Under the pieces are notes generated by a model. The model was not told the origin of the DNA and made no database searches. It worked only from the letters and a program-made list of their open reading frames with translations. This document shows positions 1-64,000 of a stretch of 64,000 nucleotides of DNA, one piece after another (positions within the stretch are counted from its first letter, which is position 1; every line of letters begins with the position of its first letter). This DNA is from Amoebidium appalachense (lineage: Eukaryota > Protista > Ichthyosporea), in NCBI GenBank assembly GCA_963693365.1, contig CAVNZM010000002.1, positions 2,868,259-2,932,258 on the forward strand, in the 5' to 3' direction. Made by a program: the position numbers and the translations under genes.

Positions 1-593
1 TCCAGTGTTCGCTGTGTGTGTAAGGAAAAATACGAGTCGCCTCAGTAGGTGACAGTTTCAAGTGCAGGCCACCCTACTGAGGGAAGAAAAGGGCTGAAGG
101 GACAGACCGTAACTGTAGAAGGACCAAGACACAAAACCTGATTTCAATTTGAAAGGGGGGCTTTTACAGTTAAAAATCAAATAGTTTTTAAAAAGATATG
201 AACCATTTGAGTTTTCGGTATAAACTCTTACACTTGCACATTGGCAACAACCCCCCTGCAATTGCAAACATTAGATTGCGGTTATGGGCGGCAATCATGC
301 GACCGTTGGTGTTAGGAAACACTTCGGTGCGGCTGCCGGGGCTGGCCTTTCCGGTTTCAAACGGTTTAGTTTTTTTCTTCCATAAGGCTCCAGGGTTCCT
401 TGATATTTTTCGTTTTTTAGGTTTATTAAAAGAAGAAAGAAATTTCAAGTTATACGAGTTATTTTTCATTACTTTCCGGTTTTCTTCATCCCAGCTCTAG
501 CAGTACAGATTCGGAACTCTTTGCTCGATTTCTTGTTTGAGCTACTTTCCAGCGAGCACAAGCGCACCATAATTGTAGAGAAAAGAAAAGAAA

Positions 594-2212
594 ATGCCGC
601 GCACAGCAGCGTCTATTGTGTGGGAACACTTTACGGTTGAACAGCAACCAGACGGCAAGCAGACAGCAACATGCAATTTCTGCAAACGCGCACATGCCGT
701 AAACGTGACACGCCTGCGCCAGCACTTGATTGATGACTGTCCCGACTGCCCAACTGAGACAAAGGAGGCACTACAGGATGATCCGGGCAAATACCAGAGG
801 GCAAACCGGGTGGAGGTACGCATCCCAATTGTTTTTGTCAATCTATTTTGTTAACCTAATACTTTGTTGTGTTGCCGGAGTGTGTAAAATCTTTAGACAT
901 CTACTTGGTGGATGGGTTTTACAGCCGCTTTATTGGCGTTTCTTGGGTGCTTGTCAAAAAGCTTATCAATCGGTCTAAGGTAAGCATTTGTTTAATGCGA
1001 TTTGGACTGGATGTTTGGAGCTGTGCAAATATTTTAGAGAGTTGTGCAAACGTCTGTTTTGCGAAATGTTTAGCTCCTGCTACACAGAACTCGTTAGCTC
1101 TTTTTCGTAAGGGGTCCCGGCTTACAAATTGTGTATGGCAGAAAATATACTAACAAGGAGTACCCCTGTCATATGCTGTTATCTGTAGCAACTTGACTTG
1201 GCAATGTGGTTTGCCTGTGTTGCCCCTAGTACCATCACCTCTTTCTTTCCCATGCTAGTTTTGGTGCACTGGCCTTGAAATACTTGTTTGACCAATCCCT
1301 CTTGTTTAAGCGTCTCTGTATATTTCTATGTTTGTGTTTTGTCGGGCCTAATATATCCACTACACATGAACTAATACGTGTTCAAAGGCAACTGTGGAGG
1401 TAACGACAGGATTCTTAGTCTTTGCTTTCTTACCTTTGCTTAAACCACTTCCAGTGTGTGCGGCCATGTGTCCCTATCTCCTTGTGTGTTTTCTTGTGTC
1501 GTCTTGCATGAACGAGGGAAGGGTGTGTATGTGTGTGTGTGGGGGGGGGGGGGGGGGGGAGGGGGGCGGGAGCGGGGGAGGGGGGGGGGGGTATTGGTGG
1601 TGCTTTTGAAAAGGGACGGGGGGGGTTGTGCTCATGCATGCTTAACGGCCTCCAGTAATGCACTTTACGTCCGTTCAAACACTATAGCCCACGGACCATG
1701 ACCTCACTAACATGTGCACACACACAGGGGGTGCCAACCATGACCCCACAGCTGCCGGAGCAGATCTCGCAGCCCCAGCAGATAATCCCCAACCAGGTGT
1801 TGGCCCCAGAATACAATGCCCCCGTCGTACAGCGGCCAAACCGCCTGCCGGATAAACTCTTCGGAAAGGTAGCTACACCTGTTTTTCCCTTTTCGGTTTC
1901 TTTCTTTCTTCCCTTCCCTCCCCCCCCCCCCCCCCCAACACACACACACACACACAAATGCACGATTTTCATAACCATTCCCCCTCCCCCCCCCCCCCCT
2001 CCACTCACACACCGTCCACACACCCACTCATACCCACTGACTCACACGCGCGCAAGCATGCTTGTACGTAGACACACCACAACCATCAAAACCCCCTGAG
2101 ACCGTGTCTCCCCATACATGTGTTACAGTAACTCCTTTGAGATGGTTGGCCAAGTTCTGTCCTCCTCACATGCAGTTTAGCTGCCTGTGTAGTGCCTTCT
2201 CCCCCCCCCCCC

Positions 2213-2243
<31 letters not shown>

Positions 2244-3435
2244 ACCTGACCCCACCACCTAGCCACCCACCCAGGTATCTGCCCCCATCACCCTTTTTGG
2301 GGCTCCCCCAGGGGGGGGGGGGGGGGGGGGGGGGGCTGGTGTTGTCAAAACAAGCCTGTGTGGAAGTTTCATATGAACTCCTCCGTTCCTGAACCTGCAG
2401 CAAGTCGGATTGATTAAAAGGAGATGCAATTTTAGCTGTTTTTTCAGTGAATGGCGGATCCGTGCATGATATATGTGCAACCAGATCGTTGGGAAGATTG
2501 TAACACCCAATGAGCTCACACCAACGTTTCACATCCTATCAAATCACATATCTCCTGGATTGCATTTGCATCGTTAGGGGATGTGATATGTCTAATGGTT
2601 CTTTAATCGTCGCATTTTTTTTCCCTCTGCTAACATGTGTGTGTGTGTGTGTGTGTCTAGGACGTGCCTATCCCTCCCCGTCCGGATGGTTTCCGCTACA
2701 GTGGTACCTCATCTTCATGGATCCAGATGGAAATATTCGTTGACCCCGTGTGCCCATACAGCAAGTATGTTTTCCAACATCCCAACCCTGTACTTCCATG
2801 CACACACACATACAATCACTTATGTACGTGTGCGAGAGCACACACACCCATATGTTAGCATTCTTTGCCCTGCTGCTATCTCCCCCCCCCCCCCCCCCCC
2901 CCCCCCGCATACAAACCCCCCCAGTCTTCTTTCAGAGGTGTCCTTTCAGGACAGACCACTGTGTGGAGACCGCTTTACTTCCATGCAACCGGGCATGGTT
3001 GCTCTGTGTCGTGCATCTGTAAGCACATACGCATTTTTCACTGCACTGCATTAGTTTGCACACACATATTCACCGTTTTGCTCACCTTGCTTGCATAAGC
3101 AACCCTGCTCGTCTTTGATCAAGACGGGTTGATCCTCCCAGTTCAGTTGATGCTGCTGTCTGAGTTGGAGAGTCGTATATATGCGGGCTAAGGGGTCGAA
3201 ACTCAGACGCAAATGATGACTTGGGCCCTCCCTGAGGATGGGCTCTGCTTATGACGCATACTGTGCGCATGGCTATGTTGCATACTTGAATGTTTGCCTT
3301 TGCAAGTGTCCTTCGTGTATGCGTACTTCGTACCGTGTTTCGCATTCAACCCCCCCCCCCCCCCCCCCCCCCCTCCTTTTCAACCCTCTACTGCACCCAT
3401 CTATACACCCACTCGAGTGTGTGCGTGCATGCATG

Positions 3436-3467
<32 letters not shown>

Positions 3468-3683
3468 CGTGTTCACACATACAGGGCACCCACACAACAC
3501 TCATACACTATTACACATGCGTGTGCGGGTACGCGCACACACATAGACACATATTTGGAAAGAGCACCCACAAACACACACAGTCATGGACGTGCACACA
3601 CACTCGCATTGTCCAGTCTGTCCTCATCTTTGTCGTTCCGTCATTGCTTACTGCTTTCTAGCGTTTGCTCCCACCCAAACCAA

Positions 3684-3714
<31 letters not shown>

Positions 3715-4155
3715 ACCCTCCCCCCCTCCCCATCTCCCTCCCCTTGTTCCCCACAAACTCTTTTACTTGCAATCTGCAGTAGGTCGTTGCTTCTCCTCTC
3801 ATCCACCACAAAATAATATGCTGTACGAGTAAAATAGGACACACTCTAGTACCCATGCTATTCCCTTCAGTAATCCCACACATGGATCAATCGGTAGTAT
3901 TTATAGGTGGAGGATTTCTAATGTGCCTTAACCCACAAATAGTAAAATGGTACTCAAGTGCCACAATGAAACACCCCAGTTTTCCTGCTTCTTGTTTAGA
4001 CAGTACCTATCCAGTTATATATCACATTACCAGTTGTCCACCAGTCCGTATTTACGGCAGCATGATAGAATGCCACTCTCATGACTGTGGCTTGCCAATC
4101 ATGTTAGCTGGCAGCAATATGAAAGGGCACGGGTGCATGCACTGGCGTGTGGTTG

Positions 4156-4196
<41 letters not shown>

Positions 4197-4986
4197 GCGC
4201 ACACACACACACAGGGGGGGCGTGGCTGCACATGAAGAGTGTGGCCATGCACTACCGCGACAAGGTGTCGATCCTCGTGCACATGTTCCCTTTGCCCTAC
4301 CACAACAACAGCTACTACATCTGCCAGGTATACAAGCCCCCTTCCCCCCCCCCCCCCCCCCCCCTCCCTCCCCCCGGCGCCTCGGAGAACTTTCCGATTA
4401 TCTTTCCCAATTCCGCACACACACGAGCGCGTACACACAGATTCTCTCGGGGAATCTGTACAGCTGTGTTACGCCTGCACACTTTGCTTGGATGTTCTGG
4501 GTTTATATTCATGTTTTTAGGGTATGCTCTACTTCCTTCAAGTTCTTTTCCCCGGGGAAAACACATTTCCTTACGACAGGGAAGCAAAAGAAAGGCACCT
4601 CCCCCCCCCCCCCCTTTTCACCCACACCTTCTTCCCAGCTGATTCGTGCCTGCACATTTCTTTTGGCTTCTCTTGTCCGTGTCCATATTTTTGTGGGTTT
4701 CTGTGTGTGTGTGTGTCTGTGTCTGTGTCTGTGTACTCGCACGTCTGTGTGCATGTGCATGCGTATTTGGTACAAACTCTGAACGCACACACGACACACA
4801 CACACACGTGCACACGTACACAGATCGGCACTACGCTTGGCAAGGAGCACACGCGTGCGTTCTTCATCTGGCTGGAGCACATCTTCACCAACCAGGAGTC
4901 CCTGACAAACAAGGCCACCTCCAGCTACAGCCGTGCACAGGTTGCAGCAATGCTGGTTCAAATGGGCGCAGAGGTCGGTTCTTTAT

Positions 4987-5027
<41 letters not shown>

Positions 5028-5308
5028 CTTCTCTTCCCCTGTCCTGTGTCCCCTTTCTCCTCCTTAGGTCTGCGGACGATTGAACCTCCTTGAGGTTGGC
5101 CTATTCTTCTGATGAATATATTGCCCCCCCCCCCCCCCCCCCCCCCTTCTCTCCCGCCCTGTTTTCCTTCCCTTCCCTTCCTCCTTCTCCTCCTGTATAC
5201 ACTATGTCCGCTTCTGTGTTTCGTACTTCTATTAACTGCACACAATCTGTGTCCCCCCCATCCTCCCCCCCCTCCCCCCCCCCCCCTCGAAACAGGCAAA
5301 CACACACC

Positions 5309-5383
<75 letters not shown>

Positions 5384-5776
5384 GAACCCAAAGCCAGCAG
5401 CATTCACATTTCGATAGTCCATCACGGCTTCCACCCGTTTCTTTGCTTATAGGCAAGGCATTCACAACGGTCGTGATTTGTGACGTCATACCGAACCTCT
5501 TTTGATTCCACTTCGCTAAACGCCGAGAATGGCGTATGAATCCGTGATTTCAGTGATAAATGCAGCGTTCTTCTTTTTTGTTGTCCCGTTATTTTTTTTG
5601 GGGGGGGGGGGGGGGGGTAGTTTTTTTCTTACCTTTCTTGCCCACGTCAGATTGGCCTTGGTGAGGAACGTATCAGCCATGCCCTCACCGACCCAGCCAG
5701 CGACCATGGTGCACGTGTCTCCTGGAAATATGGCTGCACGCGTAATACATCCCCCCTCCCCCCCCCCCCCCCCCCC

Positions 5777-5807
<31 letters not shown>

Positions 5808-6442
5808 CACGCACACACAACCACAACCACACCACACCACACCACCCCACTCACTCACTCACTCACTCACTCACACCCACACCCCACTCCACACCACCCC
5901 ACTCCACTCCACTCCACCCCACCCCACCCCACCCCACCCCACCCCACCCCCACCCCACCCCACCCCACCCCACCCCATCCCTCATTTCCTTAACCCATAT
6001 CACATGCGCTCAAATAGAGGGCCTCGGAAAGAGAAAGACGGTGTATATATGTATAGAGAGGAAGCGGTGGGGGTGGGGGGGAGGGGGGGAAAGAGAAGAA
6101 CACACCCACCTTACCATGAAAGCGGGATAATGGAACGTGCTTGTGGCTCATGTCGTTGGATTTGTACTGGTACTCCGTGCTATGCACCACACATTAAAAT
6201 CCCCCCGGTCCCCCCCCCCCTCTTTTTCCCGCACACGCAAGGGCGCGCACGCACACATCATTTCCTTCCAACCCCCCAACTGCCCAGTTGCATCTTTGGC
6301 CCTTGTGTGCATGGTGCTAGTTCTATTTCTGATCCCTCTGGTTTGTCTCTACCCAGGTGGTGTGAGTGGTACGCCCATGTTCCTTGTCAACGGCGTGATG
6401 GTCACGGGCTGTGCTACATGGGACTTGCGCAAGTGGCGCCAG
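594..6442 (+). CDS. Spliced gene: N-terminal BED zinc finger fused to a thioredoxin-fold (DsbA/Thioredoxin_4-like, CPYS monothiol) domain; exons 594-815, 1728-1868, 2661-2764, 4215-4327, 4824-4973, 5651-5741, 6357-6442; last exon/stop not located
   Basis: Exon 1 WEHF..ATCNFC..RLRQHLIDDC is a BED finger. Later exons read PPRPDGFRY..EIFVDPVCPYSK, VHMFPLPYHNNSY, WLEHIFTNQ, RVSWKYGCTR|GVSGTPMFLVNG, matching plant/algal thioredoxin-superfamily proteins from recall. All introns are GT-AG with CTAAC branch points at ~1706 and ~2630. Phases agree except at the G run 4214-4220, which is one G too long (homopolymer error, or a GC donor at 2761). Confidence 0.75.
3004..3349 (+). repeat. Interspersed ~350-bp structured non-coding repeat (copy 1) in intron 3 of the BED-Trx gene, ending in poly-C
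   Basis: Close reverse-complement match to 28364-28727; hairpins TTGCTT-gcat-AAGCAA, CGTCTT-tgatc-AAGACG and CGCA-tactg-TGCG. Confidence 0.85.
3158..3246 (+). ncRNA. Candidate non-circularly permuted hammerhead ribozyme (copy 1)
   Basis: GTCTGAG-T-T (3158-3166) pairs with GAAA-CTCAGAC (3198-3208) = stem III; GGAG (3167-3170) pairs with CTCC before the core CTGAGGA (3232-3238) = stem I; GGGGTC (3192-3197) pairs with GGCTCT (3241-3246) = stem II. Confidence 0.55.
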
Positions 6443-6550
6443 GTATGTCACACTGCGGATCTGCCTTTCTGTTTTTGTTTTGTTTTTTGTTGTCATTTTT
6501 TGTGTGTAGTTTGTGTGTGTGTGTGTCTGTGTGTTTTTTTTTTTGGTGGT

Positions 6551-6586
<36 letters not shown>

Positions 6587-6804
6587 CCGATGTGTATGAT
6601 GGAGGGATGTGTATGTCGTACCATGTTTTTTCCCTTCTTGTAACTTGATGTGGGCATGTGCGTGCACATGGGAGCGGACGTTGGATGATGTTGTCGGTGT
6701 TGTTGGACCTAAAACTCCGCTGGAGGGGGGGAGGGGGGGGGGGTGTAGTCTATGCAACCAAGATTCATAAGCCCACTGGATGATGACCCCCCCCCCCTCC
6801 CCCC

Positions 6805-6835
<31 letters not shown>

Positions 6836-6874
6836 ACACCACCACCACCACCACCACCACTAACACGCGCGAGA

Positions 6875-6975
6875 GGGTAAAGAGTCGAAACCCATGCTTT
6901 TGTGGAGGCTTAGGAACCCCCCTGATGATGGGCTCTGTTCAAGTGTTTTCGGCCTGCACGCTTGAATTGTTTGAT
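6875..6975 (+). repeat. Divergent 5'-truncated member of the hammerhead-like repeat family
   Basis: AGAGTC-GAAA-C ... CCCCC-CTGATGA-TG-GGCTCTG ... CTTGAATTGTTTG occur in the same order as in copy 1; stem II here has A-U pairs where copy 1 has G-U. Confidence 0.5.
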
Positions 6976-7477
6976 TTGGGGTTTCTCGCTTTTGGTTGCC
7001 TGCGGCGTCTGTTTGATGACCCTTGTTTTTCCCACCACACACAGTTGCTTGACCCCCTTCTCGGCATCTCCACCAGTTAGAGAGACATCTCGGTGCAACT
7101 AAAATAGGGATTTTCTTCTCGGAGGGCCAGGATTTGAACTTTGAATGGTGACGTCGGGACCTTGGAGTGCAACCTTCAGAACACTGATATCGCAGCATGA
7201 GTGGTGATTATTTGAATTAATAGTGATTTTTTTATTCATATTTTCAATATCCCTTCGGCATTTTTTGCTTCTACTTTTAGTCTTTTGTAACATATGCGCA
7301 CGATCTACCCACGGCTGCTCTGCACACGCACCCACATGCACGTGCCTTACACTATGACCCCCTCCTCGTGGCTTGCATTTGATTGGTTGGTTAGTTGCAT
7401 AACATCATTAGGTAGAAGTACAATCTCACATCCAGGAAACAGCTTCCTTAGGGTGTGTGTGGTTTTTTTTTTTTTTT

Positions 7478-7525
<48 letters not shown>

Positions 7526-9164
7526 GAAAAGCCGTAACTTAGGGATTGGTTGTGCCGCGCAGTTTTAGCAGTGCAAAAGTGAATCTCGCCTGATTCTGGA
7601 TATATAGGCCCTGAATTTGCCAACTCAATTTTTTCTTACTAGTGGGATTGGAAACGTTACAGGAGCAAAACAGTCTGTGTCCCTCCTGCTTGCATCATTT
7701 ATGCCACAAATAGCCGGCTCATGTATTCCCTTGCTGGGGCTGGTAAAGACGACGTTGGCATAAGAAATAGCTATTGTAAGTGCTCCGTTGCGTTTTTTGG
7801 CGCAGATGAGTGTACCCCTCAACAAATAAAATGATAACATAATGGTGTCATTCGACTGGTGTCTCAACGGAGTCTCGCTGATCAATCACTAATGTCCTGG
7901 GGCCCAGCACGCTGACAGCCGGCCAGCGACGGCCACCCGCCCGCTCACGTTCCAACTGAAGACACACACGTGTGCATGACAAATACTACCCGCATGTACA
8001 GCTGCGGCCACCACCATCCATCCACCCTAGCCATGCATGCACACACACACACACGTGTGTACACATGTGTACACGCACATGTACACACCGACACACAGGG
8101 AGCTAGTATCGTTATCCGATCGCGATTTGGCCGCACTGTTGGCCATTCACCATGGCCAGATGTATGGTTAGGATAACGCTATGCGCTCTGCCAGCCCAGC
8201 ACTTCTTAATAGAGCGTGCACAGCACCAGTTGCATATCCTTTAGAATTAAGCTTGCAAGGGGGGCCGGGCAGCAGTCACGGTGAGCGCGGTACATGTGCA
8301 TGGTTGAACGAAGCGCATGAACAAGTCGACCCCACGAGCACGTCAAACACATCGTGCGATGATCATCATCAACACTTCAGCGTTCGAAATTCGAGCTGGT
8401 CCATCTTCAACAGTATGGCCCCCCTCCCCCTCCCCCGCAAACCAATACTATAGAATAAAAGCTACAACAATACTTCATGTTACTTCTATTACTGTCTGAG
8501 ACATGACCATATCAAAACATTAGAAAAAGATCAATGCATATTTGTTCACCCGTGCCTCAAGCCATCCTGTGACACATCCCAGCCAAGCTCTCGATCCTAA
8601 CGCCCTGTTCGAGCCCTGATCCGATTTTGGGCGTGAGTCAAATATGGGCACGCAAATTTGCCTCTTTTGGTTATATTTTTTCCGTAGGAACTGTTTGATT
8701 GGCTTTTCGGCTTGGAGGGATCGCTGGGGTCTGCAACATGTAGACCCCTTTACAGTATATTTCAGACAAGCTTTTTGGTCTTCCCGAACTAAAGCAAACT
8801 TAGAATATCCGCATGTAAAGCAGCACTAACACTTAAAAACAGGTATGAAAAATGGACATAAAAATTTGATTTCATTGGATTGAAAATTTCTTGTTTCTAA
8901 TGTCCACAAAGTGGTGAGTTGATCCGTCTAATTAACGCCTGGTTCAGTGGAGAGGGCTTTGTAAGTTATGAAAATCAAAACTGCTCTGGAATTCCCGTGT
9001 TTACTGAGTCTGAGCCACTCCCTCACGCAGACCAATAAAACGTTTCAGCGCGCGAAAAAAAATGTACCACTGTGCAGTTCTGTTTTTGTAACAAACGCAG
9101 ACAGTTGTTGGTTGCAGTCCAGCAAAACATAGCTTTTTTCTACGCTTTCTATAACACAGGCAGG

Positions 9165-10389
9165 ATGGCAACAAACGGAAGTGGAAAGTTTCGGGAGTCC
9201 GAAATCCCCAGCACCGTGGGAACATACCTGGCACGTCGCATGATCGATGTTGGGGTCAAGGATTACTTCGTCGTTCCGGGTGATTTCAATCTCATCCTTC
9301 TCGACGAGATCCTTCGTTTCCCCGAACTCCGCCTCATCTCCTGTTGCAACGAGCTCAACGCAGGCTATGCCGCCGACGGTTATGCGCGTGCCGCTGGCTG
9401 CGGTGTGGTTTTCACCACATTCACCGTTGGTTCTCTTTCTGCCATCAATGCCATCGCTGGTGCCTACTCTCAAGATCTCCCAGTCGTACTTGTTGCTGGT
9501 GGGCCTAACACGCTTGACTACGGGTCGGATCGTATTTTGCATCACACCACGGGCGAGGCCAACAGAAGCCAGGAGCTTCAATGCTTCAAGGAGGTAACGG
9601 CTAAAGCTATTGAGGTCCGTAATCCTCTTGAGGCACCGGCGCAGATTGATCTTGCTTTCTCTACCGCCATCAAGGAGAAGAAGCCCGTTTTCCTGTCCAT
9701 CGCCTGCAACATTGCCACGGCGCCTCTGTCCATGCCCATTCCCTTCCACATTGAGGGTGTCCGGGCCAGCAATCCCAACTCCCTCAAGGCGGCTGTTGAC
9801 GTGGTTGCTGACTTGTGGGCCAAGGCCGTCAACCCAGTCATAGTGTGTGGTGTCAAAACCAAGTAGGTATTCCCTGCGTTCTGCTTGCAAGGCATCAGAT
9901 CTTGATGGCATACGAGGTATACCCGTACGTATTGTAGCATATAAACAATGAATGGGGACCTTTTGCTTCTCTATGTTTCTCTTCGGCACATCTACCTCAT
10001 GCAACACCCGCTCTACCACCACCGGTCTCTGATATTTTTTTGTCTCCCATGAACACACGTTCGGCAAGCATGGTTGCCACAAACTCAGCCAGAAGGCAAT
10101 ACCATATACAGTACTCAACCGCTACAAATACAGCCCTAGAGATTGCACACGTCTCATTTCCTGCTATCCACTAATAATTTACTTCCACTTTTTTTTTTCC
10201 CCCCCTCCTTTTTTTTTTTGAATTATCGATTATGCCAAAAAGCAACTGTGTTCTTTCCCTACTAAGCCTGCCCTTTCCAGACCTCTCATGTTCTCGTATG
10301 CTTCCCCACGCACCACCACCACCGTGCCCGCGCGCGCGCGCACACACACACACACACCACCACCACCACCACCACTGCGCACGTACGCG

Positions 10390-10447
<58 letters not shown>

Positions 10448-11697
10448 AACCCACCCCAGCCCCACATATTGGTCTACATGTGCACACACTCGTCGTTCTC
10501 CCATCATTTTTTTTGACCGTTCCCCCCGCTCTTCCCTGCACACAACTCTAATCCCCCAGCTAGAAACCTTACCTGCCCCCCTTTTTTCTAACAATTTTCG
10601 AGGCTGTTGATCAGTCTTTCCTTACTCGACCATCCCCCCCCCCCCCCACCCCCCCCCCACCCCTCCAAACATATACCAGGGCAGGTTCTTCTTTGTGTCC
10701 TTACACCATGTCTCCTCAATCGACCACACACCTTTTATGTCTCCTCCCACTGATCACACCCTAATGCACCACCCCAACCCCCCTCCCTCTTCTTCCCCTA
10801 CCCACTCCCTGTTTCCACCGCCTCCTCCCTAATCAATCCCCCCCCCCCCCCCCCCAGCCTCCCCTCCCCCCCCCCCCCCCCCCCCCCCCCAATATCCCCA
10901 CCACCAAAAACCAAAAAAATTAAAAATTCACAGGCCGTGTGGAGCTATGGATGCAGTTGTCGAGCTTGCCAACGCCGGTGGCTGCGGCACGGCCATCATG
11001 CCGGATGCAAAGGGCATGTTCCCTGAGACCCACCCCAACTTCATCGGCCTGTGGTGGGGGCAGGTTTCCTCCCCAAACACCGCCGCCGTTGTCGACTCCG
11101 CCGATCTTCAGCTGTTCGTTGGCCCAGTTTTCAACGACTACAGCACCGTCGGATACACGTCACTGCTCAAATACAACCACATGGTTCAGATTGGAAAGGA
11201 CCGCGTCAAAACCGCAAAGGGAGAGTTCGGGTGTGTCTACATGGCTGAGTTTGTTCGCGAGCTTGCCAACCGGCTCGTTGTGAAGGATATGTCTCTCAAG
11301 ACATACCGTCGTCTCCAGTCTCACGAACCTGAACGCCCCTACGTTCCTAATACTGAAGGTGCGGCACTTACGACACGAAACATCGACCGGCAGGTGCAAG
11401 GTTTGCTCAGCTCCGACACTGCTTTGATGGTAGAGACCGGTGATTCCTGGTTCCATGGCCAGAAAATGAACCTTCCCGAGGGGTGCCTGTACGAATTCCA
11501 GATGCAGTATGGGTCTATTGGGTGGTCTGTGGGGGCCCTTTTGGGCTATTCCATGGCGCTCCAAGGCAAGAAGAGGTGCATTGCAATGATTGGTGACGGG
11601 TCATTCCAGCTCACGGCCCAGGAGGTGTCGACCATGATCCGCTATGATTTGGACCCAATCATCTTCCTCATCAACAACTTTGGTATGCCCCGACCCC

Positions 11698-11732
<35 letters not shown>

Positions 11733-11979
11733 TCCCCTCCCCTCCTCCCCAATCTCACCTCTCACCCTCCCACACCTACCCTGTTACCCCCCCCCCCCCC
11801 CCCCCTCCCCCCGCCTTTATGACGCGTCCCCCCCCCCCCCCCCCCCCCCCCGATGGGTCCAGGAACCCAACCCTTGATCCATACTGCCCTTTCTTTCGTT
11901 GATACTTTCTTCCATATGTATACTATTTTCTAAACTTCACGTTTTCCTTACACCACTCACCCACTAATATCCTTCCACA

Positions 11980-12013
<34 letters not shown>

Positions 12014-12358
12014 CCTCCCTTCTCTCCCTTTCACTCTCCCTGCAAGGTAACTTTTTTTTCAACCCTACCAAATTCTGGGTTTTCCTTGCGGCCTTTCTGC
12101 TTTCCACCCTACAACAAACTACTAAACACACTACCTTGCCTCCTTGTTTTTTTTTGTTTTTTTTTGATTTGTAGTACAGAAGTCCCAATGCTAACCGCGT
12201 GTTCCTCTGCCCCTCCCCCACCCCCCCCCCCCCCCCCCCCCCTTCCCCCCTCCCCCCCACCTCCCCCCCACACAGACACACACAAATTCTGGTTCCTCCC
12301 TCTTGCACACCACCACCATCCACCATCCACCCACCCTACCCTATGCGGTGCATGATCC

Positions 12359-12393
<35 letters not shown>

Positions 12394-12503
12394 TTCCCCT
12401 CCCCCTCCCCCCCTCCCGCCGGCGTGTGGCTACATCACACAAACACACGCACACACACGCACACACATTCTCATGTACACACACACATGCACACACGCAC
12501 ACG

Positions 12504-12560
<57 letters not shown>

Positions 12561-12876
12561 TACACACACACACATTCCCCCACATCGTTCAGGCTACACT
12601 ATCGAGGTCGAGATCCACGACGGCATCTACAACAACATCAAAAACTGGGACTACGCCGGCCTGGTGACAGTCTTCAGCGCCGGGGAAGGAAACGCTAGGA
12701 GCTGGAAAGTGAAAACGGAGGAAGAATTGGTGAAAGCGGTTGCAGAGGCAAAAGAACACAAGGGGTTGGCCTTTATCGAGTGCATCACCGAGAGAGATGA
12801 TTGCACAAAGGAACTACTCGAGTGGGGCACCCGTGTGTCTGTGGCCAACGGGCGCCAGAGGGATATCCATGGTTGA
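9165..12876 (+). CDS. PDC: Pyruvate decarboxylase (TPP-dependent 2-oxo-acid decarboxylase, plant/Zymomonas-type); exons 9165-9862, 10934-11682, 12593-12876
   Basis: Motifs [56 protein letters not shown] motif [26 protein letters not shown] and ELLEWG; both GT-AG introns are phase-consistent. Confidence 0.95.
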
Positions 12877-12879
12877 GAA

Positions 12880-13095
12880 TGGTTGGATAGTTGGTGGATA
12901 TGCATGTGGAGGGAGGGGAGCGGGAGAGGTATGTCCGTGGATAATTGTTTGGATAGTTGGTGGATATACGTGAAGAGGGGTGCGCTTGCTGTACTGAGAA
13001 GTAAATTTCGAGATAGGTTGTGTGATTTTGGGGGATTAAGAGCTTTTGAGAGGTGTGTTTGTGGATAAATGGTTGGATAGTTGGTGGATATACGT
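12880..13095 (+). repeat. Imperfect direct repeats (TTGGATAGTTGGTGGATA x3) just 3' of the PDC stop codon
   Basis: Motif visible at ~12883, ~12949 and ~13073. Confidence 0.6.
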
Positions 13096-13482
13096 GAGGA
13101 GGGGTGCTTGCTCTTCAGACGTAACTTTGAGATAGTTTGTGTAATTCGGGGGGATTGGGGCTTTTTAGAACGGAGGGGGTTACTATCCAAATTGAAAATA
13201 AGTGAGAGGTATACTTAGTGGGTAGTCGAGAGTATTTGTGGATAGGCTGTGTTTCCAACCTAATTTGCATGGCGAGGATAATGTTTATCGACTGGATGCA
13301 TCTCATGCAGCCCATGTTAGTTGTTCTGGTTTTGGGGATACACACTTACAGCCTGATTTCCTACAGGTTTGTGCAAGCTTCACCAATTGATAGTTCCACC
13401 ACTAATGTTAGTCTTGAAGCACCTGGTCTGTCCTATAGTGTCGTGTTTTTTCCTTTGCTTTTCTTCCTTGTGGAGGAGGAGT

Positions 13483-13522
<40 letters not shown>

Positions 13523-13793
13523 AGGGTCTAGTTGTACACAACCAAGACTAGGTACAACCCTAATCATTAGATCTTTGGCAGCTAGAGCATTATGTTCTGG
13601 TGTGGTTTGGCTGCTTGGACCGCCCAATTGAGTAAATATAAAGTCTTTCGTTCTTTTCCGCATTTTTTGCAACTAAAACCCCTTCTGGCTTCTGAACCCC
13701 CCCCCCCCGGTCCCCTGTCCAATGCAACTGGGATGATCTTCAACATCATGTTTCTCCCTCCCTCCCTCCCTCCCTCCCCCCCCCCCCTCCCCC

Positions 13794-13974
<181 letters not shown>

Positions 13975-14382
13975 TTACTTCCCCTTCCCCTCAACCCAAC
14001 CCGACTTAACCCAACCAAATCTGTGAGGCAGCGAAGGAGGTAACCGGCACACCAGCTCCCCCCTCCCCCCTTCCCCCCCCCCCCCCCCCCCCCCCCGGCC
14101 CCCCTCCCTCCCCCCGCCCGCCTGCCTGCCCGCCTTCCCCCCTCCCGGCCTGCCTACACATACACGCATACACCCAGGGAGAGGGAGAGACCCACACCAT
14201 GTGCTTGCGCCACACACAATATCGACCGTAAAAGAATAGAAACAAAGCAAGAAAGATATTATATAAGCGTCGCAGTAATTACTTATAATGGGTAGTTGCA
14301 AGAAGCGCAAAAAAAAGGAATTCGATTAGAAGAGATCCGCTTTAATCGGCGCAGGCCTAAGACCTGGTGAAAATCTCAATTC

Positions 14383-14857
14383 CCTGGGGTCCCATCCCTT
14401 ACCTCCCCCCCCCCCCTCCCCTCTCCTCTCGGGAGAGGCTCAGTGGCACCATTTAAGCTAACCAATCAGACCTTTTCGTATCATCTCAGATATGCTGACG
14501 GTACCGTCTCTGATCGACATTTGAAGTTTAGCCAATTACACAATAGTGCGTTATCCTATTTATTACTTCCCCCCCTCCCCCACACCCACCACCACCACCA
14601 CCAATACAACAAAACCATCCCATACCCACCCCACTCCAACACCTACACACACCCACGCCCTTCAAATGTCCACCACTGCCACGCCTCCTTCGTCACTAGG
14701 CTATTTAGAGTTACTATACATAGGTCAATTGCACGGGGTCCCCCTCCCCCGTCCCCTCCGCTGTACATCCCCATCACCTCCCTCCCACACTGGCACACAC
14801 ATCTGCACCCCCCCCCCCCCCCCCCCCCCCCTCGGGGTGAGAGGGGATGGGGAGGAT

Positions 14858-14892
<35 letters not shown>

Positions 14893-15042
14893 GAGTACAA
14901 GTTGAGCAAACAATACTTCGAGGGGGTCCTGACTGGTATTACTAAGGTAGGGGCATTAACTTTAGTAACTTTCACTAATGTAGCAGACCAAAGCAGAGTT
15001 GAAACACTCAAACAAAGGATTCTTGATTTTGAAACGAGGGGG

Positions 15043-15124
<82 letters not shown>

Positions 15125-15318
15125 GAGTAGTAGTATTTTTTTTTTTGTGGGGGGGAGGGGGGGGGGGGGGGGCACCCACACCTCCGGCTATCGGAGGGGG
15201 GGAATGGGGGGGGACCAACCACCCACCTGAGTAGGGTGGGTCCCCCCTCCGGGAGGGGGAGGAAGGGGGGGGGGGGGGGGGGGGGGGGGGGTGAAGGGGG
15301 GGGGGGGGGGGACCCAGC
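14383..15318. mobile_element. Possible degenerate MITE with imperfect C/G-rich terminal inverted repeats
   Basis: The left end CTGGGGTCCC..polyC..CTCGGGAGAGG-CTCAGTGG resembles the reverse complement of the right end CCACCTGAG..CCTCCGGGAGGGG..polyG..GGACCCAG; no TSD found. Confidence 0.3.
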
Positions 15319-15549
15319 CACCCCATAGGCTGCCATCATGTAACTATTTGTATCAGATAACTTGATTGCATAATTATGCTATGTAATGTAATCAGCAGTG
15401 ATTTACATGCAATGCCAAAACGTAGACATTGAGGCTAACTATGTAATAGGATCCCTGTTCCTTGATCACCTGAAACTCAGGCGGTCATACTCCCCCCTCC
15501 CCCGCCCCTCCCCCTCCCCCATCCCCGGCACGAACGGGTGGGAAGTGTG

Positions 15550-15624
<75 letters not shown>

Positions 15625-16246
15625 CGCGCTCGCGTGTGTGTGCATGTACAGGCGTGCGCGCGTGCGTGGATGAGCGCGTCATCGGCCCCCCCCCCCCCAA
15701 AAAAAAACTTTTCGAATACAACCTTTGGTTGGTGGAAAAGAGTTAACACCATGATCACGCGCATGCCGGGGGGGAGGGTGGGGGTGGGGGGGGGGGGGGG
15801 GGGGAAGGACCCACCACCCCACTCGGCCACGTGGGTCCTTCCCCCTGCCAGAGGGGGGAAGGGGGGCCCACAAACCCCTGCGACTGCCTTTGGGGTGTGG
15901 GGGGGGGGGGGGGACCACCCACCCACCGGGAAGGGGTGGGTCCCCCCTCCCCCCCCTAAGGGGGTACAAGTACAACCAGGGGCGACGTCGATATTCACTA
16001 CTCCCCCCCCACCCCCCTTCCTTTCAAATTCAAAAATCCCTAAGGGTGTAAGGGCCCTGCACACCGTCAAAGTTTTACGTGTTGTGCACCGTAGTTCGGC
16101 AATTTTCCCCCTTTCCCCTCGCAACTTCGGGGGGGGGGGGGGGGGGGAGGGGGAGGGGGGAGGGGGGTCAGGCAGATGTGTGTATGATAACGATACCCCC
16201 TCCCCTCCCTCCCATCATCACCACCACCGCCGTGACTACACACACA

Positions 16247-16296
<50 letters not shown>

Positions 16297-16845
16297 CACG
16301 CACACTCATAACTATCCCCCCCCCCCTCCTCCCCCCCTCTCCCCCACTCCCCTCCCCACCGCCTGTGCCCACCCCCTCGGGCATGCCAATGACATCACCC
16401 GCGGCACAACTACCATGCAGAGAGACTTTCACCCTCGCTAGCACCATACAACATTGAATTTCTGTAGCGTAAGTTTGAAATCATCAAAGATCAAAGTTTC
16501 AACTGAGTAGTCGTCATGGATAGTGCTGTGCAGCGAGGCCCATGTCCACAGAAATAAACCATAATTGGGTATATTTGTGTGATAGTGGGTGTGAATGTAC
16601 CACTGCCATTGGGTGTGTGGGTGGTTGGGTGGTGCGGGCCGGTACCACTAATTCAAAGCCGTACTAAAGCGATTTATATTGATAGCTGGCACAATATCTT
16701 TCATGCACAGGTTTTTTTCTTTTGGGTGTTGGTTTGCTGGCCAATGGCAAAATCGGGGAGATAATGCCACATGAAGGCCTGGGCCTAGGTATCGTGTGAG
16801 TCATGGTTTGGGTGTCTGTGTCGACGGTGTGTGCTCATGTGCGTT

Positions 16846-16967
<122 letters not shown>

Positions 16968-17537
16968 GTGATATGTGTGTGTGTATGTGTATTTGTATGT
17001 GTGTGCGTGTGTGTATGTGCGTGTGCATGTGTGTGTGTGTGCGTGTGTGTACGTGATGTGTGTGTGTGTGTGTGCATGTCTGTGTGTGTGGCGCAGGGTG
17101 CGTGCGTGTGCGTGCATGTGCATGCTTGTGGCGCTTGCGCATGCGTGCGCGGGAATCGCATGCGTGTGCGGGAGTCTCTTTCCTGATAGTTTTGTGTTCG
17201 TGGTTGTGTGTATGGGTCAGGTCACCGGGCAGGGGGGAAGGAGAGTGGGGGGGGGGGGGGGGGGGGGGGGAGAGGGGGGGGGGGAAGGGGGGGGGGGGGG
17301 GGGGGAAGATGATTCAGTTGGGCTCTAGAATCGGATACTTACGTTTTTTTTCGTTGTTTCGATTCATACAAGTACCCTAATATTGTTCCGTGCTTCTAGA
17401 ACACAAAGGAGCTGGTGGGGAACACATAATTTGCATAGCAAAAGTTTCCATCATTAATCACACGTTCATCTGCTCACAGTCATCCACTACAGATTTCATG
17501 ATAACAAGTACTCCTTAACTCGGATAAGGACTAGTAG

Positions 17538-18800
17538 TTATTCTGGTAGCACACACGTCCTATCGAGGGGGCAGGTCACGCCCACCATAGTCAGCCATTC
17601 GAGCAAGCAGGCGGCATGGAACACGTGCCCACACTGCATAATGCGCCGCACACTGCACCCCTCTTCCATACATTCCAGGCACACACCGCACACATTATCA
17701 CCTTCGCAAGGGTTGGGTGTGAAAGAAAATGAAGGAGCCACCCTCCTAACGTAGTTTCTTGTCAAAGTTTTGGGAGCTACTAGCTCGTCTAGACGTAGAA
17801 GAATCTCGTAGTCATCTGGGGTGATTTCTCTGTGCTGCAAACTGAGAAGAATTGCAATAAGTGGGTCGCTGTTGTCAGCCCCACTCACAGTAGAACCCTT
17901 TTTGCTATTTCTCTTTCCCTTTCCTCCTTTCCTCTTAGGTTTCACCACGAATTTCTTTGAGCTGTTTCGCACACCTCCACTCTCTTTCCGTTTCAAAAAC
18001 TCCCACATTAATCTCTTTTCCTCCCGTTTTCGCTCGTCGCGTGTGCGAGTGTTGTTTACGTTCTCTTCCCACTTCCTCTGAAACCTTGCGCTTGTTGTGG
18101 CGCAGCAGGTTTCACAGGTGGAAGGTGTACCCGTGTGTGCCTGTTTGTGCCCGTGCTTTTTGTTTTTTCTGTCTGCCTTGTTCTTTGGTTTTACCATATC
18201 CGTGACGGTTTCCTCAACCTCGGTAGTGTAGTTCGTATAGACGTAACAATCTAGTTTGTCCAGGTAAGAGTTCTCGCTTTCGTCCCCATGTTCCAAGCCC
18301 CGATTGTTCACGTGCGGAATACTGTCAAGGCAAACACATGCCTGGGCTCTGCCGTTTGCTTTGTAGAGGTAGACACACATGCACGCCAACGACTCAATTC
18401 CACGTGCACCACCAATTGGCTCTGTTTCGTAGACGTCCTCATCACAGAACTCAAAATAAAACGGGGTGTTTTCTTGCACATGTTCTTCGGCAAAATTCTC
18501 TACACGGTCCACGGTGGAAACGTCGGGAGATCGGCAAATAGCACGGCCTAATGTTCTTAGACTAACACCGCCGCTTTGTGATCGTCGTGCACTTGGTGTG
18601 GGGGCGAGGGATTCTCTAGTATGTTTGTGTGGGTCTTCACCTGATAGTTCCTGAAGCCCAGCGAATTCTGCAGCTGCGTTCTGGAGAAAGGTTTGGATGG
18701 GACGAGCTTCGAAGGGTGATAAGGAAGAGGAGGAGGTAAGGAGCTCTTGCTGGCCCAATGCATTGCACGAACCAAAAACGTTAGCCGGATTTGGCGCCAT
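17538..18800 (-). CDS. RING-H2 finger protein (putative E3 ubiquitin ligase), single exon, 420 aa
   Basis: C-terminal CGVCLE..CGHVFHAACLLEWL..CPLD (C3H2C2D variant), preceded by LQHREITPDDYEILLRLDE, which resembles the motif before the RING in ZSWIM2-like proteins; Lys-rich NLS-like segment. Confidence 0.85.
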   Translation of the reverse strand: MAPNPANVFGSCNALGQQELLTSSSSLSPFEARPIQTFLQNAAAEFAGLQELSGEDPHKHTRESLAPTPSARRSQSGGVSLRTLGRAICRSPDVSTVDRVENFAEEHVQENTPFYFEFCDEDVYETEPIGGARGIESLACMCVYLYKANGRAQACVCLDSIPHVNNRGLEHGDESENSYLDKLDCYVYTNYTTEVEETVTDMVKPKNKADRKNKKHGHKQAHTGTPSTCETCCATTSARFQRKWEENVNNTRTRDERKREEKRLMWEFLKRKESGGVRNSSKKFVVKPKRKGGKGKRNSKKGSTVSGADNSDPLIAILLSLQHREITPDDYEILLRLDELVAPKTLTRNYVRRVAPSFSFTPNPCEGDNVCGVCLECMEEGCSVRRIMQCGHVFHAACLLEWLTMVGVTCPLDRTCVLPE

Positions 18801-19636
18801 AGTGCACGTACTTCAGTAGGTGTTGTTAGGCAGTATTTTGCGCTGTGAGATTGTTCTATATGCACACTGCCCAAAGGGGTAGAATGGACTTGGCAGTTGT
18901 GGAAGGCGGGCAGACAGACCCAACATGTACAGCGTGAACAAGGTTGTTTGTAACTTTCAGTTCACGTTGATCACCCGGTTGAAAACCCCTATATATCAGG
19001 AGAAAAAAAGTTTAAGTTGTGACTTAATTCAACCCCCAGTGCTACATTACTGTGTCAGTGTTGTATAAGGGCGCGTTAGGCATGGCCACCGTGTGATACA
19101 GTTCCGTACAGCCAAGCCAAACTTTTATTTCGATTTTCAACAGATCTAAGAGTACCGGTACCACGGTCCGCGGCCATGGCATGCGCGCATACTTTGCGCT
19201 CTGATTGGTTAGATCTAGTTACGTAATACTTGTTAACTTTAATCTAATTGGTCCCCTGAACATTCCTTTCTGGTGCCCGATCTTGCTTACCGCATCGTAG
19301 CGGCCGTTCTCAGCTGTACTGGCCAGTACATGTTCTTGTATGTACTTCGGTTACCCTAGGTAGGATAGTATTGGCGCAGGCAGTTATAAGCTAACAGTCT
19401 AACACATAGTTAAAAAATCTATATGAATATGCACTAGTACACACTTAACCCAGAGTGTGCGAGCCCGGGATGCTGGTCAGGGTTTTGGGGTTGGCCAGTG
19501 TGCAGTCCAGTGCGGTCGGCCAGGTTGCAGTGCGCAAACAATCGAGTTTGGGTCTTCCTCTTCCAGTGTGAGAGTTACAACTTTCTTTGGCCATTAATAT
19601 TGTGTGTGTGTGTGGGGGGGGGGGGGGGGGGGGGGG

Positions 19637-19734
<98 letters not shown>

Positions 19735-20609
19735 ACAGAGAGAGAGTAGAGGGGGGACAGTGTGTACATATAGTATATGCGGGGGGGGGGTTCTTTAATA
19801 TTTGTGTATTTGTGTTAAATAGGGGAAGGGGGAGGGGGGAGGGGAAGGGGGGGTGGGAGGGGGGTGGAGATGGAGGGGCAGCAGCAAGGGTATTGGTGCT
19901 GGTGTGGATCATCCGTAGATATGTGTGTGTGTGGGATTCGCACAGTGGAAATAGTGGACTGAGTTGTGTGTTGTGGGTTGCGGGAGTATCACACTGCGCA
20001 AGCGTTTGTTTGTATGTGTGTGTGGCGCGGAGATGGAAGGGAGGAAAGGGAGGGGAGGTTAGGGGAGAGTGGGGGGGGGGGGAGGTGGGGGGGAGAAGGG
20101 GCAATGTGTTAAATGTGAATGCCGGAAGCCTTGATAGAATCCAAGGTTAGGTGCAGGTATATTACCACATGCTTCCATCATTATTATTAAGAGACAAAGA
20201 TTAACTGTTTGCGTAAGAATCTTGGCGACAGAGGTGGTGGTGGAAGAGGGGGGGGGGGGAACAATTGATGGGACCGGAGGAGGGAGGGAAGGGGAGAGCT
20301 CAAGAGGGGAGGAGGGGGAGGGGGGGGGGGGAGGTTAGGGAGAGGGGGGGGGGATCAAGAAGGGACTCCCGGGGAGGGGAGGAGGAGGAAGAGAGATGGG
20401 AGAGGGGGAGGGGGAAGAGAAGAGGGAGGGGGAGGGGGGCTAGAAAGGGAGAGAAGGGAGGGGGGAGGGGGGGGGGGGGGAGCTCGAGAGAGGATGCTCG
20501 CATTCTCTATCAGCAGATCATAGTTCAGACACTGACTGGTGGTCATCATAGCCTGAGGAAACTCCTGGAGTAGAGAGAAGAGAAATAGAGCACACACATG
20601 CCATTTGCA

Positions 20610-20813
<204 letters not shown>

Positions 20814-21058
20814 CACGTTATGAGACACACATTGCACCATGCACACACTTACTACATAACCGCCCTGACCACCGTGAGTTTCGCACACACACGGTACTAA
20901 AAATGTATATAGTTTTTTTCGATACCAGTTTTACTTCAGAGAGGATACCGCCATTACAAATTGTCTGCACAAACACGTGCACGTAACTGACTCACCAGTC
21001 GCGTGTACCTTGGCACACACAAAAACACACACGCTAACATGCACGCACGCACATAGGT

Positions 21059-21483
21059 TGTTATGATAGAATAGTCTATCTGGTTATTCCTGCTCTTCCC
21101 AAGTTCCCAGTCACGTACTTAGCCTGTTCCCGCCTATCCCGGCCCCGCGTACTTGGGGCGGCGGACCGCCTCAAGCCGCATACGCCAGGAACCATAACTG
21201 TCTTCCTATTGGCTAGTACATAATCCCGATCTATCCTGAGAGACTATCTGTAATCCTATTGGACGATGTTTTCGCGGACTGGCATCCGCGCATGTATATA
21301 AAGCAGCCGGACCATCCTCAGATGGTACCGGAGGATCCGAGATCCCTGCGAACTTCTCTACTCTCGATCCGCTATGTAGAAGTGATTGTCTCTTACTGGC
21401 AGAGGTCACAGGACCGAATCCTGCCTCTGCTCCACATTTATTCTGATAAAGATTTACTAGACAGACACTGTATTACATAAACA
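21059..21483 (+). mobile_element. Possible solo LTR
   Basis: Island of complex sequence from TGTTATG to CATAAACA (near-inverted ends) with TATATAAA at ~21295, set among microsatellites; no TSD. Confidence 0.3.
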
Positions 21484-23162
21484 CGACACACGCAGTGTCA
21501 CACACACACACATACACGCACGCGTATGCACCAACACCCACACATGCACACACACACACACGTGCACATGAACACGCACATACACATACACACACACATG
21601 CATTTTCTCTCTCTCTCTCTCTATCTTTCTCTCTTCCCCCCCTCCCCCCCCGCCCTCTCTAGATCTCTCTCTCAGCGATCGAGAGATCTAGAGAGATCTC
21701 CCTCGAGCTAGCTCTGGATCTCCCCCCCCTCTCTCTCTCCTCCCCACCCTCTCTCTCTCCCTCTCTCACACACACAAGAGTCTGACACGCGCATGTACAC
21801 ACGTACACATTACTTGCAGGGTTCACGGCAAGGACAACCGTTCAGATTGCACTGTACAGATCCTACTGGGAAAAATGATTCCCGCCCTCGGCCGCCCCCG
21901 GCAGGCTGCCGGAACCACCAATCAACCACCATGCAGCCAGCCATGTGTACCGTAGCCAGTGCGCACTGCCCACCACGTTCGTTTAATCGACGTCGGTCAG
22001 TCCAACCCACCACGTGCCACTGACCAGTTCAAAGTACGGTGTTTCAAAACCCACAGATGCACGCAGGCTGTACTGCATGCTTACCATCGTGGATACAGAA
22101 TACATCAAGTCCTCGTGGCTACTTACGTATACCAACTATATGAGACACTTGGTGTACACACATCAAGTTTATATACCAACCACCTTGACACATGTAAGGC
22201 CCCCTTTCGTAGTACATATCGAATCGTGACACACGTTTTACATTTGTACATGTACATGTCACATGATGTGTTTATGCAGGGGCTATTCCGGCGTGTGATA
22301 AATCTGGTACTTTGTATTCCTCGAGGCTCCTACATTCCAAAAATCCGGCACGAATGATGATTGGTGCTTTCACGAGTTAGAGACTCAGAGGAATAATGTC
22401 GTGTTCTTGAAGTCCTTCAAATAAGAACGTATGGGATACTGTTGCGGTGTGTTCTGATCCTTCTGCTGCACGACAAAATCCGTAAAGTACTATAATAGTA
22501 GCTGTAGCTGAATGATATTAAAAAGTCATTTTTCTTTCTCAAGAGAACAACATCTAATTAGCTGTGGCTTTTTGGCTCACGCAGGCAGCCGTGAATGCGT
22601 GACTCTTGACCCTTTCTATTGGCAGATGCATTTGTTTATATCCGACGATTGGTTCCACTGTTATGTATTATGATTGGTCGATGCGACACAGCGCTGCTTA
22701 AATGAGCTGTCTCCCTACACCCTGTCACCTCCACGTTACTTTTATGAGCGCTGGCCTGGAATAAAAAGGGGCACCAGGAATAAATAATTAAAAAAATATT
22801 TAATAATTCTTTTTTCAACAAAATAAAAACGAATTATCGCTTAGGAACAGTGCATCTGAGACGAGCTAGCGGCATGCATATGCTGCTCACGGATAGTGAT
22901 AAAAGAAGTTCTGAAGGCATGTTCTAGGGGGTACCAGGCAACTATAAAAATGAAGAAAAAAGTTGTTGATTTTATTCAGTCGGCAACGCCACAACAAACC
23001 ACGACTTGTTTTGGTTGATCGCCACAGCACCCCTCTCTAGGGCTCTATGTTTGTTTAGCATTACAACACACAACCACAGACTCTACATACTTCTACCACT
23101 GTACTCGGTACCCACAATTAGGCTTTCGCTTGTTTCGTCTATTCCAGAACCAAAACTTGAAA

Positions 23163-24596
23163 ATGACGACTATAGCCGCCCTTCCAGCAGAGCACGGCTA
23201 CGACGACAAGAAGTATGAGGGGTCAAACAACCTCATAGTCGACAGCTCAGCATTTGCAACACACAGTAACCTTCTTGATACTGACGGGCTTGCGCCCGAA
23301 GGTACCGCCCCTGAGCCCCACGCACGGTGGTTCCAGGCGGCATTCCACATGTGCACGGTCATTGCCGGGGCGGGTGTGCTTGGTCTTCCCCATGCGTTTG
23401 CCCAACTCACGTGGGCGGGTGGTATTGCCACACTGATTGCCGTGCTTATTGTGAGCTACTACACAACTGTGCTTCTGGCACGCATGCACGTGACACGCAC
23501 GGATGATGAAAACCTTAAACAGCGCCGTCTGAACACGTACTATGGGGTAGCCGAGTACACAATGGGGAAGAAGCTCGCTGCCTATCTCGTTGCCCCTTTC
23601 CAGGTCGTGATTATTGTTGGCTCAGCCATTGCTTTTCTCATTATTGCCGGTACTATGATCGACGCTATTTACCGCGGCCACTGTCCAAACTGCTCGCACG
23701 TACGCCAGATGGTCTGGACCACCGGAGTTGCGGGTGTTGAAATTCTTCTTTCGTTCTTCCCCTCTCTGGAGAGTATTTCGGGTGTTTCCCTCCTTGCAGC
23801 CATGGCTACTCTCGGTTGCTGCACCATCTCAGTGGCTCTGTGCACGATTCTCGGCCCACAGCCCGATGTGAGCTACACTCTGCCGGCGTCCGATAGTACA
23901 TGGAACATCGTGTGCAGCATCTTCACGGGTATCTCTACCGTCGTGTTTGCCTGCTCCGTCAACGTGATTCTTCCGGAAATCCAGGCTACACTGCGCCCTT
24001 ACCCCTGCCCCACTCAAGAGGGTGTTAAGGCTGTCTCCCTCACGTGGGTTTTTGTCATCATTCTTTACTTTGCTAGCGCATGCACCGGCTACTACGCGTT
24101 TGGTAGCGACGTCAACTCGAATATTCTCATCAGCATTCAGCAGGCAAGCAGTAGCTCGTTTGTTTCCGCGGCCGTTACAGTGGCCGAGGCCTTCATCGTT
24201 TTCCACGTCGTTATTACCTATCAGGTTTTGACCCTCCCCCTGTTCGAGAAAATGGAGCGTGCGGCTGCCCGTAACATCGAAGCGGTTGCTAGACGCCCGA
24301 GGTTTTTTCGGTTCCCTATTCGCTGCTCGTTCATCATCGGCACGTGGTTTGTGGCGTGCGCAATTCCGTTCTTCGGCGACATTATGGGTCTGTTTGGTGC
24401 CCTGGCATGCATGCCTCTGACGTTCATCTTCCCGGCAATGATGTATATAATGTATCATGGGGATAGCTTGGGAAGCCGTGAAAGGTTTGCCTGCCGCGCC
24501 GTTATTTTTGGCGGCGCTGCGGCTGGAGTGATGGGCACCGTCTCGGCTGTCGCTGCGATCATTCAGGATGCCAACACCTTCCAACTGTTTGCGTAA
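23163..24596 (+). CDS. Amino acid/auxin permease (AAAP, Aa_trans; LHT/GAT-like) transporter, single exon
   Basis: WFQAAFHMCTVIAGAGVLGLPHAFAQLTWAGG, ILPEIQATL, GYYAFG and IPFFGDIMGLFGA..PLTFIFP; many hydrophobic segments. Confidence 0.92.
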   Translation: MTTIAALPAEHGYDDKKYEGSNNLIVDSSAFATHSNLLDTDGLAPEGTAPEPHARWFQAAFHMCTVIAGAGVLGLPHAFAQLTWAGGIATLIAVLIVSYYTTVLLARMHVTRTDDENLKQRRLNTYYGVAEYTMGKKLAAYLVAPFQVVIIVGSAIAFLIIAGTMIDAIYRGHCPNCSHVRQMVWTTGVAGVEILLSFFPSLESISGVSLLAAMATLGCCTISVALCTILGPQPDVSYTLPASDSTWNIVCSIFTGISTVVFACSVNVILPEIQATLRPYPCPTQEGVKAVSLTWVFVIILYFASACTGYYAFGSDVNSNILISIQQASSSSFVSAAVTVAEAFIVFHVVITYQVLTLPLFEKMERAAARNIEAVARRPRFFRFPIRCSFIIGTWFVACAIPFFGDIMGLFGALACMPLTFIFPAMMYIMYHGDSLGSRERFACRAVIFGGAAAGVMGTVSAVAAIIQDANTFQLFA

Positions 24597-24864
24597 ATAT
24601 CGCTAACTCAGAAATACAATACTCAATACGCCCGAGTATATGAACACTTGAAACAAAAGTGTGCGGATTAGAGTTAAAGTATAGCCTTGCTTTTCTTGCC
24701 TGAACAAAAAAAGTTTCAGTATAAAACCTATGGTGAGCTGGTTCGAAGAATGATAATCGAAGCAACTCAATTTTCCGTTTTTCCATTACAGTATCGAAAA
24801 CGTAATGACGTTATCGGTTATGTAGAGGCGCGTATGAAAAAACGCTGTCTAACTGTCTATGCGT

Positions 24865-24899
<35 letters not shown>

Positions 24900-25987
24900 T
24901 ACGTAACACACACACAACTCACATTATGATGAAAACACCGTCTTGCCCCTGCATGCACTTGCCATGATATGGAGTATGGTAGTGGATAATTTATTAATGC
25001 AGGCACGGCCGCGGACACACTCTCTGGAGATATTACTGTACTCATTGCGGGCGCCACGTGCACAGACCTCTAATTTGTGCATATTTAAAATTTACGGATC
25101 CTTGAGGGGGAATCCACCAAAATAGTCGTAAGACGCCGTGGGTATACATCCAACGTTTATTATCGCCGGATATGCCATCTTCGAGATAAACAGACCCCTC
25201 ACTCACCCCTACAAATAGCAGGGGTCTTCATATCAAGCCACATGTACAATGAATATTCAACGATTATAATAAGCACAGGATACCAAGTCTTCATATATAA
25301 ATCATTAATTCACCTCACATATACACAAATAAAAACGCTTTTGTGCTGTAAGTCTTGTGACCCAGTCACACACACACAACCTCAAGCCCATACACCTGCC
25401 TATTAGCGAAGTACAGTACAAGAATATAACATTTGCATTACGGTGGTCGATTATCTCGTAAATTCTCTAACTATCCTTCAAGTTTTCGGTACATCATGTG
25501 GCAAAGAGCGCATACCACTGCTCTGTGATATGCCTCCGATAAGGAGTCAACATTCATTCTGTCCCATTCTATCCCTTTTTTGAGCTAACTTTGCATAATG
25601 GTAGCATATCAGAAAGCACCATATATAGTAATGTCAGTGTCCATTTACATTAGAGTGGTTCTTCTGTTACCTAACTCCACAGAAACAACTGTGTCTGTGT
25701 CTGTGTGTCTGTGCGTAGGTGTGTGTACACCTGTGCACGAGTGTGTGTGTGTGGGTGGGTGGGTGGGTGTGTGCGTGTCCTTCAGAGGGTGTGCACGTGT
25801 GCAGACGCGCACAACCGATTCCCACCCCTATACCCACCCAACACACGCACGCATACTCTCTCTATTTTACCCACACACCCACACACCCATACCCACACGC
25901 ACACGCGCACACACACCCACACCCCGCCTGATCCCTGGCGTCTCAAATCCAATCCACCACTCCACCCATGCATAGCAGCCATTCAAA

Positions 25988-31521
<5,534 letters not shown>

Positions 31522-31635
31522 GTCTTCGACGGAGAAGGAGTTTACGTGCTGCTGTATGTGTGTTTGTGTGTTTGTGTGTTTGTGTGTGTGTGTGTTTGTG
31601 TTTGTGTGCGCATGTGTGTAGGGGGTCGGGGGAGG

Positions 31636-31678
<43 letters not shown>

Positions 31679-34600
31679 CAAGGTGTGTGTGCGTGCACGT
31701 GTGTGAAAGGTGTGTGTGTGTGTGTTGCGTGTCTGTGTATATGTCGGGTGTGTGTGTGTGTGTGTGTGTGCTGTGGATGTGTGTGTGTTTGGGGGGGGGG
31801 GGGGGGGGGGGGGGGGTATTGGGTTGAGTTGGATTTAGCGTCTGTGGCAAGGGGGAGGGGAAGGGGAGAGGGGCCGGAGGCTGCCCAGGCAGCATGGTGG
31901 CATTGCATGGGGGGGCAGAAGGGGGGGGGGGGGGGGGGGGGAAGGAAGAAGTGTGCGCTGGCGCCCCCCCCCCCAAAAAAAGACAGATAAAAAAAAAGCC
32001 CTGTGCACGCAGGGAAGGGCACAGAGGGAAATGGGAGTGGTGCCAGGTGGAAATTGGGAGATGACACTAAGAGAGTCACGTCAGTGGAAACTCGGGAGAA
32101 ACACGAGAAAGATGAAGGGGAGGATGGAGTAAGGAGAGACGGAGCGGACAGGAAGGGGGAGGGGGGCGGGGGGGGTTTAGGAGTGGCAAAGATCAGGTGT
32201 TAGGCATATGCAAGGAAAAGCTATGTGCAGAAAGAACCAAAAAGCTGGAACTTAATCCCTGCTTCATGACCCCTGCTCTGTCAAGCACCACCCCGTTCCG
32301 GCTGTTTTCATCCACAAATTATCCCATCAGCGCATTCCCTGCCCTCAATTGCACTGTAACCCTCCTAATCCTTCTCTCACTCCCTCGTTTACTCCGCCAA
32401 CAACATGCACAACCAACAAAGGCAAAAAAACCCTACCTTTTGTGAAGCTGGAGAACCCAGGGGTAGCTGCTGCGGAATAGACATCCCTGTGGCTACCGAT
32501 GGGCGCTGGCCCACGCTTGACAATGCAATGAATTCTCCTTCCGTGTCACGTGCACTTGGCCTCCCAGCCATTTCCCACCTACAAGTGCAGGCGCGTGTCT
32601 TTGCGTGGTTTGTTTAGAGAAAATGTCTCGAACGTGATGAATAATATAGCGAATGAACGTGGGAAAAAGCGAGTAAAGGGTTTCTGGGAGTTGAGGGGGT
32701 GTTGGTGGTGAGAGTGTTGTGTTGAAATTCCTTGCAAACGGTGTATAAAACGCTTGCATACGGCGTTGAGTACTTTCCTTTAACAATTTCTTTTGAAAAA
32801 AAGGGTGGAATCAAAAAAACCAGACTTCAATGGGGAAAAAAAGCAAACTTTGCCGCAGTATTTACATGATGCTTAAAATTGCCCGAGCTGCCGTGAAGGC
32901 ATGCATGATGTCAGGATAGTGCGCGTTTCTTTCTCTCTTTTGCAAAAAATTTCGCTGTATCAAGCAAAATGCAGAAAGGCTTCGTCAAACTGTCTCTCGT
33001 GAAACACTCAGGGTCCGCACAGCCAAAGAGCACTCGATAACGCCCTGATTGCTTATCACAATTCTTGTAAACAGCGTGCCGGGTGTGATGAGAATTCCTA
33101 CTACAGGTCTGAATGATGATGTATAAGCTGGAATGGGTAGCCTCCAGAAGACAAAAAAAGGCCCAACTTTCGGCGCTTTTTTTTATAAGTTTTCCTGCCA
33201 ACAAGCAAACCAGAGCTAATCTAAATACTCATGGCATTGACTGACAAAATTTTCGCCAGTGCTTGCCCTGGCTGTCTATTTGTAGAGACAGTAATAATCT
33301 ACAGCACAATAAATGTAGGGTTGTGTAGGAAAAATCTCTACAGCTACGATATGTTCACTGAGGCTACTTGTACGTTCTTCCCACGGTCAGAGACTGGACC
33401 AAATGATCCAAATCCCTCGATTTTCGCTTGATATGGTTTAGAAAACATCGAGGAAAGCTTGCAAGGACAAGGTACCCTCTGTGCATCAAGCTTTCATATC
33501 AATAAAGAAAACTGTGTTCTGCTTTACTCATTTATTATTTTCTATAGATAGATAAATGTTTGCTTCAAGTTTGACGTCGAACCTTACAAAAACATGCTTC
33601 TGAGCACTTACGAGTTTTCTTCCTCTTATGAATCGCTTTTCATACAATATTATCGAGATTCAGCGTTGATTTGATTGGTAGCTATTTTTGTCTAGTTTAC
33701 ATGGTTCTAAAAATAGATCGATGTGTTCGAAGCTTTCGTCAAGGCAGAAAACACGTGCATAATGACCATGATGCATCCAAGTCGATGCGCGTGCGTATTG
33801 CAAAGGCTCGTTCACTGTGGGCGCTGGCCAGCGGTCACGCACTAATACTGCTCTAATCTGGGAACTTTTTATTTTATATCAGAGGCGCCGCCACGTAGGC
33901 GGGCCCGGAGAAGACGTCCACTCGACGAGCGAGCCGGGATCCGGATCATCCGGAGGAATGGGAGGATCCGGAGGAGGGGAAGGAAGGTGGTCGGAAGGTG
34001 GGGAGGGAGGGGGGAGGAAAGGGGGAGAGGAGGGGTAAGGGGGGAAGTGAGCACGTGGAGAACGTGTTTTTCTACTCGCAGAGGTAACTAGAGGGCCGCG
34101 GCGGCCTCTGAATCAAGCACACACCTTTAGAGTTTCCGTAGGCCGTCTCCGCTAGTGAGTAGTGACACCGTGGCACTGATCCAAGGTGACCAATTTTTCA
34201 TGAAGTTACAGTCTGCTATTCACATTTCACACCATGAGTAGCCACAACATGCACGTGCCATGCAAGAGAGTTATTGGAACTACATGGTGTGAAAGAGGAC
34301 AAGATTTTTTTTATTTATTTTTATTTATTTTTTTTTAATTATTATCACGTTTTGTTCCCGGAGGGCCTTTTCAGGCCCTCTAGGGAAACTACCGTCTACC
34401 ACACAGCACCGACAGTACACTAGTTAAGGTGCTATCTATGAGTTCAGCTAAGCTAAACCATACTTCACAACCTAACTATAAGTACACACTTTGCCCATGG
34501 GCTACTACCCCAGCCACGCCGGCAGGAGGCTCCAGTCCTCCCCTCCATTCAAAACCTAGCAATAAACGTTAACCGAGGGCTCCCATTGGTCGATCTACAG

Positions 34601-34789
34601 TATTGGGAAGTCCTAGGTGTTGTGTATAATATTTACGGTGGGTATGGGTGGATGATGGGGTGTGGTGGTGGTGGTGGTGGGGGGTTGCTGCCTAACATTA
34701 TGAGTTGTTGTATGTATGTTGTGGCGATGTTTTTGTGGACTAAAAGGTGGGTTTTACAGGGCACACCGGGTCTGTGTGTGTTCCGGCAG

Positions 34790-35723
34790 TGTTAAATTAT
34801 ATAAGTATTTGGGGTGAAAGCAGAGACACAGTGGTGCAGTGTGAAAACACCACAGACACACACAACAACAAAACACGGAACGATCGGAGCAGTGTACACA
34901 ACAGACATCAATGTTTAGACACGACTGAACTCAATTTATTTTGATCGTGAATAAATACCTGAAATTCCCTTAAGTTAAATCCATACATGATTTCCGACCA
35001 GTCGGAAATCAGATCTATGTCTAAAATAACCAATCACAATTAACTGATTATTTCCCGGATAGATCCGGAGACACAGGAACGCACACCATAGGTCACAGCT
35101 ATAAGAAAGAAATGAGGTGAAGAGTAACGAGGAAAGAGGTGATGTTTCTAACCTATCATCGGCTACAAAGACTCAGACATTTTCTGACTAAGTCCACTGA
35201 TTGGATACAGTACGGCAACACACAAAACAAAAGTGGTTGACTAAGCTATGAATCATACCTGACAAGCTAAAGTGTAACCTAAGTGTTTTTCTACCAATCA
35301 AAACATAACGAGTAATATAAATCTACTCAACGTATATTAGTGAGAGAGAAATATAATTATGTGAAAGGAAACAAGAGAAGAAAGAAAGAGAAAAGAAAGA
35401 AGAAGAAAGAGGAAAAAGAAAAGAAAGCAGGACAGAAAACACGAACAGCAAAACACAGTTATAACCGAAGATATTCATGTACACATAACATGTACACGTT
35501 TCTCCCTCACTGGGTAGACTCGTGTACCTATAATCAGTTGCTGTAATCGATATCTAAACACACGAATATAGCCGACACAACACGATTACAAGTACTCAAA
35601 TACTCTGGAGATCGATGTCATAATTTACGTACAAGGAGCACATCTCTTTCACTAAGTAAATGAATGAAAACATAACACGAACTGAGAAGATCTTACAATA
35701 TGTAAATACTACGTATTACAACA
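34790..35723 (-). mobile_element. Solo LTR of the Copia-A family
   Basis: Reverse complement of LTR 53138-54072 with some substitutions; TGT..ACA ends; 5-bp TSD GGCAG (34785-34789, 35724-35728). Confidence 0.93.
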
Positions 35724-35859
35724 GGCAGTCAGAACAGGCCGGCCGGGTGTGTGTGGGGGGTGTATTTGTTGGTGTTTTGGGTTTTTGGAGAGCCATACTT
35801 TTCTTTCTACGGGTGGTGGGTATATGGTGGTGTTTTTGCATTTTGGGGTGGGTGGGGGG

Positions 35860-38800
35860 CCGCCCAGCCTGCAGGCCCTGCATGGGCTACCCGGCCAGCA
35901 GCAACAAATCACACCCACACTGCAGCAGCTGCATGCAGCAGCAGATTGCAGCCCCGGCCGGCAGGCCCAGCACGGGCCACCCAGCCGACAGCACCAACAG
36001 GAGCAACCAAGCCAGCAGCAGCAGCCGCAGGCTGAAGCCCAAGCAGGCAGCCCACACCGGCAGCCAAAGCAGGGGCCACCCCGCCTGCAGACCCTGCCAG
36101 GGCCACCCACGGGCAACCAACAGCTACAGACCACACCCACCCAGCCGCAACGGCCCACAGCAGCAGAGTGCAACCCTGGCCAGCAGGCACGGCACGGGTC
36201 ACCCACCCTGCAGCAGCACCCCACCCCCCCAGCAGCCCACCTGTCTCAGACAGGGAGGCAGTGGGAGGAGTGGGAGGCAACCATGCGGGAGCAACTACAA
36301 CTATACAGGTCCCAACTCCGAAGGAAACGGCAAAAACTCCTTTGGCTACGGGCAACAGCAGCAGCAGAAGCACGGTGCAAGCGTATGGTGGACGAACTCC
36401 GGCGAGCACTAATCAGCATTTTAGACCGGGGGAGTGTGAACGTCTCGGCTACGTTAGTCAAGCACGTCACCCCAACGGGCACTGAGTACCTCACGGAGTG
36501 GGCTGACACGGAGCCCGTCATTCGTGAAACTTATCACCGGTGGACGGCCCGCAGGAACCCACACATCGAGGAGATGCTCGCCGACCCAATGTGGGCCGAC
36601 ATCTATCGACCGATCCCCCCCGAAGACTCCGAGTCCCCATTAGGGTCTATAATGCACCCGGCCACCCACGACGAGCTCCAACAGATCGTCCAAAGCCGAC
36701 GGGGGGGGAAGGCCCCCGGCCCAACGGAAATCCAGTACGAATACTTCCAACACCTGGGGCCAAAGGGGCTAGCATGGCTCCTACATATCATCAACGGATG
36801 TCTGGCCACGGGGACCACACCGAGGTCATGGCTGCACCACACCATCCATCCCCTACCGAAAGGGGAATGGGAAGGTGACTTCGACAAAACCCGACCGATA
36901 GCACTCTTGGAAACGGCACGGAAGCTGCTAGAATCGGTCATCAACCAGCGCCTACTCTCGATCTTCCGGCAGTACCCCACCCTCCTCCCGGGGGGGAATT
37001 TTGGGTTCGTGCCGGGCCCGGGTATCGACGGGGCGCTGGCTATCATCCGAGAGACGATAGAGGATCATCCATAGACCACGACCAGGAACTATGGATCGTC
37101 CAACAGGACATTAAGAGGGCATATGACACGGTGTCTTGGCCCTCGGTGGAACTGGGGCTCACCCGCCTGGGCACAGACCCCCAGCTAATCACCCTCCTCC
37201 GGCACATGTGGCACAGTCGTACGGCCACGGTGTGCACAGACCAGGGGCACACTGAGTCTTTCCCTGTTGAAAACGGCCTGGCCCAAGGGGCTGTCCTCTC
37301 CCCCATTCTGTGGATTATTTTCTACGATCCAGTTTTAACAGCCATCAAAAGGCACGGCAAGGGGTACACTTTCCACCTACCCCCACAGACACAGCACCAC
37401 ACACCGTGACCGGCACAAACACCCCCGTGTGTGACGTCTGTAGCCTTCGCCGACGACACAACATGGTTTGGCCCCAACAAGGAGAGCATCCAGCAAACTC
37501 TCGATTTATCTGCCCCCTTTCTTTATTACCATGACTTGGAACCACACCCAGACAAGTTTTCAGTCCTCGCCCGTGGTACCCCAACACGGGCAACAGTGGC
37601 CCCCATGCAGTACCGCAAATCCCCGGGAGCACCACCCCTACCCATTCAGATCGAGCTCCCCGATGCGCACATCAGAGTGCTAGGGGTCAACATCACCCTC
37701 CAACGACACACCCGGCCCAACGATGGGAAGGCCATGCAGCTGACATTACGGGCCACCACCATACTAGCCCGTAAAATGCTGGCACCCAGCCAAGTGATCT
37801 ACGTAGCCAACAGTGTGGTGGCCCCGGCCATCCTCTTCCTCCTCAAAGGGTCAGTCATCAGCAACACCACCATGCAGGCAATCGACAGCAAGTGGAGAGA
37901 CCTACTCCGTCGGAAGTGTGGTTTCCACCGGAGCACCCCGTCCGGGCTGCTACACCATCCCACTCTAGGGGGACTGGCCAGCATCGTCGAATCAGCAGCC
38001 AGCACCATGGTTACGGAGCTGTGTGCCCTGCTGGAAACACCAGGACCAGCAGGGGACGTGGTCCGGTACCGAGCCTGGCAGCAGCAACACGTGACAGGCC
38101 TACCCTACCCACCCCTGCAAGCACCCCCAGCCAAACTTTACAGGTTAGGGGGAAAGCAGCTCCACAACTATTGGGCCCATATCACGGGGATCCTTCACGA
38201 GCGGCACCTGAGTATTGGGGAAACCCCTCCCCAAAAGACACAAGCACCCCCACCCCCCCCCCCCCCTCCCCCCAAGGAGAAGGAGGGGGAAGCAGCAACA
38301 ACAACCAGCACCCCTATCAACACCGTTTTCCCGGACCACACCTTTGCGGCCCACATCGGCCCCCACACACACCCCCGTCAACTCTACACGGTGGAGGACA
38401 CCATGGTACGGCCGGGGGTGTTCCGGGCGTTCCCCGAACTGCCCCACCCCCCAGACCTACTACACCCGGGAGCTACACAGTGGTACAGGTCCATCATCAA
38501 GGGGGCCATCCCCATCGCAGACAAACTACGGCCAGCACCCAGACCACACACCCACCACACCATTGACCTCGTGCCAAACCACCCCGTCGGTGCATTCGTG
38601 GTAGAAATAGTCAAGAACGGGCAATACGAACTCAGCCAGGTGGTGGCCCACACCACCCACAACGGGGAGGCTTGGGTCAAAATAGCCCATCTACGGGACA
38701 ACACAGAGGAGGAGGGGCTGAGATGGCACCGACCCACGTGGAACGACCCACATGGAACAGGCCATTTCCGCTTTTGCCCTGGTGACTGCAAATACGGCCA

Positions 38801-39963
38801 CTCCCCATGGAACCTAGCCTACACCCCGGCCACCCTCTCCCCCAACCCCGGGTACGCAGACGGAGAGGGGGAAGGGTTAGACACGGAGCCAGAATCGGAG
38901 TCGACGGGGCCCAGCGACGACTCCGACGACTCAGAGGACTCTAACACCGACAGCACCAACAGCAAATACGAGCCCCCTGAGCCCCCAGCGGATAATCACA
39001 CCCACAACAAGCAGTGTGTGGGGTGGACCCGTGCTGTGGAGGTGATACGGGCAGACCCCTACGTGGCCTTCGAAACCCGAATCACCACCCACATGGTAGT
39101 CCCGAAGTACCACAAGGACTTCATCAACACCGACAGTATCGACATCTACCAAGTCATCGCACTGAAGGATGGCTCCGATCCGGCCGAGCAGTGGAGGAAG
39201 ATACACCATTTCCGGCGGCATCTTCCCCCCCACCAACAGGCATCACCCCAGATGCTCCACCTGCAAGCCAACGAGGAAGCCACACCCTTACCGGGGGACC
39301 TCCCCGGCCCACCCCCCCCCCCCCAGCAGCCACCACCGGTAGGGTCACCACAAGGACACAAGTGCACGGCCCACCCGGCTGACCTGCCGAGCCCACCCAC
39401 TCCCCGTAGGCTCACCTACACCGACTTGGTGCCCCAGGCCACCTATGACGAGTGGCAGCAGCAAATCACCCTGATCCCCCCAGACCAACCGATCACCGTT
39501 TATACGGACGGCAGCCTCATCCACCCGGGCAGGAGGATGATAGCCCAGGCCGGAGCCGGGGCGGTACTGGACACCCCGGACCGGAAAGCACCTCCAGTGA
39601 CGGCCAAGACCAGGCTCCATACGGCGCTATCATCCACCCAAGCCGAACTCACAGGGGTACTACTAGCTCACCCCCACCACCACCCCCATCCACATCAAGC
39701 TCGATAACCTCGGAGTAGTCGACCGATGGACGGCAAATATAGACCCCACCACACCCCCTCGACGCAAGCTAAAGTTCCCCCACATAGTGGAATGGGCTCA
39801 CGTACGAGACCAACTCTCTCTCCGGCAACCAGGCTCTGTACAGGTATCGTGGGTGAAGGGGCACCAATCCAACACCAAACGGTACGGTCAACGGAATAAC
39901 GAGGCAGACAAGGCAGCCAATGCAGGAAGAGTCCTCCCCCTCCCCCCCCCCCCACCTCCGGCC

Positions 39964-39994
<31 letters not shown>

Positions 39995-40977
39995 AATACT
40001 TCCTACGACTACAAGGCCACCGTATCCCCGGCAACATTCCCGGTACACTGAACCGGTTGAACAAGGACTTCCTCACCGACATGGCCGGCAAGACCAAGGC
40101 TATGTCCATACTAGCCGACCCCAGACTGCTCCCAGCCGAACGGAACCCCCTCAAGCTCAACAAGGGGCCCACACAGGCAACCATCGGGGCAGTCAGAGGA
40201 AACACTCGTAGCCTGTCCCTGGCCATGGGCACCCTGCCTACCATGGCACGGCTACACCGAGATCACCCCACCGTCGTTACACAGCCCACATGCCCCCGGT
40301 GCAGCCAGCACCCTGAGACCACCACCCACCTCTGGGCCTGCCCGGGCCATGCCGGGGAAGTCCCCACCCTGACCACCGCCATCACAGCCTGCATCCACAA
40401 CGTCCTGCACACTCGTCATCCAAACACCCCCACGGCACAGCACCGCCATACGGCAGCCACGGTGGTAGACCAATGTGCAAGGATAAACTGGATAGGAGGC
40501 AACGGTGACCCACCTGACCCCGAAGACACCAAGTGGGTCGAACGGGGATTCTGCCCACGATCGGTGGGCCCACTACTTGCAGCCACCGGCACCACCAAGA
40601 CCACCACCCGGGCCATCTTAGGAAAAATCACAGTAGAGTTGCAATCCTTTTTCTTTTCAAAAATTTGGCACCCACGGAACACAACACTCCCCCCCACCCA
40701 CCCTAACATGCAAAAACACCACCATATACCCACCACCCGTAGAAAGAAAAGTATGGCTCTCCAAAAACCCAAAAAACCAACAAATACACCCCCCACACAC
40801 ACCCGGCCGGCCTGTTCTGAATGCCGGAACACCTACAGACCCGGTGTGCCCTGTAAAACCCACCTTTTAGTCCACAAAAACATCGCCACAACATACGTAC
40901 ACCAACACATAATGTTAGGCAGCAACCCCCCACCACCACCACCACCACACCCCATCATCCACCCATACCCACCGTAA
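35860..40977 (+). pseudogene. Disrupted LINE ORF2: reverse transcriptase, unknown Cys/His domain, RNase H, C-terminal zinc finger
   Basis: KAPGPTEI, TRPIALLETARK, QDIKRAYDTV, GLAQGAVLSPILW, VAFADDTTW; RNase H VYTDGS..QAELTG..WVKGH..NNEADKAA; CPRC..ETTTHLWAC; breaks at ~37070, ~37408 and ~39665. Confidence 0.9.
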
Positions 40978-41303
40978 ATATTATACACAACACCTAGGAC
41001 TTCCCAATACTGTAGATCGACCAATGAGAGCCCTCGGTTAACGTTTATTGCTAGGTTTTGAATGGAGGGGAGGACTGGAGCCTCCTAGTGCCGGCGTGGC
41101 TGGGGTAGTAGCCCTGGGCAAAGTGTGTACTTATAGTTAGGTTGTGAAGGATGGTTTAGCTTAGCTGAACTCATAGATAGCACCTTAACTAGTGTACTGT
41201 CGGTGCTGTGTGGTAGACGGTAGTTTCCCTAGAGGGCCTGAAAAGGCCCTCCGGGAACAAAACGTGATAAAATAAAATAAAAATAAAAAAATAAAAAAAA
41301 AAA
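35860..41303 (+). mobile_element. Second LINE copy (5'-truncated) inserted into the minus-strand copy of the same family
   Basis: (TAAAA)n/A tail at ~41268-41303; TSD TGGGGGG at 35853-35859 and 41304-41310. Confidence 0.88.
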
Positions 41304-44042
41304 TGGGGGGGAGTGTTGTGTTCCGTGGGTGCCAAATTTTTGAAAAGAAAAAGGATTGCAACTCTACTGTGATTTTTCCTAAGATGGCCCGGGTGGTGGT
41401 CTTGGTGGTGCCGGTGGCTGCAAGTAGTGGGCCCACCGATCGTGGGCAGAATCCCCGTTCGACCCACTTGATGTCTTCGGGGTCAGGTGGGTCACCGTTG
41501 CCTCCTATCCAGTTTATCCATGCACATTGGTCTACCACCGTGGCTGCCGTATGGTGGTGCTGTGCCGTGGGGGTGTTCGGAGGACGAGTGTGCAGGACGT
41601 TGTGGATGCGGCTGTGATGGCGGTGGTCAGGGTGGGGACTTCCCCGGCATGGGCCGGGCAGGCCCAGAGGTGGGTGGTGGTCTCAGGGTGCTGGCTGCAC
41701 CGGGGGCATGTGGGCTGTGTAACGACGGTGGGGTGATCTCGGTGTAGCCGTGCCATGGTAGGCAGGGTGCCCATGGCCAGGGACAGGCTACGAGTGTTTC
41801 CTCTGACTGCCCCGATGGTTGCCTGTGCGGGCCCCTTGTTGAGCTTGAGGGGGTTCCGTTCGGCTGGGAGCAGTCTGGGGTCGGCTAGTATGGACATAGC
41901 CTTGGTCTTGCCGGCCATGTCGGTGAGGAAGTCCTTGTTCAACCGGTTCAGTGTACCGGGAATGTTGCCGGGGATACGGTGGCCTTGTAGTCGTAGGAAG
42001 TATCCCCCCCCCCCCCCCCCCCCCCCCGGGGCCGGAGGTAGGGGGGGGGGGAGGGGGAGGGCTCTTCTTGCATTGGCTGCCTTGTCTGCCTCGTTATTCC
42101 GTTGACCGTACCGTTGGGTGTTGGATTGGTGCCCCTTCACCCACGATACCTGTACAGAGCCTGGTTGCCGCACAGAGAGTTGGTCTCGTACGTGAGCCCA
42201 TTCCACTATGTGGGGGAACCTTAGCTTACGTCGAGGGGGTGTGGTGGGGTCCATATTTGCCGTCCATCGGTCGACTACTCCGAGGTTATCGAGCTTGATG
42301 TGGATGGGGGTGGTGGTGGGGGTGAGCAGGAGGGCTACTAGTACCCCTGTGAGTTCGGCTTGGGTGGATGATAGGGCCGTATGGAGCCTGGTCTTGGCCG
42401 TCACTGGTGGTGCTTTCCGGTCCAGGGTGTCCAGCACAGCCCCGGCTCCGGCCTGGGCTATCCTCCTGCCCGGGTGGATGAGGCTGCCGTCCGTATAAAC
42501 GGTGATCGGTTGGTCTGGGGGGATCAGGGTGATTTGCTGCTGCCACTCGTCATAGGTGGCCTGGGGCACCAAGTCGGTGTACTAGTAGTGAGCCTACGGG
42601 GAGTGGGTGGGCTCGGCAGGTCAGCCGGGTGGGCCGTGCACTTGTGTCCTGGTGGTGACCCTACCGGTGGTGGCTGCTGGGGGGGGTGGTGGGCTGGGGA
42701 GGTCCCCCGGTAAGGGTGTGGCCTCCTCGTTGGCTTGCAGGTGGAGCATCTGGGGTGATGCCTGTTGGTGGGGGGGAAGATGCCGCCGAAAATGGTGTAT
42801 CTTCCTCCACTGCTCGGCCGGATCGGAGCCATCCTTCAGTGCGATGACTTGGTAGATCATGTCGATACTGTCGGTGTTGATGAAGTCCTTATGGTACTTC
42901 GGGACTACCATGTGGGTGGTGATTCGGGTCTTGAAGGCCACGTAGGGGTCTGCCCGTATCACCTCCACAGCACGGGTCCACCCCACACACTGCTTGTTGT
43001 GAGTGTGGTTATCGGCTGGGGGCTCAGGGGGCTCGTATTTGCTGTTGGTGCTGTTGGTGTTAGAGTCCTCTGAGTCGTCGGAGTCGTCGCTGGGCCCCGT
43101 CGACTCCGATTCTGGCTCCGTGTCTAACCCTTCCCCCTCTCCGTCTGCGTACCCGGGGTTGGGGGAGAGGGTGGCCGGGGTGTAGGCTAGGTTCCATGGG
43201 GAGTGGCCGTATTTGCAGTCACCAGGGCAAAAGCGGAAATGGGCTGTTCCATGTGGGTCGTTCCACGTGGGTCGGTGCCATCTCAGCCCCTCCTCCTCTG
43301 TGTTGTCCCGTAGATGGGCTATTTTGACCCAAGCCTCCCCGTTGTGGGTGGTGTGGGCCACCACCTGGCTGAGTTCGTATTGCCCGTTCTTGACTATTTC
43401 CACCACGAATGCACCGACGGGGTGGTTTGGCACGAGGTCAATGGTGTGGTGGGTGTGTGGTCTGGGTGCTGGCCGTAGTTTGTCTGCGATGGGGATAGAT
43501 GGCCCCCTTGATGATGGACCTGTACCACTGTGTAGCTCCCGGGTGTAGTAGGTCTGGGGGGTGGGGCAGTTCGGGGAACGCCCGGAACACCCCCGGCCGT
43601 ACCATGGTGTCCTACACCGTGTAGAGTTGACGGGGGTGTGTGTGGGGGCCGGTGTGGGCCGCAAAGGTGTGGTCCGGGAAAGCGGTGTTGATAGGGGTGC
43701 TGGTTGTTGTTGCTGCTTCCCCTCCTTCTCCTTGGGGGGAGGGGGTGGGGTGGGGTGGGGGTGCTTGTGTTTTTTTTGGGGGGGGTTTCCCCAATACTCA
43801 GGTGCCGCTCGTGAAGGATCCCCGTGATATGGGCCCAATAGTTGTGGAGCTGCTTTCCCCCCTAGCCTGTAAAGTTTGGCTGGGGGTGCTTGCAGGGGTG
43901 GGTAGGGTAGGCCTGTCACGTGTTGCTGCTGCCAGGCTCGGTACCGGACCACGTCCCCTGCTGGTCCTGGTGTTTCCAGCAGTGCACACAGCTCCGTGAC
44001 CATGGTGCTTGCTGCTGCTGGCCAGTCCCCCTAGAGTGGGAT
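41304..44042 (-). pseudogene. LINE ORF2 fragment (thumb, unknown domain, RNase H, zinc finger) of the host copy
   Basis: ORFs 42621-44003, 41532-42572 and 41185-41538 match the plus-strand copy, with frameshifts. Confidence 0.88.
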
Positions 44043-44121
44043 TGTTGGAAGATGGTATCGTTATCCAGTCCGATCGCATGAATCAGATCATGATCGGCTG
44101 GTGGCCTGCAAGATCTTAACC

Positions 44122-44194
44122 GATCTCGTAGCTCAGTTGGTAGAGCACTCGACCGGAGATAGAGGGGTCGCGGGTTCAAATCCCGTCGGGATCA
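44122..44194 (+). tRNA. tRNA-like Pol III unit in TRIM LTR1 (73 nt; GGA at the anticodon position; probably derived from tRNA-Phe)
   Basis: Acceptor GATCTCG/CGGGATC+A; D arm GCTC-AGTTGGTA-GAGC; AC arm CTCGA-CCGGAGA-TAGAG (one mismatch, C33); T arm GCGGG-TTCAAAT-CCCGT; A and B boxes intact; T5 terminator 2 nt downstream. Confidence 0.75.
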
Positions 44195-44491
44195 TCTTTT
44201 TCTCATCCTCTTCTCGCTGGGGTAAAAGCCAGCACGCCTTTACTGGCGTCATCATAACCATCGGCAGTGGTTAGGTTGTGATCTCAAGGCTAGCAAGATC
44301 GCTAGTCTCTGCACCAGGACAAAATCCAAAATGGTAGCATGAACAGAGGTTCAGTGGGGACTGAGGGGGCAGTCCACCCTAACCTGATTCTGCGATTCGT
44401 CCTGAGTGGGGATGTTGGAAGATGGTATCGTTATCCAGTCCGATCGCATGAATCAGATCATGATCGGCTGGTGGCCTGCGAGATCTTAACC

Positions 44492-44565
44492 GATCTCGTA
44501 GCTCAGTTGGTAGAGCACTCGACCGGAGATAGAGGGGTCGCGGGTTCAAAATCCCGTCGGGATCA
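44492..44565 (+). tRNA. tRNA-like unit in TRIM LTR2
   Basis: Same as the LTR1 copy with one extra A in the T loop. Confidence 0.7.
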
Positions 44566-45542
44566 TCTTTTTCTCATCCTCTTCTCGCTGGGGTAAAAGC
44601 CAGCACGCCTTTACTGGCGTCATCACAACCATCGGCAGTGGTTAGGTTGTGATCTCAAGGCTAGCAAGATCGCTAGTCTCTGCACCAGGACAAAATGTAA
44701 CCTGTTGTTTTGTACGGGTCTAAGGGAGCAGAGTGCACAGAGGTGTCATGTAAAACACGACTTAACACATTAATGAGAGGGCAATCGGAGTTGTTCACGA
44801 GACATTGAAAGATTTCAAACAACAACTGAATCTTTATTGTGCTCTCGGTTCCTTTTGTACTTGCGACTTATCACCTTATCACAACTAAAGAGGGAGAACC
44901 AATCGGTTCTATCAGAAGATAGAAAAACACATTCCGACAGAGCATACGCATTCCAACTTCCGATTAAACTAAAGTGTAGGAACTCTTACTTAAATAAATT
45001 AAGTAATTATACATCTATTCACTATTAACTCACATATATATTTATGTTCGTCTCTGTAAAGAAACTTATTTAAATACATATATTTCCTAACAGTCGACAC
45101 TCTCAAAGTGAAGACACTTTGCAATAAACCGAATTCCATATATATCTATTGTCCAATCACAACACACATATATTAACAGACAGGAATGCACAACACAATC
45201 TACAGATGTACTCGCTCGCGACTATTGGCGAGCCATCCTTTTGAGAACAAAACTAGGCCATTTTGAAATAAAGGAAAGACAACGAGTGAGGCTAGCCAAT
45301 CACGCTACCTCTCAGATAAACAGAGGAGAGCAAACAGAAATAAAAACACAATAAGTTCTTATCAGGCAAGAGAGCCAGGTGTGCACAGATCTATCGATAT
45401 CTGTGCCCACAGAAACAAGGGAGAGAGAGATAGGGGGGGGGGGGGGGGGGGGGAGAGGGGGGGGGGGGGGGGGGGGGGGGGGAAGGGGGGGGGGGGGGGG
45501 GGGGGGGGAGAGAGAGAGAGAGAGAGAGAGAGTGTGTGTGTG

Positions 45543-49235
<3,693 letters not shown>

Positions 49236-50045
49236 ACAAAGGAGGAAAGCAGACACGAATACAAACAAACTAGGACACATACATACTTCAAGGCTCTTGC
49301 TGTCATACATGGTGACGTATTCCAACATCCCCACTCAAGGGGTTGAAGTTTGTGTTCTCGTGTCTGTTGATGTGACGGTAGATGAGGTCCAAACACAGGA
49401 GGGGCCGTCACACTCAAGTTTCCCCACTCGAGGATGCAAACCGAAGATCCTTGAGGTGGGAAGGAGAGTATCAAAACTGAAGAGGCACACAACGACGGTT
49501 GCCTCTGAAGACTCGAAATAAGAAATCATGGTGGTTATCGGTGATATATATATATATATAGGAAACACTAGTGTATGTGTGACGTGTTGGTGGCTAATGG
49601 TTTATACTGGGGACCACCCAGGTAAACACAAGGCATGAACATCTTGTGGACTGATTTATAGACTGGTGGTCAACCAGTTAAGACACGGGGAAGGTGCATC
49701 CCGTGGACTAGGTTTAGACTGGCAGTCAACCAGCACGCCATGGCTATAGATAATTATTTATACTGGGACGCCATCCCAGTTCGACATATATATAAGTCGA
49801 ATATAGAAGAAAACCAATATATATGGTGGGATATGAATATAAATAAACGACGGATGGTGGAGAATAATCCCCACTGAAGATGCACACATATGACGATGGA
49901 AGACTGAGTCCCCACTGATGAAGAGAAACGATGAGGAGTAGTAGACTTTCGTTGGGAGGCATCTTGATCACCGTAGGTGTGTCAACTGCTGTCCAGGGCC
50001 CCAACCTACTCAGAAACCACTCGATGATGAACACCAGTGCACGGG

Positions 50046-53000
50046 TCAGTCACGGAGACTGAGGTTGGCACGGTGTGTGTCGTGGGCCGGACCAGCCAGA
50101 GGCTTGGTGAAGATGTCGGCCAGGTTCTTCTTGGTGTCGATGTAGGTGACAGTGACGTCCCCACTGTTGATGTAGTCCTTGGTGTTGAAGTAACGAACGG
50201 CAATGTGCTTGGTCCGGTGCTTGATGGTGTTGGAGTGGACCAGAGCAATGGTGGACTGATTGTCACAGTACACGGGGGTGGGCTCGTTCATGGGGTAGCC
50301 CAGCTCCTTGAGTAGATCACTGTGCCAGACAACATCTTGGACGGCAGCATTGAGGGCCAGGAGCTCGGCCTCACAGGTGGAAGTTGCAGTGATCGTCTGC
50401 AGCTTGGAGTGGTAGGTGACGGGGGAGCCTTCGAGGAGGATGACGTACCCAGACGTGGAACGACGGGTGGTGGGGCAACCAGCAAAGTCAGAATCCGAGT
50501 AGCACTCAAGGATGGGCACCTTGCTGTTGGGGGCCTTCTTCTTGTAGTAGAGGCCGAGGTTGATGGTGCCGAGCAGGTAACGAACGACACGGAGGAGAAG
50601 CTCCCAGGCAGTCTTGGTGGGCTTGGAGCTGAATCGGCCGAGGTAGCCAATGGCATACGAGATGTCAGGCCGGGAGCACCGAGCAACCCACAGCAGACGG
50701 CCGAGGAGTTCACGGTAGGGGACGGTGGTGGGCAGGGATGAAAGGGAGGTCTCGTTGATGATGGTGCCCACGGGAATAGGGGTTGCCTTAGGCTTGGCAT
50801 CGACCAGGTTGAAGTCGGTGATGATGTCCTTGATGTAGGAAGACTGTAGCAGCTTGAGGGAGTCACGGGTGTACAGCAGTTGGGTGCCGAGGAAGATGTC
50901 TGGCAGACCGACCTTGCACTCGGCAGACTTCGTGATGTGACGAACAAGCCCCTGCATGATGGTGGAGTTCCGTGTGCAGGTGATGATGGCATCATCAACG
51001 TAGTTGCCCGAACGGATGATGTGCCCGTTGGGGAACTGACGGAAGTAGACACACGGATCGGAGCGGAGACGGGTGAGGCCGTGGGCAATGAGAATGGAGT
51101 TGAAGAACTCGTACCATGCCAGGGATGCCTGCTTGAGTCCGTAGAGGGCCTTCTTGAGTTTCCAGACTTTGTGTTCATTGCCAGGGAGAATAAAACCAGG
51201 AGGTTGCTCCATGTACAAAGTCTCATCGAGGGGGCTGTTGAGGAAGGCCGTGCTGATGTCGAGTTGATGGATCTCGTGGTCCTGTTGCACACCGAGGGCA
51301 AGCAGGGCACGGACGGAGGAGGACATGACGACGGGGGAAGAGTTTTCACCGTAGTCAACACCGTAGACTTGGGTGAAACCCTTGGCCACACCACGACCCT
51401 TGATCTTGGTGTCACCAGCAGAGTTGAGGACCTTCTCCGTGACAATCCACTTGAATCGGATGATGTTGGCATCGGAGGGGGGCTCAACTACGTCGAAGAT
51501 GTCCTTGTCGATGAAAGCCTTGTACTCGGCAGTGAGGGCAGTCACCACTTCATCACCCTTGGTGCCAGAGCACAGCTTCTGAATTGACCGGGGCAGCTGA
51601 GACACATCAAGGCTGGGTCGGGAGATGCTCACCATAGCCATAGCAGGCCGGGAGGAGAGACGGGAGGAACGACGGGGGACGGTACGGAGTGGCTCAGGGG
51701 CCGGGGGGGTGTCTGGGACAGACACTCGGTGGTCGGGGATGGGGGCCTGGAAGCCAGGGATGGGTGCCGTGTTGAGGGGGGAGTCGGATAACACGGGGCT
51801 GGACGGGGCCGAGTGGAACTCCGGAGACCCAGGACGAACCGGGGTGAGATGACCAGGTACGTGGTCATTGACGGCAGGAGCCGGCAGCAGGGGTTGCTGG
51901 CCGGTGGGGGGGGGGTGGGTGGAGCCACGGGGGCAGGTACACGACGGGGGGAACGACGGATAATCACCGACGGAATTTCATCGTCATCGGAATTGGAATT
52001 TCCGGAATGCAGGGATGAATCGATTGGGGTCGTCTGATTGGTGGCCTGCACAGAAATCTGATTGGATGCCGTGGTGAATTGTGATTCGTCGAAGACGACA
52101 TCGCGGTAGAGGTTGACCGTGTTGCCACGTAGATTCATGATCTTGTGGGCTTTGTTGGTGATATCCCAGCCCACGTAGGTGCCGAGTTTGACGGTAGAGG
52201 CCAACTTGTCTCGTTTGGATGCAGGGACGTGTACATAGGCTGGGCAGCCGAACACGTGCAGGTGGGAGATGTCAGGCTTGACACCGTAGAAAATTTCAAA
52301 CGGTGTACGGCCATTGGCAGCTCTGGCCGGGGTCACGTTGATGATGTAGGCAGCATGCTTGAGAGCAGCTCCCCACAGCTTGGGGGAAAGGGAGTCGGCC
52401 TTGTCCTGATGAAGGAAGCACCGAACGATCTCCTGCAGATCCCTCATCTTACGTTCAACGAAGCCGTTGAGTTGGGGGCAGTCAACCGGGGCAAATTCCT
52501 GAATGATGCCCTTGGACTGACAGTACTGCTCCATAGCGTGGGAGGTGAACTCGGACCCAGAGTCTGAACGGAAGTGGGTCACCACCTTGTCGGGTTGCTT
52601 GTCAGTAGTCTCAACCAGGGCCTTGACGTATTCGAGAGTTTCGGATCGATCACGGAGGAGGTACACGATGGTGTAGCCGGAGGCATCACAGGTACACACG
52701 AGGGCCACCTTGTAGCCACCATAGGAGGCACAGGGAGGCTCGAAGAAGTCCATGTGCCACTTGGCACCGGGGAAGGGGCACTGGGTTCTGGTGCCGGAGA
52801 ATGGGGCCTTGGTGGTCTTGCCGGAGACACAACCGAAGCAGTCAGTGGTGTCAGCCACTGAGAGGGATGAGGGGAGGCCTGTCACGAGGTCACCTCTCAC
52901 CATCTTGGTGAGGGTGGACAGGGCACGATGGCCGAGACGGTGGTGCCAGAGCTGAGGATCATTGTTGACCTTGACGTTGGCTACCAGAGCAGTGACGGTC

Positions 53001-53137
53001 CGAGGGATGGAGGGACGTATCTCATAGTCAGTGATGAAGTACAGTCCATCTGTGCCTGTGAGTGAACACACGATGTTGCCACCACGAGTGTAGAGGTATG
53101 ATGGGAATGCATCCTCATCATCGAGGTGGGCAAGGAG
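50046..53137 (-). CDS. Copia-B pol, 3' part: integrase (HHCC, DDE), RT, RNase H; one frame break at the G10 run 51906-51915
   Basis: WHHRLGH..CFGC, WHMDFF, RSDSGSEF, NGFVERK; LKKALYGLKQA, NYVDD, YSDSDFAG, RTKHIAVRY. Confidence 0.9.
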
Positions 53138-54072
53138 TGTTATAATACGTAGTATTTACATATTGTAAGATCTTCTCAGTTCGTGTTATGTTTTCATTCA
53201 TTTACTTAATGAAAAAGATGTGCTCCTTGTACGTAAATTATGACATCGATCTCCAGTGTATTTGAGTACTTGTAATCGTGTTGTGTCGGCTATATTCGTG
53301 TGTTTAGATATCGATTACAGCAACTGATTATAGGTACACGAGTCTACCCAGTGAGGGAGACACGTGTACATGTTATGTGTACATGAATATCTTCGGTTAT
53401 AACTGTGTTTTGCTGTTCGTGTTTTCTGTCCTGCTTTCTTTTCTTTTTCCTCTTTCTTCGTCTTTTCTTTTCTCTTTCTTTCTTCTCTTGTTTCCTTTCA
53501 TTTAATTATATTTCTCTCTCACTAATATACGTTGAGTAGATTTATATTACTCGTTATGTTTTGATTGGTAGAAAAACACTTAGGTTACACTTTAGCTTGT
53601 CAGGTATGATTCATAGCTTAGTCAACCACTTTTGTTTTGTGTGTTGCCGTACTATATCCAATCAGTGGACTTAGTCAGAAAATGTCTGAGTCTTTGTAGC
53701 CGATGATAGGTTAGAAACACCACCTCTTTCCTCGTTACTCTTCACCTCTTTTCTTTCTTATAGCTGTGACCTATGGTGTGTGTTCCCGCGTCTCCGGATC
53801 TATCCGGGAAATAATCAGTTAATTATGATTGGTTATTTTAGACATAGATCTGATTTCCGACTGGTCGGAAATCATGTATGGATTTAACTTAAGGGAATTT
53901 CAGGTATTTATTAGCGATCAAAATAAATTGAGTTCAGTCGTGTCTAAACATTGATGTCTGTTGTGTACACTGCTCCGATCGTTCCGTGTTTTGTTGTTGT
54001 GTGTGTCTGTGGTGTTTTCACACTGCACCACTGTGTCTCTGCTTACATCCTAAATACTTATAGAATTTAACA

Positions 54073-54086
54073 GGTTATGGGCCCAG
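54073..54086 (+). promoter_or_regulatory. Copia-type primer-binding site complementary to the anticodon region of initiator tRNA-Met (half-tRNA priming)
   Basis: GGTTATGGGCCCAG directly after the 5' LTR, as known for Drosophila copia/Ty5-type elements. Confidence 0.85.
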
Positions 54087-54163
54087 CACGCTTCCATAAC
54101 AGGTTATGCAGCCCTTTTGCACGCTCCCTACACACATCTAGAACTCGCGCTCGTTTTTCAATC

Positions 54164-57100
54164 ATGGATCCAAACAAAACTGGCGTAAACAAAATCACCA
54201 TGTGGAAAGGTGAAGGGAAGACTGGTCCCGATAGCAAAACTACCTATTTTCAATGGGAAATCATTTTTCTCGGCATGATGACCGGCACTAAAGGTGTCCG
54301 ACTCGTGGATGTTGTCCTTGCTGACAACTACGTCCCCCCTACCACCGTCGCGGTTGACGGTGAACCCCCCTTCTATGGCTACGGCACTACCGCGGAACTC
54401 AAAGAGGCCCGCAATTGCCTCCTGCTCCATATGATACAGAACATCGACCCTTCCGTCCTCACCACCGTTGCCCAGTACCGTATTGGCATGGACCCTGAAC
54501 GGGCCATGTGGAAATTCCGTCAACACTATCTCCAAGGCAAACCCGATCAGATCCGCATCCTTCACCGTCAGTGGGATGCCTGTGCCCTTCAGCCCGGTGA
54601 ATCATTCACCACCTACCTGAGCCGTCTGCAGACCATCGTGAACCAGCTCCAGTCTCTCCAAGATGAGTCCATTCACTTCACTCGTCTAGCTGAGAAGTTC
54701 TTCAATGAACTCACCACCAGAGACGACCTCACCCCTGAGTTCAATCGTCTTATCGAAGACTATCACTTCGGTGATAAGCTATTCCCCGACTTCGAGTCCC
54801 TCCATAACCACGTCAAGGGCATCGAGTTACGTCAAGACCTCAAGATGCAACTCCGGAACAACCGTGCCCACCGTGCCTCCAAGTCCAGCATGGCATTAAA
54901 TGCCAGTGCTCCCCCCCGTGATCTTCCTCGCCGTGACTTACGCACCCGACTTGACCGTACCTCTGGCACGGACCTCCGAACTCGTCTCTCCCGTCAGCAC
55001 ACCCGATCCCGTTCCCCCCACCGGCCTGCCTTCCGGTCCACGTCTCGTTCCCCCAGTCGTTCCCGTTTCTCGGGTTCCCGTCGTTCTGATTCCCCGGCTC
55101 GTTCTAACACCCCGTCCGTGAAAGAATGCTCCTACTGCCACGAGCCTGATCACACGATCATCGATTGCCCTGAGCCGAAATGCCGTATGTCCAGACACAA
55201 CCGTTTCCGTCAAGGCAGTGAGAAATCTGTCTCCTTTGCTTTCTCGGCATACAATGCTAGCTCCGTCCCCGTGTCCTCCGACCCTGCCTGGGATTCCGGG
55301 TGCAACATGACTGTTTGCCCCACCCGTGAGTTCTTCCATGACCTCACTCCCCTTCCGACACCGACTCCCGTTGCTGCCTTCAATGGCACCCCCGTCTTGG
55401 CCACTCACACCGGCCATATCGTCATCAACACCACCACCGACCATGGCACTACCACCCTAACCATTGAAGCCTACTACACCCCGTCTGGCCAAGCCTTCCT
55501 CATTTCAACATCCCAAGCTGCTGCCGAATACATCAAGGGTGATTTGAACGATGCCTCCACTCCGTCATTCCTCTTCGACCGACTCACCGGCCGTCATCTC
55601 GTCAACCTCCGTCTACACAACGGTCTGTATTACTTCAAGGACTACACCATTCAACCACCCACTCGTCCTGTGGCTCTGGCTGCCACTACCAGTGTTAACC
55701 CATCCATCTGGCACCATCGCCTGGGGCACCGAGCTATGACCAGCATCAAGGACATGGTGAAACACGACCTTGTTATTGGTCTCCCCTCCTCTGTCCTCGA
55801 CTGTGATGTTCCTGATTGTCATGGCTGCATTATGGGTAAGACCACCAAGGCTCCGTTCAGGGGTGACCGTCCTCACTCCAACATCCCCGGTCATGAATGG
55901 CATTGGGATTTTTTTGAGCCTACCACAACATCGTACGGAGGTTCCAAGGTTGCTCTCGTCACTGTCTGCCGTGCCTCTGGCCTCGTCAAGATCTACCCGA
56001 TGGCCGACCGTACCACCACCCTGGATATTCTCACAGCTCACACCAACCTCGTTGCCACCCATGCCCCCTCCAAAGTTGGTGTTTACCACTTCGACTCCGG
56101 CTCTGAGTTCACCTCCAAGGATACCCGTGCTTTTTGCCTCTCCCAGGGCATCAAGGCCAGCTATGCTCCGGTGGACTGCCCTCAACTGAACGGCTATGTT
56201 GAACGACGTATGCGGTTCCTCCAAGAGATTGTCCGTTGCCTCCTCCATCAAGTCCAAGATCAGTCTCTGTCTCCCAAACTGTGGGCTGAGGCCCTCCAAC
56301 ATGCCGCCTACATCATCAACGTCACCCCGTCCACGACTGCCAATGGTCGTACACCATTCGAGGTTTTCTACGGTGTCAAGCCCGACATCTCCGAGCTCAA
56401 AGTGTTCGGTTGCCCTGCCTACACTCACGTGCCAGCCTCTAAACGGAACAAGCTGGCCCCCACCGTCAAACTCGGCATGTATATCGGCTATGATCTTCAA
56501 TCACACTGCCACCGGATCTTCAATGCCACCACCCATCGTGTCGGCCTCTTCCGTGATGTGATTTTCGACGAATCAGCTTATCTCCCGTCCGACATTCCAT
56601 CAACCCTTCCGACCCCCGACACCACTGCTACCTCGACCACCCCACCCCCCACAGTTGACACTGAAGATGATGTTTGTCTGGTGTACTCTGGCCCCCCTCC
56701 TGCCATCGTCGTTCCCCCGACACCCCCCCCCCACCGGCCTCCCTGCCCCCGTGCCCGTCCAGCCTGCCGACCCTCATCCTGCCCCTGGCAACGTCACACC
56801 CATCCGACCCGGCTCCCCCGACAACTTCCACTCGGCCCCGTCCAGCCCGGAGGTTGCCCCCCCTGCACTTCCGAACTTCCAAGTTCCCCCCCCACCGTCT
56901 CCACCTACCCCGGTTCCTGCACCCCGTCGTTCTGCCCGTCTCCAGGGCAAGGTTGGACTTCAAGCCACCACCACCCTGCCAGTCCCCCCCGGTCCCCCCA
57001 TCAACATCGACCAACTACCCAAACTTGTCCGTCAACTCTGTTCCGGACCCAATGGTGATCAGGTCAAGTCAGCCCTGACTGCTGAGTATCAAGCCTTCGT

Positions 57101-58571
57101 CGACAAAGACATCTTTGAACTTGTTGACCCTCCCCCTGGTGCTAACATCGTCGGCTTCAAGTGGATTGTCTCCGAGAAAACTCTCAACTCGGCTGGTGAC
57201 ACCAAGATCAAGGCACGTGGTGTTGCTCAAGGCTTCAGTCAGCAATACGGTGTTGACTATGAGTTGATTGAGAGCCCTGTCATCCGTCCGGCTGCTCTCC
57301 GTGCCATCCTAGCTCTGGCCGTTGTTGAAGGTCATGACATACATCAACTCGACGTGTCTACGGCCTTTCTCAACAGCCCACTCACCGAGACCATCTACAT
57401 GAAACAACCCCCGGGATTCATCACCATGGCCACACTTGGCAAGGTCTGGAGACTCAAGAAAGCCCTGTACGGCCTCAAGCAAGCCTCCAAGGCTTGGTAC
57501 GACTTCCTCGACGGCATTCTTCTTGCCCATGGCCTGACCCGTACTAAGACCGACCCGTGCATCTACCTCCGGTTCTTCCCCAACAACGATGTGGTACGGG
57601 CTGGTAACTACGTCGATGACTCCACCATCACCAACACCCGGGGTTCTACTGCTGCCAGTGACCTGGCTGCCCACATCAGCAAGATGGCCAGCTGTCGTAT
57701 GAGTCCATTTGACCGTATGCTCGGTGTTGATTTTAATCACTCTGATCCCCATCACCTCCACATGCACCAGAGGTCTTACATCATGGATATCATCCACGAC
57801 TTCAACCTCACCGATGCCAAGTCCAAGTCTACCCCCATCCCTGCAGGCACCACCGTCTCCCTGGCTGATTGCCCCCCCCAACCGTTCACCGTGCCCTACC
57901 GTGAGTTACTCGGCCGTCTCCTCTGGGTGGCACGGTGCACACGTCCCGACATTGCCTATGCCATCGGCTTCCTTGGTCGGTTCAGCACCAACCCCGGCAA
58001 GACTCACTGGGACCTTCTCCGTCGTGTGGCCCGGTACCTGCTCGGCACCATTGACCTTGGCATTGACTACAAGTACTCGGCCACCCAGTCCCCCATACTC
58101 GAATGCTACACGGATGCTGACTTTGCTGGTTGTGCCGACAGCAAGAAGTCTACCACCGGCTACATTATCGTGTTTGCTGGTATGCCCGTCATCTGGTACT
58201 CCAAGCTCCAGCCCATCACGGCCACCAGCACCACTGAAGCTGAGCTGATTGCTCTCAATGCTGGCACCCAAGAAGTTGCTTGGGTCCGTGACCTCTTCAA
58301 GGAACTCGGCTGTCCCATGCTTGCTCCGACTCCGGTGTACTGTGACAACCAGTCGACCATTGCCATCGTCAACTCCACCGGCATCAAGCACCGTACCAAA
58401 CACATTGCCGTCCGGTATCACAACACCAAGGACTACATTGCCAGTGGGGACGTGGTTGTCCACTACGTTGAGTCAGCCCACAACTTAGCTGACATACTCA
58501 CCAAACCCCTCCCCGGCCCGAGTCATGTCCACCATCGTGCTCGACTTTGTTTACCGGATATTGTGGATTGA
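54164..58571 (+). CDS. Copia-A gag-pol polyprotein; single frame break at the C10 run 56723-56732
   Basis: Zn knuckle CSYCHEPDHTIIDC, protease WDSGC, WHHRLGH..CHGC, integrase D-D-E, RT NYVDD, RNase H YTDADFAG. Confidence 0.93.
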
Positions 58572-59932
58572 CCCGACCTACTTCAAGAGTGATTTTCTCA
58601 TGTGTACTACTTACTTTATCAACATCATTATATCATATGTATTGCCTTTGTGGGTATGCCCACTTAGGGTTTATATATAAGGTTTGACCTGTACCATCAC
58701 TCTACTCTATCTTTCACTGGTTTAAAACCCAGTTAATCAAACACCGCCTATACACGTTATATATATTCGTTGTTTTTGCCCCGGTTCCTTCCCCCCCCCT
58801 CCCCCCCCCCCCCCCCTTCCCCCCCCCCTTCCCCCCCCCCTTCCCCCCCCCCCCTCCCCCCCCTTCTCCCCCCCCCCCCCCGGGAAAAGTACACACTTTA
58901 ATTTTTTTTTTTCCGTTTCTGTTCTCAAGTGGGGAGATTTCACTAGTTCAGTGGGGATATGATAACACAAACTTCAAAGTCTTAAGTGGGGATGTTATAA
59001 TACGTAGTATTTACATATTGTAAGATCTTCTCAGTTCGTGTTATGTTTTCATTCATTTACTTAATGAAAAAGATGTGCTCCTTGTACGTAAATTATGACA
59101 TCGATCTCCAGTGTATTTGAGTACTTGTAATCGTGTTGTGTCGGCTATATTCGTGTGTTTAGATATCGATTACAGCAACTGATTATAGGTACACGAGTCT
59201 ACCCAGTGAGGGAGACACGTGTACATGTTATGTGTACATGAATATCTTCGGTTATAACTGTGTTTTGCTGTTCGTGTTTTCTGTCCTGCTTTCTTTTCTT
59301 TTTCCTCTTTCTTCGTCTTTTCTTTTCTCTTTCTTTCTTCTCTTGTTTCCTTTCATTTAATTATATTTCTCTCTCACTAATATACGTTGAGTAGATTTAT
59401 ATTACTCGTTATGTTTTGATTGGTAGAAAAACACTTAGGTTACACTTTAGCTTGTCAGGTATGATTCATAGCTTAGTCAACCACTTTTGTTTTGTGTGTT
59501 GCCGTACTATATCCAATCAGTGGACTTAGTCAGAAAATGTCTGAGTCTTTGTAGCCGATGATAGGTTAGAAACACCACCTCTTTCCTCGTTACTCTTCAC
59601 CTCTTTTCTTTCTTATAGCTGTGACCTATGGTGTGTGTTCCCGCGTCTCCGGATCTATCCGGGAAATAATCAGTTAATTATGATTGGTTATTTTAGACAT
59701 AGATCTGATTTCCGACTGGTCGGAAATCATGTATGGATTTAACTTAAGGGAATTTCAGGTATTTATTAGCGATCAAAATAAATTGAGTTCAGTCGTGTCT
59801 AAACATTGATGTCTGTTGTGTACACTGCTCCGATCGTTCCGTGTTTTGTTGTTGTGTGTGTCTGTGGTGTTTTCACACTGCACCACTGTGTCTCTGCTTA
59901 CATCCTAAATACTTATAGAATTTAACAAGGAG

Positions 59933-61261
59933 ACCCGACTTGGAGGCCATTGAGGGCGATATCAGGAAGGCTGGGGAGTCGGGTACATAGAGGGTGTTGA
60001 GGCTCAGTACGGATGTTACTCCGTTGTAGGTGACGGCCAGGTTGATGACACCACGGTGATGTGCAGTGACGATGCCGAGGCCGTGGACGTCAGTCGGGGG
60101 GCAGGGCTCAAGAGTAGAGAAGTACTCCTTTACTGGGCACACGTGGACGTTTGAAGCCGAGTCCCAGCAGGGGTCCATGGGTAGGGAGGCCGTGGTGGAC
60201 ACGAGGGCAAAATGCACCTCTTTTCCAGACTTGGTGTTGGCACGGTGACGACGGGCAATTGAGCAGCCAGGTTTGTCACACTGTGTGACATGATGGTCTT
60301 CGTGACAGTAGGCACAGTCGAGGGAGCCAGTGGTCTTGGCTCGGGATGGCTGGGAATGACGGTTACCCCCTTTACGTGGGGGGTAGGGTGACCGGGAACG
60401 ATAGCCGGGGGAACGGGACCGTGAGTAATCACGGTCAACTGAGGGGGATCGATCGGTGGGACGACCGCGGGGGTGACGGGAGACGGAGCTGTCACGTCGG
60501 GGGATCCGGTGTCTGAGGTCGTCCTTGGTGAGTACACGGCTTTGCAGGGCACGTGCTGTTCGGACGGTGGAGGAGGACCCGGACCCAGAGTCGATGAGAC
60601 CTTCACGGATCTCTGCAGCTCTGATGTCACTGATTAGACGGTTGTAGGTCTCGTAGTTAATGATACGACGGAAGTAGTCGGCAATCATGGCCTGGATGTC
60701 GGTACAAACTAACTTACGGTTCTTCTTGAGGTGGATGAAGAAGTTATCAACCATAGTCTTATGAGGAATGGGCTCTTCGAGGATGTGCAGGGTAGTGCAC
60801 AGACGGCGTGCCATGGTGAGGTAGGCCGTGACGGTCTTGAAGTCTTTGAGTTCAAGCTCATGGTAGTCGAGGAGGATTTGACGAGCACGATCTTCACGTT
60901 CAGCCGCATAGGTCATACGGAGGTTGTGGAAAGCTTGGGCAGGTGACACATCATCGTGGATTTGACCAGAGTTATACATCTCATCATTGGAGACGAGTTG
61001 AGTAAACATCTGTTCAAGGAGGTTGGAAGCCTCGGTGTAGGCCTCCTCAGTGTCGTAGCCGTGCCACTCATTCTCGTCGGAAGGGTCGACCCACTCGGGG
61101 GCCTTGATGACGGGCACTAACTTGGCCGCGGTGGTGGTACGTAGGTACCGGAAGATGACGGGTTCCCACTCATAATAGGTGAGACGTTTGCCGGACTTCT
61201 TGTCCGTGGTGTCATCCCCTTTCCAGGGGGTGAGGTTGAGATACGCAGGTTTCGCCGACAT
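59933..61261 (-). CDS. Copia-B gag-protease (5' part, cut by the Copia-A insertion)
   Basis: RS-rich segment, knuckle CAYCHEDHHVTQC and protease WDSAS; sequence continues at 53137 across the AGGAG TSD. Confidence 0.88.
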
Positions 61262-62125
61262 GGTGATCAATCAGTCAGATGATGCGTGAGAGAGGAATCA
61301 GATCGGTATTCAAATTTGAATATTTTTGATTGCAGCGAGAGTATGTGTTGCGAGAGCGTGCGAAAATGGGCCTTTAACCTGTTGTTTTGTACGGGTCTAA
61401 GGGAGCAGAGTGCACAGAGGTGTCATGTAAAACACGACTTAACACATTAATGAGAGGGCAATCGGAGTTGTTCACGAGACATTGAAAGATTTCAAACAAC
61501 AACTGAATCTTTATTGTGCTCTCGGTTCCTTTTGTACTTGCGACTTATCACCTTATCACAACTAAAGAGGGAGAACCAATCGGTTCTATCAGAAGATAGA
61601 AAAACACATTCCGACAGAGCATACGCATTCCAACTTCCGATTAAACTAAAGTGTAGGAACTTTTACTTAAATAAATTAAGTAATTATACATCTATTCACT
61701 ATTAACTCACATATATATTTATGTTCGTCTCTGTAAAGAAACTTATTTAAATACATATATTTCCTAACAGTCGACACTCTCAAAGTGAAGACACTTTGCA
61801 ATAAACCGAATTCCATATATATCTATTGTCCAATCACAACACACATATATTAACAGACAGGAATGCACAACACAATCTACAGATGTACTCGCTCGCGACT
61901 ATTGGCGAGCCATCCTTTTGAGAACAAAACTAGGCCATTTTGAAATAAAGGAAAGACAACGAGTGAGGCTAGCCAATCACGCTACCTCTCAGATAAACAG
62001 AGGAGAGCAAACAGAAATAAAAACACAATAAGTTCTTATCAGGCAAGAGAGCCAGGTGTGCACAGATCTATCGATATCTGTGCCCACAGAAACAAGGGAG
62101 AGAGACATACGGGGGGGGGGGGGGG

Positions 62126-62243
<118 letters not shown>

Positions 62244-62335
62244 ACAAAGGAGGAAAGCAGACACGAATACAAACAAGCTAGGACACATACATACTTCAAG
62301 GCTCTTGCTGTCATACATGGTGACGTATTCCAACA

Positions 62336-62953
62336 GGGATGGTGTAGCAGCCCGGACGGGGTGCTCCGGTGGAAACCACACTTCCGACGGAGTAGGTCTC
62401 TCCAATTGCTGTCGATTGCCTGCATGGTGGTGTTTCTAATAACTGACCCTTTGAGGAGGAAGAGGATGGCCGGGGCCACCACACTGTTGGCTACGTAGAT
62501 CACTTGGCTGGGTGCCAGCATTTTACGGGCTAGTATGGTGGTGGCCCGTAATGTCAGCTGCATGGCCTTCCCATCGTTGGGCCGGGTGTGTCGTTGGAGG
62601 GTGATGTTGACCCCTAGCACTCTGATGTGCGCATCGGGGGGCTCGATCTGAATGGGTAGGGGGTGGTGCTCCCGGGGATTTGCGGTACTGCAGGGGGGCC
62701 ACTGTTGCCCGTGTTGGAGTACCACGGGCGAGGACTGAAAACTTGTCTGGGTGTGGTTCCAAGTCATGGTAGTAAAAAAGGGGGGCAGATAAGTCGAGAG
62801 TTTGCTGGATGCTCTCCTTGTTGGGGCCAAACCATGTTGTGTCGTCGGCGAAGGCTACAGACGTCACACACGGGGGTGTTTGTGCCGGTGTGTGGTGCTG
62901 TGTCTGTGGGGGTAGGTGGAAAGTGTACCCCTTGCCGTGCCTTTTGATGGCTG
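62336..62953 (-). pseudogene. 5'-most fragment of the host LINE (RT, FADD motif)
   Basis: TSVAFADDTTWFGP..RKCGFHRSTPSGLLHHP; joins 44042 across the GGGAT TSD. Confidence 0.9.
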
Positions 62954-63379
62954 AAAGAGGACAAGAGAGGGAGAGTACTTTGAGCTGCAATGCGTTGACC
63001 ATTGCCATATGGCCTTCGTTGAATATTCGTACGTGACGGTCGAAAGCGAACGCGAGAGGATGGGGCGGGGGGGGGGGGGGGGGGGGGGGGGAGGCTACAT
63101 TGCCGGGAGAGGAATGAATGAAGCCGTCGGAGGGGGGGGCTGGGAGGGGGGAGGAGTGGGGGGGGGGGGGGGGGAGGGAGAGAGAGAGAGAGATCTAGAG
63201 AGAGGGATAGTAGAGAAGTAGAGATCGTCGGGCGGGCGGGGGGGGGGGGGGGGGGGGGGGGAGGGAGAGAGAGAGAGAGAGAGAGAGGCTGGGAGAGGGC
63301 GATGGGGAGAAGAGCGGAGATCTCGACTCGGAATGAGAGAGGGAGGGGGGGAGAGAGAGAGAGTCTAAGATCTAGAGAG

Positions 63380-63964
<585 letters not shown>

Positions 63965-64000
63965 GCGTGCATGTTGCAGTGCCTCCTAACTAAGAAAGAA

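Follow-up and report, generated by a model that had tools for sequence, protein, structure and literature searches.

A hammerhead ribozyme core in S-G-C order within an intronic repeat family of Amoebidium

An intron of a zf-BED/DSBA-domain gene of Amoebidium holds, at positions 3158 to 3246 on the plus strand of the window (by which we mean the whole 64-kb stretch of DNA that was analyzed), the three blocks of a hammerhead ribozyme, namely, S (cleavage), G (GAAA), and C (CUGAnGA), arranged in the order S-G-C. The motif is a real hammerhead core arrangement in this order, and it lies in copy 1 of a repeat that we call family 1. That the fold has been selected as a hammerhead is, in our judgment, highly probable. 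Judging from its sequence features, we also consider it probable that the repeat is retrozyme-like and, equipped with an SGC hammerhead, spreads as the non-autonomous partner of a Naiad/Chlamys-type Penelope-like element. What is new is the occurrence of an SGC-order core in the genome of a known organism, whereas the examples in the available text of PMC10085705 come from environmental RNAs only.

Architecture of the hammerhead core

A previous sequence-only reading of this DNA had proposed three hammerhead strands with complementary arms, and each of them was found where it had been placed. Block S (3153 to 3170, plus strand) comprises the 5' strand of stem III (3158 to 3165), a GUU triplet, U17 (3166), and the 5' strand of stem I (3167 to 3170), and the predicted cut would fall after U3166. 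A 21-nt S-G linker (3171 to 3191, plus strand), with a 10-nt palindrome at 3174 to 3183, leads to block G (3192 to 3210, plus strand), which is made up of a stem II strand (3192 to 3197), GAAA (3198 to 3201), and the 3' strand of stem III (3201 to 3208). Block C (3228 to 3246, plus strand) contains the 3' strand of stem I (3228 to 3231), the sequence CUGAGGA (3232 to 3238), U9.1, and the other stem II strand with one extra G (3240/41 to 3246). In hammerhead numbering, U16.1, U17, G12, and C3 correspond to positions 3165, 3166, 3198, and 3232. CUGAnGA, GAAA, and UH are thus all present in copy 1, together with the A15.1-U16.1 and G10.1-C11.1 pairs, and they are kept in a second family, family 3. 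Stems I, II, and III have 4, 6, and 8 to 9 pairs, respectively, with stem II bulged by the extra G.

The order of the blocks, which the same reading had described as a non-circular permutation, equals the experimentally validated type SGC (PMC10085705, available text). The self-complementary linker that it had pointed out was likewise recovered, and its palindrome is perfect in copy 2 and in the family-1 majority sequence, because the majority letter at 3182 is C. As for stem I, the GGAG/CUCC helix stood, whereas the AUGAC/GUCGU extension suggested for it is less well supported than a separate predicted helix between stems I and II (I-II helix), whose 5' strand (3222 to 3226, plus strand) would pair with its 3' strand (3247 to 3251, plus strand).

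Descriptor search and controls

Both strands of the window were scanned with a descriptor that accepted all six block orders, and exactly two matches were obtained, both in S-G-C order: copy 1 and, on the minus strand, a second one at 28564/28532/28498, each with stems of 4, 6, and 9 pairs. Of 200 dinucleotide shuffles (2-kb blocks), none gave a match with the stem lengths kept at the observed 4/6/8, while with stem lengths relaxed to 4/4/5 and 3/4/5, 2 and 10 of the 200 matched, respectively. The descriptor works, since it recovered ordinary type II (GSC) hammerheads in three phage loci used as a positive control (contigs L120, L133, and L180, with two each in L133 and L180). An Rfam search of the motif region matched no hammerhead model, as is expected for a non-nested order.

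The family pattern gave no match in metagenome and viral contigs. Looser patterns found at least 115 and 79 loci there, with 42 of the 64 metagenome parts covered, and among the 194 loci listed, no element-like sequence was detected by blastn. The descriptor matched eight times in these 194 loci; five matches were the type II hammerheads of the three phage loci, and the remaining ones, one each in SGC, SCG, and GCS order, look like chance.

Copies of the repeat and their genomic context

Copy 1 (2906 to 3357, plus strand) consists of a 435-nt unit plus a 17-nt terminal redundancy (2906 to 2922 and 3341 to 3357), that is, a 17-nt direct repeat at a spacing of 435. Its 5' boundary is a (C)n tract (2882 to 2905, plus strand), and a second (C)n tract (3350 to 3373, plus strand) follows the unit. 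Copy 2 (28364 to 28727, minus strand) is 91% identical, contains a complete S-G-C core, and is bounded by C-runs; it is 5' truncated and begins about 100 nt into the unit. A possible short remnant of the 3' tail, ending in a C-run, may lie at 29493 to 29519 on the minus strand (15/16 in a blastn match with an E value of 0.75, hence weak). Genomic copies finish at C tracts and span the predicted cut site intact. In the one frame of the 435-nt unit that was scanned, no Pfam match was found.

Public contigs placed on 2910 to 3345 number 8,489, 6,717, 3,884, and 5 in four runs (these are contigs, not copies) and show that family 1 is a large, variable family. Runs containing it are 20, from 7 studies, and none is recorded as RNA. 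Head-to-tail joints from 3345 to 2912/2913 occur in runs X1 and X14; from these joints and the truncated copies, it follows that the unit exists as tandems and as dispersed, 5'-truncated copies.

The intronic location of the repeat, already proposed in the sequence-only reading, is borne out by a transcript-derived protein. In particular, tblastn of this protein (P0121) delimits an intron at 2765 to 4214 on the plus strand, and because the transcriptome protein splices across 2765 to about 4215, copy 1 is intronic and sense oriented. The protein encoded by the host gene (594 to 7077, plus strand) joins a BED zinc finger at its N terminus to a DSBA-like thioredoxin domain and matches an Amoebidium parasiticum transcriptome protein with 100% identity in exons 594 to 815 and 4821 to 4970. 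The final intron of this host gene holds a copy of family 3, copy 3. By our reading, copy 2 is also intronic and sense oriented, in a minus-strand gene for whose model Pfam gave no convincing support. We did not count the sense orientation of the intronic copies as evidence, since the copies are few and C-runs are strand biased in two of three host introns. Within the host gene, the G-run after the splice acceptor (4215 to 4220) exceeds by one base the length expected from the transcript-derived protein, and the extra G is likely a homopolymer error in the assembly. A host exon used as query against PDB sequences found no match.

Other features were noted elsewhere in the window. A frameshifted non-LTR element with reverse transcriptase and RNase H occupies 35660 to 44030; its 3' end recurs in inverted orientation at its 5' side, further inverted partial copies are present, and another non-LTR fragment lies at 62042 to 63194. 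Beside the element at 35660 to 44030 are two near-identical tRNA-like sequences, 370 nt apart (44122 to 44194 and 44492 to 44565; Rfam scores of 57 and 52 bits). Three reading frames of copia-type LTR retrotransposons (RVT_2, integrase, and gag) lie in mixed orientation between 50049 and 61270. A pyruvate decarboxylase frame (9168 to 12873, plus strand) shares 78% identity with an Ichthyophonus protein; outside the ichthyosporeans, the named proteins closest to it are plant and bacterial enzymes, at 50 to 60% identity, and it may possibly have been acquired horizontally.

Covariation between families

Copy 3 (6864 to 6960, plus strand) contains only the G and C blocks, being 5' truncated inside the S-G linker, and the spacing of these blocks is the same as in family 1. 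If the fold is real, the missing S block must complement 6890 to 6900 and the C-run before the core of copy 3. Public contigs placed on 6850 to 7010 were 824 in run X1, 16 in X9, 2 in X19, and 0 in X14, and the S block was supplied by the loose-end consensus before 6864, which derives from 23 X1 contigs and one each of X19 and X9. According to this consensus (agreement of 0.71 in X1, with pairings read by eye), the S block forms 11 consecutive pairs with 6890 to 6900, keeps the GUU triplet, and provides three G-C pairs in stem I. The distance from U17 to G12 is 30 nt in family 3 versus 32 nt in family 1.

An alignment of the two families shows pairing retained in 21 of 21 aligned pairs, with four double compensatory changes (two in stem III, one in stem I, and one in the I-II helix) and five single pair-preserving changes; this covariation rests on two families and not on a many-sequence statistic. 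The four helices can thus all pair and covary. For stems I to III alone, whose covariation between copies had been suggested as a check on the core, the two families support each stem, with three double and three single pair-keeping changes. In stem III, the family-1 pairs A-U, C-G, and U-A correspond to G-C, A-U, and U.G in family 3; stem I has A-U in family 1 and G-C in family 3; and in stem II, two U.G pairs of family 1 are replaced by U-A. Stem I is short, with 4 bp in family 1 and 3 bp in family 3, where the fourth pair has no counterpart. In the I-II helix (3223 to 3226 with 3247 to 3250, compared with 6914 to 6917 and 6937 to 6940), there are one double and two single changes, and the family-3 majority letters at 6910, 6947, and 6951 would, as read by eye, lengthen this fourth helix by about eight pairs. 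Identity between the families amounts to 5/5, 7/8, and 7/7 in the core and stem II strands, while the tails (9/40) are at chance level. The linker of family 3 carries a different palindrome, of 6 nt.

Some further sequences resemble parts of family 3. A possible decayed remnant of the G and C blocks may lie at 28849 to 28940 on the minus strand (nhmmer E value of 0.034 with the family-3 query); the match is weak, the C3 position is changed, and there is no S block. Two contigs placed on 6902 to 6950, one of 2,389 nt in X19 and a high-depth one of 1,174 nt in X9, have the family-3 C block close to the 3' end. Their sequence upstream of this block is different, no GAAA occurs within 30 nt of it, and they are possible autonomous or longer elements. 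Yet another family, whose stem I strand differs, appears as a loose end in X9. Finally, a 121-nt X19 contig spans the family-3 cut site; X19 is RNA only by guess, and we set this contig aside as RNA evidence because contigs reveal neither strand nor ends.

Proposed mechanism and alternative explanations

In the mechanism that we propose, stem III would be the first helix to form, closing a hairpin loop of 31 nt, and the C strand, anchored at both ends by the I-II helix, would then pair with both halves of the loop on either side of CUGAnGA, giving a double pseudoknot. Cleavage would release unit-length RNAs from tandem transcripts, and these would be religated as circles. A Penelope-type reverse transcriptase might use a genomic G/C run facing the internal C7 tract of the unit for priming and copy the circle or an uncut multimer; priming and copying of this kind would produce copies that end at the C tract, cross the cut site intact, and, as in copy 1, extend over more than one unit. 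A Penelope-type partner for the repeat appears likely, and because no Penelope frame was found in the window frames scanned (neither reverse transcriptase nor GIY-YIG in 65 of 434), it is a partner that we infer.

Nested folding gave a stem III probability of 0.84 to 1.0 in short contexts and of 0.0 to 0.01 with 3076 to 3100 included, and forcing stem III in longer contexts costs 3.1 to 5.3 kcal/mol. An upstream competing strand (3084 to 3097, plus strand), which could represent an off-state, pairs with 3179 to 3195 in a duplex of -17.7 kcal/mol that would block stems III and II, and an alternative hairpin at 3223 to 3245, with CUGA in its loop, was always favored (0.94 to 0.95). The folding was done with ViennaRNA, which cannot score pseudoknots, and the result is therefore not decisive. 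As modeled, the competing folds suggest slow or regulated cleavage rather than none, and the family-1 copies are probably slow cutters, since two competing helices can hide the core. We give copy 1 somewhat better than even prospects of cleaving in vitro.

It is possible to hypothesize, although we regard this as unlikely, that the fold was selected in an ancestor and that family 1 is now dead or near-dead, trapped in the C-block hairpin, its copies arising from passive target-primed reverse transcription of uncut transcripts. The probability of 0.95 for the alternative hairpin and the upstream competing helix would agree with such a loss, but the SGC ribozymes published in PMC10085705, as far as its available text goes, are slow (0.007 to 0.19 per min in vitro) and yet active. 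The predicted cut site spanned intact by the genomic copies would agree with it as well, and so would the tolerance of sense copies in introns, with a spliced host-gene transcript in existence; however, the strain behind that transcript may or may not carry the copy-1 insertion. Variation inside family 1 bears on both sides. In three deep runs, 22 of 436 positions vary at at least 3% of depth, five of them in 3158 to 3246, and none of the 40 positions of the core and of stems II and III is among them, which speaks against a dead family; only about 2 variants were expected there, so that this lack of variation is not significant, and the core thus shows no significant excess of conservation inside the family. 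The only variant of the I-II helix, 3226 C>U, stands opposite a G and keeps the pairing, which also speaks against decay. One pair of stem I would be lost through a 3229 T>C variant (13 to 35% of depth), except if this variant comes from a sibling family, of which only loose ends were seen. This sibling family has a different 3' strand of stem III, with loose ends before 3215 and after 3262 (81 to 102 contigs per deep run), and its G-block motif is absent from the 64-kb window.

A rather improbable alternative to the monomeric double pseudoknot is an active dimer joined through the palindromic linkers, in which each S-G loop would be served by the C strand of the other unit, as in minimal Penelope hammerheads. 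Tandem units are present, and the linker homoduplex is predicted at -13.8 to -16.6 kcal/mol, versus -1.3 to -1.9 kcal/mol for the linker hairpin; families 1 and 3 both have a palindrome there, of 10 nt and 6 nt, but palindromes of 6 nt are not uncommon in linkers as long as these, about 20 nt. Dimeric hammerheads have a weak stem III, whereas stem III is long here, at 8 to 11 bp. Dimer-enhanced cleavage is known for axolotl retrozymes (PMC7229834, available part), but the SGC RNAs of PMC10085705 are described in its available text as cleaved in single-ribozyme constructs.

That the ribozyme is real but serves another route, the repeat being mobilized by a LINE or being a plain satellite instead of a Penelope derivative, seems very improbable. 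The window does contain a non-LTR element with reverse transcriptase and RNase H and with duplicated, inverted ends, and no Penelope frame was seen among the 65 frames scanned; however, the similarity between this element and the repeat is a chance-level match, the descriptor found no hammerhead in 35660 to 44030, and family 1 has no poly(A) tail, while (C)n targeting and partial tandems fit Chlamys as described in the available part of PMC8557442. Finally, it is hardly credible that the blocks are arranged by chance, that they form a canonical type II hammerhead, or that the motif is a C/D snoRNA in an intron: no shuffle matched at the observed quality and covariation follows the hammerhead helices; there is no S block between G and C, and the descriptor recovers type II in the three phage loci; and, in spite of the intronic position, the C/D-box matches of Rfam at 3209 to 3253 are far below threshold (best 17.9 bits versus a gathering score of 45), and the box-C-like word needs an A at 3213 that is private to copy 1 and is absent from family 3.

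A high-copy genomic SGC family in a cultured protist offers a large natural alignment for covariation, and Amoebidium is a host where cleavage and circularization can be assayed.

Comparison with known systems

Type SGC was defined by Eckert et al. 2023 (PMC10085705), with five examples and four helices validated in the available text, as a double-pseudoknotted monomer in which stems I and II are connected by a helix between their free sides. The Amoebidium motif shares with it the S-G-C order, the intact CUGAnGA/GAAA/UH core, the U after A9, the G10.1-C11.1 pair, and the I-II helix. Different from the type SGC of that text, known from metatranscriptome RNAs only, with none in genomes of known organisms, the Amoebidium family is genomic and high-copy in a cellular organism. 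The descriptor given there fixes CUGAUGAUG or CUGAUGAG and limits the S-G linker to at most 8 nt and the G-C linker to at most 15 nt, and family 1 lies outside all three limits. In particular, the S-G linker has 21 nt and a palindrome here, versus typically 3 nt in SGC/HRIMA-1, and the G-C linker has 19 nt; N7 is G in family 1, versus the U fixed by the SGC descriptor; and the extra G in stem II and the GUU triplet are further differences. The Eckert descriptor would thus miss the Amoebidium copies because of the linker length, N7, and the stem II bulge. The strict HRIMA-1 motif has a fixed 5-bp stem I and occurs in RNA only (PMC10085705, available text), whereas stem I here has 3 to 4 bp of other sequence and the repeat lies in a genomic intron and in DNA runs. 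On its order, core, and helices, the Amoebidium motif appears to be a member of the SGC permutation class and not the HRIMA-1 motif. This implies that ribozyme censuses confined to types I to III undercount eukaryotic genomes.

In the literature searched, which covered few subscription journals, Eckert 2023 alone deals with SGC, no prior report of a genomic SGC hammerhead was found, and nothing links Amoebidium to hammerheads or to Penelope. The word "ribozyme" is absent from the available text of the Amoebidium genome paper (PMC11244446), non-circular permutations are merely cited in that of PMC13725137, and Ichthyosporea are not mentioned in the available parts of Craig et al. 2021 or its supplement (PMC8557442).

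With the non-LTR retrozymes, as presented in the available parts of PMC7229834 and bioRxiv 10.64898/2026.07.22.740005, the repeat shares a non-coding unit of 150 to 450 bp with one hammerhead per unit and the occurrence as tandems and dispersed monomers, including intronic copies. A short, non-coding unit, both tandem and dispersed, is therefore found in Amoebidium as in retrozymes, and the type I hammerhead is not. Those elements belong to metazoans and carry type I hammerheads, whereas the present one is ichthyosporean, of type SGC, with (C)n ends, and known from DNA contigs.

The Naiad/Chlamys elements were described as lacking canonical hammerheads, some Naiads carrying unexplained "half cores," and Chlamys targets (C)n and (CA)n and has 5'-truncated, head-to-tail, non-autonomous forms (Craig et al. 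2021, PMC8557442, available text). The Amoebidium repeat resembles these Penelope-like elements, and also non-autonomous derivatives of them such as MRC1, in its 5' truncation, its partial tandems and terminal redundancy, and the lack of a canonical hammerhead, and the C-runs at its copy ends recall the (C)n/(CA)n targets of Chlamys. In particular, copies 2 and 3 are truncated, copies end in C-runs, and a 17-nt redundancy is present. The S-G-C order offers a testable answer to why the Naiad/Chlamys elements seemed to be without hammerheads. Tentatively, and with somewhat less than an even chance in our estimate, S-G-C hammerheads could be the standard ribozyme of this N-terminal-endonuclease branch of Penelope, from animals to their unicellular relatives; Amoebidium would then have abundant circular RNAs from several families, and RNA-only SGC replicons may descend from such genomic elements. 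In the part of the PMC8557442 supplement that was available, inspection by eye of octopus Naiad 3' ends revealed the S-G-C order in two of them, with stems I and III paired and with the same GUC-GAAAC and CUGAUGA-UGG junctions as in Amoebidium; stem II has only about two pairs in the octopus elements and is longer in the Amoebidium motif.
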